IMG/VR virus record: IMGVR_UViG_3300048091_000425
DNA from: a virus
Direction: 5' to 3' (one strand)
DNA length: 64,000 nt
Positions 1 through 64,000 of the stretch are shown here, one piece after another. Numbering within the stretch: position 1 is the first letter of the stretch; the number at the start of each line of letters is the position of its first letter. The position numbers and the translations under genes were made by a program. A model generated the notes under the pieces. The model worked only from the letters and a program-made list of their open reading frames with translations, was not told where the DNA came from and did not search any database.

Positions 1-336
1 GACTGACCAGACTTCAACCGACAAGCTTTCAGGCAGCAACACCTGCACCAATACCGATTTTGTTTCTGGTGTAACGAACGTACACAGCGGTTTGCCTACA
101 GCCGGATCCACATCACCAAAAAAGGTGGTTACCGGTGGGCAGATTTCATTTCCGACTACCATCGCAGGTTTACCGCCGATCATGAACTTGGTGTAAGGCC
201 AGAACACGATAGTCATTCGCTCTGTATCCGGCGACAATTTTGCGAACTCAGTGCCAACCCTTACAGCCATATCCTTTGCTATATCGCAACCTGACAGGCT
301 GAGCGCCGCCAGCAACACCAGTGTCATGCGCTTCAT
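1..336 (-). CDS. Putative lipoprotein (3' end runs off window)
   Basis: Manual translation gives MKRMTLVLLAALSLSGC... with lipobox LSGC; ATGA overlap with the upstream ORF; frame open to the window edge. Confidence 0.7.
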   Translation of the reverse strand, partial: MKRMTLVLLAALSLSGCDIAKDMAVRVGTEFAKLSPDTERMTIVFWPYTKFMIGGKPAMVVGNEICPPVTTFFGDVDPAVGKPLCTFVTPETKSVLVQVLLPESLSVEVWSV

Positions 337-563
337 TGTTTATCGTCCGTGGTGATGATCTTGGGTGACTCTTCTTGCGTAACGCGGCCTGTACCAACCT
401 TCCAGCCCCTGATGTATGCCCGGCGCAGGTTATCGTCCTTTGGCCACGGACAGGCATGCCGGCAAGCCGTGATCGACATGTCACCTTGCGCCCGTCCCTC
501 TTTGCCAACCGAGAGACCTTTTTCGAACGCAGCTTCCGGCGTGATTTCCATTGGCTTTTCCAT
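333..563 (-). CDS. Rmf/CrpP-like small protein
   Basis: AFEKG...G...ACPWP....RRAYIRGW resembles the Rmf G..CPY....R..W..GW motif; start moved to ATG 563. Confidence 0.4.
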   Translation of the reverse strand: MEKPMEITPEAAFEKGLSVGKEGRAQGDMSITACRHACPWPKDDNLRRAYIRGWKVGTGRVTQEESPKIITTDDKQ

Positions 564-592
564 ATCAGAGCAGGCCCTGTGGGCAGTACCGA

Positions 593-955
593 TTATACCG
601 GCAGATAACAGGCTACCAGCGGCATACACAACCGAATGGTCGTCACCCGGTGCAACTGGGTTGGCGCATCAACGAATTTCGACAGGAACCCCAACCAAGA
701 GCTTACAAGCCGAAACGAAGGCTCTGTATCCGCTTCGAATTCAACTTTTGCAGCTTCAAACTGCGCTTCAGCGCGAACAAACACACGAGTGAGTTCGCAT
801 GCCTTCGCGATAAGACGGATGGTGTCGGCCTGGGCAACAAGCGCAGCATGGATATCTTCGTTCGACTCAGCATCTTCCATGCCGAGGAACACCTGTTCTG
901 CCATGGCGTCGATGTCGATACCTGCGGGGTCAATACTCGTCATTGTTTCACTCAC
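593..955 (-). CDS. Hypothetical protein
   Basis: 120 aa ORF directly abutting the DsbC-like gene. Confidence 0.6.
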   Translation of the reverse strand: MSETMTSIDPAGIDIDAMAEQVFLGMEDAESNEDIHAALVAQADTIRLIAKACELTRVFVRAEAQFEAAKVEFEADTEPSFRLVSSWLGFLSKFVDAPTQLHRVTTIRLCMPLVACYLPV

Positions 956-1615
956 TTATCGATAACCCTGGCTCATGATTTTGGCGCCCCAGAGCGCCCG
1001 CTCCGGCAAACCTTTGGCGACAGGCTCATTCACCCCTACCACCCAAAAACCGTCTTGAAAGAAGGTCGTGGGCGTCATCGACTCGTGAACATCAAAAACG
1101 AACTGAATTTGCGCCTCGAAGTTTTTCAATTCCTGGTCACTGCAAGACGACGCCTTCACAGCCTTGCCATTCACAACGTCATCGAACGCTTGTTTCGGGT
1201 TGCTGCCGCACCAGATGTTCCGATAAGTGACCCAGGCCGGATCATTCCTATCTCCCGCAGGAGTCGCCACGTAGCGCACCTCGATGCCTTTGGCATTGAA
1301 CTCGGGAACATGCTTGTGCATTTCACGGGTGGCCTGGCAGCTCGGGTCGGCCAGCATGTAGACATGCGCCTGGGGATTCGCTGGGCTGAAGGAGATGTAT
1401 TTGTCCGGTGCCAGCTTATCCATCGCATCGCGCACAAAGCGCAGCTGCTGGGCTGGTTTGGGCACCGGTGGCGAGGTGATTTCGGAAAGGAAGCCGCCGA
1501 AACTCTTGGCCGCATCACCGAGACCACCTTCAGCATGAGCGAGGGGTGCAGTGAGGGTCAGCATTGCGACAAGACCGATGCCAGAAAAGCCGAACGAAGT
1601 TCTTTTAGTAACCAT
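956..1615 (-). CDS. DsbC/DsbG-like periplasmic thioredoxin-fold protein with CxxT active site
   Basis: Signal peptide; DPSCQATREMH aligns with DsbC DITCGYCHKLH; IWC..C pair and TP cis-Pro loop retained. Confidence 0.75.
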   Translation of the reverse strand: MVTKRTSFGFSGIGLVAMLTLTAPLAHAEGGLGDAAKSFGGFLSEITSPPVPKPAQQLRFVRDAMDKLAPDKYISFSPANPQAHVYMLADPSCQATREMHKHVPEFNAKGIEVRYVATPAGDRNDPAWVTYRNIWCGSNPKQAFDDVVNGKAVKASSCSDQELKNFEAQIQFVFDVHESMTPTTFFQDGFWVVGVNEPVAKGLPERALWGAKIMSQGYR

Positions 1616-2010
1616 TATTTGACCTGTTTTTCATGATCAATTTCAGACGGACGCAAGTCGAACGCGTTGAGCGTCTCAGAACACGTCATTTTGGTGCCAG
1701 ACAAAGCGCCAGGCTCATCACCGCGCATGGCACCCTTCTCAGTCATCATCCACGGAACGCTGCCAGCCTCAGAAAATTTGGAGAAAGCCATGCCCTGCTT
1801 GTCGCAGAAAACATAAATTGGGTTCGATGGCGCCAGGCTGAAGAACATCTGCACCATCAGCAAACAAACGACGAAAACCCAGAATGGCACTCCGGTTCCC
1901 AGAAAGTTGTCACCAACCAGGTTGTACCGAATCTGGTAGATCCACCGGTTACGGCGGAGGATTTCAGCCTTCCTGACTGCGAACGACTTGAACGTGCTCT
2001 GACTGCTCAT
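1615..2010 (-). CDS. Hypothetical membrane protein
   Basis: One hydrophobic segment; coupled to the downstream gene. Confidence 0.55.
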   Translation of the reverse strand: MSSQSTFKSFAVRKAEILRRNRWIYQIRYNLVGDNFLGTGVPFWVFVVCLLMVQMFFSLAPSNPIYVFCDKQGMAFSKFSEAGSVPWMMTEKGAMRGDEPGALSGTKMTCSETLNAFDLRPSEIDHEKQVK

Positions 2011-2013
2011 GCA

Positions 2014-2765
2014 TCAAGCCTCTGGCCGAGTTGATTTATCCAGCTTGAATTTGTCCCGAACAGTCTCAGCCATGGCTTCCAACCACTGAGCGACGGTTTC
2101 GGCCCCTTCAGCGTCTACAGCTTCTTCCAGAAAGATCGCTTCAGCATCTACTGTTAAGAGCCCAAAGCTCTTGTCGTCGATCCGCCCGCTTTCTTGGGCG
2201 GCAAGGAGAGGAAGAACATTGATGAAAAAACTCGGTTTATCGCCGGCATCGACTGCTTCCTGCTGAGGCACTGAGTAACTGAGGGCGACCAGCTCGCCAG
2301 CGTTTGTCCGCTCGGTGCATTGAGTCAGCATTTTTTAAAACTCTCGATGTACGCAATCACCGAGTCTTCGGTGGGTTGAGCCAGGCCATGATACGAGAAG
2401 AAATGGAACTCTTCTTCGTCTTCATCCCACTGGGCCAGCTGAGCAGCATCGAACGACCAACGCTGGCCATCGTGCGAAAAATCAGTCCAGCCTTCAGCCA
2501 GTTTTTCAGCGTCCACGACATCTTCCTGGACTTGAATCGGCTCGGTGGTAGGTAGTGGGTCTGGATTAAGCCGCTTCATCTCTGCGGCAACCAGTTCGCC
2601 GGCCTCCACAGCCCAGTCGACCCATTCCTTGCGCTGCCAGTAGCAAGGTTCATCCTCCCCAGGGAGGCGAACTTCGTGTTGTTTACCGCGATTGACCGAA
2701 CGAGCGACACTGATCAGATCGAGCAGCGCTTCGCGGGGGATTTTGACCAAGGTGTCGTCGCTCAC
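2014..2765 (-). other. Two coupled hypothetical genes (2014-2331, 2325-2765)
   Basis: Overlapping acidic ORFs in operon arrangement. Confidence 0.55.
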
Positions 2766-3139
2766 AGTGAATTCCTTTTTGAAGGCCTTAAAGCCCCCGG
2801 CGCACCAGGGGCGATCCGATTAAGCCGCTCGAGCTTGCTTCATGAACTCGTCGCGTCGCATGCGAAACTCAGCAGCGATCTTGAGTTGGCGTTTTTCCCC
2901 GCTGATGCGGTAGCCGATGGCCTGGTGATTCAGGTTCCGTGCACGTTGGACGCATTCTTCTTTGCTCATCTGGCAAGCCCTCCAAGGCCTTTGGTGTCAC
3001 AGATTGCTTTGGGGCCTCTTCGGCACCTTGAAATCATCAACTCACGCCAACCGCATAAAGCAGTCGGCCAAACCCTTATGTACTGTAACTCCGTACAGGA
3101 TAATGGTGGTTTAGAAAGAGTGCAATGAATCTCTAGCGT

Positions 3140-3538
3140 TTATTTATCCATCCAGGTCGCCGGGTACGACCCGCTGGTTGTCTTGCCGTGTTCGTTGGCG
3201 TAGTGCAGATGCACCGCTTTGCTTCGCCAGGTGAAGCCGCGCTCGTCGATCACACTTGGCAATTCATGGGCAACCATTTCACGCAGATTGCCGTCATCGT
3301 CGAAGAGGAATTCGTGCATCCGTCGACTTTCCATCTGCCATGGAAGCTTCGGATCGGTGACATCATAACGGTACGAGCGGTGGGCGTCGAAATTGCGCAT
3401 GACAAAATTGCCATTGTTGTCGAACAGAGCATTTACGTGGCGGCGAACCTCCAGGCGCACTTTGGCGACAAAATTATCGTCTTCGATGTGGCGAAAATTC
3501 TTTTCCAGCTCGATTATTTCTTCGTATGTTAGGTTCAT
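3140..3538 (-). CDS. Hypothetical protein
   Basis: 132 aa ORF from ORF track, consistent with strand block. Confidence 0.6.
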   Translation of the reverse strand: MNLTYEEIIELEKNFRHIEDDNFVAKVRLEVRRHVNALFDNNGNFVMRNFDAHRSYRYDVTDPKLPWQMESRRMHEFLFDDDGNLREMVAHELPSVIDERGFTWRSKAVHLHYANEHGKTTSGSYPATWMDK

Positions 3539-3652
3539 GGTGCCAGTCCAGTTGAACAGTTTAAGGATTTTCTGCGGCGGAAGGATCCGCCGCTCAATCG
3601 GTCAGCAAATACCCGGTCAGAACCAGGCATAACCGGTCGGTAATACAGCGGT

Positions 3653-4222
3653 TTAATACATAATACGAATCTTATCGTTTTTGTATTCACCGACCAGGTC
3701 GTAAATAACTTCAAATATCTCTTCAGTCCATGCCAATTCGAAATCCTGTTGGTGGCTGCGAAGATATTGGCGATGTAATGCAATACGGCTCTGGTCATCA
3801 ATTTCCGAGAGATTATCTATGTATTGCCTAACAAATTCATAGTCCTGCACCTGCTTACGACTAGGTTTTCCGGTGGCTTTTTTGATTTTTTCGTGGATGG
3901 CAGAGATCACCAGTTTTTTACTACCGCCAACCGATTTGAATTTGGCAAAAACCCTCCAAACGTGCCAGAAATTCTGGTAGAGAGGTCGTTTGACTTCCCC
4001 AGCTGGATCGTTTCGGTACTCGGAATACCAAATTTGTGAAGATCCAATCGCCTTCCCTTCTGGATCTTTTCCACGATAACCTTTTCTTCTAGCCCACCTA
4101 TCAAAATGTGAGCCAGAATTATTAAAATCGTGAATACTTTTCCCTGTTCTAGCTGCAACTTCTTTCAGCAAGTCACTGAAAACAATGACCGGTTCACCTT
4201 TAACTATTTTGACCAATGACAT
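3653..4222 (-). CDS. Hypothetical protein (AT-richer segment)
   Basis: 189 aa ORF; visibly lower GC than neighbours. Confidence 0.55.
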   Translation of the reverse strand: MSLVKIVKGEPVIVFSDLLKEVAARTGKSIHDFNNSGSHFDRWARRKGYRGKDPEGKAIGSSQIWYSEYRNDPAGEVKRPLYQNFWHVWRVFAKFKSVGGSKKLVISAIHEKIKKATGKPSRKQVQDYEFVRQYIDNLSEIDDQSRIALHRQYLRSHQQDFELAWTEEIFEVIYDLVGEYKNDKIRIMY

Positions 4223-4281
4223 GAACTGAAACCTTTATAGAAAAGTTATTACGTCAGTGATTGAGTTTTAAGATATCAGGC

Positions 4282-4860
4282 CTAGCTAATCCAGCGCTCG
4301 AAGCTCTCAGCCTGGGTGCGAAAGCAATACCAGCCATTGCCGGTATCGTTAAGTCCCCAGAACGCGCCAGCGGCCTTTACAGCTTCAACGTCGTCACGCG
4401 GTACGCTGAGTAGCAGGCGATCTTCTTCGCCGGCTGCAGTGATCAGCGGGGACGTCAGCCACTGCAAGAACGGCCCGCCCTCCTCGGCCTCAGCTGGTGT
4501 GCAACCCCAGTGCTTGAAGATTGGTAACCACTCCGCGCCAGCGGCTTTAGCTTCGCCCCTGCCTTCAAACGGAACCTTGAGGATCACCCATGTCTGGTCG
4601 AACAACAGGACGGGCGCTGGCGACGGATCAACAAGCTTCAGACCTTTGATGGCTTTGTCGGTGAGCTGGCGCAAACCACGCTGCCCGTCGTGCAGGCAGT
4701 GGGTGTAGAGGCCCGCCGAACCGAATGAGCAGTAACAATCGCGCTCCGTCAGGCTGCGCAGTTGCCAGCCTGATTTGATCAGGCTCTTTGCCTGGGTACT
4801 GCTCACCTTGTCGCTGTTGAGCAAGTCCTTGATGTGCAGAGGGTGTTCGAGTGAATCCAT
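4282..4860 (-). CDS. Protein with two DUF5710-like repeats
   Basis: LKVPFEGRGEAKAAGAEW and LSVPRDDVEAVKAAGAFW match the L.VP..e...aKa.GA.W motif. Confidence 0.6.
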   Translation of the reverse strand: MDSLEHPLHIKDLLNSDKVSSTQAKSLIKSGWQLRSLTERDCYCSFGSAGLYTHCLHDGQRGLRQLTDKAIKGLKLVDPSPAPVLLFDQTWVILKVPFEGRGEAKAAGAEWLPIFKHWGCTPAEAEEGGPFLQWLTSPLITAAGEEDRLLLSVPRDDVEAVKAAGAFWGLNDTGNGWYCFRTQAESFERWIS

Positions 4861-4877
4861 TCCAAACTCCTATACCG

Positions 4878-5222
4878 CTAATCAATGAGTGCCTGAATGC
4901 GTGCCAGGACATCGTTAACCACCTCGATAGGTAACAACCCATCGAAAACAGCGTCCCTGGCCACAAGGTCAACAGTGAAGACCTGATTGCACAGAACAAC
5001 AGCCTGCGAACTCGTGCCGAAGTACTCGCTGATAGGGACTGCAAAGCCTGCATGCCTTGCGAAGTCGCCACCCAGGGAGATCGGAGCCACAAGCGCGAGT
5101 CCGCTGGCGTTGTACAGCGCAGGTGTAAGAACAAGCGCAGGCCGGGACTCGAGGTATTCATCACCGGCAGCACTCATCATGACCATGATGATGTCGCCTC
5201 GGGCGAATTTGGCTCCGCTCAT
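4878..5222 (-). CDS. mazF: MazF/ChpB/PemK-family endoribonuclease toxin
   Basis: RGDII..., RPALVLTP..YN, VAPIS, VLCNQVFTVD motifs; overlaps antitoxin. Confidence 0.9.
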   Translation of the reverse strand: MSGAKFARGDIIMVMMSAAGDEYLESRPALVLTPALYNASGLALVAPISLGGDFARHAGFAVPISEYFGTSSQAVVLCNQVFTVDLVARDAVFDGLLPIEVVNDVLARIQALID

Positions 5223-5473
5223 ACTTCACGACCTTGAGGTACCATTGTCTTCCAGGCGGCGAGATCTGCAGGTTCTGGAGCAGTCAGATCACATTGAGCC
5301 ACGAGGTCGGCCAGACGATAATGTGGCCTGACGTTAAGCGGCTTGAGCGTCATCGCCTCGGCAGACACATCGAGCGACAGAAGATCGCCACTGACCAAGC
5401 CCATTTGCTTGAGCACCGTCGCCGGCAATCGAATGCCGACGCTATTGCCCCACTGCTGAATTTTCACTTGCAT
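5219..5473 (-). CDS. mazE: MazE/ChpS AbrB-family antitoxin
   Basis: MQVKIQQWGNSVGIRLPA...YRLADLVAQCD...G.EV; immediately upstream of toxin. Confidence 0.9.
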   Translation of the reverse strand: MQVKIQQWGNSVGIRLPATVLKQMGLVSGDLLSLDVSAEAMTLKPLNVRPHYRLADLVAQCDLTAPEPADLAAWKTMVPQGREV

Positions 5474-5663
5474 AACCACCTCCTGCTGAGAGTCGAGAAT
5501 AGCCCCAAGCCAGCAAGATCCGCAAGCATTTTGTATATACATTGTTTATACATTTGTTTGAAGGGCTGAGGCCTGGCGTGCAGAGGCATTGATCAGAAAA
5601 AAGATCGCCCATTCCGCGCCAGCGGCTACCGCTTTGCTCCCGCCCTAAGGCCGGCCTCAAAGA

Positions 5664-6014
5664 TCAAAAATATGGGTGAGTCTCTTCAGTCTTTCCTGAA
5701 AGCTTTAGCGCCACCGCGTGGCCGACCCTGGTCAACTTCACGAACTGGGTGTCCCGATGCCATTGCTCCCAGATCGACTGATGCACCAGCCCTTTTTCGA
5801 CCAGAGACTGCGCCGTTCGCCGGCTGATTTCGAAGCCAAACTTGCCCCGGTGGTACCAGCATTGCTCTTTTGAGCCTGAGCGGCGGTTTTGGTCGTATGA
5901 AAAAGTCATTGCCTCAATCAGGACGGCCTGCTGATTCGGGGTCAGCGATTTTGCAGCGAGATCGATATCCACGACCTGGTCTGCTGCACCGTCGGCATGA
6001 GTTTGCGCAACCAT
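5664..6014 (-). CDS. Hypothetical protein, possible winged helix
   Basis: RRTAQSLVEKGLV...VKLTRVG wing-like C-terminus. Confidence 0.45.
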   Translation of the reverse strand: MVAQTHADGAADQVVDIDLAAKSLTPNQQAVLIEAMTFSYDQNRRSGSKEQCWYHRGKFGFEISRRTAQSLVEKGLVHQSIWEQWHRDTQFVKLTRVGHAVALKLSGKTEETHPYF

Positions 6015-6078
6015 GTTTTTGAGTCCTTTCCGGCAAGGCCGGGCTTCCGGCCTTTGTTCGCTGTTAATTTGTATCGAC

Positions 6079-6444
6079 CTACTCTTTGATCGACATGCCC
6101 AGCAGCACGGCGGCGTAGAAGATCGCCAAACGGGTGGCGGCTACCTTGTCGTCACCATGCAACACAGTGACGGCGCAGTCGAATCGCCCTCTCGGGTGGC
6201 AAACTACTTCCGTGGTCTTGCCGCTGGTTTTGCCAATCTGTTCGATCTGAATATCCAGGGCCGCCGCCAGCGCCAGGGCATCATCGCCGTTGGTTTTTGG
6301 CCGCCAGTACTCAAACGACGGCATGATCGCCGGTGGCATATCATCCATGCGCGGCCATTCGATAGTCAGGCCTACGGCTTTAGCGGCGAAGTCGACCTGC
6401 TCTCGCTCAGTGAGATTCTGCATTTTGGTCAGTTCTTGGTTCAT
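6079..6444 (-). CDS. Phage/MGE-type hypothetical protein
   Basis: W.P..N.DDALALAAAL.I.I...ATRLAI motif typical of small phage proteins. Confidence 0.55.
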   Translation of the reverse strand: MNQELTKMQNLTEREQVDFAAKAVGLTIEWPRMDDMPPAIMPSFEYWRPKTNGDDALALAAALDIQIEQIGKTSGKTTEVVCHPRGRFDCAVTVLHGDDKVAATRLAIFYAAVLLGMSIKE

Positions 6445-6488
6445 CGTGTGCGTCCTTGTTTTCAGTTGAGATCGAGTTTATCGAAATA

Positions 6489-7343
6489 TCAAGTGTTCGG
6501 GGCAAAAGCCTGGTTTGACGACATGACTTCCAGGTGGAGCCCCAAATTCGTGACGCCGGCCCGCGCAAACTGAGCTGCAACAGCCGCCGACTTGAGCTCA
6601 CGCTTTGGTAGCAAAATTACCGTGGCCCGGTGCGGCACCGGCATATCAACCCGAAAATAAGTGGCCGTCAGAGCACGCATCGAATTGAATAAATCGAGGT
6701 CGAACTCGATGGACTTGTTCAATACGTACAGATCATAGTCTTCACAAAGTCCCCGCACCGCTTTGTTGCTGATGTGGTAGCTGTGCAGAGCGCCTGTAAC
6801 CGGAACTTTGGCATTCAGCTTGCCGGCGATGTAGCGAGCAGCGGCGAGCCGCTCAATACCGACTTCTCCGTCAAGGAACATGCGCCCGTCCCAACCGTAG
6901 AACCTGAAGACCCCTTCTCCGCTCATCAAAACACGCAAATCAGGATCTTCCAGCGCCTTAGCCAAGGCTTCCTCGCTGATTTCTTCCACCAGGTGAGGGT
7001 AATTTAGCTTCACGAAGCGATCCAGGCAGTCGAAACCCTGCAGGAAATATGTTGAGGACGTCATACCTGCGATATCGCGGAGATCGCCTTCCCAGCGCTC
7101 AACTTCGTCGACCGAAAAATTGGCGATGTCGTAGAAACACTCATGAAAATTACCCCACAACCCGTTCTCTTGACGCACACCCATCAGGTAACCAGGCTTG
7201 CCGGAAGGTGTGTCGTACTGGCCGAAGTGCTGCCACTGGGTCACGCTGGTGGCGACAATGTCTTTGGCAGCAGTCGGCGTAAAAAATAGATCGCTGTGCT
7301 TCTTGAGCAACTGCTGGATGGTCAGTGCAGTGGACTCGGTCAT
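6489..7343 (-). CDS. DUF6685-like protein
   Basis: W.GDL.DI.G..SS, F..LD, WDGRMFL...AAARYIA pattern. Confidence 0.55.
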   Translation of the reverse strand: MTESTALTIQQLLKKHSDLFFTPTAAKDIVATSVTQWQHFGQYDTPSGKPGYLMGVRQENGLWGNFHECFYDIANFSVDEVERWEGDLRDIAGMTSSTYFLQGFDCLDRFVKLNYPHLVEEISEEALAKALEDPDLRVLMSGEGVFRFYGWDGRMFLDGEVGIERLAAARYIAGKLNAKVPVTGALHSYHISNKAVRGLCEDYDLYVLNKSIEFDLDLFNSMRALTATYFRVDMPVPHRATVILLPKRELKSAAVAAQFARAGVTNLGLHLEVMSSNQAFAPNT

Positions 7344-7618
7344 TTTTTAACGGCCTGCAATTGAGAGATGGCCGCTTCAAAAGCGCCAGCGCCAAGGTCG
7401 CGGTCATACAGCCAGGTTTCGACTTCGTCTGAACTCAGATCCACTTTCATCACGAACCCGTCGAGATAGTCGAAGTAGCAGTCACCAACCAACAGGCTAC
7501 GGGCCTTTTCCAGGCTCAATCCGTTCACTACCTGGCCAAGCTGGATCTTCTGCGAGGCGTAAAACAAAGCGATCAGCACTTCTGCCTTGTCGAGCTTTGC
7601 GATATTGATGATGCTCAT
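7340..7618 (-). CDS. Hypothetical protein
   Basis: YFDYLDG.VMKVDL...YDRD.G.GA motif; coupled to neighbour. Confidence 0.6.
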   Translation of the reverse strand: MSIINIAKLDKAEVLIALFYASQKIQLGQVVNGLSLEKARSLLVGDCYFDYLDGFVMKVDLSSDEVETWLYDRDLGAGAFEAAISQLQAVKK

Positions 7619-7642
7619 AGGAGTCCTATTGTAAATGCGGTA

Positions 7643-7966
7643 TTAGAGTAGAAAGCGAATCTTGACCGGATTTTTCTCGGTGGGTTCGTACTTCTGCTCC
7701 GGGTGAAAGTGCAGGAAAGTACGCGAACTGCTTTTGATCGGGCATTTTCCTGCTTGGTGATCAGCCTCAACCTTCCCGCAGTGCTTGCAGCGATACCGCA
7801 AAATCAGCTGATAGGTATTTTCCGGATGGAATGTCGCCTGTTCGCCTTCGGCAGTAGGCATAGGGCAACGCAGGTCAGTTGCGTGGTGCTTACCCTTCAG
7901 CTTTCCGCAGTGCTTGCAGGTGTAGATCGCGTCCTGCTCAGCCTGGGTCAGTTTTTTGGTGGCCAT
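7643..7966 (-). CDS. Small protein with two CxxC-H-C zinc-finger-like repeats
   Basis: Y.CKHCGK....H.A..CP.....FHPE.. occurs twice. Confidence 0.65.
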   Translation of the reverse strand: MATKKLTQAEQDAIYTCKHCGKLKGKHHATDLRCPMPTAEGEQATFHPENTYQLILRYRCKHCGKVEADHQAGKCPIKSSSRTFLHFHPEQKYEPTEKNPVKIRFLL

Positions 7967-7988
7967 GATGAATTCCGTGTCTAAAGGG

Positions 7989-8321
7989 TTAGGCTTGAGC
8001 GCCGTCGTAGTAACGCAGGTAATCGTAGATCGCTGTGTTCAGGTTGATTGCGAAGAACCTGGCAACAGTCGTGTAGCCATCGGATTCAAGGATCCCGAGC
8101 TTTGGATGTTTTGCATCGAGCTTGGCGAGAGCAGAAAAGATTTCCTCGGCAATATCGCCCCAGGTACGTTCGCCAGCTTTGGCGAATTCAAGCGCTGCGA
8201 CGAGCACCTCGTTGAGCTCTTTGACCACTTCATCATTGCCTTCCGGCAATCGCCAGTCGTCGTTGTCTGGAAGCGCAACCGTCAGGAGCAACGCGTTTTC
8301 TTTCTCGTTCAGTGTCGGCAT
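7989..8321 (-). CDS. Small acidic hypothetical protein
   Basis: 110 aa; RBS GAAGGA; own promoter at 8358-8386. Confidence 0.7.
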   Translation of the reverse strand: MPTLNEKENALLLTVALPDNDDWRLPEGNDEVVKELNEVLVAALEFAKAGERTWGDIAEEIFSALAKLDAKHPKLGILESDGYTTVARFFAINLNTAIYDYLRYYDGAQA

Positions 8322-8357
8322 TCGCTGAATCCTTCAAATGTATGCTTCGATGGCTAC

Positions 8358-8386
8358 AATATACAGCTCTAGCGTTATACACGCAA
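8358..8386 (-). promoter_or_regulatory. sigma70 promoter with operator in spacer
   Basis: TTGCGT-17-TATATT; spacer contains GTATAACGCTAGAG. Confidence 0.7.
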
Positions 8387-8434
8387 GCCGACTTTAGCGG
8401 TGACCTTTCGCGAAACTGGTCTATGGAGCCGGGC

Positions 8435-8845
8435 TCAGTCGCAGCCCTGCTTCATCGTCTTCTGTTGGTGCATCCGCACCTTTTCCTCGACTTCTTTTGC
8501 GTCCTTGCGCTCCATGAACTTGTTGAAGGCTGAGAGGCTTTTAAACGACCCCTTGAAGTCGGCCATGAACAGACTCAGCTCCTCCCCTTCCAGGCCGGTG
8601 ACGGCGCTGACCATCTCGCCGGTGAACTTCGTCTTTACGAGGTTCTTGCGCTCAAGACCCAGGAGGCACTTCTGGTAGTCGGCATCCGCCTTTGGAAATG
8701 GCGTCATGCGCAGGGCGCTCCTTGCCGGTACTCGGCGAGGGCCTTTTTCAGGCGGGGTTTCAGCCTGAAGCTGCTGGTGGTCTTTCTCGCTCGGCGTCTT
8801 CACGGTCAGAGTCCTTAAATATTCATTAGGCTGGCGTAAAGCCAC
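8435..8845 (-). CDS. Hypothetical protein
   Basis: 136 aa ORF behind promoter 8863-8891. Confidence 0.6.
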   Translation of the reverse strand: MALRQPNEYLRTLTVKTPSEKDHQQLQAETPPEKGPRRVPARSALRMTPFPKADADYQKCLLGLERKNLVKTKFTGEMVSAVTGLEGEELSLFMADFKGSFKSLSAFNKFMERKDAKEVEEKVRMHQQKTMKQGCD

Positions 8846-8862
8846 CGTTTCTCTATGAGCTC

Positions 8863-8891
8863 AATGTACACCTCTAGCGTTATACGTGCAA
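8863..8891 (-). promoter_or_regulatory. sigma70 promoter with operator in spacer
   Basis: TTGCAC-17-TACATT; spacer contains GTATAACGCTAGAG. Confidence 0.7.
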
Positions 8892-9106
8892 GAGGTTCAT
8901 CAACTTGAGTCACTCCGGCCTAAAATGTTACTTTTTTTCTGCGAGACTCCCGTCGGTGGCGTTAGCGATGGACGCCCGAAGGGCCGAGACCGAAGGGCTC
9001 GGTTCACGACAGCGCGGGCCGCCAGGCAACGCAGAAACCCTGCCCCGCATCCGCCCCCTCTGTCCGACCTGTAGGGGGAGCACATAGAGAGTCAGTAAGA
9101 GGAGAA

Positions 9107-9320
9107 GACTTAAAACTTAAACCTCGGGACTTAAACCGACTTAACCCTGACCTCGACCGCCAACCACCTCCAAAGCCCTTTACTTACAGGGCAATCGGCT
9201 TACAAAACCTGCGCGTCAATTCATGCGATAAGTCTTGACCGTATGACTCTAGGGATTTATTCTTAAGTCCAAGCAAAAACCCCACGAGTTTTAAGTATCG
9301 GGTATACAGCCGGGTTAAGT
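9107..9320. repeat. Cluster of ACTTAA direct and inverted repeats in divergent intergenic region
   Basis: Direct copies at 9107, 9115, 9128, 9138; inverted copies at ~9263, 9290, 9313. Confidence 0.55.
9235..9263 (+). promoter_or_regulatory. sigma70 promoter with variant operator in spacer
   Basis: TTGACC-17-TATTCT; spacer starts GTATGACTCTAGGG. Confidence 0.65.
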
Positions 9321-9375
9321 TTTAACGCTGCCAGGTGAAGCTCAATCCATTATTTTAGTTTTCGGATGGCCGACG

Positions 9376-12345
9376 ATGACAATTCACGCCAATGCGACAG
9401 CCATTAAGCAGTTTGGCCAATGGTTTGTCGTGACAGCAGAGACCGTGGATGAACGCCGAAAGGTAGAGGCCCGTGCGAACCTGCTATGGGTAGACCACCG
9501 TGAGCCGACTTTGCAGGAGTGGGAGAGCCTGGAGACAATTACCGCCAGCCAATGGTTGCACGGCGAATGACCACTTTGTTCATAGGGAAGCATGCAGATG
9601 CCTGAGACACCAGAGATCACCAAGGAGATGTGGTGGAAGATGTGCGACGCTCATATGAGTCGTCCAGCTCCCCTGAATGAGGCGGATCTGACACGGGAGT
9701 TCATTTATGAGCGTTCGTGGGGAGTGTCCTACGTGCCGTTCGGTTACCACCAGATCGCAATGTCGCTGCTATTGGCGTTCCAGCATGGTCTGCTCCATGG
9801 CATCGATGTGTCCGACAAGCTGAACCTCGAGTTCTCTTCAGGCACGGCTGATCACTGGCTGGAGCACTCCCCCGGCGCCGCCTTCCTGTCCTCCCAGAGC
9901 CCGAAGATCTATGTTGGAAACATCAAGGGCCTGACGATCTTGGAAAGGCGTTTGTTTGGCGAGTACGGCGAAATCTTCTGTCCGTTCGAGTAACCTGCTA
10001 TCCAACTTAAGGAAGTGACCATGAAGGTTGAAGGAATCGAGATCACTGAGGCTCAAATCAGCGCCATGCTCAGCGTAATGAGCAAGCGCTTTCGCGCCTC
10101 CGATGTCCGTGAAGCTGCTATTAAGGCCGGCGTCCCTGATGCGGTTGAAATGCGTGCCGCAGACCGTCTACTCATCCGGCAGCGCCAGAAAGGCCTTATT
10201 CAGCCGATTCCTGACGATAAGCCGTACTGGACGAAGCTGTAAGAAAGAAATTGCGCCTTTCTGGAAAAACTTTTCCGATAGCGAGAAACACGAAAGCCCG
10301 CAAGATTGCTCAGGCGGGCCTCGGAGATTGGGCAAAATCGGCAGAACCGAAGGTGCGTTGTGTACAGGTTATTGGCCGGTAGGCATGCTCGTCAACCAGC
10401 CGCAGCAAAAGAGTGAATGTCGTATGTCTCTACCCAGCGTAACGCTCAAGGCCGGCCAACTGGCTTGCTGCCCGGATTGCAAACAACCACAGAGCGATCC
10501 TGTTGAGGACTACCTCTCGGCTACCCAATCTGCTGTGAATGATCGCTGCGAGAGTTGCCATATCAGTCTGCGCTTTATTCGAACGGAGTCCGGCGAGGTT
10601 GAGATCCATGCCCGGCAGACCCGTGCCGAGCTGCTGGAGCAGCGTCGTACGCTCAGATAGCGACAAGGCCTACCCTTCCCAAAAATCATAGGATTAATCA
10701 ACATGGCGCACGACTGGCTACCGTATACGCACCCCACCTGGGGCCCAGGCAAGATGCTGATGGGTGATCCACACCGTCAATGCCAGAACTGCGGTGCGGT
10801 TCAAAAGCGGTTAACCGAGCACGCCTGGATGCGGGTCACCGGCTATCGTTGGCTCCCGCTTGTAGGCCGCTGCGCGGAAGTTACCGATTCTCTCTCTTGG
10901 CAGGTCTTTCTTAACGGCGAGCAGAAAGACCCGGTGCAGGCTCGACATCATTCCGAAGCAGTACTTGAAGCCAAGGAGGCGCTCAAGCTGATTGACGGTG
11001 TCGACCTTGAGGTTCTGCCGGCAGCTTCTGCGCCTTGAACATATTGACTAAATTGACTTGTGATATCATTATGTCACCATCATAAATTGACATCGGTGAT
11101 TCATATGCCTTGTGCAACAGTTGCAGACCTGAAAATCCTGATTGAAAACGCAAAGGATACGGACGTACTGTATTTCTCTATCCGATCAGAAGACGATCCA
11201 GAAACCGTTCGTTATGCCAGCGAAATCAGTGATGTCGCTACCCTCACCGCTGTGGGTAAACGCTCCTTCCAGACCGCAGACGGTGATCGCGATATCATCA
11301 AAATAAATCTCTGCATCGACCTTGATCCAAAAGATTGACTGAACACTCAGCAATCAACCGATCAAACAAGGAGATCTTTGCGGATGACGGCTTCTGCCCG
11401 CGCTAAAACGCACAAGTACAACTACTGGATCACCGCTAATCCCCAGATGCCCGATCATGTGCGTGAGCAATACAGTCGCGAGGGGCTCAAAGGCACGCTT
11501 TGCGGATACCTGCGCCCGAGCACGACGACTGAGGCCAGCGAGGTCACATGTTTCTATTGCAAGCACATGATGGCCAAAGCCTCTGAGCAACCTGGGAAAA
11601 ACCAATGTATTTGAAAAGTTGTGACCCCCTCCGGATTGGTACCAGGAATTTGGAACCTGAAGCCGCAATCTCCACTGGGGCTGTTGAGCCTGGAGTGCTG
11701 GGGCTTGTGATCGCACTTAATGGCGTCGATGGCGTTTCAACAATGGCATCCTGTCACGGCCATGGCCGAACCGCAGCGTTGTTTAGTCGCGCTGTGATTG
11801 AATCCACGCCTTACGTTCTTTTTAGGGCTCCAACGGAGTTAGCGCAAAAGCTCGCCAAATTGATTGCTGGGCCGAAACGAGACGGGCGCTTGTATTACGG
11901 CTGGCACTTGGGTGGGTATTTTCACCCGTCGGATTCCGAACTGGTGTGGTTTATAGAGCCCGATGATGTGCGAATCGCTAACCAATTCGATACACAAAGC
12001 AAGCATCAGTGGGATCGTGCAAGGATTGACGTCGATTTGAACCTGCTGGCGGACATCGTTAATTCCGTCACCACTTAATCAAGTGGAAGGAGATTCCTGG
12101 TGAAGACCTCTATTACGCTTTACACCCTGCGCAACGCAAAAGGCGAGTATTACAGCTTCGCTGATGCGGCGACCTATGACGGCCCGCAGCTCAGCCGCGA
12201 TCCTCGCAATGCCAAGCAGATGACTGCCCAAGGCTGCGGTGCTGTGAAACGCTGGCTGGCCAATCCAAAATATCATGGGGTGGAATTCGAGCGTGTGGCG
12301 GTTACCGACATGATCACATCCGGCCTGTTGCCCCAGCCGGTCTAA
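9376..12345 (+). other. Run of small hypothetical genes (9376-9570, 9592-9993, 10015-10242, 10424-10660 Zn-ribbon, 10703-11038, 11060-11338, 11378-11614, 12100-12345)
   Basis: Co-oriented short ORFs with RBSs; CPDC/CESC in 10424-10660. Confidence 0.55.
11605..12078 (+). CDS. Hypothetical protein with T-x-x-S-C-x-G-H motif (weak TYW3-like)
   Basis: LVIALNGVDGVSTMASCHGH. Confidence 0.35.
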   Translation: MYLKSCDPLRIGTRNLEPEAAISTGAVEPGVLGLVIALNGVDGVSTMASCHGHGRTAALFSRAVIESTPYVLFRAPTELAQKLAKLIAGPKRDGRLYYGWHLGGYFHPSDSELVWFIEPDDVRIANQFDTQSKHQWDRARIDVDLNLLADIVNSVTT

Positions 12346-12373
12346 ATATCTGAAGCAATTGGAGAAGCGCAGC

Positions 12374-13504
12374 ATGATTACTGCAGTTTACGCACTTTCC
12401 GGAGACCCTATTACTTTCGGTCATATTGACATCATCAACCGAGCCGCCGCTGGGTTTGATAATCTCATTGTTGGCCTTGGCGTAAACCCCAACAAAAAAT
12501 ACATGCTAACCCCTAATGAGCGGATAGCTGTTGCCAAACAATCGCTATCCCACCTCAATAATGTTGAGGTGATGTTCTTCGAAGGCCTGCTTGTGGATTT
12601 CGCATTTGAACAAGGTGCCACAATCATTGTTCGTGGCATCAGAAACGCCTCGGATGCAGTGGCCGAACAAGCCCTCGATCAGATCAATGGCTCTCAGATG
12701 AACATTGATACTTTTTTCATGTTTTCACGTTCCAAGCTTGCACATGTAAGTTCCAGCAACGTGAAAGCACTACAGGCCGAGAACGGACTCATTCATGAAT
12801 ATGTTCCGCTCCCAGTTAAGAAAATGCTCGAACGCAAGATCTCACACCAGCTTGTCTACGGGGTAACAGGCGTAATGGGATCTGGGAAATCATACGTTGC
12901 CGAGCAACTTGCTATCTATGCCGAGACACAACATGCGGTATCAGAAAGCAACCCGCTGGTTCACAACATTGAACTTGATAATCTGGCTCATCAAGTATAT
13001 GAATCAGATAAACCGGGCTACAAAGACATTCGTGAAAAAATCCAAAATCACTTTGGAACGCTAGACCGGTCAGAAATTGGGCAGATCGCCTTCGGCAGCG
13101 AGAACAGCAAGGAGCACGTTGACTTTTTAAACAACATTTTCAAAGACCCTGTCATGGTTCTGCTGCGTCAAGAACTACGTGGCAGGCAAGGCATCGTGCT
13201 GATTAATGCAGCCTTGCTTGTTGAGAGTGACCTGCTCAATCTCTGCAACAACCATGTAATTTTAGTCAACGCTGAAGACGCAGTGCGCCATGAGCGTCTG
13301 GTGAAATTCAGGAACATTGACCCAGTTGTTGCTGAAGAACGTATCAAACACATGAAAAGCAACAGCGCCAAGAGAGCGCAGATCAAGAGGTCTATTTCCA
13401 GCTCTCGCTTCGGTAATATTGTAGATTTTGACAATTCCTCAAGTAACCTTGAGATGATTGCCAATCTGTATGAACAGCTTAAAAATGAATACTTCGGAAA
13501 GTAG
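12374..13504 (+). CDS. coaD-coaE: Fused phosphopantetheine adenylyltransferase (CoaD) - dephospho-CoA kinase (CoaE)
   Basis: N-terminal DPITFGHIDII (HxGH), VRGIR, VSSS.VK; C-terminal GVTGVMGSGKS Walker A and INAALLVE. Confidence 0.9.
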   Translation: MITAVYALSGDPITFGHIDIINRAAAGFDNLIVGLGVNPNKKYMLTPNERIAVAKQSLSHLNNVEVMFFEGLLVDFAFEQGATIIVRGIRNASDAVAEQALDQINGSQMNIDTFFMFSRSKLAHVSSSNVKALQAENGLIHEYVPLPVKKMLERKISHQLVYGVTGVMGSGKSYVAEQLAIYAETQHAVSESNPLVHNIELDNLAHQVYESDKPGYKDIREKIQNHFGTLDRSEIGQIAFGSENSKEHVDFLNNIFKDPVMVLLRQELRGRQGIVLINAALLVESDLLNLCNNHVILVNAEDAVRHERLVKFRNIDPVVAEERIKHMKSNSAKRAQIKRSISSSRFGNIVDFDNSSSNLEMIANLYEQLKNEYFGK

Positions 13505-13613
13505 AACAACCTGCAATATAATTTTGGTCATTTACATGTTCGCGGCAGGCCTGTTGAAACCGGCTTCCTGACCACTGAATCAGAAGAAATCAAGCATCAA
13601 AAGGACAGAAAAT

Positions 13614-14096
13614 ATGGAACGGCTCAAAGGGTACTACCGAGTCAAATATGAAGGAATCTGGACAATAGCGGAATACAAACCGACTGTGAACAGCCGCCCA
13701 GGCCACTGGCTATGGGTCGACGGCGACATGTATTGCGAGGAGTTCGATGAGATCTCTGATCGGCGGATTCCAATGCCTGACGATCCTGAAGAGCTCCAGG
13801 TCGTCGCTGTTACCTCAGCAACGGCGCCAGAGCAGACCCTAGCCATCGCTCAGCCGGCCATCGAGGGAGAGTTAATGCCTCGGTACAAATTCACAGACGC
13901 GGAGATGCTGGACTACATTCAGCGCCATCACACGCTTCACAAAACAATCGGGTTTCTGTATGTCGTTGACGGGTACCACGCCACAGTCATGTGGGATGAT
14001 TCGCCCATGTCCGAGGATTTCAAAGGTGAGACATTGCGTGGAGCAATTGATGCAATGATGACAAACGGCGATATTATGACCCGACAAGGTCGCTGA
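13614..14096 (+). CDS. Phage-type hypothetical protein
   Basis: 160 aa ORF with RBS, ending ~190 bp before the CRISPR array. Confidence 0.6.
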   Translation: MERLKGYYRVKYEGIWTIAEYKPTVNSRPGHWLWVDGDMYCEEFDEISDRRIPMPDDPEELQVVAVTSATAPEQTLAIAQPAIEGELMPRYKFTDAEMLDYIQRHHTLHKTIGFLYVVDGYHATVMWDDSPMSEDFKGETLRGAIDAMMTNGDIMTRQGR

Positions 14097-14149
14097 ACAT
14101 CTTCAGTCACCTTCTTTCATCGACGGCCAATAGATACCGTGGAAAACTG

Positions 14150-14284
14150 AACCTTCGTTTTTACAGATAACCAGCGCATGCCTTTAAAAATAGGCTTTTG
14201 CGCAAAATCCGTGCAAACAAAGGTTAGAGGCAGAAACCCCTTATTCTGCCTTTGATTTAAAGGGTTTAATGCAATATTCTGTCA
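14150..14284 (+). promoter_or_regulatory. Type I-F-like CRISPR leader
   Basis: AT-rich; inverted repeat AACCTTCGTTT (14150-14160) / AAACAAAGGTT (14215-14225); hairpin AGGCAGAA/TTCTGCCT at 14228-14251. Confidence 0.6.
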
Positions 14285-14552
14285 GTTCACCACCGTGCAG
14301 GTGGTTTTGAAAATCATCAGCATCGACTTGTGGTCGAAGACCGTGTTCACCACCGTGCAGGTGGTTTTGAAAAAAGTGAGAGCTTGAAATAGACCTCTTG
14401 ATCTGTTTACCACCATCTAGGTGGTTTTGAAATCGCCGGTAGCAGGATGCTGGGGTATGAAGCGGTTTACCACCCTACAGGTGGTTTTGAAAAGCTACGG
14501 TGGTGATGGTACACGCCCTCCCATGTTCTCCACCTAACAGGTGGTTGGTAAT
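14285..14552 (+). CRISPR. Orphan type I-F-like CRISPR array, 5 repeats / 4 spacers
   Basis: 28-bp repeat GTTCACCACCGTGCAGGTGGTTTTGAAA at exact 60-bp period (14285, 14345, 14405, 14465, 14525); 32-bp unique spacers; 5-bp stem CCACC/GGTGG with 5-nt loop and 8-nt handle; degenerate trailer repeat. Confidence 0.93.
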
Positions 14553-14616
14553 ACAGAGGCTCTGTCCGACCTCGCCTTTCTGGTCTACCGTTAGGCGAAC
14601 GAGGAGGAGCCAAAAC

Positions 14617-14832
14617 ATGAAGACTTTCAGCATAAGCCAAGCAAAGAGACGGTTAACCAGGCTCGCGAAACTGGCCGCGACTGGCGAAGTGGTGATCATC
14701 ACAAAAGGCGGCAAGCCAGTCGCTCAACTGGTGTCGCTGCACTACGGCGAAGACCACATAGGGAAACTCACGCACCTAGCAGAAGTGGACTATCAGGTCA
14801 AAGATGTCCACTGGGCCGGCGACAAGACCTGA
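14617..14832 (+). CDS. Phd/YefM-family antitoxin with no adjacent toxin
   Basis: MKTFSISQAKRRLTRL...GEVVIITKGGKPVAQLV; strong RBS GAGGAGG. Confidence 0.8.
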   Translation: MKTFSISQAKRRLTRLAKLAATGEVVIITKGGKPVAQLVSLHYGEDHIGKLTHLAEVDYQVKDVHWAGDKT

Positions 14833-14842
14833 CGGGAAGTGT

Positions 14843-15298
14843 CTACACCAGACCGACGGCCTGCCCCTGCGCCGCCAGCGCATTCATCATCCAGGCACTC
14901 TCCGCGTTTCGCTTCGTTTTGTACGCAACCACATCCACCAGGCGCAGCCGGCGATGTTTACCGACCTTGGTAAACGGAATGACGCCCCGCTCTACCAGCC
15001 TGATCAGGTAAGGCCTGGACACGTTTAGCAGGTCAGCCGCTTCCTGTGTGGTCAGTTCGGCCTGTACCGGCACAACTTGAGCACCGTTACCCTTCGCAAT
15101 CTCCTCCAGCGCATGCTGAAGCAGCCAGAGCGCAATAGCCGGTACCTCGACCTCTCTTTCAACGTTTTCATCCAACAGGCGTATCCGGTGAGTGACTGCG
15201 CCCGTATCAAGCAGGTCACGCAGGGGTGGCAATGCCTTTTCAGCGGTTGCACGCTCGAAAGCGCCGGGGATTGTGTAAAGGGTTGGCATGGCAAGCAC
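14843..15298 (-). CDS. Excisionase-family (HTH_17) DNA-binding protein
   Basis: ELTTQEAADLLNVSRPYLIRLVERG.IPF.KVGKHRRL; the usual PIN partner is absent. Confidence 0.85.
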   Translation of the reverse strand: MLAMPTLYTIPGAFERATAEKALPPLRDLLDTGAVTHRIRLLDENVEREVEVPAIALWLLQHALEEIAKGNGAQVVPVQAELTTQEAADLLNVSRPYLIRLVERGVIPFTKVGKHRRLRLVDVVAYKTKRNAESAWMMNALAAQGQAVGLV

Positions 15299-15486
15299 CG
15301 CATTGGTAGGAAGATGAACTAGATCTTAATCGAATTATTCGAATTGAACAGCGGAATTCATAGTGAATATATTGCCGAGACGTCGTTTGGGGTGGTAATT
15401 TGCCACTAGGCTCTCCGCGCCACAGTTTATGGCCTGGATTGGCACCAAATCGCCGCCCTAGCCGCGCAAAGAAAAGGAAATCCAAG

Positions 15487-16474
15487 ATGGATCAGACACG
15501 CAAGATCGAACAAATCACCGCGATCAACCAAAAGGTGGCAGAAACCAAGGATCATCAGTTGGTGGTCATTGCCCGGTGCAACGACAACACGGTCTGGATG
15601 ACTCGTCCGGATGCCTACAATCCATACTGGAGCCAGTTGCCGGACATCCCTCAGCCTGATGTGAAGGGAGATCCGCAATGAACACGCTGGCGAAGATCTG
15701 GAAGCCCTCCCAGGCGCAATGCAAGGTCATCAAGGCTGCCGCCGCTCTAGAGTCGGGCATCAAGGCTGATCAGATCAAGCTGCAACCTGGCGTGCGCCTG
15801 AACATGCAAGATCACACCGTCGAGTCGAGCATCAACATCGCTCGCGTCACTCGCAGCACTGACGGCACCTGGGAAGACACGGATCTCGAAGATCGGGTTG
15901 AGTGGCTCAGCTTCAAGAAAGGCGTCCCGCTCACCGACGATGGCCGGGCTATTGTGGACTTCTACATCCATCGTTACGGCATCCGCGACGATCTGGAAGG
16001 CAACGTGGTGGTGTTCTTCGAGAACGGCCAGCTGAGCCGAATCCGTGGCTACGGCGTCAAAGACCACGCGGTCAAATAACCAACCTGCGTAGAAATGCTG
16101 ACGGCAGCCGCTCCCGGTGAATCTGGTGTAGAATCATGGCGATTCACTACCTTCTGCACCCAGGGCTGCCAATGCACACCGACGACAAAGAACAATTGAA
16201 CCGCCAGCTGACCAGCTTGAGAGTAGCGGCTTCGCTGATACAAGGCTGGGTCACCAAAAGTGATGACCCCCATCCTGAGAAAAGCTATGCCCGCATGCTG
16301 GCCCAGCTCAATGCCGAGCTAGAAAATACCCAAAGTATCGTGCAGGAACACCGGGAAAATCTGCTCTTATCCATTGCAAATCGGCATAATCAATCCGATG
16401 CAGCGTTCAAGACTGCGGCGGTGTTCTCGATCAGCGATGCGAAGAATCGCCGGGCAGCTAAGGCCGCTGAGTAG
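15487..16474 (+). other. Three small hypothetical genes (15487-15681, 15678-16079, 16136-16474)
   Basis: Coupled co-oriented ORFs. Confidence 0.55.
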
Positions 16475-16652
16475 CACGATCCAGCTAGGCCCAGGCGCCG
16501 AAAACCCCATATAAAACCCCCGGATCTTTCGAAACGGGGGGTGCACACTACTGCACTTCGCCTGTGTTTTTGACGCACATTCGAGTAAGCCAATCGGCCT
16601 ACGAGATGTCATTCTAGATCAGGCCTTCCAGGCAGCAACGACTGTCCGTCCG

Positions 16653-17231
16653 TTAAATGCCATCTCGCACTGCTTTCGGCCTGATACGGTAGTGTTCCAG
16701 GACACCCTTCGCCGGCAATGTCAGGAAGTTGATCACGTGCGAACCATCCTTGCGAAAATCCTTCCGGAAATCTGCGGCACCGATCATGCGTAAGCGCCGC
16801 ATCTTGCGGTTGATGGTTTCCGGGGTGCTGGCGGTCAGCTCGGCAAGCTCTGCGTCGGTCATGTCTTTGGCCAGTAGGAGCTTCAGCAGATCGCGATGCT
16901 TGCGCTCCAGCAGGGTCGGTTCAAAGTTATCGTCAACACGCTTGCTGCAAATGGAGCTGATCAAACTCTGCGCCAGCGACAACTGACCCAGTACATACGC
17001 CTGGCGCAGCTCCGTGGAAACTGGCTGGTGTTGGACAATCGCCGCACGGACTTCAGGGGAGACTGCTCTCAACTGCGCAATGAACGTTTCCTGCAGAAAA
17101 TCGGAGAACTGGCCCAGCTCAGCCTTCGTCCCGCCGAAACAGTCCTCGATCATGTCTGAGAGAATGGCGAAATAGCTCGACTCCAACTGCTCAAGCGGCT
17201 TGTCGATGCGCAAAAAATCAAAGATATCCAT
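16653..17231 (-). CDS. Winged-HTH (MarR/ArsR-like) regulator
   Basis: C-terminal MTDAELAELTASTPETINRKMRRLRMIG...NFLT; promoter TTGAGC-17-TAATGT at 17260-17288. Confidence 0.65.
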   Translation of the reverse strand: MDIFDFLRIDKPLEQLESSYFAILSDMIEDCFGGTKAELGQFSDFLQETFIAQLRAVSPEVRAAIVQHQPVSTELRQAYVLGQLSLAQSLISSICSKRVDDNFEPTLLERKHRDLLKLLLAKDMTDAELAELTASTPETINRKMRRLRMIGAADFRKDFRKDGSHVINFLTLPAKGVLEHYRIRPKAVRDGI

Positions 17232-17284
17232 CTGCGTTCCCTACGGCTGATTTTGGTCAACATTAACGCCTGGCTATGCAAGGC

Positions 17285-17716
17285 TCAAGGGAATGGCTGT
17301 ACATAGCTAGAACCTGGTTTGGCATCTGCAGGCTTACGCATTTTTTTCAACCGAACAAGTTCGTCCAGTTCCTTTTGACTTGGAGAAGCGGCCTTGCAAG
17401 AAAGGGATGACAATTCAGGCGCACAGAAGGCTATCGCAGTGTTTATCGTCGGCGTCGACCATACCATATCGCATTGATGGCCCTGATAGGTCGTCATCAC
17501 CTTGGAGGTCAGCTCGGTGTCGTTTTCGAGTTTACTGACGCTTAGGACGTCAACGGTGATCAGATTTGTATCAATCGAGTACAATTTCCCCATGATGTCG
17601 CTGGCTGATTCCACCACGCCTGAGCATGGCAGCGGCGGAAGAAAGTGCTCATTCTCCTCAGCCATGGCTGGAAACGCGCAGAGCATCGAGCAAAACAGCA
17701 ATACTTGCTTATTCAT
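17285..17716 (-). CDS. Secreted Cys-containing hypothetical protein, paralogue A
   Basis: Signal peptide MNKQVLLFCSMLCAFPAMA; aligns with the upstream paralogue. Confidence 0.65.
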   Translation of the reverse strand: MNKQVLLFCSMLCAFPAMAEENEHFLPPLPCSGVVESASDIMGKLYSIDTNLITVDVLSVSKLENDTELTSKVMTTYQGHQCDMVWSTPTINTAIAFCAPELSSLSCKAASPSQKELDELVRLKKMRKPADAKPGSSYVQPFP

Positions 17717-18125
17717 GTACCTGGTCTGCCTTTTTGAATTCGAGTGACGGTAGAGGCCTGATCGCAGCTTCAAGGCGCTTCAGATGCGCCCGCAACTCCT
17801 GCCGCTCTTTGAGTGATGTGCAGTAGATGGATCTGAGCTGGCTCATGCAGCCCGACGGAGGCGTCAACCATTCGATAATACAATTCTGATCTTTAAAGCT
17901 GGTTTCGACGACGCTGAGCACGTCAGGGAGATTTTCCGGTTTGCTTAGCCGCTGAATTTCAACGCGCACGGCGTTCTGAGGTATCGAGTAAAACGTAGCC
18001 ATTGTCGATGCCGACAAATCCGTAACAGACTGGCAGGCCTGGGTCTGCTCCCCTTCTGGATGCTTGGCCGCCAGCGCCGGCAACACTACGAGCATCGAGC
18101 TCAACAGCAATACACGCTTAATCAT
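17709..18125 (-). CDS. Secreted Cys-containing hypothetical protein, paralogue B
   Basis: Signal peptide MIKRVLLLSSMLVVLPALA; shared C..V...S...M...YSI..N...V..SK.EN...C..W.TP pattern. Confidence 0.65.
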   Translation of the reverse strand: MIKRVLLLSSMLVVLPALAAKHPEGEQTQACQSVTDLSASTMATFYSIPQNAVRVEIQRLSKPENLPDVLSVVETSFKDQNCIIEWLTPPSGCMSQLRSIYCTSLKERQELRAHLKRLEAAIRPLPSLEFKKADQVHE

Positions 18126-18163
18126 TCCATTTCCTATCTTTAGTATGTGGTCGAAGGCACCCA

Positions 18164-18367
18164 TCAAATGAACAAAAACCCACTGATGATGCCGTCGTTG
18201 TTGACCCGAATGTTCAGGCGATCCGACCTGTAATCTTCCGTCGCTAAGACAAGTCCGCAGTAGCGCACGGTGCGACCCGTTTGCTCGGCGATGTCCATAC
18301 GAAGGCACTCGGAATACGCTTTGCCGACCAGGTGCCCGAAGTCATCCAGTATTTCTTGATTTGTCAT
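18164..18367 (-). CDS. I78/potato-inhibitor-I-like peptidase inhibitor domain
   Basis: TEDYRSDRLNIRVNNDGII motif. Confidence 0.6.
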   Translation of the reverse strand: MTNQEILDDFGHLVGKAYSECLRMDIAEQTGRTVRYCGLVLATEDYRSDRLNIRVNNDGIISGFLFI

Positions 18368-18433
18368 GCAGATTCCGCAGGAATGAGGCCTACAGTACAT
18401 ACCCGCAACCGCTAATGCAGACTCGGGCAATTC

Positions 18434-18757
18434 ATGGCCAACGATGATACCATTACGGCACCACCAGAGGATGTTAAAACCATGGATGCAGCGCACAAAG
18501 AAATGCTCACGGATTCAATCGTCGACAAAATCATGTTGCTGGAAAGAACCGCTGAAAGTCTGAAAACGCGGGTCTCCGGCCAGGCACTATCGGATGATGA
18601 GCAAAAGCTGGCGGACGCCGAAATGGGAGCCCTGCGCGGCTTCGTTGGAGAAGTCTCCAAGTTATCGGCGCTCAAGGAGTTCGACGCCGCTCAAATTTCG
18701 GCTGTCTATGAGCGCTTGGAAGCAGTGGTCGAGCGGGCCGATTCGTTCATGGCCTGA
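18434..18757 (+). CDS. Small acidic helical hypothetical protein
   Basis: 107 aa ORF followed by a terminator-like sequence. Confidence 0.6.
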   Translation: MANDDTITAPPEDVKTMDAAHKEMLTDSIVDKIMLLERTAESLKTRVSGQALSDDEQKLADAEMGALRGFVGEVSKLSALKEFDAAQISAVYERLEAVVERADSFMA

Positions 18758-18811
18758 AAAGAAAAAATCGCCACCTATGTGACGATTCTTTTGCTGGGGC
18801 GGTGTTCCGGC

Positions 18812-19300
18812 TCAGCCTCTACTCGGCAAACCATCAAACTCAGCCACGATGGTGCGGGATCTCTCCGACAGAGGGCCGGCTGGATAAAGCCCCTTCGCGA
18901 TGGACTGGGCCTTGAACAGACTGGCCAGTGACGCGTCCCCGGTAATGCTGGCAACCAGGGCCTCTGGCGTTTCGAACAGGGCTGAAGGCTTGTAGTTCTT
19001 GAGCCCGCCGTGTTGCGCCATCACCCGGTCAATGACCCTGGTGTGAACACTGATCGTGTCCTTCATGCTCTGGGACGAATCGATCAGTGCCTGCACAGAA
19101 CCCTTACCGTTGCTCATGATCGTGCCAAAGCTGTCAGCTGGCGCGTGTGCGTGCTCTGCGACATTGAATTGCACCACATCCACCACGAATGCCTGATCAC
19201 GGTAGGCAGCCGGAGTGTCCTCCATAACTGGGGAGTTCAGATTGCCAGGCGTGCGCTCGGCCAGATTGATCTCAATCGGCTCGTCAAATACTAGGCTCAT
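18812..19300 (-). CDS. Hypothetical protein
   Basis: 162 aa ORF with RBS. Confidence 0.6.
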   Translation of the reverse strand: MSLVFDEPIEINLAERTPGNLNSPVMEDTPAAYRDQAFVVDVVQFNVAEHAHAPADSFGTIMSNGKGSVQALIDSSQSMKDTISVHTRVIDRVMAQHGGLKNYKPSALFETPEALVASITGDASLASLFKAQSIAKGLYPAGPLSERSRTIVAEFDGLPSRG

Positions 19301-19471
19301 TGTCCAGTGTCCTTGTCTTTTATTGTTCTTTTAATGCCTATATTGACACTAGCATTGGCCCGCCATCACAAACAAGATCAGGTGGTTTCCCCCGCGACAC
19401 ACGTCACAGACAGCTACCGAATTCGTGATGTAGAATGATGGTAATTCACCAGCCATGGGTCAGGACAACCG

Positions 19472-19870
19472 ATGAACCTCGCCGACCAGGAAGAACTGCA
19501 GCGCCAATTGTCCGCCCTGAAAACGGCAGCGACCAGTCTGGAGCTGTACCTTGAGAAACCGGATGAGGAATACAGCGAGGAAAGCTATGACGCGCTGCTG
19601 GCTGGGCTTATTGGCGTTGCGGCAGACTCCCTGCACCTGGCGACCAAACACCGGGAGGGCTTGAACATCGCCGTCGCACGCCGTGCCCTTCAGCATCAAA
19701 AGGTGATGGAGGCTGGCGCTGCAGCCCTGGAACAGGAAGCGGAGAAGCTTCGCAATCGCGGTAACCATGTCGGCGCTGAGATTTCGATCAACAGCGCCAG
19801 GCTTGTCCGGGAGAAGATCCAAGAACTGACGGTTAACGAGCGGCGGGCCAGCCTGAAGCTGGTCAGGTAG
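19472..19870 (+). CDS. Coiled-coil hypothetical protein
   Basis: 132 aa helical ORF, RBS AGGA. Confidence 0.6.
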   Translation: MNLADQEELQRQLSALKTAATSLELYLEKPDEEYSEESYDALLAGLIGVAADSLHLATKHREGLNIAVARRALQHQKVMEAGAAALEQEAEKLRNRGNHVGAEISINSARLVREKIQELTVNERRASLKLVR

Positions 19871-19881
19871 CCCGCAGCGCA

Positions 19882-20577
19882 TCATTCCATCAACAGCGGA
19901 CGTAGCACCATCAGCGTGAGGGTGTTCCCGACAGGTTGGCCAGAAGGTGCGATCTCCGGCCAGGCCGTTGCGATGCCTTCCCCGCCGCTGATCACCACCA
20001 GGTGCTTCACGTAGGGATTACTTTCGACCTGTCGAGCTTCCTCAACAGTCCAGCAACTGCTCATCCGCTGCTGCCAATCGCGCATTGCGAAGTTCGAATC
20101 GAACGACACCCAAGATTGCGGGGGATTTCCCGGCAAGGTCTGGACTGAGGCCATTGGCGAAATGGGTTCAGCTTCATGCTTACTCGCATCACAGGTCTTC
20201 TTGACCATGTAACCGGTCGCACCCTGCCCTATTGGCACATCTTGCCCAAACTCTGCGTAGCCAATGGAACTGGTAATAAAGGTCAGTTCACCCTGCTTGC
20301 GCAGGCCATCCATGAGATCTTCGGCCTTCAATGTTTTCGGCAGGATCACTGTCCCAGGCCCTTCAGTGCTCGTTACAGCTCCGATCTTGCTCCAGTCGAT
20401 CACACCTGGGCCATCCGGCATTTTAAAGCTATAGAGGGTCGAGACCAGGCCCACCGAGCGATACAGCACAACACCGGATGACGAAGATTCGCTTAAGGTA
20501 AATGAGGCTTGGCACCCGGCCAGCGTGGTCAGTGCAAAGGCCGCACAGAGCGCAGCGGTCAGTTTCTTGATCTTCAT
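19882..20577 (-). CDS. Lipoprotein, degenerate PilN-type secretin domain
   Basis: Lipobox LAGC; VIDWSKI, LRKQGEL, GQDVPIG, TLTLMVLRP motifs. Confidence 0.55.
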   Translation of the reverse strand: MKIKKLTAALCAAFALTTLAGCQASFTLSESSSSGVVLYRSVGLVSTLYSFKMPDGPGVIDWSKIGAVTSTEGPGTVILPKTLKAEDLMDGLRKQGELTFITSSIGYAEFGQDVPIGQGATGYMVKKTCDASKHEAEPISPMASVQTLPGNPPQSWVSFDSNFAMRDWQQRMSSCWTVEEARQVESNPYVKHLVVISGGEGIATAWPEIAPSGQPVGNTLTLMVLRPLLME

Positions 20578-20654
20578 GAGTGCTTCCGTACGGGTTGAGG
20601 GGTTGAAGCCAGCGATGCAGCCGCTGGCAAGCCTACCTTCGGTAGAAAGGTCGA

Positions 20655-21491
20655 TTAATCGGCTGGAACGATCTGGATCAAGACCACAGTCACTTCGTTC
20701 GATTTGGCATCTTCCGCGTAACGCGAGCTTGAGTTAATCGATTTCAGGTGGAAGCCAGAGACCGCCAATGTCTGTCCTTGCTCAAGCACCGTCATAGCGG
20801 CATGACGATTAACCGGGAGCTCTTCATCGGTCACGGTTTGGACAGTGGTCACTGCCGGGCGACGGTACTCCGACAACTCATCCGCGTCACCGTAACCAGT
20901 ACGTGGCACCTCATGCTCCTGGCAGATCACCCTATGAACCTTGCCGGAAAACTCGATGTTGTAACTGACGATAACCTTTTCCTGTCTACCCGCTGTCGGA
21001 GTTACTTTCACTCGCTCCCGCATTTGAATAAAACCAGGCTCAACCTGAACACCTAAGCATTCCTTAGCAGTTATGGCCGTAACGGTGTCCTTATCAAACG
21101 GCATCGGACTACCGTTCCCGCCTACGAGCACATCGCTCTCCGTCGCTTTTTCCACTTTGCCTTGTTTAGAAAGGGCATCTTCGAAGGCGGTAGTGCTCAG
21201 ATTGCTGCTGAGCAGTGCTTCGGTCAGGTCGCCTTCCTGATCACGCTTGTAGGTATTACGCAGCGTCAGCTCGACCCCATGGTCAATTTGTCGTGCATCT
21301 TCCCGGAACCGGCTCCAGTCCACATCGGTGGCTCGGGAATCGTTGAGTGTCACTTTGAAGGTCAACACCCTGGTGTTGTAGGTCGCCGTGTAGTGTTCCT
21401 GCTTGGTATGAATTATGGCATACGCATTACTGGCGGCCAGTAACAGGGTCAGGGCGGCCAGCGCAGCTGCCGTCAATTTTCGGAAATTCAT
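20655..21491 (-). CDS. Secreted PilN-type secretin-domain-only protein
   Basis: Sec signal (AYA); DVDWSR, ALSKQGKV, NGSPMPF, QGQTLAVSGF, VVLIQIVP. Confidence 0.7.
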   Translation of the reverse strand: MNFRKLTAAALAALTLLLAASNAYAIIHTKQEHYTATYNTRVLTFKVTLNDSRATDVDWSRFREDARQIDHGVELTLRNTYKRDQEGDLTEALLSSNLSTTAFEDALSKQGKVEKATESDVLVGGNGSPMPFDKDTVTAITAKECLGVQVEPGFIQMRERVKVTPTAGRQEKVIVSYNIEFSGKVHRVICQEHEVPRTGYGDADELSEYRRPAVTTVQTVTDEELPVNRHAAMTVLEQGQTLAVSGFHLKSINSSSRYAEDAKSNEVTVVLIQIVPAD

Positions 21492-21569
21492 GATCTTTTC
21501 TCCTGGTGCACCACGGAAAAAGGCACGCGAGCCATAAAGCCCACCTGCCCTGCTTGCCCCAATGCGTGA

Positions 21570-22352
21570 TTACTGGCGGATGGTTGGCTTGATCACCACG
21601 ATCTTGATTTCGTTGTCAGCATTGTCCGCATAGCTCTGGGTCACCGGATCCATCACCTGCTCACGCAGCCCTGAAACGACCACGGAGTTCCCTTTAAGGA
21701 CTGTCGATGCCGACACGCGCTTCATACCGTGTGCACCCGGCAGGATGCTTCGAGTGTCCGTATCAGGGCAGCCTGGTATCAAAATCTCCGGGGTGAACTT
21801 GATCTCGTAGGTCAACAGAATGTTGTCCTCGCTACGAATCAATGGATTCAGTGTGATGGCTTGGGTTGACGAGAACTTGCCGGGCGCCAGCTCGTCCTGG
21901 TGACACAACGGCAACTTCAGAAAAGCTCGAGAGGCGGTGTAGCCCAACTTCATATCCAGGCCGTTTACGGTCGTGGCATGGGTGGACTCGGTTACAACCT
22001 TTCCCTGATGCTCTAACGCTTTACGGAAGATCTCCGGGGTAACTTCCGCACTCAGGTGGACTTCCTGGCTCTGGGCGTAGCTGCTCTTGAAATTCCCGCG
22101 CATCAGGATTTGAGCACCCGATGCTTGCGCCAGGATGTCATTTTCCAGGCGCTGCCAGTCAACGTCCGGGGCCTTGGAGTCTTTCAGCGTCACGCTGTAG
22201 ATGTCAAAATCGATATCCACGTTGGCCTGTGGGATGGCTGACTCAGCCACTGGAGGCTTGGTAGTGGCCGGCGAATGGAGCATCTGACACCCTGCCGAAA
22301 CTGCCAGGGCCAGGACAGCCAGAGCACTTGCTGCGAACTTGATAGCCTTCAT
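21570..22352 (-). CDS. Lipoprotein, PilN-type secretin-domain-only protein
   Basis: Lipobox SAGC; DVDWQRL, ALEHQGKV, SVVVSGL, IVVIKPTI. Confidence 0.7.
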   Translation of the reverse strand: MKAIKFAASALAVLALAVSAGCQMLHSPATTKPPVAESAIPQANVDIDFDIYSVTLKDSKAPDVDWQRLENDILAQASGAQILMRGNFKSSYAQSQEVHLSAEVTPEIFRKALEHQGKVVTESTHATTVNGLDMKLGYTASRAFLKLPLCHQDELAPGKFSSTQAITLNPLIRSEDNILLTYEIKFTPEILIPGCPDTDTRSILPGAHGMKRVSASTVLKGNSVVVSGLREQVMDPVTQSYADNADNEIKIVVIKPTIRQ

Positions 22353-22390
22353 GTGAATTCCGCTTGAATGAAATGGTTGGTCTAAGCCAA

Positions 22391-22421
22391 TAAAAGGCGG
22401 GCGAGCCTTTATGCTCGCCTT
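22391..22421 (-). terminator. Intrinsic terminator
   Basis: GGCGAGC/GCTCGCC stem followed by a T-tract on the minus strand. Confidence 0.55.
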
Positions 22422-22439
22422 CCTTCCTCGTCTAAATGA

Positions 22440-23216
22440 CTACTTCTTGCCGATGGTGGGCGTGACGACCACGATCTGTACTTCGTTGTCCGGGCCGTCG
22501 GCGTAGGTCTTAGTCTTTGGATCCTTGATCTGCATACGCAGGCCAGACACTGCCATGGACTCCCCTTGGGGGATGAGCGTTATAGACGTGCGTTCTGTGA
22601 TCTGGCTATCGGGGGCGGTAATGGCTAGCGGCAGGTCTTCGGCATTAGCCGGCGAGATTTCCAAGCCTGAGCTTATCGCGTAGTACATCCAAACGTCGCC
22701 AGTCCCGCGAATCACCGGCATAAACTTCATTGCTCTCGAAGACTTCGCGGTTCCCGGTGCTGCGGCCAAAATGCTGCAATGCGGAGGTACCATGCCTGAA
22801 GTGGTGGTTTCCCAGCCCGACGAAAGCGTGCTGTTAACCGCATGGATCTGGTGAGGGTCAGTCTCTTTTGCCAATTCACCTTGTCGGGCCAACGCTTTGC
22901 GCATGACCGCAGGGGTCACATCGGCGGTGAGGTGAATTTCCTGGCTCTGATTGAATTCGCCTTTGTAGAAATCGCGAATCGTCACGCCAGCAGCCGGAAC
23001 CTGGGCCAGGATGTCCTGTTTCAGACGATCCCAGTCAACATCCGTGGCCTTAGGGTCTTTCAGCTTCAGAAAGTACGAGGTGGCCTCAATGCTGACGTCG
23101 GTTGCAGTCACAGGCGCCAGATTTTCATGACGTGGCGCATGAAACACCTGACAACCTGAAGAGACAGCCAGGGCCAGGAGGGTCAGAGCACTTGCGGCGA
23201 ACTTGATTGCTTTCAT
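22440..23216 (-). CDS. Lipoprotein, PilN-type secretin-domain-only protein
   Basis: True start MKAIKFAASAL (near-identical signal peptide to 21570-22352); lipobox SSGC; DVDWDRL, ALARQGEL, GESMAVSGL. Confidence 0.7.
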   Translation of the reverse strand: MKAIKFAASALTLLALAVSSGCQVFHAPRHENLAPVTATDVSIEATSYFLKLKDPKATDVDWDRLKQDILAQVPAAGVTIRDFYKGEFNQSQEIHLTADVTPAVMRKALARQGELAKETDPHQIHAVNSTLSSGWETTTSGMVPPHCSILAAAPGTAKSSRAMKFMPVIRGTGDVWMYYAISSGLEISPANAEDLPLAITAPDSQITERTSITLIPQGESMAVSGLRMQIKDPKTKTYADGPDNEVQIVVVTPTIGKK

Positions 23217-23259
23217 GGGCATTTCCAGTGGTTTGAAAATCAGTGGGCGCTGAGGCGAA

Positions 23260-26010
23260 CTACCAGCCTGGTGGGTACGACGGATAGGAGATCCAGAACG
23301 ATATTGAGCTTGAGGCGTTTGCCGGGCCCCAGATGTAAATCCCGGTGGTGTGTAGGTAATACACCGGCTGATCGTCGATCTGGCCAATCACTTCGGGATT
23401 TCGCCCTCGGCCTTCATAGACTTTGAGGATATCGCAGGCCCTGAAGGTGTCCTCGTAGACATTCTCTGCCACCAGTTGCGCAGGCGTGGCATCGAGGTCG
23501 ACGTCTGGCCTAGGAGTAATCCCCTCGACCTGCTCGAACGCCCGAGCTCGCAGCCAGATCCACCATTCCGGTGGCAATTTCTGGTCAATATGAGTCAGGA
23601 CAATGGTGCGAAAATCAGCAAACTGCTCGGGGGTTATCTGCAACTTCAGCGGCTCCAGGAAACGGCAGCACCCTGTAACCAGGGCAATAGGAGTATCTGT
23701 GGTTGATGCTGGGCGACTCAGGCAAAGACTTTCTCAAGCCAGGCATCGTCAACGTCTTCAACGCTCAGGGGTTCTTTGCTGCTCATGAGCTTCTTCACAA
23801 TCGCGGACGTCCAGGGTTGGCTCGCCGCCATCAACTGCTGCGCTTCGCTCAGGGCCTTACGGCACTGATGACCTTTCTCGATTTGGTCGTTGACGGCTGC
23901 GGCCTGGGCCTTGAGGCCTTTGAGTGCGTTATAGGCTTGTTCAGGCAAGGACTTGTCCATCGGGGACACCTCTTTGTTCAAATGGCTTTGACTGGCTCAG
24001 CTGAAGCACTAGCGCTGGTGGAGAATGGTGGCCACGCTAAATATGCCGACCAGTATCAGCACGGTCACAATGTGGGCCATCACACGGGGCGCCTTGAATC
24101 TAAACTTGAGGATCCGGTGGGCGATCAACAGCGTGAACACGGGCGACAGGCTGAGGAGCCCGAGGATTGAGGCCACGTGAGCCGGCAGCAATGTCAACAG
24201 CTGGTCGATGACGCCGCTCATGCCGCCCTGTCCTCGCTGGCGCTGGTCACCAGCTCGGTCTTGATCAGTTTCTTGGCATCGCGCTTGGCCTGCAGGCGGT
24301 CGTGCTTCGGCGCCTTGGAGTCCTTGCACTTGTGGCCATGGTCAGAACCGGTGCGGGCATCGAGAAACGTACAGATACCGCCGCTGAAGGTGCCTTTGAT
24401 CTTTAGGAAGCTGACGCAGCCACCACAATCAGACATTGTCCTCTCCTTGAGCCGTAGCAACGATCCCGGTGTCATCCAGGGAGAATTGCATCATGGAACG
24501 GTAAATTTCTTGATCCCTTTTTGGATCGCGCACTAAACCCAGATCAAGCGGTTTCAGGGTCGGAACGGTGTAACTCGGCTGCGGCAGAGTTTCTTTCAGC
24601 AGTTCACCGTTGGCCATCACGAATCGGCCATTGAGCTTGACCTCCCGCATAGCCGATCTGTAGATCGCATTAACGACCTGGTCTGGCACAAACCTGACAC
24701 CCCTCACCTGCAACTCCGCCTGGCGCAGCTGGTGCTTGATGAAGGTCTCATTGCCTTTGATAACAGCGTCGAGGTATTGCTCGAGCCTCTTGCGACCGTC
24801 CTGGGACGGGGTCGTTTGGGGCAGCAGCGAGGAGATCGAGAACGGCATGACACCGATGGTGCCGACTTTAAGCGTCCGCCGCTGTTCAACCCGCTCGCGC
24901 AGGGCAGCAGCATTGAACGGCTTGCCATTAGATCCGGACGAGGTCTTGCCGGTCTTTGAGCCACGGGCATCATCGGTGCTGTGCATGTTCAATACCCCTC
25001 ATAAGTTTCAGCGGTTGATCTGTCCAAGCTTAATCCCATGTGATGTTCGCTTGAAAGCCTTCGGCTTCCTTCTCGGCAGCATTGATCTCCGCCGTCGTCC
25101 ATTGTTCCGATTTGAGGCCTTGGCGGGAGTGATCGTGCGTGATTTCGCCGCTGCTCCACATCACATCGTACTGCTCATAGGCCGTACCAACGAAGTCGGG
25201 GCTACCGAAGTCGCAAGAACGACGATTGACCGCTACACGGGCAATCTGGCCAATCTCACGGCCCAACGATGGATCGAACAGGGCAACATCGCGGGAGACC
25301 AGCTGGTTTTCGCGGTACGGCTGCTGATCAGGGTCGAGATTGATGGCGTAAGGTAGTCCGGGCATCAGTGAAATTCCGTAAAAGGCAATATTGAGCATTT
25401 GTTCTTAAAATCAGGCCTTCTGACAGGACTTCAGGTTGTTCAAGTAAGCATAACGACTGCGGACTTCGCCAAGGCGCCCTTCATAACGCGTCTTGAGCGT
25501 GTCAAAGCAGGTGTTCAATTGAGCCACTTGGCTGTCATCCAGAGTGCTGTCTTGTGGTTTGGAGACAAAACGCTCTTGGGCGAAGCTCAGCAGCAACAGT
25601 AGATCCGGGTCTTGCATCGACGTCAGGGCCTGCATCAGGTGGGCATCCTGGTCGCGGGGGGCGCCGGCCTGTGCGTAAGCGGTCATCAGCAGGACATTGG
25701 TCAGCGGCAAGCCCGACTTGGCCATGTCACGCAGCATCAGCACGTCGGCGAAGGTGCCATCCTGCAGATGGTTGAACACCCGAAGTGCATTGCGTTCTGC
25801 GGGAATCCGGGCCTCCATTTTCTCCACGACCTGCTTGTCCACGTAGTGCGAACTAATGGCAGAGGCCATAACGCACACGCCGAAAGTAGCCATCGAGAAA
25901 ATGCTGATGGACGCTACCAGGGACGTATATTTTGGTGAGCTCTGGGCCATGACGTGTACCGGATGTTTTAAGAAGGCGACCAGTATAGACACAAAAACAA
26001 CTTGCATCAA
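23260..26010 (-). other. Run of hypothetical genes (23260-23643, 23718-23981, small membrane ORF ~24009-24220, Cys-rich 24218-24435, 24429-24992, 25030-25398, TM protein 25411-26010)
   Basis: Co-oriented coupled ORFs. Confidence 0.5.
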
Positions 26011-26132
26011 TTGACATCATCCGTGGTAAAAAACACCCGCCACCCTTCCCCGTCAGGCTTTCTAGTCCAACCGGACACGCTCATTGGAGGCTTGAAGTGA
26101 GGCCGACCGCTGTTGGCAGCCGGCCAATTCGA

Positions 26133-27056
26133 TCAGCCCTGGACTTTCAATCGCACGAACTCTTTGGAGGCATGCTTAACGGTGATTTCCAGGCGATTCT
26201 CGACCCTCACCGCCTCAGCCGAAACAATGGTCTTGGAGATGAAATTGCGAGCGATGTCGCGATCTGGCCGGCGATCCGTACGCACAACGCCGGATTTCTG
26301 ATCGGTTTCCAGCAGATCAAAAACCTGCATCGTCATATAACCATGATTTTCATAGCATTTTGGCGAGAGATTGTTTTCTTGAGCTTCCTGGATGTAGAAG
26401 GCAGGTAAAGCATCGAGGTATGCCATAAGCGCTTGCTGATCGACGTATTCGTTATCGATCAGAGTCAGATATGCGTCCAACGGCATGTGATCTTTAAACC
26501 ATGCCACTGATAGCACGCAGGCTCCAGCATCACGCATGGAGATTGCGCCAGCGATGAGTGGCTTGAGCATGACCATGGCTCGCGATTGCCAAAATTGCCC
26601 ATCGCCCTGGCCTTCCGCACGGAAAACCCAACCGGTGAAAAAGTCGGTTAGCTCATCGGCAGTGCACGTGCTCCAGCGTACATGCTGATGCGATTTTGCG
26701 AATTTGGCGAGTTTCAGCTGCTCAGCAGTCGAGTACCGAGGACGACTGAAAAAGCGGGTGACGTTGGGGATCAGGTAGTCCTCGCAGTAAGGCCTGATAT
26801 TCAGCCTGACCGACTGCTCGTTGTAACTGACCTCAAACTCGGAGGAATCAAGATCTTTCAAGTCAAACGTGAGAACGGTTGAGTCTGGGGATGAGGAAAC
26901 TTCGAACTGCGGCCAATCAGCCACATCCGCCGCCTTTTCGATGACTTTGGCGGACTCCTTAAGAATCGTTGAGATACCGCTTGCCGACTGCTTTAGCAGC
27001 GTAGAAGTGCCAACAGCCATCAGTTGAACAAACTCTTTTGCGAATGAATTACTCAT
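26133..27056 (-). CDS. DotL/IcmO/TrbC all-alpha-domain-like module within an HSP20-like fold, paralogue A
   Basis: GDGQFWQSRA..MRDAGA..L.AYLDALPAFY..ENHGYMTMQ matches the DotL GDMWKGRA..MRDEGA..YL.TLPGY..EQHGFITMQ pattern; no Walker A or TM. Confidence 0.6.
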   Translation of the reverse strand: MSNSFAKEFVQLMAVGTSTLLKQSASGISTILKESAKVIEKAADVADWPQFEVSSSPDSTVLTFDLKDLDSSEFEVSYNEQSVRLNIRPYCEDYLIPNVTRFFSRPRYSTAEQLKLAKFAKSHQHVRWSTCTADELTDFFTGWVFRAEGQGDGQFWQSRAMVMLKPLIAGAISMRDAGACVLSVAWFKDHMPLDAYLTLIDNEYVDQQALMAYLDALPAFYIQEAQENNLSPKCYENHGYMTMQVFDLLETDQKSGVVRTDRRPDRDIARNFISKTIVSAEAVRVENRLEITVKHASKEFVRLKVQG

Positions 27057-27093
27057 GAAGGTTTTTACCTTTCTTGTTGTTTTAGTGGAAGAT

Positions 27094-28047
27094 TTACCAG
27101 TGATATGGGATAGCTGAACTGAGCTCCAGTTTTACGAAGTCGTCTGGGGCCGGGTGTGTTAATTCAACGATTAACATCTTGCCGCGCAAATCAGCCTTGG
27201 CCGAAGAGATTGGCTTTCTCGATGGAAAACAGGCTGATGAACTGAAAATGCGCTCACGACGGTACTTGCCAACGCCAGGCGCGTGGTCACGCATAAGGCC
27301 GACCAGTTGCATCAGGACGTAGCCGTGAATCGAGTAGGCCTTTGGCTGTGACTCTGACGGACTTCCTCGCCTGTACCCCGGCAAAGCGTCCAGATACAGC
27401 TTGAATTCGTCAGCATTAAACGACGGTGGGCAGTCGCCCGTGCTGTATTGCTCATACACATCAAGGATCAGATGCTCGAAGAACATTTCAGTGGTGAGCC
27501 TCACGCGGTGCGTATCCCGAAGCCGAATCAATCCCTCGGCCACCGGGGTAACCAGCAGTTTCACTAGATCAGGGAAATTCTGGCTTACGGAAAGCTCCAA
27601 TTCTTCAAACCATCCCGAAATGAGCGCGATCAACTCTGAAGCTCTGCAGTCAGCCCAATGCAGCTCCAAGTTATTCTCCAGGTGGGTGCGCTCACGCACA
27701 GAGAGCTTCTTGTCGGTTTTTCCTAACTTGGCAGGGATCAAAAAACCATGGCAAACAGGATCAACCTCAATCCAGAGCTGCTTGCTGTTGTAGCTCATCC
27801 GCAACTCAGAAGGATCGATATCACCCACCTTGATGGAAAAAATGCTCTTTCCATCGAGATACTCGAACTGGTTTAGGTCGTTTCCCGCACCAGCAGTATC
27901 GACTAACAGATCAGGTAGATTTCTATCATTCATCCAGGGGATTCCGCGAATATTTCGGTGCACTATACCACGGAGATATTGCGAAAGAATTGCCACAGGG
28001 GTGACGGTCAAATACCCGTCAAATAGAAATTCTGGCTCAAAGGTCAA
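27094..28047 (-). CDS. DotL/TrbC all-alpha-domain-like module within an HSP20-like fold, paralogue B
   Basis: YLDALPGY..YSIHGYVLMQ; flanks IKVGDIDPSELRMSYN / AKADLRGKMLIVEL. Confidence 0.55.
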   Translation of the reverse strand: MTFEPEFLFDGYLTVTPVAILSQYLRGIVHRNIRGIPWMNDRNLPDLLVDTAGAGNDLNQFEYLDGKSIFSIKVGDIDPSELRMSYNSKQLWIEVDPVCHGFLIPAKLGKTDKKLSVRERTHLENNLELHWADCRASELIALISGWFEELELSVSQNFPDLVKLLVTPVAEGLIRLRDTHRVRLTTEMFFEHLILDVYEQYSTGDCPPSFNADEFKLYLDALPGYRRGSPSESQPKAYSIHGYVLMQLVGLMRDHAPGVGKYRRERIFSSSACFPSRKPISSAKADLRGKMLIVELTHPAPDDFVKLELSSAIPYHW

Positions 28048-28114
28048 TAAATTCGAGGCTTGGGAGATTTTTTTGAGTGGCCAATCAAATAGCCGTCAAA
28101 CAACTTCTGGAGGC

Positions 28115-31100
28115 TCAACCAGCGCGAAGCACCGGCCACGATTGAAGCGCTTGCTCGGCATCTTTAAAGATACGTGAGAGTCGCAGGGAGCCGCTGTCGC
28201 TGACGCTGACGCTGGCACTTGGGGATCGGGATTGGTTGTAGAGCCTGGTGATCAGGCTGAAGCAGGCTTTGGCGCCCGCCTCGTTGCCCTGTGCCAGGTC
28301 ACGCAGCAACACCTGCAGCTCGTTGCCGACAATGGCGATCAGGGACTGCTCCCGCAGCGGCAGCCCCTCGCCCACCGCGACCAGACTCAAGAGGCCAGGC
28401 GTTCCGGCTGTGCCGCTTTCGCCTGGAGGGCGCTTTCGAACCAGACGGCGTCAGGGGTCAGAAAGTCGGTGACATCGGTATTGCCGGATACACCAATCCA
28501 GCGGTCGCCAACGAAGCGGCAGGCCATCGCCAGAGGCTGGTCACGTTGGTAATCCTGCAACACGACAACGCGGTTATCGTTCGGCACTTCTTCGTTGATT
28601 TTGAACACTTCCATGGTTACTTCCTCATATTGAAGGTACAAACTGCTTACTGCGTGGGTGATCAGGCCGGCGAATTAGCCCCAGCCAAAGTGTTTGGTAA
28701 CAACCTGCATCTGGTCGTACACCGCGTCGTTGTATTCGTCCCAGCCGTCGGGGTCGTCGTCGAACTCCACAGCCGGGGCCGTTGGCATCACCAGTCCCCA
28801 GGTTTCGATGACGATTTGCTCGATCCCCTTACCGTCATGGGATTTCAAGTCCATACAGCCGCCGCTGTCGATGTCCCTGTCGCGGTACGGCTCCATCAGA
28901 ACAGACAGCAGATCCTTGTCCAACTTACCGAGGTCGTACGCAGCAACCACTGATGCCTCGAAAGCGGTGTAGCTCTTATTGCATCCCATTGCGGTTCCCC
29001 ATTTACCAGCAGGTGGTTTCTGTCAGTCCACCAAGCGCGTAAATCAGCCCGTAGATACCCGGCGTACCATGAAGGCAGGCCTCGCATCACTGATGATTGG
29101 CTTGGCCTTCAAACGACCCTTGGCTACCGAGAACTGGATGCTTTGGATTGCGCCATCAACGGTGCAATGCGTGATGAGGTTACGAGACTGCACCGATAAC
29201 GCGAAGGTACGAGCGCCGCTCTCTACGGAGTATCCCATCGCTCGAAGCTGTTCCAAGATGTTCATCCAACGTGTTCCTGTCTTTGAATGTCAATTTTATG
29301 AATAAGTTGAATTTAGCCTTTCGGCCTGCGGGTCAGCATCCAGGCACCGGCCACCACCACGAACAACGCGGCAAAGGTATAGCCGCCAACGCCCAGCAGT
29401 ACCCAGTTTACTTTCGTTGCACTGACATACGGCAGGCAGAGAAAACCGACGCTCATGACTGCCAAATTGCTGTACACAACCCGGTACAGAACTTTGAAGC
29501 TGACGACCTTGCGGGCGATCTGCACTCGCTTGCTCAACCAGCTCTGATTTTTCTGGCCGCGCTCAAGCGGCACCGGCGAGCCAGACGTCATAGCCCTGTC
29601 CACATAGCTGGCCAGGATGTAACGATTCATGTGTCGAAACGGCTCAGGCATCTTCAACGACGGGTAGACCGATTCACACCAGTGCAGTTCTTCGGCAGAC
29701 ACGTGCTTGGACAAGCGATAGATCAACCACATGCACAGCACGTAGGCGATCAGGATCGTGGCCACCGACATGACCGCCAGCGCCAGGCTCAGCTGTGGGG
29801 GCGCCCATGGAGCCAGGCCTAACGCGCAAAGAATGGCAAGAAACATCGGGATGACTGCGCTGTACTTGAGTATGGTCGCCATCTTGGCCACCCACCCTTC
29901 GAAGCGCAGTAGCACCGGGGCGCGTTGACCGAACCCCAGCAAGGACTTGGGGAGAATCCCCAACACCTGGAAATACCTGAACATCAATAAATCACCCATG
30001 AGGTTGCACTCTGGCGGAATTTTCCCACATCCAGGACAAAAGGTCTTCCGGGGTGATCCACAGATCAAACGAGCGACCCGGTTCTTTTTCGCAGTAAAAA
30101 TGCACCGACCAACCTTTGGCGGCCTGTTCCGTTTCATAGATCTCGAAACGAACAACGGGCCCTTTTTGGTCGAGCACGTAGTTGTTCAGCGGATCTGCCA
30201 TGTAGGCTTTGATCAGCTTTTCAAATTGCTCGTGTTTGATCGGGTATGCCGACATGTCCGTATCCTGCCTGGTGCCTTGATGTCATTTCAACATTAAGCG
30301 TAAATTGTCAGCTTGTCAAATCCTACAGATACAAAAAGGCCCCACCCGAAAGAGTGAGGCCTTTCTTTGTGCTCCGATGACCTACCCGCCGCAGAGAGCG
30401 CCTCTGTCATCCACCGGGTTGGCAGCCGCGTGCTTCACCCATTGCGCGTACAGCGCCTTTTGCTCCTCCGAAGCAAACACCAGGTCAACCTCCTGGGCTC
30501 GTTCAGCGGGCAGAGCATCGCGAATTTGCTCAGTCAACTTGAAGAACTCACTCATATCGCCAGCTTTGCCGTCGAGGTAAGTCAACTCGCAGGCGGAAGA
30601 GCTGATTTCGCCCATCGCTCCATCTGTACTGGCCAAAACGGCGGAATGTTGGGACATAGGATTCACATCTTCCACTTTTCCAAGTGCCGACACGAACTCA
30701 AACTCCCCGACCAGCACGCTGATTTCGTCGCCGTCGTCATCCAGCACCAGCATCGACTCATGCTCGTCCGGGGCTTCGTGGATCAGGTAGTCACTGTCGA
30801 TGGTCATCCGGGCGTGGCACCAGCGATCCTCGTCACCGCCGCTGCCCAAGTAACGCACGGTGTCGCCGACCGCCCACACGCGCCAATCAACAACTGGCCG
30901 GATTGGCAATTCAGGTGCTTTATCGGACGTCGCCTGCGGTTTCGCAGCTGCACAGTTTTGGCAAACACCGCCGCTGGCATCCATGAACCCAGCGTCCAAA
31001 GAGCCTTTCGGGTAGCCATCGCCACAACCGCACCAGATCATTTCGGACTGGGCAGACGTGCAACTGTGGCACACCCCCTTATTCGCCAACATGTACCCGG

Positions 31101-32550
31101 CGTTGTAGCTGTCTGGCGGATAGTGCTTCGAGCACTGAGCGCACTTTACACCGATGATCGATGCAACCGACGGTAAAGGGACTGCATGACAACCACCATG
31201 GGGAGCGCACATGCCAGGCGTTTGGCAACGCATCATCGACGTCCTGCAGATCAGATCAGTCATGTCTGCTCTCCTCCGTCACCCTTCGCCCTTTCAGCGA
31301 TATAAGCCTCGCACCTGGTCACTTCGGCCAGCGCCAGCTCGATACCTGCCTTGTAGGCGGCGCGGGCGAGCATCCACTTGTCCTCGACCAGCACTTGCTG
31401 CCGCCCTGGTTCCAGCTCCAGAAACCAATCGTTCACATCGCGTTTCAACAGCTGCTCTACTATGATTTTGCAGGCCGTAATTGCATCTTCGGCGTTCACT
31501 GGCTTGCTCATTGACCTTGCTCCTGCAGGTAAGCTTGGATGTCATTGACCAGCTTGCTCAGGTTGAAACCTTGATCAGTTCTGGCCGATTTGTCGAACTC
31601 CACTACTCGGGCCAGCAATTGGTTCGCCCTGTCCCCTTGTGGCACGCAACCGCAACGCGCTGGGTGCGCCTGAGGCTGGTCACAGGCCTTGCTCACCCCC
31701 TGCTCTGCTTTGTCAGCAACCGGCACTTCGCTGGAGGTCACCGAGGGCGAGGTACCGGACTGTGGCAGCCTGCCAACCTGAAACACATCCCAGTCATCAA
31801 ACTTGCTCAGCTCTTTGGCGATGGCTTCAGTGACGATGATCGGCTCGCCGCCACTCTTGGCGCAATGGGCAATCCAGCCCCAGGGCTCTTGAGCCGGCGC
31901 TGATTCCAGCAGCAATTTTTTGAGCTTAGAAACCACGGCAGCCTCAGTCATCTGACCAGTGGAGGCTCGGGTGATCAATTTCCAAAGTTCCGAGGTCGTT
32001 GATTCTGCGGTCTGGTTATTGCTCATGATTGTCACCCTGGTCGGCGCTCGGATTAAGGTAATCCGCAATTTCATCTTGCAGCTGCTCGAAGAGATTGCGA
32101 AAGCCACTGTCAGCATGAACCGCATCCAGAAGCCTTCTGGCATCCGTAAGCTGCGCTTGTAATGACGCCAAGACCGGATTTGAGGATGGGTCTGAAGCCC
32201 TCTCCCCCTTTCCGATTTCTGCCTCATGCTCATCGATGTAGAGACTGATGCCCTCTGGGCTCATTGTTCTGCTCCTTTTCCTTTCCTGGATTGCCGTTCC
32301 GTTATCTTGCACTCGGGGTCACAGCGACCTGGACATCGAGAACGTGCTTCAGCCTGTGTTCAAGCGCTTCGATGTCTTTGATTTTTCTGTTTCGATAGTC
32401 AATCTGAGGGCAGCCACGACGTGCAATCTCACCATCCTCATCGTCATCCTTGAATCGCTGGATGACCACCCGGTGGTAAAGCTTCGCCTCGACGAGTGAC
32501 TCCAGAATGAGCTTAATGTCCTGACAGGCAACCAAAAGCTTATCGCTCAA
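28115..32550 (-). other. Run of small phage-like hypothetical genes (28115-28390, 28387-28641, 28675-28989, 29044-29265, membrane 29313-29984, 29992-30255, Cys-rich 30382-31263, 31260-31511, 31508-32026, 32016-32312, 32302-32550)
   Basis: Overlapping start/stop coupling; promoter TTGACA-17-TAATGT at 30291-30319. Confidence 0.55.
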
Positions 32551-33328
32551 GGCCAGTCACCGAATCGTCTGGGTCAGTTGGTCGTGGGTTCAGGCCAGGC
32601 GGCTGCAGATTCCCCTGCCACACACCGTCCAGTCCAGCGTGTTCGGTTTCCTGAATCATCTTGAGATAGGCCTGGCGCTCCACTTCCTTTTGCTGTTTTG
32701 CCGCCCACAGCGTACTTGCCAGCGCCGGTACCGCTTCCTCCACGGTCTTGCTGTGGCCGGCCCAGGTGCAGGCGAGCATCAGGTTCATCGGCAGACCGAA
32801 GTCCTCGACCATGAAACCTTCGGCGTCATAGCCCCCGGCATCATGCGGCACCAGCTTCCTGAGCGTCTCAGGGCCGTCAAAATAGACCCACACCGGTTTA
32901 CCCAGGGCGATGGCCATGCCAACCTCGAAAACCGTCCCAGAATCAGGCTCAAGGCCTCGGAAGCAGTTCAGGTTGGCCAGGACGGCATCGGCCCGGCGAA
33001 TCATGTCCATGTTCATCTGACTGATCATGGCGGCCATCTGCGCCGGGGGCAGGCTCTGATCGACCTCATTGTCGAATGGATACAGGCCAACCATAGCCTT
33101 TTCGCTGCACAGGTCTTTCAGGTAGGCACCACGTTCCAGGCCATCCTGGCGAAACACATCAAAGCCAGCCAGGTAGACTTGTGGCCACCCGAACCCTTCG
33201 ATGAACTCTTCGATGGAAGGCCCTGCGCTGCCGCACTCATGCAACTGCTGGATAACTTCCTCTGGGGTCAGCTCACTGAGACGCTGCCTGATCGTTTCGA
33301 GCATTTGTTTGGTTTTTTCAGTAGCCAT
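32540..33328 (-). CDS. Nucleoside 2-deoxyribosyltransferase-family protein with N- and C-terminal extensions
   Basis: VYLAGFDVF, IRRADAVLANL..FRG.EPDSGTVFEVGMAIALGKPV. Confidence 0.85.
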   Translation of the reverse strand: MATEKTKQMLETIRQRLSELTPEEVIQQLHECGSAGPSIEEFIEGFGWPQVYLAGFDVFRQDGLERGAYLKDLCSEKAMVGLYPFDNEVDQSLPPAQMAAMISQMNMDMIRRADAVLANLNCFRGLEPDSGTVFEVGMAIALGKPVWVYFDGPETLRKLVPHDAGGYDAEGFMVEDFGLPMNLMLACTWAGHSKTVEEAVPALASTLWAAKQQKEVERQAYLKMIQETEHAGLDGVWQGNLQPPGLNPRPTDPDDSVTGLER

Positions 33329-33333
33329 TTCTT

Positions 33334-35154
33334 TCAGTCTGCCAGTGATTTTGTGATTTTGTGGTTCATGGTATTGAACAGAATCAGGGCGCTGAACATG
33401 ACGCTCGGCGATTTACCCTTTGTCCTGAATTCCCAGCGCTTGTTGATGTTGAACGGAGCGTCACCGTTGACTTCATGAGAGGTCATCCAGCCAAGATCCC
33501 GCTTCCAGAGCTTGAGGTAGTCAGGCAGATAGTTGACCGACTTCATCCCCAGGAGCTGGCTCAGCTCCTCAGCATTTCGAGGGGAAATCCTGGCCACGGC
33601 GTTGATTGGGCTTTTTCCATCAAACACGCACAGCGGGCTAAAACCTTGGCGCTTGGGGTTTTGGGCGTAGAGACTCTTAATGGCCTGGCCGGTTTGTGCC
33701 TTATCGTACGTTGAAAACACCTGGGTGGATTCATGGTCGATGGCCTTTTCCATGTTCTTCTGGATGCGCTTAAAGAACCAGTCTTTATCACGCGCCCACA
33801 GCAGCTCGAATTTCTCATTGCCCCACTTAAACAGGTATTCGGAAAGGTTGCGGGCGAAGATGGTCTTGATCGCGTCATCGATCTCTTCTTCGGTGCCGGC
33901 GATCCCCTGGGAAACAGCGATGAAGTAATAGCGTTCTTTCTTTATTTTTTGCTGCTGGTGGTAGTCGTATTCCTTGTCGTGCTGGTCGGGATAGCGAATG
34001 TAGGTGCGGGTTTGCGCACAAAAGCCGAGCTTGGTCTCCCCCATCGGCAGAAAGGTGTCCGCTGTCATCCCGACCAGCGCCTCAGCAAAGAAGCCAGCCA
34101 TCCACGGATCGTCGAAGCCCAGTAGCGCCAGCATCGAGGCCAGGCTTGGCTTATGCAGTGTCCAGTTCGGACGGAACAGCACCGGCAGTTTGGCAACCTG
34201 ATCAGAATCAGCCGTGGCCAGTTTCACTGTCTCGGAGAGGCGAATCAGGCCTGGCTCAACCTCAGCCATTTTCTGGCCAGCCAGCTCAATGACCATCGCC
34301 ACCCAGATGAGAACGTCGCGATCCAGGTCAGAGATCTCAACAACCCCTGTATCGCCAATGTCGATGTAACGATCTTCTTTGAAAGTCAGATTTCGCCATT
34401 GCGGGTAGCGTTCGTAGGGCGATTGCAGATCCAGCTTATCGCGCATATGGCGCTCGCTGTCGCCGTTTTGCTGCATTTTGCCACTGTAACTGTCGATGGA
34501 GATCGCAGACAGATAGGCGATACGACCAGGCTTCTTGATCCCGATGGCAGTCTTGCTCTTACCTATTTTCGCCAGATAGGCGCCGAACGGCAGGCTGGTC
34601 TTGAGCGCATCAACGAAATCAGCCACCGTCGCGCATTCCACGATCTTGTCGTGCAGGCCAACCGGCTCGTTACTGCCGACCTCATCAAAGCGCACCCAGC
34701 GAATGGTCAGGCCCCGATCCATGCTGTAAATGGCGTCGCGCAGGCAGCAGGCGATCTCACGGGTGGTCGGGCGTCCAAAGTCAGCCGATACCCTGCCGAT
34801 CAAACGCTCGATCCGATCCTGGAACTGTACGGTCGGCGCCAGCACCATGTCATTCAGATCAGCCTTGATCCGCAGAATTTCCCAAAGCTCGTCGAGAAAA
34901 CCCTCTTTACGCAGGACATTGCTCAGTTTGACCTGTGCGCCGTCGATGGTGGCTTCCAACATCTCTTTCAGCAGCATGCCCATGGCCAGGCCGGTTGGAT
35001 CAGCACGTTTAAGCATCGGGAAGGTGTTTCGAACCACATCACGGGTGCTGTAGTTGAAGTGGTCGCGGTCATCGAACAGCACGAGGCTCTTACCATCGCC
35101 ACGATAGGCATCAAGTCGTTCGGAAATGCTGTCCAGCCTGGCGTAGTCAATCAT
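33334..35154 (-). CDS. Large hypothetical protein (606 aa)
   Basis: Long ORF coupled to the NDT gene; no recognisable motif. Confidence 0.75.
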   Translation of the reverse strand: MIDYARLDSISERLDAYRGDGKSLVLFDDRDHFNYSTRDVVRNTFPMLKRADPTGLAMGMLLKEMLEATIDGAQVKLSNVLRKEGFLDELWEILRIKADLNDMVLAPTVQFQDRIERLIGRVSADFGRPTTREIACCLRDAIYSMDRGLTIRWVRFDEVGSNEPVGLHDKIVECATVADFVDALKTSLPFGAYLAKIGKSKTAIGIKKPGRIAYLSAISIDSYSGKMQQNGDSERHMRDKLDLQSPYERYPQWRNLTFKEDRYIDIGDTGVVEISDLDRDVLIWVAMVIELAGQKMAEVEPGLIRLSETVKLATADSDQVAKLPVLFRPNWTLHKPSLASMLALLGFDDPWMAGFFAEALVGMTADTFLPMGETKLGFCAQTRTYIRYPDQHDKEYDYHQQQKIKKERYYFIAVSQGIAGTEEEIDDAIKTIFARNLSEYLFKWGNEKFELLWARDKDWFFKRIQKNMEKAIDHESTQVFSTYDKAQTGQAIKSLYAQNPKRQGFSPLCVFDGKSPINAVARISPRNAEELSQLLGMKSVNYLPDYLKLWKRDLGWMTSHEVNGDAPFNINKRWEFRTKGKSPSVMFSALILFNTMNHKITKSLAD

Positions 35155-35182
35155 GGTTCGAATCCTTCGTTTTCCGTGATGT

Positions 35183-36235
35183 TTAAAGCGACGGGGTGGC
35201 CGGCGCAGATTCTGGCACAGTCTGGATCAGGGACAACATATCGTTCAGCACAGAGTTGGCGAATTCAGGGCCGGCAGCCTTGGCATCAGCCATGGTCTTT
35301 AACTGATCGCTTTCGTAATTCAGGTAGTTCAGCTTGTAACCACCCTTGTCGTCGGTGATCGCCATCATCCTGTGGCCGGCGAACAGTGCCGTTTGCAGAA
35401 GGTTGTCGCCATTCCACTTTTGCTTGGGGGCGTCTTTAAATAATTTGCCGCCACCGTCTAATTGGATTTTCATGCTTTTCGTTCTCTGAAATTTAGTTGT
35501 GTCGCAATTTGTGGGGAGTGAGCTCGACATCCACCGGTCGTTTGGTGGTCAGCCCAGCCTTTTTCATTTCGTACTGAATCGTCCGGCGCTGGTTGCGCAG
35601 GTGATGCAATTTCTTTTCCAGAGCCACCTGTTCCAGGAACAGGTCATCGTCGGATTCGCGCAAGGCCATCTGCGCTTCAGTCATGACGGGCGCTTTGGCA
35701 TTCTTGCGGTTGATCTTGCTGCACAGGGGTTCACGCAACTCGGATTCCTTGTGCGTCTTGGCGCAGGCCGGGCAGATGTACGTGACGCTCGGCTCGTGAC
35801 GAAACCTGGTTGGCTTTTCGCAGAACTCGCAACGCTCCGACATCTTGTCGACGCCAAAGGCCTCGGCCAGCTCCATGTCCAAGTCGTCATCGTGCTTGAG
35901 CGGGATCACTCTTCACCTTCCTTTAGCTTTTTGGCCCGAACAAACGTCCAGCCTGGATTGCTCTCTACAGCGTGTTCAATCCCTTCCTGGCGATTGCGGC
36001 AGGTGACCGTCACCGCGAGGTTGTGGATGTTCCACTGATTGGTCAAGGTAATCCGGTAGCGCAGCATCGCCACTGGCCCAATGGCAGCCGCTGGGCAGTC
36101 AAAGGTGTCAGCGCCTTGCTCATGCTTGATGCGCCCGCTGCCATCGCGCTTGAGTTGCACGGTGAAATTGTCACCGTACTCAGCCGCGAGTGTGTCGAGC
36201 CATTGCGTTACCGCCTGGGGTATATCAGAAGTCAT
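35183..36235 (-). other. Three hypothetical genes (35183-35473, Zn-finger 35493-35909, 35906-36235)
   Basis: CEFC/CPAC motif in the middle ORF; coupled. Confidence 0.55.
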
Positions 36236-36551
36236 TGCTCACCTTCTTGTCTGAGGTGCGGACGATTTTAGGGAGAACGGCGATCCGGGCTTCCAGGTGA
36301 TCCGCAAGAAACGGCAGGGGCATTTCCTCACTGAACAGGCGAATCCTGAGCAGAGTGGCCAGTTCGAAGGCGACCCCAATTTCACACTTTGGGTCACCCT
36401 TCTCGATCCGGTGCAGCAGGCTGCGGGAAATCCCGGCGCGTTCGGCCAGTGCCTGGGCAGTCATCTGGGCTTCTTTTCGGGCCAGGGCAATCAATTGCCC
36501 CATGACCTTAAGAGCGTCCTGCGTCTGCGGTGAGTAGGTGCGAGTAGCCAT
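36225..36551 (-). CDS. XRE/HipB-like HTH regulator with no adjacent HipA
   Basis: IALARKEAQMTAQALAERAGISRSLLHRIEKGDP...IGVAFELA; promoter TTGCCG-17-TATATT at 36584-36612. Confidence 0.8.
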   Translation of the reverse strand: MATRTYSPQTQDALKVMGQLIALARKEAQMTAQALAERAGISRSLLHRIEKGDPKCEIGVAFELATLLRIRLFSEEMPLPFLADHLEARIAVLPKIVRTSDKKVSNDF

Positions 36552-36684
36552 GGGTTGACGCCATCGTTTGATTCAATGATGTCAATATACGCTATTAATT
36601 TGATAACGGCAAGTTCAATGTGTCATATACGCTACCAGTTGATATAACCGGTAGCGCACATGGAGCATATTGGTTGAATGACAG

Positions 36685-37098
36685 TTACAGTTCGGGAGTA
36701 TCGCTGGCGTTGGTCATTCGACGAGGTACGAGCGGTGCTGGATTAGCAGCCAATTGGAACTCTTGCACCGGCATCAGGTATTCATCAAGCACTCTGACGA
36801 TCTGGGTGGCCGGCACCGGCTCCAGGATCGCGATTTCATACGCATATCCGAGGTCACGCCGGAAGCGCGAACCGGTGTAGGCGAATTCGAGAATGAATAG
36901 CTCACCATTATAGTCTTCGAAGGCTTCACCCAGCCAATTGCTCAACCCGTCTTCCAACGACTCCCGGTCGACAAAGGCAAACACCGCAGGTGTAGGCTCA
37001 TTGGCCTCGGCACTGCGCACGCCGATACGGGGTTCCAGGCCATTGGCAAGGATTGCCTCCATTCCTGGTTTGGTTGTTACATGAAAAAACGTGCTCAT
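36685..37098 (-). CDS. Putative ADP-ribosyltransferase-fold protein (DarT/Tpt1-like motifs)
   Basis: FFHVT....EAILANGLEP, VFAF, YE.AILEPVP..QI; ATGA-coupled to 37095-37352. Confidence 0.5.
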   Translation of the reverse strand: MSTFFHVTTKPGMEAILANGLEPRIGVRSAEANEPTPAVFAFVDRESLEDGLSNWLGEAFEDYNGELFILEFAYTGSRFRRDLGYAYEIAILEPVPATQIVRVLDEYLMPVQEFQLAANPAPLVPRRMTNASDTPEL

Positions 37099-37737
37099 TT
37101 TAGGGTCTCTGTGGTGAGGGCTGGCTGGCAATATTCTCGCTCCCAGCGCCCGAAGTCGGTGATGTAACCATCGTAGGGCCGGCCAATGGCCCGTTTGACC
37201 AGCTCTTCGTACCGGGCTTTGCCGCCGCTTTTCAACCATGCCTCCATACCCATTACGCCGAGTTCTCTCAGGAGGCGGGTGCGCTCGAACCGATTGCGGA
37301 GTATCTCGGGAATGCGAGGTGTGTCATCTCCCCGTCGAGTTTCGATAGCCATGCCTGATCCCCCTGGTGAAAGCCTGATAGCAGACTTTCAGTATGCCTG
37401 GGGAGACAATTTATGAGCTATCTGCGCACCACCATGGGTCTCAGTGGGTGACTTGCTTGCGAAACCAGATGTTCACGTTGCTGCAGTAGGTGTCGATCAG
37501 CAGTCCATTGATGTACTCAGAATAATACTCAGGATGAATACGGATCACGTCGCCGACCTGGATACGATCACCGTCCTGAAGATTCACGTAGCCTTCAGGC
37601 AGCTTATTCCACTGGTGGCATCCGTTCTTTACCCTGTGTGCTTCCCGCATAATCCGCTTCCGTCTTGTTATTAAAGGGCTTGCCAAGCATAGCTGCACAA
37701 AAACAATTTGCGCAACTGAGGCCTGCTGCCTGGGCAA
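37095..37737 (-). other. Two small hypothetical genes (37095-37352, 37441-37737)
   Basis: Short co-oriented ORFs. Confidence 0.5.
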
Positions 37738-37814
37738 TAATTTTATGTGTTACGCAAAATGCTGTACTCCTAGCGTAAATCAGCATAGGCTGTGCATTGA
37801 TACCAAAACCCTAA

Positions 37815-38255
37815 ATGGATTTCTGGATGGACGACAGCGACGCCAGTGTCACAGAAAGGCCCGCATCGAATTCGCTTCGAGGGATTCCTCCGGACGCAAA
37901 GTGCGTACTCAGAGGCAAATCTGGGTCTAAATCCCATGTCGTCACTCTGGCCAGTGGCAAAGTGATCGGCGTCGGGGCTAACCCTGACGAAGCTTGGGCT
38001 CGTGCTGCTCGCTGGGCTGAAGAGCAGCGTACTGCTTCTGGTACCATGCCGACTTCACGCACACCCGGTCGACCACCTGGCACCAAGGTTAAGGATGAAG
38101 ACCAGCGAAAAACACGCTCCGTAAGGCTGGATGAGTCGCGCTGGCGAAAGCTGCAGCGCCTTGGATCTGGCTGGCTGGAGCACGCCATTGATATGGCAAC
38201 CGATCCAAAACCCGAAACAACCCCAGATTCGCAATTCAAGAAGGCTGAACTATGA
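37815..38255 (+). CDS. Protein with AT-hook-like GRPP and ribbon-helix-helix C-terminus
   Basis: PGRPPG...RKTRSVRLDESRWRKLQRLG..WLEHAI. Confidence 0.6.
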   Translation: MDFWMDDSDASVTERPASNSLRGIPPDAKCVLRGKSGSKSHVVTLASGKVIGVGANPDEAWARAARWAEEQRTASGTMPTSRTPGRPPGTKVKDEDQRKTRSVRLDESRWRKLQRLGSGWLEHAIDMATDPKPETTPDSQFKKAEL

Positions 38256-38719
38256 GGCTTGAACAATTTCACACGCTGGTGAAACTGATGCGAGGCAATC
38301 TCGAAACGCCCTCGAACATCGCCGCCAGCCGTGTCCTGTGCGATAACGTGCCGATCCCGCAGGCGACCCGCGAAAGCGGCAAGAAGCGGGCGTCGATTCA
38401 CATCACCGTCAACCGCTACAAGAAAAACTATGACCTGGTGGTGAACGAGTTCAGCGACGCGAACAACCTCGCCGGCCAGTTCGACCTGATCGTGAAGTTG
38501 CACCGTGGCAGTCCGGAAGCGCCGACCACCCTCGCCGCTCGCGCCGTGTTGGTTGATGGCGTGCCTCAGAACGAAATCCCGTTTGAAGGGTTCAGTCCGT
38601 CGGCGTTGAGTCAGGCCGTCAAGCGCTACCGCGATGCCCTGCAAATGGTGTCTGAGGCTTTTCCGCCTGTTGAGGGATTCGTGAGAGAAACCCCGGCGTC
38701 CGAAACCGTAGACGTTTAG
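38252..38719 (+). CDS. Tandem TrfB/KorA-like HTH repressor (two internal repeats)
   Basis: QF..LVKL.RG....P...AA..VL.D.VP twice, each ending V.RY. Confidence 0.65.
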   Translation: MRLEQFHTLVKLMRGNLETPSNIAASRVLCDNVPIPQATRESGKKRASIHITVNRYKKNYDLVVNEFSDANNLAGQFDLIVKLHRGSPEAPTTLAARAVLVDGVPQNEIPFEGFSPSALSQAVKRYRDALQMVSEAFPPVEGFVRETPASETVDV

Positions 38720-38775
38720 TTGCCAGGTGGCGCCGGAGCAATCCGGCGTCTCCCTTCTGCCCCAGAGTTATTGCC

Positions 38776-39394
38776 ATGTCCTACACGCTGACGCCGGAAC
38801 AAGCCGCTGCCACGACCGATCTGGAATTGGCCTATGGCACCACCCGCCTTCTGCCCGCCTGGGTCGACATTCCGGAAGAATTTAAGGTCGGACGCAATGT
38901 GTACTGCAAGCTTGCATCTTGCCTGTTCTACGGAACCGAGTTACCTGAGCTTGAAGTGACCATGTTCGATGGTTTTACCCCGCAAATCCTGCAGAAATGC
39001 GTCCGGGCACATTTAGGATCCTTCGAGCCTAAGCATGAACTCAAGATGGCCGGCGTCGGTTACATGATCTCGAAGATGGCGACCCTGACCCCGGTAGATG
39101 CACCCAAAGCCACCGAGAAAAGTGCCTGATCAACTATTCGCTACTGACCACGGAGGCCTAATGGCCGGCTTTTCGTTTTCCCAGGTTCCCTCGCAGAACA
39201 AGTGCCGGTGGTTTATTAAGCACGGTGCAACCACTCGCTATGATCGCGGTTTTCGTTCCAAAGCTCAGGCGGACGCTTGGATCAGCGCGTTCGGGAAAGA
39301 CATTGACTGGCGAGCTGGGTTTGTTTTTCGCCTGAAAGGCCTAAACGCCGACATCTCTGTTGTCGACCGCAAAGGTCAATTGGCGAAGCCGTAA
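38776..39394 (+). other. Two small hypothetical genes (38776-39129, ~39160-39394)
   Basis: Co-oriented ORFs. Confidence 0.5.
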
Positions 39395-39395
39395 T

Positions 39396-39517
39396 TGCCG
39401 AATGGCAGTTTCCAAAGTGCCAAATGGCAGAAGCTGAACTGCCAAATGGCAAAAGCTGAACTGCCAAATAGCAAAAGCTGAACTGCCAAATAGCAAAAGC
39501 CAAGCCGCCAAATGGCG
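39396..39517. repeat. Six tandem 22-bp units, each with a YGCC-N4-(G/A)GCR palindrome
   Basis: Units at 39396, 39418, 39440, 39462, 39484, 39506; consensus TGCCAAATGGCAAAAGCTGAAC. Confidence 0.9.
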
Positions 39518-39555
39518 GAGGGGCGACTTCTCTCTCCACCCCTGGGACGACGCGC

Positions 39556-40206
39556 ATGAACACTCTGATTGAATTCCTGGAAGCCGACGACCAGATGGTT
39601 GCACGGCAACTGATCACCGCCATTGGCCGTGACACCGGTCTTGGCCATGCCGATTACGATCATCCCGTGGGGCCTGACACCCTGCTGATCATGTCACCCC
39701 TGGACGCCGACTTTTTTGCCGATGGCTACATGGATGCCTTCCCTGATTGGCCTGGCCGTCAGGCGGTACTGTGGTTCAACTCCTACGACCTGCCCAACGG
39801 CGGCGAGAACATCGCCATCCTGATGCACCAGTTCCAATCGTCACAGGCCCCGGTGAAGCACGCGGTGATCATCGCCAGCCTGGCTCAGTCAGCCGGCGAA
39901 ATCCGCGCCATGATCCTATGGGCAGTGGAGCAAGGGATTTCGTTGGAGGAAATCCGCGTTGAAAGCCCGTGGATGACCGACAGTGTGCACCAGCAGCTGA
40001 CCAAAGACTTCGGCGATGATTTTGTTCGCAAAGCACTGGCCTCGGTGGGCGCCGTGCCGGATTCGCTGGGCAAAGGTGTCAACCTCGCTCGCCGCCTGAA
40101 CCTGCCAGATAAGGGCCTGACGTACTTGCCGTCCTTTGTCGTGGAGCGCATCAACAGTGAGCCTAGTGCCAGCGAAAAGAACAAAGTATTTGCCGTGGCA
40201 CCTTGA
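39556..40206 (+). CDS. Hypothetical protein, possible PRTase-like fold
   Basis: LIMSPLDADFFA.G; alternating beta-alpha pattern. Confidence 0.45.
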   Translation: MNTLIEFLEADDQMVARQLITAIGRDTGLGHADYDHPVGPDTLLIMSPLDADFFADGYMDAFPDWPGRQAVLWFNSYDLPNGGENIAILMHQFQSSQAPVKHAVIIASLAQSAGEIRAMILWAVEQGISLEEIRVESPWMTDSVHQQLTKDFGDDFVRKALASVGAVPDSLGKGVNLARRLNLPDKGLTYLPSFVVERINSEPSASEKNKVFAVAP

Positions 40207-40214
40207 TAATTGAC

Positions 40215-40228
40215 CTCTAGCGTCATAC
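40215..40228 (-). promoter_or_regulatory. Operator copy overlapping a TTGACC -35
   Basis: CTCTAGCGTCATAC = reverse complement of GTATGACGCTAGAG. Confidence 0.6.
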
Positions 40229-40243
40229 AATAATGTCTAACAA

Positions 40244-41292
40244 ATGCCACGGCAGTATCTAGACATGGATCACCTCATTAAACGCAACGGTCACCACAGC
40301 AGCGAGGCTGTTCCTTTTGCGATGGCGGCTGGAAATCCAGTCTATCCGTGGTGGGTTCAACATATGCGTGTCGCAGGTGATCGGGACGCTGGCCTCGTAC
40401 AAGACATGTGCAACAGCCACAAAAAGTGCACCGTGTTACTCATACTGGATGCGAGTACCCCTGAGCACCGCGAGGCGCACCTGGACATTGCTCGCACGGC
40501 GCTTGTTGATCGAGTGATTGCGGGCGTGCCTTTGGCCGAGCACATCACGGTGCTGGTGTTCGCCGAAGAGTCGGACTATCCCGAGCTTTTCTCTGATCCT
40601 GCTATCGCTGCCGTCGCTCCTACTTTGGAACGAAACGTCAAAGACTTGAACCGCCAGTTGGATGACTCGGTGACGTATGTGCTGAGTGTTAATCACGCCG
40701 ACGTCGCTTTACGTAAGGATCTGGCCGACGCCAGCGCTATGGCGTTGGAGTTGAGCGGGATCATCCGTGAGTACCAGGCGGCGCCCTCTGCTGGCACGCA
40801 AGGCCGACTAGCTCAGGCCGTTGCGCAGCGGCGACCTCTCTACCTTGAGCTTCAAGGTACGCATGCCAATATGGTCGGCGACGATATCGATGCCTACAGT
40901 GATCTGCAAAAGCACCTATCAAAGACTCGCCATCTCGCGCTGGAGCTCAATGCTGTGATTCGCGAGTTCCTCGGTATGCCCTGCAGCTCCCTTGAAAAAG
41001 ACATGTATCGGCTGTTGGATCGCTATAGCAGCCTCCTGAAGGTGCTTGAGCAGGAACAAGCCGACGACTCAGACAAGGTTTCGACGCTATGAGAACCACA
41101 GTTGACGTCCGTACCGTTGGGTGGCGAACCGACTGTGAGTACGAGGTAAAGGTCGACGATAGCTACCAGGACGACTCCGGGCAGACGATCTACGACTACA
41201 AGTGGGAAAGCCGATTGCGGTGCGAGGTCGAGAACGTCAACGCTAAGACCGACTACTGCAAGACCTGCGGCAAGCACCTGCTCTACCCCTAG
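40244..41292 (+). other. Hypothetical genes 40244-41092 and Zn-ribbon-like 41089-41292
   Basis: Coupled ORFs. Confidence 0.55.
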
Positions 41293-41332
41293 AATTTTCA
41301 AAGTAGCCAAATCTCAACACCAGGATGCAAAA

Positions 41333-41656
41333 ATGTTCCGCACCATCGTTGTTACCGTCACCAGCTCTAAACCTGACAATTTGTGCGGTTTGTATCAGAT
41401 CGACGGTATCGATCCTGAGTTGTCCGTTGGCCAAGTGGTAGACATCGCGCTTGAGTCCCTGATCGATTTCATTGGCTTGAACATTATGTTCGCCAACTAT
41501 GCGCTGAACGTGTTCGACCCTCAGGCCAAAGCCGAATTGACTGAACGCGTAGCCATCAAGTCCACCACCAGCCGCCCTTGCACCAAAGTCGCAGACGAAG
41601 TGCCCGAGTGGATCGCGAATATTCTCCAAGCCAAAGCGGCAGCTGCCCAAGCTTAA
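41333..41656 (+). CDS. Hypothetical protein, single-domain relative of 47371-48114
   Basis: GLYQI...IALES...VFDP resembles GVYEL...SALESF...VVDP. Confidence 0.45.
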   Translation: MFRTIVVTVTSSKPDNLCGLYQIDGIDPELSVGQVVDIALESLIDFIGLNIMFANYALNVFDPQAKAELTERVAIKSTTSRPCTKVADEVPEWIANILQAKAAAAQA

Positions 41657-41680
41657 TCACCCAATACATCAGGAGGTTGT

Positions 41681-42157
41681 ATGAGCACTATCCGTGGCAT
41701 CGAACAGGCCTACATCAAGACCAACAAGCGCGGCTGGCCGAATGTGTACTGGGCACTGGATCTGCACGATACCTGCTTGCACGCGACGTACGCGGCGAAC
41801 GAACCTGCCTCGTATGAGTGGATCAACCCCTACGTCAAAGAAGCCCTGCAGCGCCTGGCCGCACACCCGGAAACCCACATCATCCTGTGGAGTTCGGTGC
41901 ACGACGCCGAGAAGGCCCATTACCTGAAGTTCTTCGAAGATGCGGGTATCCGCGTAGCCGGCTTCAACCACAACCCCTACGAAACAGGCAGCGATTCCTG
42001 CGGAGTAGCCGAGAAGTTCTATTTCTCGATCCTGGTCGACGACAAGGCCGGCTTCCACCATAGCGAATGGCTGCACATCCCGGACTTCGTTGATCAGATC
42101 CGTGCGAAGTATCCGCCGAAGCTTGCCGTTGAAACCGAAGTGGCAGATTTGGCCTAA
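41681..42157 (+). CDS. HAD-superfamily hydrolase (phage type)
   Basis: LDLHDT (DxxxT), LWSS, N.NP, KFYFSILVDDKAGF. Confidence 0.75.
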   Translation: MSTIRGIEQAYIKTNKRGWPNVYWALDLHDTCLHATYAANEPASYEWINPYVKEALQRLAAHPETHIILWSSVHDAEKAHYLKFFEDAGIRVAGFNHNPYETGSDSCGVAEKFYFSILVDDKAGFHHSEWLHIPDFVDQIRAKYPPKLAVETEVADLA

Positions 42158-42160
42158 GCG

Positions 42161-43044
42161 ATGATCGACCCAAATGCCGAACGCCACGCCCTGCCCCTGA
42201 CTCTCGATCAGTTGACGCTCGTTCAAGAAATTCTCGAGGCCTCTCCACGTTTGTATCAGCCAGAGGTCTCGAAAGTACTTGGCCAGGTGCAAAAGCTCCG
42301 CAAGCAGGTATTAGCTGATCGAGCGCGGATGGCGAACTGCAAACACGAGTTTATCGAGTTCACGTATGGCCCTTATTGTCATAAGTGCCGCATGCCGGAA
42401 CCGGTAGACCTGAACAGCCTATCGTAAGGAAAGGAGCACCACCGATGGACAACACCACCCCCATAAGCGTCGTTTTGCCGCCCGACATGCAAAATCGCAT
42501 GGAAACCTACCTGCGTGCCGAAATGGCCTACTTCGGTCTCTCGGATCACGACAGTGAGGGCGCGCACCGCACGGCGGCGGAAATCTATGAGGCCACCTGC
42601 CGAAAAGTCGCGATGGGGCTGGTGAACTTGCTGCCACCCGTGTCCACTATGACCGGCACGTTGGGTGAGGCGATTGTCGAAAGTCGACGCTTCACGCCAG
42701 CCTTGAATCATCCTGATCACGACGCAGTTCACGCCGAAGACCTTGAGGATGCCATTCAAGCTGAAGAAAAGAAGATCGCCGATGCCACCCGGCGTCTCGC
42801 CAAGCTCAAAGGCCAAATGGACGTAGTGAAACACCCGAAACTGAAGCGAGATTATCCAGGGAAGCGCGTGCGCACCCTTTCTGATCTGAAGAACGGTCTT
42901 GGCATTATCCCTGCCGGCTCGCTGGCGCTGATCAAAAGCCAAAGTCCGAAAGGCTCGTCGCTCGAGATCGATACCTGTGGCCACTGCGGCTTTAAGCCGA
43001 TCATCAGTGCTATTCAGCCTGCTGATATCGAGTTCGTAGAATGA
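42161..43044 (+). other. Hypothetical genes 42161-42427 and 42445-43044
   Basis: Co-oriented ORFs with RBSs; CxxC motifs. Confidence 0.55.
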
Positions 43045-43568
43045 ACAGCAAGGCGCTCAAGATCGCGCAAGAGGCGCTCGATATCGCTTGGGATGGACGA
43101 CTGCCGGTTAATCCCGCGCTCCTTGCCAGCAAGCTCCTGGTCGACGTTAAAGACGCCGCTGGGGATGTGGTGAAGAGCACTATCGTTGTCCGTGGGGTTG
43201 CCGGCACAGAACTGTTGGGCGCCAGCAGCCAGGTCAGGCTTGAGCAGACGCCTGATGGCCTCAGATACCTCTGTGAGTACAACAGGGACGAGATCAGCTA
43301 CCGCAGCCGTTTCACTGTCGCACATGAAATCGGCCATATTCTTCTCGGGCACGTCCACGCGGGCGAAGCCATGCTGTGCCATCATGAATACGGCGATACC
43401 TCTCCGCAAATGACACAGGCCAACGCCTTCGCGGCGGCTCTGTTGATGCCTGAGCGTTTTTTGCGGCAGGTATTCGACGGCGTCAAATCCTTGCAGCAGA
43501 TGGCGGAGGTATTCGGCGTCTCGAACCAGGCCGCGAGCTACAGGATCAAGGCCCTGCGACTGCTGTAG
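43041..43568 (+). CDS. ImmA/IrrE-family metallo-endopeptidase
   Basis: RFTVAHEIGHILLGH (HExxH); QANAFAAALLMP; FGVS..AA.YR. Confidence 0.9.
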   Translation: MNSKALKIAQEALDIAWDGRLPVNPALLASKLLVDVKDAAGDVVKSTIVVRGVAGTELLGASSQVRLEQTPDGLRYLCEYNRDEISYRSRFTVAHEIGHILLGHVHAGEAMLCHHEYGDTSPQMTQANAFAAALLMPERFLRQVFDGVKSLQQMAEVFGVSNQAASYRIKALRLL

Positions 43569-43570
43569 TA

Positions 43571-43765
43571 TCAGGTTGGCGGATAGTCGTTGTCTTTAAC
43601 TTGCTTGGCTTGGGCGAGATGAGCGCTCTGCTGACCCGTGCTGGTGCCGGCCTGGGCACTGACACGACTGTGGGATTTTTCGAGGCGGTCGGCGCCGTCA
43701 GAGGCGTAGGCGCCAGCGGACGTGACAGCGAGAATGGCGGCAAAGATACTGCGATACATGTTCAA
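43571..43765 (-). CDS. Small secreted protein
   Basis: Signal peptide AYASDGADR. Confidence 0.55.
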   Translation of the reverse strand: MNMYRSIFAAILAVTSAGAYASDGADRLEKSHSRVSAQAGTSTGQQSAHLAQAKQVKDNDYPPT

Positions 43766-43917
43766 GCTCCGTTATTGCTCTTTGAAGCATCATCATATAA
43801 ACGCGACAAATAAATTAATCACTTATATCGCAAATCACTATTACCAAAAACGATACAAGTCTCGAAAAACTTGCAGCTTGACACCAATCTGCCTTCAGCA
43901 CTCGCTCCAGTGGTAGA

Positions 43918-45096
43918 ATGAGTCATTGGAAAGCCCAGTCCTACTGGCGGATGGCTCAAAGGTCAAAAATGCCTGAAACTCTCACAAAAAATAGAATCGA
44001 GAACCTCAAGAGCCTACTTGAGATTCATGATCTAACACCTCGCAAGCTATCTTTGACAGCTGGACTGGATGCATCCAGAGTCGGCTCAATACTGTCAGGC
44101 CGAAAAAACCTTTCTGATTCCGTGGCGAGAACCCTCGAAATTGCGCTTGATGTCCCTCCTAATATTCTGGATCAGTCAGCTTCGCTGCTGTTGGAATCAA
44201 AAGCGGCAGTTGAGCAAGAGCGTGCTCACGCCATCAATGCGTTTCTTGGTGATAGTCGCTGTATTAATCGCTACTGGAATGTTCGTGATCTAATGGAAAC
44301 AATGAAACCGGGTGAGTTCTCAACAAAGACCGGAATATTCCATGTTCATTGCTCGCAACTATTTTCAAAAAACCCTAGATATCGAGTTATAGATAGCAGA
44401 GCTAGATTGATTGAGGACGCTTTAGGGCTTACTCCACTTATCCTTGATAAAAGACATGAGTTAAACAACCTCGTTGAGCCACAACACATCGAAAGATTAT
44501 CCACTGAGACTATCGATATTCTCGGAACTGGCACGTACTTGAACCGCTACTTGAATATAAAAAATTACTTTTTGAGCAACCGTCTCACCTACAACCAGAT
44601 TGACACTATTGTGGGTTTTAAACTCAGAGCCTCGGAAAAGCTGGCAGATCCTCCTAAAAATGTGATCGACACTGACTCTGCGCGAGCCTTTGAGCGGCAT
44701 TTCAACCTGGAGCCAGGTGCTGTCGACCAGTTCGTCCCAGCTTTTGATTACGCTTCCCATCAATCGAGCTTCATCATCGGTGAGAAGGCCTTCAATGAAA
44801 TCAAGTCTGGTATTCCGTTGTACCGCTACGTGAACACCAAACGAATTTTGCATGAGCGCGGCATGGCGCTGATCGAATTTGTACCCATGCTTGAACGCAC
44901 CAAAGCCTTTGTTTTTGGGATGCTTTCTGACAGCGTAATCAGCAAAATTGGCGACCAGTCGGCCCGGCGTATTGAACAGGCGCTTGGCCTAAAGCCCCTG
45001 AGTTTGGACGTCCAAAAGACTTTCAGGGTTTTTAAGACTCCGCCTGGCTCCAAACACAATAGAGCCTTGTCGCCGGATACAGACCTTCAGCCGTAA
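43918..45096 (+). CDS. Protein with four tandem cI/XRE-like HTH domains
   Basis: Four ~80-90 aa units: (N/Y)R..N.....AR.(I/L/F)E..(L/F).(L/V).P..(L/V)D. Confidence 0.75.
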   Translation: MSHWKAQSYWRMAQRSKMPETLTKNRIENLKSLLEIHDLTPRKLSLTAGLDASRVGSILSGRKNLSDSVARTLEIALDVPPNILDQSASLLLESKAAVEQERAHAINAFLGDSRCINRYWNVRDLMETMKPGEFSTKTGIFHVHCSQLFSKNPRYRVIDSRARLIEDALGLTPLILDKRHELNNLVEPQHIERLSTETIDILGTGTYLNRYLNIKNYFLSNRLTYNQIDTIVGFKLRASEKLADPPKNVIDTDSARAFERHFNLEPGAVDQFVPAFDYASHQSSFIIGEKAFNEIKSGIPLYRYVNTKRILHERGMALIEFVPMLERTKAFVFGMLSDSVISKIGDQSARRIEQALGLKPLSLDVQKTFRVFKTPPGSKHNRALSPDTDLQP

Positions 45097-45175
45097 TCGG
45101 CAAAAAACCGCCTTCTCGGCGGTTTCTTATTGTCCGTATCAGCGGCCTACAGCACCGCCCCAGGCTTCGCGAGAC

Positions 45176-45778
45176 TCAATCCGCAACCTTGACCCGCTCC
45201 GGGTTCCACAAGCGCTCAGCGGCCCACAGAGGCTGTTTCCCCTGGAACACCTTGATCGCGGCGATGTAGGCGTCGTAGGTCTGCCGGTCGAACACTGTCC
45301 AGGCCTTACCCAGATTCTTGGCGGTCTCCAGCGCCGACTGAAACTTCTCCAGGTCTTCAGCCTGGTCGACTTTTTTGGAGGCAAACAATGCATCCAACAG
45401 CACCTTGTCGAGCGGAGGGTGCAAGGCGCGCACCTTCTCATGCTTCTCGAAGCCGGCGCAGACGATCTTCAACTTCAAGTACATGTTGACGAGCTTCTGA
45501 GCCCGGCCATAGGTGCATTGGAGCGGAACGACCTGCTTATCCTTGTTGGTGTAGCGGATCGGCAAGCTCGCGGCCATAACCTGGTGGATACGCTCATGAA
45601 TGAAGGCATCCATCTGGTCGGCGGCAGGCAGGTCATCCGGGGTGTTGATCTCGTTAAGTTTCGAGTTCTCGATCAGCTGACGAGCCACAGCAATTGTGTG
45701 GCCAGGCCCCTGGCGGGAGTAGGCACGACCCGCTCCCCAAACAGCCAACCGGTGACGGTGCTCGATAATGTCGTACAT
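45176..45778 (-). CDS. Hypothetical protein
   Basis: RBS AAGGAG; YGRAQKLVNMYLK and LHPPLD motifs. Confidence 0.65.
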   Translation of the reverse strand: MYDIIEHRHRLAVWGAGRAYSRQGPGHTIAVARQLIENSKLNEINTPDDLPAADQMDAFIHERIHQVMAASLPIRYTNKDKQVVPLQCTYGRAQKLVNMYLKLKIVCAGFEKHEKVRALHPPLDKVLLDALFASKKVDQAEDLEKFQSALETAKNLGKAWTVFDRQTYDAYIAAIKVFQGKQPLWAAERLWNPERVKVAD

Positions 45779-45840
45779 GGGCAACTCCTTTCTTGTGGCC
45801 ACCCCAGGGATTGGGGCGGACATCTCCTTGGTGGTGCGTC

Positions 45841-47166
45841 TTACTGCCCGCTGACGATAAGCTGAGCGCTATGTTCGATTATGTATTTGGTTCCATTCCG
45901 GTCAAAGAACTCGACCCACAACGGCGTCTCGCCCACGCGAAATACCTGCTGTGCAGTGCCGAAAATCCAATGCCCGGCACGCTCTCGACAGTCAAGCCGG
46001 CCAAGTGGCGCTTGGCGTATTTGGCCATTCTCAACAAAAGCGCGCCCAGTGACCGGGTACGTCAAGTCCAGCAATCGTTTGTCAATCATGGAAATCCTTT
46101 GCTGGCGGGCTTAAACATACAGCCGCAGATCAATGTGGTTACCGTTCAGCGATTGGTGCACGGCGGTAAGGACGTCCAACTCCGCAATATGGCGGTTGCG
46201 CAGGACGACCACCTGAGGATTCTCGGAAGTTAGGTCGGCGATGACTGCCTTAAGGCGCAACATGGCTTGTTCGATGAGCTGAACGGCTTGCTTCGTGTTT
46301 GTTTGGTTGACCATGATTATTGAGCAGCTCCAAAAGGCAAATGAAAAGTCGCCATTGCTTTCACCAAATCTAGGTTGGCCTCTTTGACCATATCGCCGAC
46401 CAGACGCATTTCGTGGGTCTGGAGCGTGATCCGATGGTTGCGCAGGTCACGCTGAACATCTGCAAACACATCCTGAATGAGGGTGAGCTCATCGAAGAAG
46501 CCCTCCCTACCCTGTTCCGTATGAAACTGGTGTTCCGCATTTGCGTTGCTGCGCTGGGCCTCCTCCACCTGGAATTCGCCGTAGCCCTTCAAATGGGCCA
46601 GGTAAATCATCAATTGCGGTTTGGTCACCGGCTTCTTGCTTAGCGCTTGCAGCAGGTTGGCCGGCGTTGGGGATTGGGTTGTCTGCACGATGATTCCTTA
46701 TCATGTGGGTCGCAACCAGTGCGACTCTCGTACTGAAAAAGCCCGCAACGGAGGCGGGCTTTGGGAGCTAAGGCATAACCTATTTCCAATAAATCAGGGT
46801 ATCAGGCGAGACCAGAACATCACCGCGATGAAGCACCAAAACACACTTGCCGGAGCGCTGTTCGCGCTCAATGAAACAGTCATGCACAGGGACGGTGTTG
46901 AAGCGGCCTTCGTTACATTCGTCTTGAACCAACAAATATGGCTCTCGACCTCCGTCGATTTGCGTACCACTGAGTTTTCCGCCAGCGACATAATCGGCTG
47001 CAGTTGTAGTGCGTCCCGACGTTGTGATGTCTTTGACGAGTGGGTCACCTTCACGAACAGGGCCAATTCGCTTTGCCAATGACAGACGAGCGCTACGCAC
47101 CGCAATTGCAGATCCAGCTGCGTATGCTGCCCGGCCTATTTCCTTGCGTTGCGACGTGCTTGGCAT
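45841..47166 (-). other. Four small hypothetical genes (45841-46089, 46111-46314, 46317-46688, 46780-47166)
   Basis: Co-oriented ORFs. Confidence 0.5.
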
Positions 47167-47370
47167 ATCCCATCCCTCTTATTTCAAAATGGCCATGGAT
47201 TCTACCGTCGATGGCCTTTGCCGCCTGCTGAATATAGCCCAGTTCTGATAGCCATCCAATATTTATTTGTAATACATTTAATTAATGCAGAAACACGAAA
47301 GGATCCTTGCTTGTGTGAAAACGGATCCTCTATGCTGGATACAGAACGCCACTATTTAAAGAGAATTGTC

Positions 47371-48114
47371 ATGGCAGATCGTCCGCTGTTCGTTGTCGCT
47401 CTACCCCTCACCGCCAACACCGAATTGCACGCTGAGGACGCCGGCGCTGTTGGCGTTTATGAGCTGATCGCGGACACGTCCACTCCTAGCGGTGTAGCCG
47501 CTGCCAGCGCCCTGGAGTCGTTTCACACAAGAGTCGCCATCTCGTACCCTGAGGATTTTGTCATCAAAGTCGTCGACCCGATGGGAAGACGGGTGATCGA
47601 GCCAAGTGATGAAGACCAACCCTTGGTTCTACCATTCCAAAAAATCAGCTCTGTTGTTCGTGGCTGGATCGCAGACTTGGTCGATGGCGTAGAACCTATC
47701 GTAGAGACCCCTGGACACAGGAAGTCCACCGTGTTGGTTGTCGCAGTGCCTGTCCGGCCACAAGCGGAACTACACCCGTACGACAAGGGTGTTCGCGGTG
47801 TGTATTCGGTCGACATTACTGAATCCAATTTGACCGATGCCCAGAAGGCTGCAAGCGCTGTGAATTCCTTCCACCTCACCGTTGCGGTGGAGGTACCGGA
47901 GGACTTCCAGATCACGGTCGTTGATGCGTTCGATAAGATCCTGGAAGCGGGTGCAGAACCAGAGTCTCGTGCGTTCTACTGCGAGATAGTCACTTCGGGG
48001 ATATCAAAGGACATGCTGGCGCTGGTGGGCGCTCCAGTGATTGAGGAAAAACGTGAGAGCAAGCCAGCGGCTTCCCGCCGCGAAGACGACGACGACCTCT
48101 CCCCTAGCCTCTGA
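47371..48114 (+). CDS. Hypothetical protein with internal duplication
   Basis: VVA.P....ELH..D.G..GVY...A.SA..SFH..VA...PEDF.I.VVD twice. Confidence 0.7.
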   Translation: MADRPLFVVALPLTANTELHAEDAGAVGVYELIADTSTPSGVAAASALESFHTRVAISYPEDFVIKVVDPMGRRVIEPSDEDQPLVLPFQKISSVVRGWIADLVDGVEPIVETPGHRKSTVLVVAVPVRPQAELHPYDKGVRGVYSVDITESNLTDAQKAASAVNSFHLTVAVEVPEDFQITVVDAFDKILEAGAEPESRAFYCEIVTSGISKDMLALVGAPVIEEKRESKPAASRREDDDDLSPSL

Positions 48115-48288
48115 TTCCAGCAGTTACAAAAAACCCCGCATGGCGCAAACCAGCGGGGTTTTCTCTTTGTACCGGAGTCACACTTCTTTCGATGAGGACG
48201 GGCGCTTACACCAGCGTGCGGAACCTGTTGGAAGTATCCAGGTTAACACGGGAAACAATCCACATGAAATGCCTGGCACCGGCTTAAC

Positions 48289-48939
48289 TCATGGTCGCGG
48301 CCCTTCTTCCTCGCGATTTTGCCAATCCTCTTCGAAATTGATGTCCACCCCATCGGTCTCAGGAAAATAAGGCTCTTCCTCAAGATCAGGTGCTGGAGCA
48401 TCCAACGATTCCGCCTTTACAGCCGCGTACTCCTCTGGGTACTTCAGAATCAGCCGCGCTTTGCCGCGATCCATCGATTCTCCCAGTAAGTTGAGACCCT
48501 GCCACTTGGTCTTGTCGTGGATACGGGAGTCGGTGATACCCAGGCCGATGCCCCAGATTTTGTCGTTCTTGGCCGCTTCCACCATCAGGGTGTCGAGTGA
48601 CTTGAACAGATCCAGGCGCTCTTTCGGATTCTGATCGAACCTGGCAAAGACAATGGCATCTTGAATCCCGCTACGCCGGGCGACCCAAACCTCTTCAACA
48701 TAGCCCTTAACCTTGCGACCTAATGCCTTGTGATCACCAGGCCACTTCGCAGCCAGGATCTGATCTGCGATCTCTTTGTCCCCAAACAGCATGGCTTTTG
48801 AGAACATCATCGCCTGCTCGCCGCAGTTGAACTTATAGCCCTTGATGGTGAAATCCATCATGTACCAATTCGACGGTGGGCAGGTCTTGTCGTAGAAGAA
48901 CGTGTACTTCCCGACGGTTATCATGTTGCTCATTGGCAT
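48289..48939 (-). CDS. NADAR (YbiA-family) ADP-ribose/N-glycosidase
   Basis: FNCGEQAMMFSKAMLFGD, KALGRKVKG, VEAAKNDKIWGIG, GLNLLG. Confidence 0.92.
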   Translation of the reverse strand: MPMSNMITVGKYTFFYDKTCPPSNWYMMDFTIKGYKFNCGEQAMMFSKAMLFGDKEIADQILAAKWPGDHKALGRKVKGYVEEVWVARRSGIQDAIVFARFDQNPKERLDLFKSLDTLMVEAAKNDKIWGIGLGITDSRIHDKTKWQGLNLLGESMDRGKARLILKYPEEYAAVKAESLDAPAPDLEEEPYFPETDGVDINFEEDWQNREEEGPRP

Positions 48940-49466
48940 GCCCTCTTTGGATCGTAGTCAGTCCCTTGCGCCAACCCGGCCTGCCAGGCCGCTGAGAGCG
49001 ATGGGTCGCGTTTGAAGAAGCTTGGGCAGTCAGTGCCCCTTTCGGAGAAGAACGCCATCCAGGTGACCTTATGGAGCACCTCGCGGTGACGCATGGCGGG
49101 AGGGATATGGCCTAGCTTGCGGCCCTCCACTCTCAGCACCTTGGCCACCGCCTGGTCAGCCAGGATCTGCATATTCCCTTTTTCGTACTGAGCACGCAGG
49201 TCGATCAGATCGTTCAGGGTGGGCTCGGTTGGCGCCGGTGGAAGATCGATCTTCGGGGTTTTCCAGGGCTCACCGCTGTACATCGAATCGCGAAAGCACT
49301 TGAACAGCCAGAGGTACTGGGGGCCGGCTTCCGTGGCGATCATCTGCAGCTTGTCGAGTGCGGCAACGCCGATGTTGTAGACCCTGGACTCGTCCGAAGC
49401 GCTGAAGAACCAGTCGGTGCTTTTGAGCTGGTGGTAGAACTGCGCAAGCGTAGGCTGCTGATTCAT
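48930..49466 (-). CDS. Hypothetical protein
   Basis: Coupled to NADAR; DWFFSASD motif. Confidence 0.6.
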   Translation of the reverse strand: MNQQPTLAQFYHQLKSTDWFFSASDESRVYNIGVAALDKLQMIATEAGPQYLWLFKCFRDSMYSGEPWKTPKIDLPPAPTEPTLNDLIDLRAQYEKGNMQILADQAVAKVLRVEGRKLGHIPPAMRHREVLHKVTWMAFFSERGTDCPSFFKRDPSLSAAWQAGLAQGTDYDPKRACQ

Positions 49467-49778
49467 GTATAACCCTGATGGTTCAGCCGCACCGCCCAGC
49501 GCCAGCAGAATCGTGGGCAGGCAGTCCTCAGAGCGTTGTAACGGCTGTGATGCGGTATTGATCTATCCATCATAGAGCGTGCGCCGGTACGGCATCAACT
49601 AGACAGGCCTCCAGATGAATCGTGTCAATTGACGCCACGTCAAGCAATTTAAGGCCTTTGTCGGCGCATTCCGATGAACGTGACCACAGCCATTAAAAAA
49701 AGTTCCAAACAAATTGCGCTATTGTTTGGCCATGGGTAGACTCCGCGCCCTCATTAAAGCACAACGCCATCTAAAATC

Positions 49779-50486
49779 ATGATCAAGTCCACTTTTTTCA
49801 CCCTTATTACAGCGGCCCTGGCCTTTTTCCCAGTCGATGGTTCTGCGTTGCCAATGCGCCCGGATGCCAGCAAATTAAACCAATCGCACGTGCGATGCGG
49901 CGTGATGGGTAAATACGACGTCAGCGTCCCTTTCACCATTCGCAGCGTCACGACCGAAATGGAAACGCTCAACCCGGCTGAGGTTTGCGACTCCAGGCTG
50001 AAAAAGCTCGAAATGAAGTTGCAGGTCAATAGCCTCCAGACCGTCAGCGCCGACAGCTGGGTCAGAACACCCGTGGCCGATTACAGCCTGATAATTGAGC
50101 CGTCTGACCAAGCCCCTACCGTCAAAACAGGGGCCCTGATCAAAAAACTGTACAGCCGGGAAAGTTATGAGAGCGGCAATGGCTTCCCTTCTCAGGCCCC
50201 TGAGCGAGTCAAAGGGCTGGTGTTCATCAAGGGATCAAAGTTCGAGGGTGCGGAATTTCGCGATGATTTTTACTTGAAAAGCGATAGCCGTGGAAACCTC
50301 GAGTACATGATCCACTGCCTGATCGGCGCCAACGAGGCGGGCCAATGCAAGATGGCTTTCTCCCCCAGCGATATCGACTTGAACATGGTGGTCACCATCG
50401 CATCCTCAGACATCGACAACTACCGGGGCATTGCGAACGCGGCCAAGACCGTCGTCCGCACCCTGATCAAGAAACAAGACACTTAA
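49779..50486 (+). CDS. Secreted/periplasmic hypothetical protein
   Basis: Signal peptide; four Cys; convergent with the pilV cluster. Confidence 0.65.
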   Translation: MIKSTFFTLITAALAFFPVDGSALPMRPDASKLNQSHVRCGVMGKYDVSVPFTIRSVTTEMETLNPAEVCDSRLKKLEMKLQVNSLQTVSADSWVRTPVADYSLIIEPSDQAPTVKTGALIKKLYSRESYESGNGFPSQAPERVKGLVFIKGSKFEGAEFRDDFYLKSDSRGNLEYMIHCLIGANEAGQCKMAFSPSDIDLNMVVTIASSDIDNYRGIANAAKTVVRTLIKKQDT

Positions 50487-52402
50487 TACATGACGTCGAT
50501 GTAAACGACACCGCTCCGGCCAGCTGCCGTTTGGATAAGAAGGCCAACCGTGTCGTAGGTGACGTACCACTGACCCACTTCGGTATTGCCGCCAGAGCCA
50601 TAGCCGAAGGGTGACTTCCCGCCTTGGATGGTTCCAAATCCTTGGCCATAGCGTTGAGACCCGCTATTTCCTTGTCCGTAATAGACCGGGCCTCCTCCGG
50701 CACCAGGAATGAAGTTTGCAGGAGCTGGGCCACACGTACCAGCACTAGCGTAAGTGGCGTATGGCCCATCTGCAGCAGGTGAAACAGTTGGCCATTTAGG
50801 CTTGCCAGAACCCGTAATGATCATCGTAACGCCACCTGGCCCAACCCCATTGTAGCCGTCGATTCCGCCCATTGCGGCGCCACTGCCGCCCGCACACTCC
50901 AGCAGCGTTCCATTGGTCGCCGAGACGACCTTGCTGGAAGTCCCGTTAAAACCCACCGTCCCATCTTCACCACCTGGTGGAGGGTTGTAGTAGGTGTAGG
51001 GCAACCCAGGGGCTGCTACCCAAGCCGGGTTTGTAACAGGGTTAACACCTTTACCACCCACACCTACTTCAATGGTCAGGGTTTCTCCGGGAACCAATGT
51101 GACCGGGTGGTTGTAGACATAACCGCCGCTATGGCCACCAGATTGCATACTCCAACTACGCCATCCGAGCCCCGACGAACCTCCGCCAGCCATGCTGATC
51201 TGAGCACCGGTGACGCCCTGAGGAACGACCCAGGTGCCATTACTGGTATAGGTAAAACGATACATTTTCGGCGGGTCAGAGATCCCTTTCCACTTCCCTT
51301 CCTGGCACGACACCATTTCATATTTGGCGTTCACGCCCATCGCACCGTTGGCGGTACATGGGGTGCCGTCCGATTTGATTCCTTGAAAGAGTACTGGAGT
51401 TGCAGAGGTAATCTTGCCGCTCACATTCAACCGATTGAGGCGGCTGGACGCACTTGGGTTGAGCGTATAAGCCGCGTTGTCCGCGTCAATCAATTGCGAA
51501 CCGATGGCCTTGCCGGTTTTTACCGAGATGTCCCCGTGATTTACCTGAAGTGCTGTTTGCGCCGAGGTAAGACCGGCGTTAGAGCGAATTCCATTCTGAA
51601 CATACAGTCGCCCCATCTGCTCAACGTCCGCACTCACAATCACCCCAGCGCCAACCGCAGGTACCAAGGTGGCTGTTTTGGCGGAGCTATTACCAATGAC
51701 CAGGGGTTGACCGACCAGGTTCTGAATTCGGCTGACCCCGGTAATCATCCGGGAGGCTAACGTGGGGCCGCTCATCACTAATGGCACATGCAAGCTGCTC
51801 TTGCCATCAGTCCGGATCCAAGCGTCATCCGAAGGATTGGTTCTGGCAACGATGTTTATCGCACCCGTTTTTGGATCAGAGTTGACTGACAAGTGGGTGC
51901 TGGAGAACTGAGGTTGGTTAGCCAACCTGTTGCCTGCTGCCACCACAAGCGCGGCCACCCCAGACAGATCCGAGCGGGCCGCTGCCCCACCAACCGTCAT
52001 CACTTGGTACGGTGACACCTGCAAGGTCGCTGTGGTGAACTCTTTAGGTGCGATGCCGGCGACCGTTATCGATGTTTTGATACTGACCATGCCACCTGGA
52101 ATTGGAACTGCCGTCGTCGCCGCTGGAAAACTGCAGGGCAAATACTCAATCGCTGAAAGGCCGCCGCAGGATGCTGGTTTTAGCCAATTCGAACCAAACT
52201 GGTCGACTGGCTGGGATGGGTTGGCAGCGATCCACTTACGCAAGGCGTTGGTGTATTCGAGTAGCACGTGCCCTGTTTGACGAGCCTGATCAATCTGGAG
52301 ATCGCTGGTTTTGCTCGAAAAATTGAGCATGAGGGCGAACATCGTCAGGCTGACTGCCAGAATCAATTCAAGTAGGGTAAAGCCGCGTTGATTACGTTTC
52401 AT
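50483..52402 (-). CDS. pilV: PilV-like type IVb pilus tip adhesin, paralogue 3
   Basis: G/FTLLE prepilin cleavage motif; W.KP..CGG..YLPC; C..NG..C..GKW linker; Gly-rich C-terminus. Confidence 0.75.
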   Translation of the reverse strand: MKRNQRGFTLLELILAVSLTMFALMLNFSSKTSDLQIDQARQTGHVLLEYTNALRKWIAANPSQPVDQFGSNWLKPASCGGLSAIEYLPCSFPAATTAVPIPGGMVSIKTSITVAGIAPKEFTTATLQVSPYQVMTVGGAAARSDLSGVAALVVAAGNRLANQPQFSSTHLSVNSDPKTGAINIVARTNPSDDAWIRTDGKSSLHVPLVMSGPTLASRMITGVSRIQNLVGQPLVIGNSSAKTATLVPAVGAGVIVSADVEQMGRLYVQNGIRSNAGLTSAQTALQVNHGDISVKTGKAIGSQLIDADNAAYTLNPSASSRLNRLNVSGKITSATPVLFQGIKSDGTPCTANGAMGVNAKYEMVSCQEGKWKGISDPPKMYRFTYTSNGTWVVPQGVTGAQISMAGGGSSGLGWRSWSMQSGGHSGGYVYNHPVTLVPGETLTIEVGVGGKGVNPVTNPAWVAAPGLPYTYYNPPPGGEDGTVGFNGTSSKVVSATNGTLLECAGGSGAAMGGIDGYNGVGPGGVTMIITGSGKPKWPTVSPAADGPYATYASAGTCGPAPANFIPGAGGGPVYYGQGNSGSQRYGQGFGTIQGGKSPFGYGSGGNTEVGQWYVTYDTVGLLIQTAAGRSGVVYIDVMY

Positions 52403-52414
52403 GGCCGCTTCCCA

Positions 52415-54298
52415 TTAATACAGCACGTCGATATAAACAATGCCGGGTTTTCCTTTATTGACGTAAACGCAGCTACCGATGAAGTCATGCGTCACGTAAC
52501 ACCCACTAGCGCCGATATCACCGCCCGAGCCATAAGCCAAGGGGGACAACCCTCCCAACTTGATTCCCGAAGAAACCTCATAGATGGCCGTTCCAGAATT
52601 TCCCCGTCCATAGTCAGCCGGGCCACAGGCACCCGGCCCGTTTTCTTTCGCGTAACTCCCGGTTGCCATCCGCGATGGCGTTGCATAAACGCCTGGCGCA
52701 TAGTCTTTCAGCACCGGTTCTATTGGATTGCCAATGGAGGCGGTAGGCGTCACCGCAGAGCCTAACATCGAGTTATAACCATTCATCGACACACCACTGC
52801 CGCCAGAACATTCAATTAATAGACCTCTGGTGAGGGAGGTAACAATTGACGAGCCGCCTGGGTAGCCAGACAAACCATCGGTCGTCGTGCTATCAGGGTT
52901 GTAGTAGATATAATAGGGAGGGCCAGGATCAGCGAGAATACCGGTTCTAATTGGCCCAGAGCCCCTCCCACCAGCCCCCACAGTGATTTGCAAAACCTCA
53001 CCAGGCTCTAAATTCATCGGATGGTTCATCACAAACCCACCCGAGTGCCCTGTCGCCGTGTAGTTGCTGGATCGCCAACCCACCCCAGAGCTACCGCCGC
53101 CAGCTATCGAGATGTAGGCGCTTGTTACCCCTTCAGGGACTGTCCAGGTACCATCGGCGGTGAAGGTAAAGCGGTAAACCTTCGGCGACTTCGTGACCCG
53201 CTCCCAATCGGCTCCACGACAAGTCATGATCCGTCCGGTAGCGTCGGAAGAGATGGCGCCAGGTGTCTGGCAGGTGGTTTTCGATTGCTGACCGGGCATG
53301 AGTGAATCTTTGACGATGAGCTTGCTCACCACATCCGCCGATTTGGTTGAACTGGTCTTGTCCGGGTCAAACAACAGTGTTGAATTGTCAACACTCTGCA
53401 AGGCTTTCGCAGTGATCGATCCAGAGCCTTGATCCAGGTTACCAGTCAGGATATTGATCGACGCATCCGCTATGATTTGATCACGCGCTTGTAATTCGCC
53501 CAGGATCGTTGCATCCGAATCAATCACTACGCCACTGGTCAAGGATGAGCTCAAGCCACTTGCTGGGCCAAGATAGAGCAGTTCTCCAGCAAAACTTTCG
53601 AGGGCCGATGCTCCGACCACGTTTCGCAGCAATGGCGAGACGTTACCCATTTTCAATGAACCGCTCATCATGTTGCCGCCGTCGACGCGCAGCCATGGGT
53701 CGTTGGTGGCGACGTTACTGGCCTCCAGTGTGATCACCCCAGTCTTTGGATCAGCATTCACTTTACCGTCAGAGTTTAGGGCGTCCGCTTGGGTGGGTTT
53801 GCTGCTGGCAACAACGATAGCAATGACGCCGGCCAAGTCCGCCCGCGTCTTGGTGTCCAATTTGTAGGCTGTGACTGACGATGTAGCCCTTGTCTCAAAG
53901 GAGAAACCTTTGGGAACAGAGATAATCTGGGTTTGCACCGACAGTCCACCCCGAGAGAATGGCACCGCTGTACTTAAGGATGGGAAGTTACACGGAAGAT
54001 ACTCAATGCTCGAAAGCCCACCGCAGCTGGTGCTTTTCAACCAGTCAGTGCCGCTGTAGATCCCGTTCGCACCAAGGTTTTGGGACACATACGAGCGCAC
54101 GCCGTTGTTGTATTGAGCCAGGATGTTGCCAGCCAAACGCGCCTGATTTTGGTCATTCTCTGCTCGGTTGGCTTCCATTGTCAGCAAGGAGGCAATCGCC
54201 ACCAGTCCCATGGCTAACACCACTTCGAGCAAGGTGAATCCAGCCTGCTTGGGAGATGTATTGGGGCGGTGGCTTTTTCTCGAATTAATAGAAAACAT
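52415..54298 (-). CDS. pilV: PilV-like type IVb pilus tip adhesin, paralogue 2
   Basis: G/FTLLE motif; same architecture. Confidence 0.75.
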   Translation of the reverse strand: MFSINSRKSHRPNTSPKQAGFTLLEVVLAMGLVAIASLLTMEANRAENDQNQARLAGNILAQYNNGVRSYVSQNLGANGIYSGTDWLKSTSCGGLSSIEYLPCNFPSLSTAVPFSRGGLSVQTQIISVPKGFSFETRATSSVTAYKLDTKTRADLAGVIAIVVASSKPTQADALNSDGKVNADPKTGVITLEASNVATNDPWLRVDGGNMMSGSLKMGNVSPLLRNVVGASALESFAGELLYLGPASGLSSSLTSGVVIDSDATILGELQARDQIIADASINILTGNLDQGSGSITAKALQSVDNSTLLFDPDKTSSTKSADVVSKLIVKDSLMPGQQSKTTCQTPGAISSDATGRIMTCRGADWERVTKSPKVYRFTFTADGTWTVPEGVTSAYISIAGGGSSGVGWRSSNYTATGHSGGFVMNHPMNLEPGEVLQITVGAGGRGSGPIRTGILADPGPPYYIYYNPDSTTTDGLSGYPGGSSIVTSLTRGLLIECSGGSGVSMNGYNSMLGSAVTPTASIGNPIEPVLKDYAPGVYATPSRMATGSYAKENGPGACGPADYGRGNSGTAIYEVSSGIKLGGLSPLAYGSGGDIGASGCYVTHDFIGSCVYVNKGKPGIVYIDVLY

Positions 54299-56189
54299 CG
54301 ATCATCACCACTCCGTCAGAACCATTTTGAGGAAATCTGCACGATTCTTGCTTCGCGGCTGTGACAAAGCAGCGGGAAATAACCAAATCACCACCGGAGC
54401 CATAACCAAAAGGCGTGCGCCCTCCGCTGATCATGTCGCCGACAGAAGCAGAGTTATACATAGCTTCTACGCCAAGGCCGTAGTTACCAACTCCACACAC
54501 ACCGGGCCCCCAAACATCCCCAGCAGCGGAATGTGTGGTCTTTTGTGCCTGCCAGGTGTAAGTGGACGGCGCAAACGGAACCATGACGATGGAAGCGACT
54601 GAAGCTACTGGGTTCGTGTTATTTTCGCCATGAAGAGCAGCAGACGTGATCCCCGAACCTGAGCTTCCTGCCCCGCCAGAGCATTCAAGCAATAGCCCAT
54701 TGGTTGGGGACGTGACTCTCGTGGTACCGCCTGGAAGTCCGGTTAAACCAGAGTTAGCGGGGTTTCCCCAAAAAACGTAGAACGGGTATCCAGCGTTCGA
54801 GAGTATGCCGCTGTTTACAGGTGCGTAGGCTAATGCACCCTTACCTACGTTTATCTGAATTACTTCACCTGGCACCATAGGCACCTGATGGTTCATCACA
54901 AAGCCACCAGAGTGGCCGGAGCTACTGTGGGATTCGACACGCCAGCCCATGCCGGAACCACCCCCACCGGCAGCGGAGATGAAGCCGCTAGTGACGTGAT
55001 CTGGCACTGTCCAGCTACCACTGGATGTGAACACAAAACGGTGCAATACCGGCGACTTGCCGACTTTTAGCCATAAATTGCCCTGACACGACAACAGATT
55101 GTTCGCAGCATCTTTGGCGACTTCGCCATTCGTGGGACAACCCGCAAGCTCCACGACAACCGTGTTGATCTCCAGTACAGGGTCAGGACGAGACGCCACC
55201 GGCACGGAAAGATCTGGAGTGATGCTGGCCGCGCCGTCGAGCGTCAGGGTACTGAATTTGCTCTGGCCTCCAGGGTTTGCCATGTAGGCACCAGCAGCTG
55301 AGTTGTAGAGGCCCTGCTTTGTGATCAAATTGCCTAGCGGAATTTTCGTGTTACCCGAAGCGATAACCACCGAGTTGGCAGAATCAATGCCCCCGTCGGC
55401 CAGCAGACGGCCAAGCACCTCAGTGTCCGAGTCAACCACCACCGTGGCGCCAGCCGGGATCCCTAGGCCACTTGAAGAACCAAATATCAGAGGTTGGCCA
55501 GGGATAGGCTGGATGCGTGAGGCGCCAACGATGCGGCGATTCGCAGCCAATGAGCTGTCAAAGGACAGGTTGCCATCCATTGTGTTGCCGCCGTCGGCTC
55601 GCAGCCAGGCGTCACCAGATTCCGGCTTTCTGGTCGTCATGGCGATCACAGCGGTTTTTGCGTTGGCATTGATCGAGCCGAACATGGTGCGGTCGAATGC
55701 ATTACCACTCAAGGCAGCCATTGCCGCAACGCCGGCCAGATCTGCCCGAGGAAGGCCGGAGAGCAGGTAAGGCGAAAACGTGGTCTGCCCCATCGTTTCT
55801 GTTTTTTCAGCGTTGGTGACCGTCGAAATGATGGTTTTAACGGTCAGGCTTCCCGGCATCAGGGGCTCTGGATTGACCACATCGGTGATGTCTGCCGTGG
55901 GGAATTTGCAATCAAGATAGCCTGGCGCTGGCGCCAGGCCGCCGCAGGAGACAGGCTTCAACCATTTGGTACCGGAGTAACTGCCGGACGCTCCTGGGTG
56001 GTCAGCAATCCACTTCTGGACGGCTTTTCCATAATCACGCAACTGGCCACCCGTGCCTTTGGCGGCATTGATGTAGAAGTCTGCCGACTGGCTTTCCACG
56101 GTAAACACGGCGGCGATGGAAAGCAGGCTGACGACAAACACAACCTCTATGAGGGTGGCGCCCTTTTGCCTTGATTTGGAAGAATGCAC
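54285..56189 (-). CDS. pilV: PilV-like type IVb pilus tip adhesin, paralogue 1
   Basis: G/ATLIE motif; same architecture. Confidence 0.75.
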   Translation of the reverse strand: MHSSKSRQKGATLIEVVFVVSLLSIAAVFTVESQSADFYINAAKGTGGQLRDYGKAVQKWIADHPGASGSYSGTKWLKPVSCGGLAPAPGYLDCKFPTADITDVVNPEPLMPGSLTVKTIISTVTNAEKTETMGQTTFSPYLLSGLPRADLAGVAAMAALSGNAFDRTMFGSINANAKTAVIAMTTRKPESGDAWLRADGGNTMDGNLSFDSSLAANRRIVGASRIQPIPGQPLIFGSSSGLGIPAGATVVVDSDTEVLGRLLADGGIDSANSVVIASGNTKIPLGNLITKQGLYNSAAGAYMANPGGQSKFSTLTLDGAASITPDLSVPVASRPDPVLEINTVVVELAGCPTNGEVAKDAANNLLSCQGNLWLKVGKSPVLHRFVFTSSGSWTVPDHVTSGFISAAGGGGSGMGWRVESHSSSGHSGGFVMNHQVPMVPGEVIQINVGKGALAYAPVNSGILSNAGYPFYVFWGNPANSGLTGLPGGTTRVTSPTNGLLLECSGGAGSSGSGITSAALHGENNTNPVASVASIVMVPFAPSTYTWQAQKTTHSAAGDVWGPGVCGVGNYGLGVEAMYNSASVGDMISGGRTPFGYGSGGDLVISRCFVTAAKQESCRFPQNGSDGVVMIDVFY

Positions 56190-56374
56190 GGCAACACCAT
56201 TGTTTTTATTATAGTTATGATGATTATTGTAGAGGTGAGTGACCCATTAGTCCATGAATGACGGACTGAGAAAGTGTCAATATATGTGCTTTAGAATTGT
56301 CAGGGCCGCGATTGGAGCCCCGCTACAATGCGGTCAACAAAGTTGGGCTCAACCCGACGCTCTTAGGCTGTCAG

Positions 56375-56388
56375 GTATAACGCTAGAA
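56375..56388 (+). promoter_or_regulatory. Operator copy in pilV-folA intergenic region
   Basis: GTATAACGCTAGAA. Confidence 0.55.
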
Positions 56389-56635
56389 GCGGCGCCGAAG
56401 GCGACCTTATTTTGGCTTTCGAAGAAAGCCTAAAATGCCTACCATCTGTACAACCTGCTTTTCGCTGTTGTCTTTTTACCATGCTTTTTACCATGCCGTT
56501 GTCTTGGCCACCCCTACCAGCCTTCCAATCTAAGATGCTGTGATTGGTCAGTATGTGGCCCGAACAGCATAGGACATTGAGAGCAAAACACGCCCCACAA
56601 TGCCCTTCAAAATTGATGTCAAACCTCACACGCCT

Positions 56636-57145
56636 TTAATGTCTCTCCCAGACCTCAAACTGATACGCCGGGCTTTTGTCGGTGGCGAGGTTCGGGGTAT
56701 TCGACGCCAGAACCCACCGACCAGCCTTGAACTCAGGGAACCAGGTATCGCCATCAGGGTTCAAGTCGACGCGGGTGATATAGAGACGGTCGGCCTGCTC
56801 CAAGGCTTGGGCATAAAGCTGCGCCCCACCGATCAGCATGATCTCATCGGCGCAGTGCTCATAGGCCCAGGTCGTGGCTCGCTCTAAGGCAGCATCCAAA
56901 GAATCAAACACCTCGGCGCCATCGAGGTGCAGGCCTTTTTGACGGCTCACCACCAGGTTCAGTCGACCCGGCAAAGGACGACCCAGGGAGTCCCAGGTTA
57001 AGCGCCCCATGATGACCGGTTTGCCGAGTGTCCTGGCCTTGAAGTACTTGAAGTCGCCCGGTAGATGCCAGGGCATGGTGTTGTTGATACCAATCACACC
57101 GTTTTGCGCGACGGCGGCGATCAGACTCAGGGGAATCTGTTTCAT
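56636..57145 (-). CDS. folA: Dihydrofolate reductase (chromosomal FolA-like)
   Basis: LSLIAA..NGVIG..N.MPWHLPGDFKYFK...GKPVIMGR.TW.SLGRPLPGR; LIGGAQLY; GDTWFP. Confidence 0.95.
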   Translation of the reverse strand: MKQIPLSLIAAVAQNGVIGINNTMPWHLPGDFKYFKARTLGKPVIMGRLTWDSLGRPLPGRLNLVVSRQKGLHLDGAEVFDSLDAALERATTWAYEHCADEIMLIGGAQLYAQALEQADRLYITRVDLNPDGDTWFPEFKAGRWVLASNTPNLATDKSPAYQFEVWERH

Positions 57146-57281
57146 GAGTACTGGTTCTCAGAGAGGCTTGCGGTGGATCCAGCTTATCAGAACTTGGGGG
57201 CCTATGATGCTGGACAGCATCTAGCGCATGATTGAGACTTTGGGCTTGTGGTCACCTGTAATTTGAGGCCGGAGGCAGCCT

Positions 57282-57509
57282 GTGAGTATCACCATTTCCT
57301 CGCCAGTGCCTTCTGAGATTCTGAACGCAGACCGCTATTGGTTGATGTTTTTTGAGGCTGGCGTGATCAGCCTGGATGAGGCCGAGCGGAGAGCTCGAGG
57401 ATCGCTGCGCTTGAAAGAGGCATATTCAGACGATCCTTGGTATGCCAGAAAGGCCGAGCGCGACCCAACCTTTTGGAGCAGGTTCTACGCAACCCGTGTC
57501 AATTCTTAA
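57282..57509 (+). CDS. Small hypothetical protein
   Basis: RBS GGAGG; 75 aa. Confidence 0.5.
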   Translation: MSITISSPVPSEILNADRYWLMFFEAGVISLDEAERRARGSLRLKEAYSDDPWYARKAERDPTFWSRFYATRVNS

Positions 57510-57625
57510 CCATGCCGCACAAAGAATCGATCCACGGCTGGATGTTCAGTACTATGGGGGAAAGCCCAGCCAGCTTTTGTTCGGGTTGGCGGGGTTCACG
57601 GTATTCCAAGCAGATGGGGGAAACC

Positions 57626-57979
57626 ATGACAAGACAGCTTTTCGCCGTGTTCGCTTTTTCCGCCCTGGCGGCTAGCTCTGGCTGTAGCTCCACCAGCGCC
57701 TTTGATTATCAGTATGGGACGCCCATCACCGACCAGCAGCTCGCTGCCCTGGTCGAAGGCCGCAGCACGTCAGACGATGTGTTCAAAGCCGTGGGTAAGC
57801 CCGACAAGAAAGGTCAGCTCAGCGGTCGCACGTTCTGGTCGTACCACTACATCCGCAGCCCGGCCCTCCCCTTCGGTGGGCGTAAGCAATACGAGCAGGT
57901 GGTAGTCTTCGAATTCAACAAAGACGGCACCCTGCAGAAAACCCGCAAGAAGCTGATTCCAGATGGGGACGCCTCTTAA
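57626..57979 (+). CDS. BamE/OmlA (SmpA)-like lipoprotein
   Basis: Lipobox SSGC; L..G.ST..DV...VG.P, WSY, F.F..DG. Confidence 0.7.
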   Translation: MTRQLFAVFAFSALAASSGCSSTSAFDYQYGTPITDQQLAALVEGRSTSDDVFKAVGKPDKKGQLSGRTFWSYHYIRSPALPFGGRKQYEQVVVFEFNKDGTLQKTRKKLIPDGDAS

Positions 57980-58006
57980 CCTGATCCTTCTGTCCGACCT
58001 CCCGCT

Positions 58007-59985
58007 TTGCATGCAGGCAATATATCGGGATACTTGCCTGATATTTGTCGTTCATGGGGAGTGCTGGTGGGAATCGATTTGCTGGTGATAGCCGGATTCT
58101 TGTTGTTCCTGAGCTTGCTTTCGGGGATGTACTCCTCCGTCGCGCTCCAGGATGCCAATCCCAGGCAGAAATCATCCAACTGCGCCGACCATTTCGGATC
58201 CTGGGTTCTCTTTGGGATTTCAGTCGCCTGCTCGTGCCTATTGGGTTATCTCGCCATTGGTGCAATCCAACAGGTAACAGCTTGCTCAGCGTGGTGGTTT
58301 TTGACCCTGCTGCTCCCTGGCTTTGTTGGTTTCGCTCTGCTCACGCCGTTCCTGCTGAGGAAATGAATCAACATTAAGCGTATATTGACACCATACTCAA
58401 ATTAGGTGGCTGTCCATGATTGTATTGAAATTGTTGGCCTTGGCCTGTGCATTGTTCGCGCTCCTTGTGTTCGTCCGTGTGCTGCTGCAGGACGATCCTA
58501 AGTTCGGTAAGTACAACTGGAAAGTAGCCCTCGCGTGCGCCGGCTTCAGCACTGTGCTGATGGTGCTGGCCTGTTTGGAATTCATCGTCTCGATCCCGCT
58601 TCGACTCTACTTCTACCTGCAATCTCTGTCCTCGAAAGGAAAGCCATGAGCGGCCCGACCGGAAAGTTGTGTGCAAAACATGGCGGTAACTGCAATCCGG
58701 CTGACGCCTACTTTTACTGCGATGAATGCGCTCGCACGGGTATCGACAAGTGCCCCTGCGGCGGCCATGCCAGGTACTTTGGCGAGGCGCTGATGTGCAG
58801 CGTTAGCTGTGAAAGCTGTGGCGCCAGTGTGAGCAAGCTGGGCATGAAACCCAGCGTAAGGACGTTGTGGAACCACGGGTATCGAGGTTTTTTTGATTTC
58901 GATGCCGTTTTTGACCTACCAGGAACACCTGAGAATGTTTGAGAACACTGCCGAATACCCAGCTCTGGTGATTGCCACGGTTCAGCTCGTCGGTATGATC
59001 GGCCTGATCTGCTTGTCCTACGTCAGCTACAGAGCTGGGTACGCGCCGCACTATGAGTGCTCAGCCACCAGAACCAGGCGGCAGACTTGCATGCGCCTTC
59101 TGCTGCTGTGGATCGGGGCGATCAGCGCCTATGCCGCCCTCTTCATCGCCCTGCTGATGACGGATTACTCGCATCTCATTTTCCCAATGGTGTTTTTGCT
59201 GATGCCGCCGTTTGGATTGCCGTACCTGATGAAACAATGGTTCACCCGCAACTCGAACTCGTACGCCGGCGATCACCAGATTCACGGATCTGACGAGAAG
59301 TAACGCCACCCCACCCCACGTCTCCTGTCCGACCTCCGGGCTTGAGGCCACTTAGGAGAGATTGCATGAGCTTCATCTTCAATTGCCTGTTGTTCATCGC
59401 CAGCCTGGTGGTGTTGCTGATGGCGGGCGCGTTCGGCGCGGTGTCGGTCAAATACGACGTCAAAGCGTCGCGGGCGGTTGCCCAGGCATTTCTGATCGGT
59501 TCCTGGATGTCGTTGGTGCTGGGGCTGATCGGTATCGCCCTGCTCTGCTGGGGCACGGGATTGAGCTTCTGGCTTTTGCTCTTGGCGCCGCTGCCAGGAT
59601 TCGTCGGCATGTTCCTGGGCGCTCCACCAGCGGGCCGTGGCGTATGATGGTTGACTTGCTGACGGGAGTTGGGCTGATGGCCCTGTCCGTGGTGATGGGG
59701 TATCTGTTGCTGACTGACAACCACCAGGGGCCAGAAAAGCCACTGGTGGACGAATACACCATCCTGTTGCTGATCGCCATAGCGATCATCTGTGGTTGGC
59801 GTGGCAGTTCAGAGATCCTGACGCTGGCGAGCCTCAATCTGGAATGGCGATACTATTCCCCGTCTCTGTTTGTGCTGGGGTGTGGCTGGGGGCTGTGGCA
59901 TTCGCTGCGCTCTCGGCCAACAAAGCTTCCAGCCCGAGGCTCGAACCACTCACAATCTGCATGCTGCCGTCAGGAAGTCGAATAG
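58007..59985 (+). other. Cluster of small membrane proteins (58007-58366, 58416-58649, 58935-59303, 59366-59647, 59644-59985) plus a Cys-rich ORF 58646-58942
   Basis: Two or three hydrophobic segments each; coupled. Confidence 0.55.
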
Positions 59986-60069
59986 CGTCACAAGTTTTGG
60001 TGCCGGTGTCGATCACCGCACCTTGCATGTTAAAGCCTTTCAGGTTCGCCTGGAGGCGCTCAGAACTCA

Positions 60070-60897
60070 TCATTTTTCGTTCTCCCATCCGCATTCATAC
60101 CAATCACAACCATCCCCTGAGTAGGAATAGCAAACATAGGCCTTGTCCCCGACGACTTCGCGCACATCGCGTTTGCGAGGCCTGAAAAAACCTTCCGCTG
60201 AATACCGGATTTGTCGCTCGCCCATCCTCGCCCGCGTGAGCCAGACGATTCGGTCAACGCCCTCGAGGAACGTTGGCACGCCTTTCTCATCCAGCGGATA
60301 CACCGGTGGATTGTGAATCACGTAACCGTCGATGATTTGGTAAGTCATTCGGGTGCGCCCTGCACCGTCGGCTCGCAGGCGTCAGCGTACCGCAGCAGGT
60401 CACGAGCCATGGCACGTGCATGCTCTGGCGTCATCTTGACCCGAACCTGCCGGCCTTCGTCATCCTGCAGCTGCACCAAGGGATACCGGTCACTCCCGAA
60501 ACCTCCGGAACTGACGCCCCAGTGTGTTCCAGAAAGGCTGTCATCCAGGTAGTTGTGTCTCATGTCCAAGTCTCCCGTTTTCGTGCTCAATGACTGGATA
60601 GAAATCCTGGCTGGCGCCTGTATCGCAGCAGTGAATCTCGACCAGCGTGCCATCGATAAACTTCAGGTCATACAGAGCGCCTGGCCGCCCGTAAGAAATC
60701 ACGTTCAGCACACCGGAGTAGTTCATATCCCCGATGGGCTCGCTGCGCTCATTCCAGGGCTTTTCCATGACCAGTCGGCCAGCCAGCGTAATCACGTACT
60801 CGTCGAGACGGCAGTCGAGACTCTTCGTTTGGAAGATCCCGCCCTCATACCCATCTGGCATCCGGTGGTCGAAGCTTAAATCGTCGTACATCCCCAT
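60070..60897 (-). other. Small phage-like hypothetical genes (60070-60348, ~60345-60566, 60541-60897)
   Basis: MGMYD.L...FQTKSLDC motif in 60541-60897. Confidence 0.5.
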
Positions 60898-60909
60898 GCG
60901 CGTCTCCTA

Positions 60910-61491
60910 TTATGCCGCCCGCGTTGGCTTTTGACAGTTCCTGCGCACCGCACAGCCTCGACAAAGCGCCTCACTGGTCGCAAATACCCTGATCTCTTCG
61001 CCGGCGTTGGCAGCCCTGGCATGTTTGACCAGGGGCTTGATCTGTTCGTAAATCTCATCGCTCGGAAAGTCGACATCGACCTCATGACGTTGGTCGCCGA
61101 CGATCACATACGCCAGGGAGACATCAAAGCGCTCTCGGGCAGCAATGACCGTGGCCTTCACTTGGGCGACATCGGAGCTAAACAGCCGTCCGCTGCTGCG
61201 GCTCTTGTACTCCACCACGGCGTAGGCGCCCATATCAAAACGAAGCACGAAATCAGGCTTGGCCACGATCCCAAACTCTTTCGACACCAGGGAGGGTGTA
61301 GCGCGGCCACGGTCGGCATAAACCACTTCAGCGTCAAAGCCCAGGTGTGCGATCACGGCCTCTCGGCGGCGCTTGCCGACATTGGCAGCGACAAACACCA
61401 GCAACAAGCCAAACAACGTAAGGCCCAAGATCATGAGCACGTCGTACGGCACAGTGGGAACGAGACTGGCAAGCGTATGTAGATCCATCAC
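60910..61491 (-). CDS. TM-anchored Cas4-like PD-(D/E)xK nuclease half
   Basis: N-terminal TM; KPDFV, VVEYKS, DVAQV; C-terminal CRGCAVRRNC. Confidence 0.7.
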   Translation of the reverse strand: MMDLHTLASLVPTVPYDVLMILGLTLFGLLLVFVAANVGKRRREAVIAHLGFDAEVVYADRGRATPSLVSKEFGIVAKPDFVLRFDMGAYAVVEYKSRSSGRLFSSDVAQVKATVIAARERFDVSLAYVIVGDQRHEVDVDFPSDEIYEQIKPLVKHARAANAGEEIRVFATSEALCRGCAVRRNCQKPTRAA

Positions 61492-61901
61492 TCATCACCC
61501 TTCCTGACCGACCTGCTTATTCGCTGCACCCCGGCCTTAACAATCCGCGCCAACATCGGAGAGCGCCGGCACTGTTTCACCAGCCATGGGGAACACCGGT
61601 AATACACCCGCACCAGCACCCGCCCCCACCACGTCGGTTTCAAGACACGGTCGCGCCAGGCTCGCAGGGACACCGTCACCGCATCATCCTCGCCAAAGGC
61701 ATAGGTCGCCACGTAACAGCGCCTGTCCAGATCGTTCATCACCTTGCTGGTTAGATCCTCATGCATGTGTGTGCCGCGTTGCCGGGCATCATGGGATTCC
61801 GCGCTTTCGGGAGAAAGCTTCTTGGACAAATACAGGGAATGCGGGCAGTACGCTGCCTTGCCGATGTCAGAGGCCGAAACAAGCGCTTTGTTTTTGCTCA
61901 C
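61488..61901 (-). CDS. Cas4 N-terminal segment fused to CFI-box-CTERM
   Basis: SASDIG..YCP..LY...RG..MHE followed by CYVATYAFG...LR.WRD..L....GR..V..YYR.SP. Confidence 0.7.
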   Translation of the reverse strand: MSKNKALVSASDIGKAAYCPHSLYLSKKLSPESAESHDARQRGTHMHEDLTSKVMNDLDRRCYVATYAFGEDDAVTVSLRAWRDRVLKPTWWGRVLVRVYYRCSPWLVKQCRRSPMLARIVKAGVQRISRSVRKGDE

Positions 61902-62088
61902 AACCTAATGCTCCAACAGCTTTTCTTCTGGGGATTCCAGCGAGTCTGAAATGATTAAAGTAAAAAGCCGAAACAAGCGCTCTTGTTTTGCTCCCAAACC
62001 TCGCTTCAACCGCGTTTGACTTTCGCTTTTGTGTCCGTTCTGGCCTTGAATAATTGTCGTGAATTGTCAGTGCTGGCGCTGGTCAACC

Positions 62089-62736
62089 CTAAACGAGCCC
62101 CGCCTCACGCAATGCGGTCATCTCGTCCAGCGGCACCGGACGTCCAAGAATCGACTCATGGTAGAGATAATTCGAGAGAATCAGGTGATCTGACTTGATG
62201 GATACCCGTCCGAACTCACCTAAAAAGCCACATAACAGAGGATCAAGCTCGTTGAGCAGGATCGTCAGGGGCTTTTGCGGGATGTACAGGTACGGTCGCT
62301 GGTGCACGGCGGCGTAGAGACTGATCAGTATCGTCCGCCAATAATGCGATTCCTGGCACGCCGGGTCTGGATCGAGCTCATGCCAAAGGCGATCCACCTC
62401 TTGATCCGTTGGGTTCTTGAACAAAATCTCAAGCCCCCTACACCCTGTTTCCGTCCACTTTTGCTTCAGCTTGTGCCAGTCTTTATCTGGCTCCCTTGCC
62501 ACGCAGAGCGTCAGGCCCAAGAAGAGCTGCTTGTAGACCTTGTCGAGTTCTGGTGGTGGCGTGTCATCAAACGGGAATCCAAGCGCTGCCCTTACGCTTT
62601 CAGGGGTAGCATCAAGCATTACAACCTCGGCTATGGATTTTAAGGTGAAGGCGTGGAAATGTTCGGAACGAGCTCTAGGCGAGCTTTTAAGTTCGGTTGC
62701 TGAGCCTTGTACTTCTCCGCGAAACCAGGTTCCCAC
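62089..62736 (-). CDS. Hypothetical protein
   Basis: 215 aa ORF. Confidence 0.55.
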   Translation of the reverse strand: MGTWFRGEVQGSATELKSSPRARSEHFHAFTLKSIAEVVMLDATPESVRAALGFPFDDTPPPELDKVYKQLFLGLTLCVAREPDKDWHKLKQKWTETGCRGLEILFKNPTDQEVDRLWHELDPDPACQESHYWRTILISLYAAVHQRPYLYIPQKPLTILLNELDPLLCGFLGEFGRVSIKSDHLILSNYLYHESILGRPVPLDEMTALREAGLV

Positions 62737-63134
62737 GGAAATTTACCGGTAGCGTCCGGCCAGGCCATTTGCATGTACTGTGGAGTCTTTCCGGTGCCGG
62801 CGTAGTAGCGTTCGGTGCCATAGGCATACTGGGCGGCAAGCTTTCTGTTCGCCTGAACCACGTGCATCGACATGGTGAACCACTCATCGGTAACGAACGG
62901 GCCGGGCTGGCGAGTCTTGGCAATGACCATTTCGTGGAAAACCTGGTTCATCCGGCGCCAAATAAGCTCCGAATCCAAGCCCAGGCAGATCAACTCCGGC
63001 AGGCCATGTTCGGTAAATCCACAGGTAATGGTGCGAACTTGCCCATGTTCACCGCCGCAATCGCGCAAAACTATGAGTCCGCACCGCTTGATGGTTTCTC
63101 GAATGTCTTGATTGCTGGCCTGGAACATAAACAA
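62640..63134 (-). CDS. DUF4262-family protein
   Basis: T.G....GLPELICLGL; QM.WPD..G.FPWE. Confidence 0.75.
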   Translation of the reverse strand: MFMFQASNQDIRETIKRCGLIVLRDCGGEHGQVRTITCGFTEHGLPELICLGLDSELIWRRMNQVFHEMVIAKTRQPGPFVTDEWFTMSMHVVQANRKLAAQYAYGTERYYAGTGKTPQYMQMAWPDATGKFPWEPGFAEKYKAQQPNLKARLELVPNISTPSP

Positions 63135-63168
63135 AACCCTTTGTGAATGACCGGCATACTACCTCAAA

Positions 63169-63836
63169 TTATTCCGAACGCCCATCCGGGTCATCGGCGA
63201 TCAGTCGATTGCCAATATCGGTAAGAGAGTCTTGCGGCCTCCCCCACACCCAGCGCTCCATCACTCCAGCTGCTGCGATCTGCAAACTCTCCAAAGTGCT
63301 CAGGACATTCATGCTCTCGCAGACCACCTGAATAAGGTCGTCCCGGCTAAGGTCTTCAACTTGCACCGCCTGACCATTGATCCACGTCTGATAGCCAGTC
63401 GAGTCAATTTTCTTTTCGATACGGTTCGGGATGTCCATTGTGCTCTCGCTAGAAATGAAAAAAGGCCCGACGAATGCGGGCCTTTGATTGGATCAGGTTA
63501 ACGTGCCGATTTGCGCGACCAGAGTTCAACGCCGCTCAGCGTCAACAGCGAGCAGACTGGGGGCAGCAGGGCCAACCACCAGTACTCCAACGCACCTTTG
63601 ACTACGTAGTAGAAGTTAGAGACAAAGCCGTCATCTGGGTTGCCCAAGAACAGGTTGAAGGCCATATGGCCTAACGTCCACGCCAAGCTAACCATCAAGA
63701 CGAAAACCAAGCCCATCAGTACGGATGTTAGCGGGGAAGCCAGAAAAACGTATTTCTTCTGGCCTTTGCTCATGCCTCGCCAGTGTGCAAGGATGACATC
63801 AGTGCGTTTTTGCGACGCTGCATTACGCATGCTCAA
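63169..63836 (-). other. Small hypothetical genes (63169-63438; membrane 63498-63836)
   Basis: Co-oriented ORFs with RBSs. Confidence 0.5.
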
Positions 63837-64000
63837 ACTCCTTTTTGATTACTGCTTCAAAAGTCAGTGCCGGCTGGAGCCCCATACTGATCGCCCACGA
63901 ACCCAAGTAGACAACAATGGTGCAACCCAAAGGCCCCATCACCATGGCGATATTCCAATGGCGCAGAAGGAAATCACTGACCACAGGAGCGATCTGCATA

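Follow-up and report, generated by a model that had tools for sequence, protein, structure and literature searches.

By sequence comparison, one spacer of a type I-F-like CRISPR mini-array matches exactly a backbone gene of sister Pseudomonas megaplasmids and not the carrier's own copy of this gene. The gene is a coaD-coaE fusion that lies upstream of the array in the window (the whole 64-kb stretch of DNA that was analyzed). The array, carried on a megaplasmid of ~1 Mb, probably excludes sibling megaplasmids through this spacer, spacer 2; we give this reading a probability of roughly 0.6. Sibling exclusion had been proposed in a sequence-only reading of the window. It is supported by a 32/32 sibling target with a CC PAM and by the cas3-csy genes of the siblings; spacer 2 itself may stem from a sibling or from an ancestral copy in the carrier.

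The mini-array and its leader

In the array (14285..14552, plus strand), five repeats of 28 nt alternate with four spacers of 32 nt. Arrays were located with a custom repeat scan, as they had escaped Tandem Repeats Finder. The repeats R1 to R5 are located at 14285-14312, 14345-14372, 14405-14432, 14465-14492, and 14525-14552, the last of these being degenerate; the spacers S1 to S4 are located at 14313-14344, 14373-14404, 14433-14464, and 14493-14524. R1 and R2 are identical, while the loops vary between the repeat units. With five repeats, a period of exactly 60 nt, and I-F geometry, the I-F-like mini-array of the sequence-only reading is real.

The predicted repeat hairpin spans repeat positions 5-21; its CCACC/GGTGG core pairs 6-10 with 16-20 around a 5-nt loop, and a UUUUGAAA handle follows on its 3' side. 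The stem-loop ends 8 nt before the 3' end of the repeat, as in a Cas6f substrate, and together with the 32-nt spacers this places the array in type I-F. The Rfam model CRISPR-DR4 aligned with the window repeat over its full length at 33 bits (E 2.4e-5), slightly below its gathering score of 35. The same repeat family also adjoins the csy operons of sibling plasmids.

Canonical type I-F systems, such as those of P. aeruginosa PA14 and Pectobacterium, have the stem CUGCC/GGCAG, the handle CUAAGAAA, and a CC PAM. The window array and its presumed machinery resemble these in the 28-nt repeat (GTTCA...GAAA), in the placement of a 5-bp stem and a 5-nt loop within it, in the 32-nt spacers, in the CC PAM (assumed for this Csy1), and in the set of Csy1-4 and Cas3. 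They differ in the stem (CCACC/GGTGG) and the handle (UUUUGAAA), in loops that change from repeat to repeat, in the several arrays scattered over the replicon, in a sibling Cas3 without the N-terminal Cas2 part, and in having no cas1 nearby.

The leader (14097..14284, plus strand) was assigned through homology to the pPL1 leader and a shared box. Over its last ~60 nt it is homologous to the leader that precedes the orthologous mini-array in the sibling plasmid pPL1; the box, CTTTAAAAAT(C)AGGCTTTT..GCGC, lies ~100 nt upstream and also occurs in the large-array leaders of the P. serbica plasmid and pPL1. Between the window and its sister lineage L048, the leader shows 99.5% identity. A simple scan detected no sigma-70-like promoter upstream of the array on the plus strand. 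The array would be expressed from this leader as ~60-nt crRNAs.

Spacer 2 and the coaD-coaE alleles

The coaD-coaE fusion gene (12374..13504, plus strand) is a backbone gene of the megaplasmid family. The open reading frame spans 12359-13504, and the likely start is the ATG at 12374, which gives 376 aa; the CoaD and CoaE parts were assigned by Pfam and NCBIfam (TIGR01510 coaD, 140 bits; PF01121, CoaE). Spacer 2 (14373..14404, plus strand) is the reverse complement of 13380-13411 at 29 of 32 positions, and a match of this type was absent from all 100 shuffles of the window. The resident protospacer homologue including the PAM complement occupies 13380..13413 on the minus strand: the plus-strand GG at 13412-13413 provides a 5'-CC PAM on the protospacer strand. 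This GG forms codon positions 1-2 of Gly347, a residue invariant in 20 homologues.

The mismatches between spacer 2 and the resident allele fall at spacer positions 1, 5, and 13. Those at positions 1 (TTC/TTT) and 13 (TCC/TCA) are synonymous, and the one at position 5, in the seed, is not (CGC/CAC, Arg/His). The match, its PAM, and the three mismatches agree with what the sequence-only reading had described. At position 5 the resident gene encodes Arg where 16 of 18 other homologues keep His; judged by these homologues, the mismatch is a derived His-to-Arg change.

Among ten coaDE alleles from relatives (92-99% nucleotide identity), the CC PAM is present in every one. Spacer 2 has a 32/32 match with a CC PAM in the allele of pPLMAXa, a sibling megaplasmid, and in the L042 and L043 alleles, among them that of a 360-kb metagenome contig. 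The pPL1 allele matches at 31/32, again with CC, and that of the P. serbica plasmid at 28/32. The earlier supposition that a related megaplasmid carries a perfect, CC-flanked match was thus borne out by pPLMAXa and the 360-kb contig. Carrier-type contigs come from metagenomes 3300046471 and 3300046499 and target-type contigs from 3300046500; likewise, the carrier type is found in SRR26076568 and the target type in SRR26077544. In both cases these are neighboring accession numbers.

The mismatched state at positions 1, 5, and 13 is confined to array-bearing contigs (the window, L039, L040, and L048). At positions 5 and 13 the resident state occurs in no allele outside the array-bearing lineage, and at position 1 the resident G occurs elsewhere only in L041, an array-less allele. 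Three mismatches were observed in the 32-nt protospacer, compared to 1.8 expected at an allele divergence of 5.6%. The variability of the 32-nt protospacer window ranks in the top 6%, and a branch-specific substitution test for enrichment of lineage-specific changes in the protospacer returned P = 0.066. The three mismatches are not significantly above the background allele divergence, and such a density is in keeping with the divergence of the 3' part of the coaDE gene. Because neither the variability nor the substitution test is significant, we do not claim escape selection. The seed mismatches through which the resident allele had been thought to escape are present, but they are statistically indistinguishable from ordinary allele divergence.

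These data also bear on a self-derived spacer followed by escape, which we consider unlikely. Spacer 2 would have been taken from the plasmid's own ancestral coaDE, located in a hotspot upstream of an active array; the lineage would have survived by mutating positions 1 and 5 (and 13), and the targeting of siblings would be a by-product. The target homologue is located 963 nt upstream of the array in a replicon of 1.08 Mb, a proximity with a chance of ~0.2% if position were uniform, and in the type I-E system of E. coli the protospacer acquisition hotspots map upstream of the CRISPR array (review PMC10011333). The near restriction of the resident states to the array-bearing lineage is in line with this origin, and because the PAM could not mutate without changing the invariant Gly, escape would have been forced into the seed. 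However, one seed mutation would have been sufficient, yet there are three changes, two of them synonymous, at a density that the diverged 3' part of the gene accounts for, and the position-1 G is shared with the array-less L041. Furthermore, no I-F Cas1 for naive self-acquisition was found in the siblings, and the same unexplained proximity is seen in virus mini-arrays that target each other (PMC6858448).

The search of all four spacers that the sequence-only reading had proposed was successful for spacer 2; for spacers 1, 3, and 4 it found no target among the sibling genomes, the PLSDB plasmids, and 401 Pseudomonas genomes. With up to three mismatches, the latter have no target in the P. serbica genome or pPL1. 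They have none in the PLMAX genome, and none in the 401 Pseudomonas genomes (E <= 0.01); BLAST searches against the PLSDB plasmids returned only chance-level partial matches. Many 30/35 matches over the junction of spacer 1 and its repeat represent one recurring sequence (E ~0.005 per genome) and were judged to be due to chance. In the reverse direction, the spacers of sibling arrays (sets of 35 and 54) do not match the window or the sibling loci at up to seven mismatches, so we find no reciprocity. The spacers of the pPL1 mini-array gave only repeat matches in the P. serbica and PLMAX genomes, and the large P. serbica array, compared to PLSDB and phages, gave only array-to-array similarity to pPL1.

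Interference genes and history of the locus

When the 64-kb window was searched by tblastn for ten I-F Cas proteins of a sibling plasmid, no cas gene was detected. The description of the array as Cas-less is therefore correct for the window only: all three sequenced siblings (the P. serbica plasmid, pPL1, and pPLMAXa) carry cas3 and csy1-4 beside arrays of the same repeat family, in the order cas3-array-csy1-4. The I-F machinery that the sequence-only reading had suggested looking for is thus found on every sequenced sibling. P0241, a Csy3 protein of this module, is encoded on a contig of 1,077,129 bp, and the contig carrying the CoaDE of the window is also 1,077,129 bp long. P0241 is also found in both of the samples from which copies of the mini-array locus with 100% identity come. 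The equal contig size and the shared samples strongly indicate that a Csy module resides on the window's own ~1.08-Mb replicon, in agreement with the earlier proposal that Cascade is encoded elsewhere on the replicon or by the host.

The Csy1/Cas8f of the sibling module is divergent (Pfam E 0.003), and CC is therefore assumed to be its PAM. The sibling Cas3 does not contain the N-terminal Cas2 part (model positions 308-1072 of 1110 were matched), and the genomes of P. serbica and PLMAX yielded neither an I-F cas1 nor a cas2-3 fusion. In pPL1, the single Cas1 belongs to an operon that, judged by its gene sizes, may be of type I-E. Although the adaptation module (cas1, cas2-3 fusion) was thus not found in the siblings, spacer gain at the leader end is evident. 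The repeats of the family's several arrays, which are scattered over the replicon, are very heterogeneous, and the cas-adjacent array is irregular, a possible sign of decay.

L048 has the same leader and repeat 1 as the window, and its first spacer position begins with spacer 2. Because spacer 2 comes first in L048 and R1 is identical to R2 in the window, spacer 1 was added later, at the leader end; the comparison shows a polarized gain after the window and L048 lineages split. Both the protospacer tract and the leader are conserved between the two lineages, and the ~400 nt between them are ~24% divergent. In pPL1, an orthologous mini-array with different spacers occupies the same site. There is no array at the syntenic site of the P. 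serbica plasmid, L044, and pPLMAXa.

An ORF of 160 aa (13614..14096, plus strand), with no Pfam or NCBIfam match, separates the target gene from the array. pPL1, the P. serbica plasmid, L044, and L048 also carry it, and the window and L048 differ by ~24% in its 5' part. The array is directly followed by a Phd/YefM-family antitoxin-like gene (14617..14832, plus strand; PF02604, E 2e-9), for which no toxin partner was seen; this gene is absent at the array site in pPL1 and the P. serbica plasmid. The conserved right flank contains an HTH_17 (excisionase-type) gene (14843..15298, minus strand; PF12728, E 2.5e-13), which is syntenic in pPL1, the P. serbica plasmid, and L044.

Could the array be a relic, that is, a decaying orphan that is unexpressed or not loaded, with the spacer 2 match as the record of a past encounter of related plasmids? 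The changing loops, the degenerate last repeat, the heterogeneous and partly irregular arrays of the family, the adaptation genes not found in siblings, the scan without a promoter, and the syntenic sites without an array would all fit. Nevertheless, R1-R4 keep the stem and 3' handle although their loops change, which speaks for the Cas6f substrate being under selection; the leader has hardly changed (99.5% identity) between two lineages that differ by up to 24% in the flanks; a spacer was gained at the leader end after the lineages split; and spacer 2 is intact in both lineages and still perfect to extant alleles. A relic is quite unlikely in our judgment.

Proposed sibling exclusion and related systems

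In the preferred reading, exclusion of siblings, the leader would drive transcription of the array, and Cas6f would cut at the base of the CCACC/GGTGG hairpin to release ~60-nt crRNAs with a UUUUGAAA 5' handle. These would be loaded into a Csy1-4 complex encoded elsewhere on the same ~1.08-Mb replicon. The spacer 2 crRNA would then meet the perfect CC-flanked coaD-coaE protospacer in incoming pPLMAXa-type plasmids, or the 31/32 match in pPL1-type plasmids, and recruitment of Cas3 would lead to degradation of the rival plasmid. We propose that its mismatches to spacer 2, two in the seed (positions 1 and 5) and one at position 13, protect the resident allele. Transcription, processing, loading, and interference are predicted here, and exclusion may be the function for which the array was selected.

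RNA anti-CRISPRs (Racrs) are solitary repeat units, and the known cr-like regulators (CreTA, CreR) are paired with their target promoters at the PAM-proximal end and mismatched distally. A non-immune RNA role, either as a Racr-like decoy that soaks up host Cas6f/Csy or as a cr-like regulator that represses the resident coaDE via partial complementarity, is very improbable. PMC10651486 describes repeat-mimic Racrs of type I-F that are borne by mobile elements. The resident target keeps its CC PAM and 29/32 identity, and the crRNA would be antisense to the coaDE mRNA. Both roles were rejected on anatomy: unlike solitary Racr units, the array has a leader and spacers of a regular 32 nt, and a cognate system is strongly indicated on the same replicon; spacer 2 also has a perfect external target. 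Its seed is mismatched to the resident gene while the distal part matches, which disfavors stable binding there.

By analogy, sibling exclusion by this array is not new in kind; it would be a bacterial example of the CRISPR exclusion between mobile elements and their siblings that is known for archaeal viruses. The Sulfolobales viruses SPV1 and SPV2 carry mini-CRISPR arrays for which heterotypic exclusion was proposed, with targets close to the array, a proximity that was left unexplained (Medvedeva et al. 2019, PMC6858448). As in these viruses, a short, leader-preceded array on a mobile element has a spacer that matches a near relative of its carrier, two relatives (here the window and pPL1) have different spacers at the orthologous array site, the target is near the array, and the carrier's own orthologous locus has point mutations that would prevent self-targeting (here at positions 1, 5, and 13, not significantly above background divergence). 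In contrast, the present carrier is a bacterial plasmid of ~1 Mb with a type I-F array of four spacers, whereas theirs are archaeal, viral, and have one or two; the interference genes (cas3-csy1-4) are on the megaplasmid family itself, whereas the SPVs borrow those of the host; and reciprocal targeting was not found among the sibling spacers scanned against the window.

Plasmid-encoded CRISPR-Cas has been implicated in competition between plasmids (Pinilla-Redondo et al., bioRxiv 10.1101/2021.06.04.447074; type IV work, 10.1101/780106). According to the former survey, orphan arrays on plasmids are short and thought to use Cas in trans, and type I-F is relatively more prevalent on chromosomes than on plasmids. 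The window has in common with these cases a plasmid-borne locus with a spacer that matches another plasmid of the same host genus; it differs in that the spacer is directed at another allele of a backbone gene that the carrier itself has, with three nucleotides providing the discrimination. The pMPPla107/pBASL58 megaplasmids of Pseudomonas have csy/cas3 loci, some of them judged to be incomplete, and separate repeat regions at a distance from these genes (Smith et al. 2019, PMC6482414). The likeness to these ~1-Mb plasmids is one of description; the passages on CRISPR in that study catalog the loci without spacer-target analysis.

A tentative idea, on the unlikely side, is that the array is linked with the mismatched coaDE tract, 1 kb from it, as a pair of weapon and immunity allele, akin to poison and antidote. 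The mosaic of the locus fits this idea: the protospacer tract and the leader were conserved while the 400 nt between them were replaced. If true, only spacers with a tightly linked resistant allele would persist in megaplasmids that recombine often. This would explain why mini-arrays target adjacent sites, the proximity unexplained in Medvedeva 2019, and the pair would drive allele divergence and isolate sibling megaplasmids from each other in the manner of incompatibility.

The discriminating nucleotides, the PAM, and the weapon-bearing and susceptible lineages are all identified, so CRISPR exclusion between sibling megaplasmids is directly testable with few constructs. The locus raises the questions of how spacers are gained on replicons whose relatives lack an I-F cas1 and why such arrays target adjoining DNA. 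If siblings are excluded through spacer 2, the paradigm known from virus mini-arrays would hold for type I-F arrays on bacterial plasmids as well.

Anatomy of the mini-array and its spacer-2 match

The I-F-type mini-array (14285-14552, plus strand) consists of five direct repeats of 28 nt with an exact period of 60 nt. The first two repeats are identical (GTTCACCACCGTGCAGGTGGTTTTGAAA), the third and fourth deviate chiefly in the loop, and the fifth is degenerate, as is usual for the terminal repeats of CRISPR arrays. The predicted hairpin of every repeat (positions 5-21) has a CCACC/GGTGG core (6-10 and 16-20) around a 5-nt loop, and the repeat has an 8-nt tail; in type I-F repeats, a hairpin with such geometry serves as the substrate of Cas6f. 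The Rfam CRISPR-DR4 model aligned to the repeat end to end and scored 33 bits, where the gathering score is 35. The leader has a conserved box in common with the leaders of the large arrays in this plasmid family. A role as decoy or regulator is disfavored, as the array anatomy speaks against it.

A Phd/YefM-type antitoxin gene (14617-14832) starts 64 nt past the last repeat on the same strand and is convergent with an HTH_17 gene (14843-15298). No toxin partner was seen, and the phd gene is missing at the array site of pPL1 and of the P. serbica plasmid.

Read as its reverse complement, 13380-13411 agrees with spacer 2 (14373-14404) in 29/32 positions, and plus-strand GG at 13412-13413 supplies a 5'-CC PAM. 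This match, with mismatches at spacer positions 1, 5, and 13, was found just as the sequence-only reading had described it; none of 100 shuffles of the window produced one of that quality. The protospacer homologue is near the 3' end of the resident coaD-coaE fusion gene (coaDE, 12374-13504). The mismatches at positions 1 (TTC/TTT, Phe346) and 13 (TCC/TCA) are synonymous, and that at position 5 (CGC/CAC) exchanges Arg for His at residue 345. The GG makes up positions 1 and 2 of the Gly347 codon. All homologues compared have Phe346 and Gly347; the PAM is therefore locked by the invariant Gly. His345 is retained in 16 of the 18 other homologues, down to 70% identity, so the seed mismatch at position 5 is a derived non-synonymous change.

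I-F machinery in the plasmid family

The window contained no cas genes recognizable by tblastn, in agreement with the sequence-only reading, which had proposed looking for I-F machinery elsewhere. Three Pseudomonas megaplasmids share synteny with the window region: the 1.17-Mb pPL1 of P. silesiensis, the 1.06-Mb plasmid of P. serbica IT-P366, and the 0.95-Mb pPLMAXa of Pseudomonas sp. PLMAX. All three carry a cas3-csy1-4 module. In the P. serbica plasmid the order is cas3, a repeat region, csy1, csy2, csy3, and cas6f; the 961-aa Cas3 scores 561 bits with the Cas3f model and has an HD domain, without the Cas2 part. The repeats adjoining its csy operon and those of the mini-array are of one family; repeats of this family also lie beside the same module in pPL1 and pPLMAXa.

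The repeats between cas3 and csy1 (L050:4815-5786, L022:8527-9498) number 14 and are degenerate, with irregular spacing of 41-143 nt; many gaps are far below the room needed for 32-nt spacers. This region is 98% conserved across plasmid lineages and may represent cr-like or regulatory repeats, not an immune array. Large orphan arrays of the mini-array's repeat family are present in the P. serbica plasmid (L024, 852.4-855.0 kb) and pPL1 (L035, 300.2-301.7 kb). They keep the CCACC/GGTGG stem with a different loop in nearly all repeats, and hold duplicated spacers. One spacer is common to both at 29/32, which argues that these arrays are old and inherited.

A second I-F-like module of the P. serbica plasmid (L023:9591-17882; plasmid 365.6-373.9 kb) is very divergent, with just 27% identity to the first. 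It encodes a 1152-aa Cas3, Csy2, Csy3, Cas6f, and, in the Csy1 position, a 563-aa protein without a family match; the 20-kb locus showed no repeat array. In pPL1, a second Csy3 match (L030, ~950 kb) was seen as well. Neither the P. serbica nor the PLMAX genome yielded a Cas1. The sole Cas1 among the sibling plasmids is at the end of a seven-gene operon in pPL1 (L038:222-7476; 760-767.5 kb) that looks like type I-E, judged by gene sizes; pPL1 would then have three CRISPR-Cas systems.

For the replicon of the window itself, the evidence for I-F machinery in cis is strong but indirect. The contigs recorded for the CoaDE protein of the window and for a Csy3 protein (P0241) have exactly the same length, 1,077,129 bp. 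At 90% identity, P0241 falls into a cluster with a representative that shares 98% identity with the Csy3 of the P. serbica plasmid. Two samples with a 100% identical mini-array locus, JGI 3300046471 and SRR26076568, also hold P0241 in a cas3-repeats-csy1-4 module.

Target alleles and history of the locus

We compared ten coaDE alleles with 92-99% nucleotide identity; CC is kept in 10/10. The sequence-only reading had looked to a perfect match in a related megaplasmid for support, and the pPLMAXa allele is one (32/32, with CC). The allele on a 360-kb JGI contig and a Logan contig (L042/L043) also has no mismatches. Mismatches are at position 31 in pPL1, 1 in L041, 9 and 31 in L045/L046, 10 and 22 in L047, 9, 25, and 31 in L044, and 7, 9, 10, and 31 in the P. 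serbica plasmid. The combination 1, 5, and 13 occurs in the window, in L039 and L040 (100% identical to it), and in the sister lineage L048 (coaDE 95.4% identical); it was found on array-bearing contigs only.

In pPL1, the corresponding site, flanked by the 160-aa ORF and the HTH_17 gene, is occupied by an orthologous mini-array with a homologous leader and three different spacers. The site is empty (~50-90 nt) in the P. serbica plasmid and L044, and holds unrelated DNA in pPLMAXa. A direct repeat, CCTGT(C/T)CGACCTC, flanks the pPL1 mini-array and is present as a single copy in the empty P. serbica site (L001:7760-7790, 8040-8065; L025:6700-6740); this short repeat may be where the array entered or left the site as a cassette. 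The 160-aa ORF (13614-14096) has no Pfam or NCBIfam family; most members of the plasmid family conserve it in the interval from coaDE to the array site.

The L048 leader differs from that of the window at 1 of 188 nt, and its first repeat is the same. Its first spacer starts AAAGTGAGAG, as does spacer 2, and the contig stops there. Together with the identity of the first two repeats of the window, this is most simply read as a gain of spacer 1 at the leader end, later than the split of the two lineages. The mini-array has therefore been a live substrate for adaptation; that it is a relic is a less likely alternative.

In a replicon of 1.08 Mb, 963 nt separate the resident target homologue from the array, a proximity with a chance of ~0.2% if position were uniform. 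In E. coli, protospacer hotspots lie upstream of the CRISPR array (PMC10011333). The virus-borne mini-arrays of SPV1 and SPV2 likewise have targets near the array (PMC6858448). Self-acquisition of spacer 2 followed by escape is a rival account, one that would alter the history of the array, not its present capability.

Compared with L048, the window differs by 1-3% in the protospacer tract (12557-13456) and by <1% in the 3' end of the 160-aa ORF plus leader (13857-14284). The ~400 nt between them (13457-13856; coaDE 3' end, intergenic region, and 5' part of the ORF) are ~24% divergent. Such a block between flanks of 0-3% divergence indicates recombination within the locus and points to a replacement tract that left both the putative immune tract and the array in place.

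The sequence-only reading had the resident allele escape through seed mismatches. Positions 1 and 5 do fall in the seed, and under the known I-F seed rule the three mismatches would suffice for immunity; a significant excess over drift was not found. The four plasmid alleles are ~5.6% apart, so that 1.8 mismatches per 32 nt are expected from drift alone. By variability, the protospacer ranks among the top 6% of 32-nt windows, yet the entire 3' third of coaDE is variable, and 2 of 15 substitutions private to the window and L048 lineage lie inside the protospacer (binomial P = 0.066). For these reasons, we stop short of attributing the mismatches to selection.

A proposed satellite array for excluding siblings

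Spacers 1, 3, and 4 had no convincing target in the P. serbica and PLMAX genomes, pPL1, PLSDB, or 401 Pseudomonas genomes. The sibling-array spacers (sets of 35 and 54) had no match in the window, the pPL1 mini-array spacers no identifiable target in the P. serbica and PLMAX genomes, and the large P. serbica array none in PLSDB or phages.

The best-supported reading has the mini-array serve the megaplasmid's own I-F system as a satellite array. At the sequence level, it is supported by the anatomy, the allele pattern, the cognate Cas modules in siblings, and the apparent recent spacer gain. The function we infer is that spacer 2 would direct Cas3 to sibling megaplasmids, with the resident coaDE allele protected by its seed mismatches. 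The mini-array and the linked mismatched coaDE tract would possibly form a weapon-plus-immunity-allele pair.

In the available part of a study of ~1-Mb Pseudomonas megaplasmids (PMC6482414), CRISPR loci were catalogued without target analysis. The megaplasmid mini-array fits the picture of plasmid-plasmid CRISPR targeting (bioRxiv 10.1101/2021.06.04.447074). It matches the pattern of the virus-borne mini-CRISPR arrays of SPV1 and SPV2 (PMC6858448) point for point, but in another host domain, element type, and subtype, and with Cas in cis. The megaplasmid mini-array would thus be a well-resolved further example of the known mini-array exclusion pattern.

Follow-up and report, generated by a model that had tools for sequence, protein, structure and literature searches.

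Within the window, a stretch of 64,000 nucleotides, two genes lie one behind the other on the minus strand. Gene A (26133-27056) is an open reading frame for a protein of 307 residues in which an all-alpha domain (AAD) of the kind found in coupling proteins (T4CPs) is combined with a beta-sandwich, and gene B (27094-27933), separated from it by 37 bp, encodes a second such sandwich-AAD protein of 279 residues. The two proteins align over about 270 residues with 27% identity (E 2e-23) and are therefore paralogues. The sequence-only reading of this DNA had placed the start of the second frame at TTG 28047, which is probably too far upstream; since homologues of B are 278-282 residues long and begin with MNDRN or MNHQN, the ATG at 27933 is, judged from the sequences, the most likely start. 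The close homologues of A (n=13) range from 280 to 338 residues. Around A and B lie conserved small uncharacterised ORFs on a single strand, for which NCBIfam and Pfam gave no informative match, and PADLOC had no match for A, B or eight neighbours. No sequence relative of the conserved upstream protein of 606 residues was found in the PDB. In two related plasmids, pBASL58 and pMPPla107, the gene adjoining the family member encodes an MscS-family protein. Scanning the locus for promoters and terminators gave nothing exceeding shuffled expectation.

An identical copy of A is carried by plasmid unnamed1 of Pseudomonas serbica IT-P366 (1,059,468 bp). A megablast search of PLSDB with the A/B locus gave no match, and a related-locus search with the family alignment (A1) returned the plasmid itself alone. 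The same replicon encodes a DotL/TrbC-like T4CP of 851 residues, which has the Walker A motif GSTGSGKT and a maximal Kyte-Doolittle value of 1.94 in a 19-residue window, and whose gene lies directly downstream of one for a protein with a DotM C-terminal domain (DotM_C). These T4CP and DotM genes are about 240 kb away from A and B, and no conjugation genes were found in the neighbourhoods of A/B and their relatives that we examined; gene context therefore provides no functional link to conjugation.

The AF2 models of A (pLDDT 75) and B (pLDDT 85.8, pTM 0.79) have the same layout, with four strands before a helical domain and three after it. In A, the N-terminal residues 1-45 (26922-27056, minus strand) form helices of low confidence, pLDDT being below 50 at residues 1-46. 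Residues 46-92 (26781-26921) comprise strands beta2-beta5 of an HSP20/CS-type sandwich (52-55, 59-65, 74-78 and 82-87), as placed by the model, VIA and hhalign. VIA and profile searches assign residues 93-262 (26271-26780) to an inserted DotL/TrbC-type AAD with its core at about 128-250, and residues 263-300 (26157-26270) complete the sandwich with beta7-beta9 (266-271, 277-285 and 288-295; model and hhalign). B follows suit on the same strand, with beta2-beta5 in residues 21-60 (27754-27873; strands 22-26, 29-35, 44-48 and 52-57), the inserted all-alpha domain in residues 66-226 (27256-27738; helices between 72 and 214, also matched by VIA) and beta7-beta9 in residues 230-260 (27154-27246; strands 232-237, 244-250 and 253-259). 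Residues 25-45 of A, approximately, form an amphipathic helix with a hydrophobic moment of 1.6-1.9, a motif common to many family members and absent from B (alignment A2). The lack of transmembrane segments and Walker motifs claimed from the sequence alone was borne out: no hydrophobic stretch of transmembrane grade is present, the maximal 19-residue Kyte-Doolittle window being 1.47 in A and 1.11 in B, and the Walker A pattern [AG]xxxxGK[ST] was not found in either protein. Neither A nor B matched the Pfam models T4SS-DNA_transf, TrwB_AAD_bind or TraG-D_C, and the T4CP regions outside the AAD have no BLAST similarity to the A/B family. Taken together, both proteins very probably consist of a seven-strand HSP20/CS sandwich that carries a DotL/TrbC-type AAD in its beta5-beta7 loop. 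They are soluble cytoplasmic proteins of a single undescribed family, with neither a membrane anchor nor an ATPase.

That the helical domain is of the DotL/TrbC type had been proposed from a few short motifs, and these are present as described: YLDALP.[FY] (A 213-220, B 180-187) and HGY.[TL]MQ (A 238-244, B 203-209) in both proteins, plus, confined to A, GQFWQSRA (153-160) and MRDAGA (174-179). Profile and structure comparisons agree with the proposal. Positions 240-346 of the NCBIfam model TrbC_conju (NF041447) align with residues 150-250 of A (E 6e-7), and DotL residues 230-345 are the sole match of A in a phmmer search of the PDB (E 2.5e-3), whereas a profile of 17 family sequences matches residues 219-360 of DotL (6sz9_A) with an E-value of 3e-13. 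When both models were compared with known structures, as the sequence-only reading had proposed, both expected folds, DotL and sHSP, were matched in each. For A, the best VIA match is DotL 7ovb_A 210-364 (Z 11.2, rmsd 2.1 over 117 residues), and B aligns with residues 211-363 of the same chain (Z 9.7, rmsd 3.0 over 118 residues). The AAD of the replicon's own T4CP shares 35% identity with residues 150-249 of A (E 3e-13). Conservation within the sandwich-AAD family is highest in the AAD, which is acidic, with a pI of 5.3 and 6.1 in the A/B pair and of 4.4 in the replicon's own T4CP, which argues against direct DNA binding.

The flanks of the AAD, which had been said to read like a split alpha-crystallin domain, are indeed sandwich-forming; the strings quoted in support lie at A 63-87 and A 280-293. 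After DotL, the VIA lists consist essentially of sHSPs and CS/p23 domains, with about 40 sHSP/CS entries per model at Z 7-11; the matches at Z 10-11 have rmsd values of 1.4-2.1 over 72-81 residues. The sandwich of A aligns with the CS domain of Sgt1 (Z 10.7, rmsd 1.9, 81 of 92 residues) and that of B with HSP16.5 from M. jannaschii (mjHSP16.5; Z 11.2, rmsd 1.4 over 72 residues), and the CS domain of PIH1D1 is, with Sgt1 CS-Hsp90, among the top fold matches. The ESM Atlas model of A likewise matches HSP20/CS clusters; an ESM Atlas feature search gave leads below 0.9 only. Because the sandwich is split, Foldseek reported nothing in the PDB at E <= 1e-3, with sHSP and DotL rows at a probability of 0.97, and for the same reason Pfam found no HSP20 match in intact A or B, its output being limited to a sub-threshold DUF3284 match on A and nothing on B. 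When the AAD columns were deleted from the family alignment and the remainder was compared with 26 bacterial HSP20s from Pseudomonadales genomes, hhalign gave a probability of 90.9% (E 1.1e-6 for this single comparison), aligning 80 columns that stay in register throughout beta2-beta9, with the gap exactly at the beta5-beta7 loop of HSP20. In bacterial sHSPs this loop carries beta6 and makes the dimer. In A and B, according to the models and hhalign, the beta6 dimerisation loop is replaced by the AAD. There is no clear instance of the C-terminal IXI motif in alignment A2.

To see which residues the two settings of the domain have in common, 40 non-redundant family AADs were compared with 80 non-redundant T4CP AADs. 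Seventeen positions are conserved in both groups (W156, R159, A160, R175, D176, L182, L193, Y213, L214, L217, P218, G219, E236, H238, G239, M243 and Q244 in A numbering), and most of these residues, polar ones included, are identical in both. Another set is specific to T4CPs and has been lost from the family, namely G151, M155, K157, G158, L171, Q237 and T246; 80-100% conservation in T4CPs was recorded for M155, L171, R188 and Q237, all of them lost in the family.

An exhaustive profile search collected 602 proteins at E <= 1e-3. Full-length sandwich-AAD proteins account for about 45 clusters at 50% identity and are 250-356 residues long; the next group comprises T4CPs of about 700-1200 residues, matched at the AAD alone; and about 40 further clusters contain an AAD without similarity to the rest of a T4CP. 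Among the proteins of these last clusters are some that have two AADs in tandem and one that has pentapeptide repeats; some of the short sequences may represent fragments of genes. Neither Pfam nor PADLOC has a model for the sandwich-AAD family, NCBIfam covers the AAD segment of A only, and RefSeq homologues are annotated "hypothetical protein". In the literature searched we found neither stand-alone AADs nor an HSP20-AAD chimera described, in keeping with the earlier remark that the architecture was not recognisable from described families.

Complete plasmids with the family are Pseudomonas megaplasmids of about 1 Mb: the studied plasmid, pPL1 of P. silesiensis (1.17 Mb), pBASL58 of Pseudomonas sp. 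Leaf58 (0.90 Mb) and pMPPla107 of P. amygdali pv. lachrymans (0.97 Mb). There is one copy in pBASL58 and in pMPPla107 (WP_005741749.1 in the latter), two in the studied plasmid and three in tandem in L008/L009, and pPL1 has an additional dispersed copy. The carriers of A/B relatives belong to the pMPPla107 megaplasmid family, which is conjugative (PMC6482414). In the PLSDB typing, pBASL58 and pMPPla107 are MPF_I; the MPF_I megaplasmid of Methylorubrum extorquens AM1 also has a putative, unannotated match that is only partial (P0039, residues 75-285, 25.6% identity, E 7e-11). Co-occurrence of the family with MPF_I is a matter of a handful of related megaplasmids. Among the genomes of 401 Pseudomonas species, full-length members were found in only two, both of which carry these megaplasmids, and nine others gave weaker AAD matches to T4CPs only.

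In a tree built from a 100-column AAD core, the AADs of the sandwich family form essentially one clade (support 0.87-0.91) with a single outlier (P0040); nested in this clade are a few sequences that are short or have tandem AADs. The clades of A and of B belong together in one group (support 0.958). As its sister, the family clade has a set of 34 sequences, mostly T4CPs and including those of the megaplasmids themselves, the grouping having a support of 0.79. By this sequence comparison, the clade with the T4CPs of the MPF_I megaplasmids is the closest to the family AAD among T4CPs. Over the same core, a pBASL58-type member (P0024) and the pMPPla107-type T4CP share 51% identity.

The AAD of a T4CP is its membrane-distal, substrate-engaging domain. 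We know of no ligand of a DotL/TrbC-type AAD that has been established experimentally; the evidence for substrate binding comes from proteins of the VirD4, TraJ, PcfC and Cagbeta type, not from the DotL/TrbC type. The passage of PMC8740702 that cites Whitaker 2015 has AADs binding cognate DNA or protein substrates, with cognate DNA as the substrate in VirD4 and PcfC, and the same paper describes the interaction of the XVIPCD signal of Xanthomonas effectors with the VirD4 AAD (PMC8740702). Similarly, the AAD of Cagbeta interacts with CagZ (PMC12624023, PMC9886983), and pKM101 TraJ without its AAD no longer supports transfer and no longer exerts relaxosome-dependent control of piliation (PMC13463995). 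Within the complex of DotL, the contacts of DotM with the AAD are confined to the surroundings of the domain's base, close to the ATPase domain (PMC7280309).

Based on these observations, we propose the following model. In A and B, the sandwich would occupy the base of the AAD, the part that borders on the ATPase domain and DotM in DotL, and would leave exposed only the part that is distal to the membrane and faces the substrate. With the base taken up in this way, the two proteins would present the docking face as a free copy. Such a free AAD would bind whatever docks on the AAD of the T4CP, be it a relaxosome component or another substrate signal of the T4BSS; since the shared residues are the same in both groups, it probably does still bind this partner, although it could be the fold, and not the binding of a ligand, that keeps those residues conserved. 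In this manner A and B would modulate the recruitment of substrates to the conjugation machine of the megaplasmid, more likely as competitors that titrate the docking partner of their own, sibling or co-resident plasmids, and less likely as adaptors that hand substrates to the T4CP. By analogy with the AADs of T4CPs, the family probably tunes, or competes for, what the transfer machine recruits, and the sequence-only reading of both proteins as adaptors or decoys of a T4BSS can reasonably be inferred from the role that the domain has there. For A and B themselves, we regard a role in T4BSS substrate recruitment as close to evenly balanced, if anything slightly short of that. A further version, in which they represent a new class of conjugation modulators that mount an AAD mimic on an sHSP scaffold and with it capture relaxosomes or transferred proteins for the megaplasmid, is unlikely.

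The same structural evidence, that is, the DotL profile match and the VIA matches of both models, would suit a positive accessory factor whose AAD captures substrates and delivers them to the T4CP via the sandwich or the N-terminal amphipathic helix, with a logic analogous to that of IcmS/IcmW/LvgA on DotL. HSP20/CS domains are typical protein-protein docking modules, as the CS domains of Sgt1 (with Hsp90) and PIH1D1 among the top matches illustrate; the amphipathic helix is conserved in many members; and one to three tandem paralogues would fit several substrate specificities. However, a docking site on the T4CP is neither known nor predicted, the A and B genes lie outside T4SS operons, and a free AAD has no obvious route by which to pass its ligand to an identical domain of the motor. 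We consider a positive factor of this kind improbable, and equally so that relaxase-DNA, primase-like or other transferred proteins are the substrates it delivers. A further reading takes the AAD as an exapted client- or ligand-binding lid on an sHSP-like scaffold, unrelated to conjugation. The absence of conjugation genes from the neighbourhoods speaks for it, as does the loss of the T4CP-specific positions listed above; moreover, at least 40 other non-T4CP clusters carry the AAD in other architectures, and the domain is therefore a mobile module. Against this, full-length members on complete replicons have so far been seen only on plasmids whose DotL-type T4CP falls in the sister clade, and the family has kept many of the polar residues that are conserved in T4CP AADs. 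On balance we find exaptation rather doubtful, albeit a little less so than the accessory factor, and we view its possible functions, whether chaperoning, regulation or another kind of inter-element conflict, with the same reserve.

Unusual architecture alone could also bring to mind non-functional remnants, decayed chimeras of a rearranged T4CP gene. Given that the reading frames are uninterrupted and remain conserved over some 45 clusters, at identities that range from 85% to about 20%, that the motifs and the insertion point are the same across the family, that the predicted folds are confident, and that the tandem synteny is conserved, we give this explanation almost no credence; the conservation pattern effectively refutes it.

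Control of, and conflict over, conjugation in very large plasmids are poorly understood. A and B are candidates for naturally occurring inhibitors or adaptors of type IVB conjugation, and they provide a ready-made handle for finding the ligand of a DotL/TrbC-type AAD. If the unlikely reading as a new class of modulators is true, they would inhibit the fertility of sibling or co-resident plasmids or exclude them, or would throttle the costly transfer of their own plasmid; together with the other free-standing AAD architectures, it would mean that the receptor domain of T4CPs is a widely reused, portable recognition module. As pMPPla107 can be transferred under laboratory conditions and carries WP_005741749.1, the hypothesis is directly testable.

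Both component domains are already known, and the novelty lies in the insertion of an AAD into an HSP20 sandwich. In DotL/IcmO of the Legionella T4CC (6SZ9/7OVB, approximately residues 210-364) and in IncI-type TrbC, the AAD is homologous to that of A and B by profile and by fold, and the motifs W..RA, RD, LD, YL..LPG and HG(Y/F)..MQ are common to all. There, however, the host fold is a RecA-like ATPase, whereas in A and B it is a beta-sandwich; these two lack the transmembrane anchor, the Walker motifs and the C-terminal tail, and have not kept Q237 and similar residues. The AAD of A and B is thereby a clean example of a domain that is an insertion in one host fold and has been transplanted as an insertion into another. 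HSP20 (PF00011) and CS/p23 domains share with A and B the seven-strand sandwich and its strand order, and HSP20 also the motifs DxxxxE(L/F)xV and AxxxxxxLxI (hhalign, beta2-beta9). In contrast to HSP20, A and B have a helical domain of about 170 residues in place of the beta5-beta7 loop with its beta6, have no evident C-terminal IXI motif and are not matched by the Pfam HSP20 model.

For the proposed function, the nearest parallels lie elsewhere. PifC, Osa and FipA are fertility-inhibition factors that act against rival T4CPs (PMC5696584). Like A and B in our model, they are plasmid-encoded cytoplasmic factors, and they hinder the step at which T4CP and substrate engage; they are, however, unrelated to A and B in sequence and fold, and none is built from a T4CP domain. 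CtiC of SGI1-like elements mimics the C-terminal domain of a relaxase and titrates MobI as a decoy (PMC13635750). Whereas CtiC is a bare relaxase C-terminal winged helix of 84 residues and not a T4CP AAD, it is, as A and B are, a lone copy of a domain from a conjugation protein, and by this analogy A and B may likewise act as decoys.

Beyond the sandwich-AAD genes, in which a DotL/TrbC-type all-alpha domain (AAD) is inserted into an HSP20/CS beta-sandwich, the megaplasmids of genomes G001 and G240 also encode small AAD-only proteins. One, of 264 aa, lies at approximately 35994-36788 of G001:C1 (L028, 1995-2789) and matches the family profile with E 6e-11; the other, of 257 aa, lies at approximately 858002-858775 of G240:C2 (L029, 2003-2776; E 3e-18). 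In both, the profile aligned at the AAD part only, and the comparison revealed no sandwich flanks. Because of these extra genes, each megaplasmid encodes several free-standing AAD-like proteins. Among metagenomic proteins, two tandem DotL-type AADs occur in P0132, P0136, P0137, and P0143 (250-276 aa) and in the longer P0063, P0089, and P0097 (430-490 aa), the last of which additionally carries pentapeptide repeats, and none of these shows similarity to the coupling-protein ATPase. AAD clusters that are neither coupling protein nor sandwich number approximately 40 among the best 150 matches.

Further matches to the family lie on complete plasmids. P. silesiensis pPL1 carries, in addition to its tandem locus, a dispersed paralogue (NZ_CP143488.1, 293332-294243) that is 46% identical to family member P0037. 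On the MPF_I megaplasmid of Methylorubrum extorquens AM1, an unannotated partial match (NC_012811.1, 447747-448322; L065) spans residues 75-285 of family member P0039 at 25.6% identity.

Upstream of the sandwich-AAD genes, the minus strand encodes a 606-aa protein, for which no family or PDB match was found, followed by a nucleoside 2-deoxyribosyltransferase (window 32540-35154). This pair is syntenic, in that upstream position, in loci L006, L008, and L009 as well as in the distant locus L013.

Around the T4CP/DotM pair (L031, G001:C1:505000-524999), the megaplasmid has FtsZ/tubulin, SecA, RecJ-like, ParM-like, guanylate kinase, and dUTPase-domain genes of its own. The window encodes a fused CTP_transf_like and CoaE (dephospho-CoA kinase) protein on the plus strand (12359-13504).

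Prepilin-type N-methylation motifs occur in three tandem minus-strand paralogues (627-639 aa; window 50483-56189), one of which also has a glycine-rich C-terminal domain. These proteins may serve the MPF_I system as variable adhesins at the tip of its type IV pilus. On the same strand, a 260-aa protein (window 21570-22352) weakly resembles PilN-family type IVB pilus secretins in their C-terminal region (TIGR02520, E 1.2e-5).
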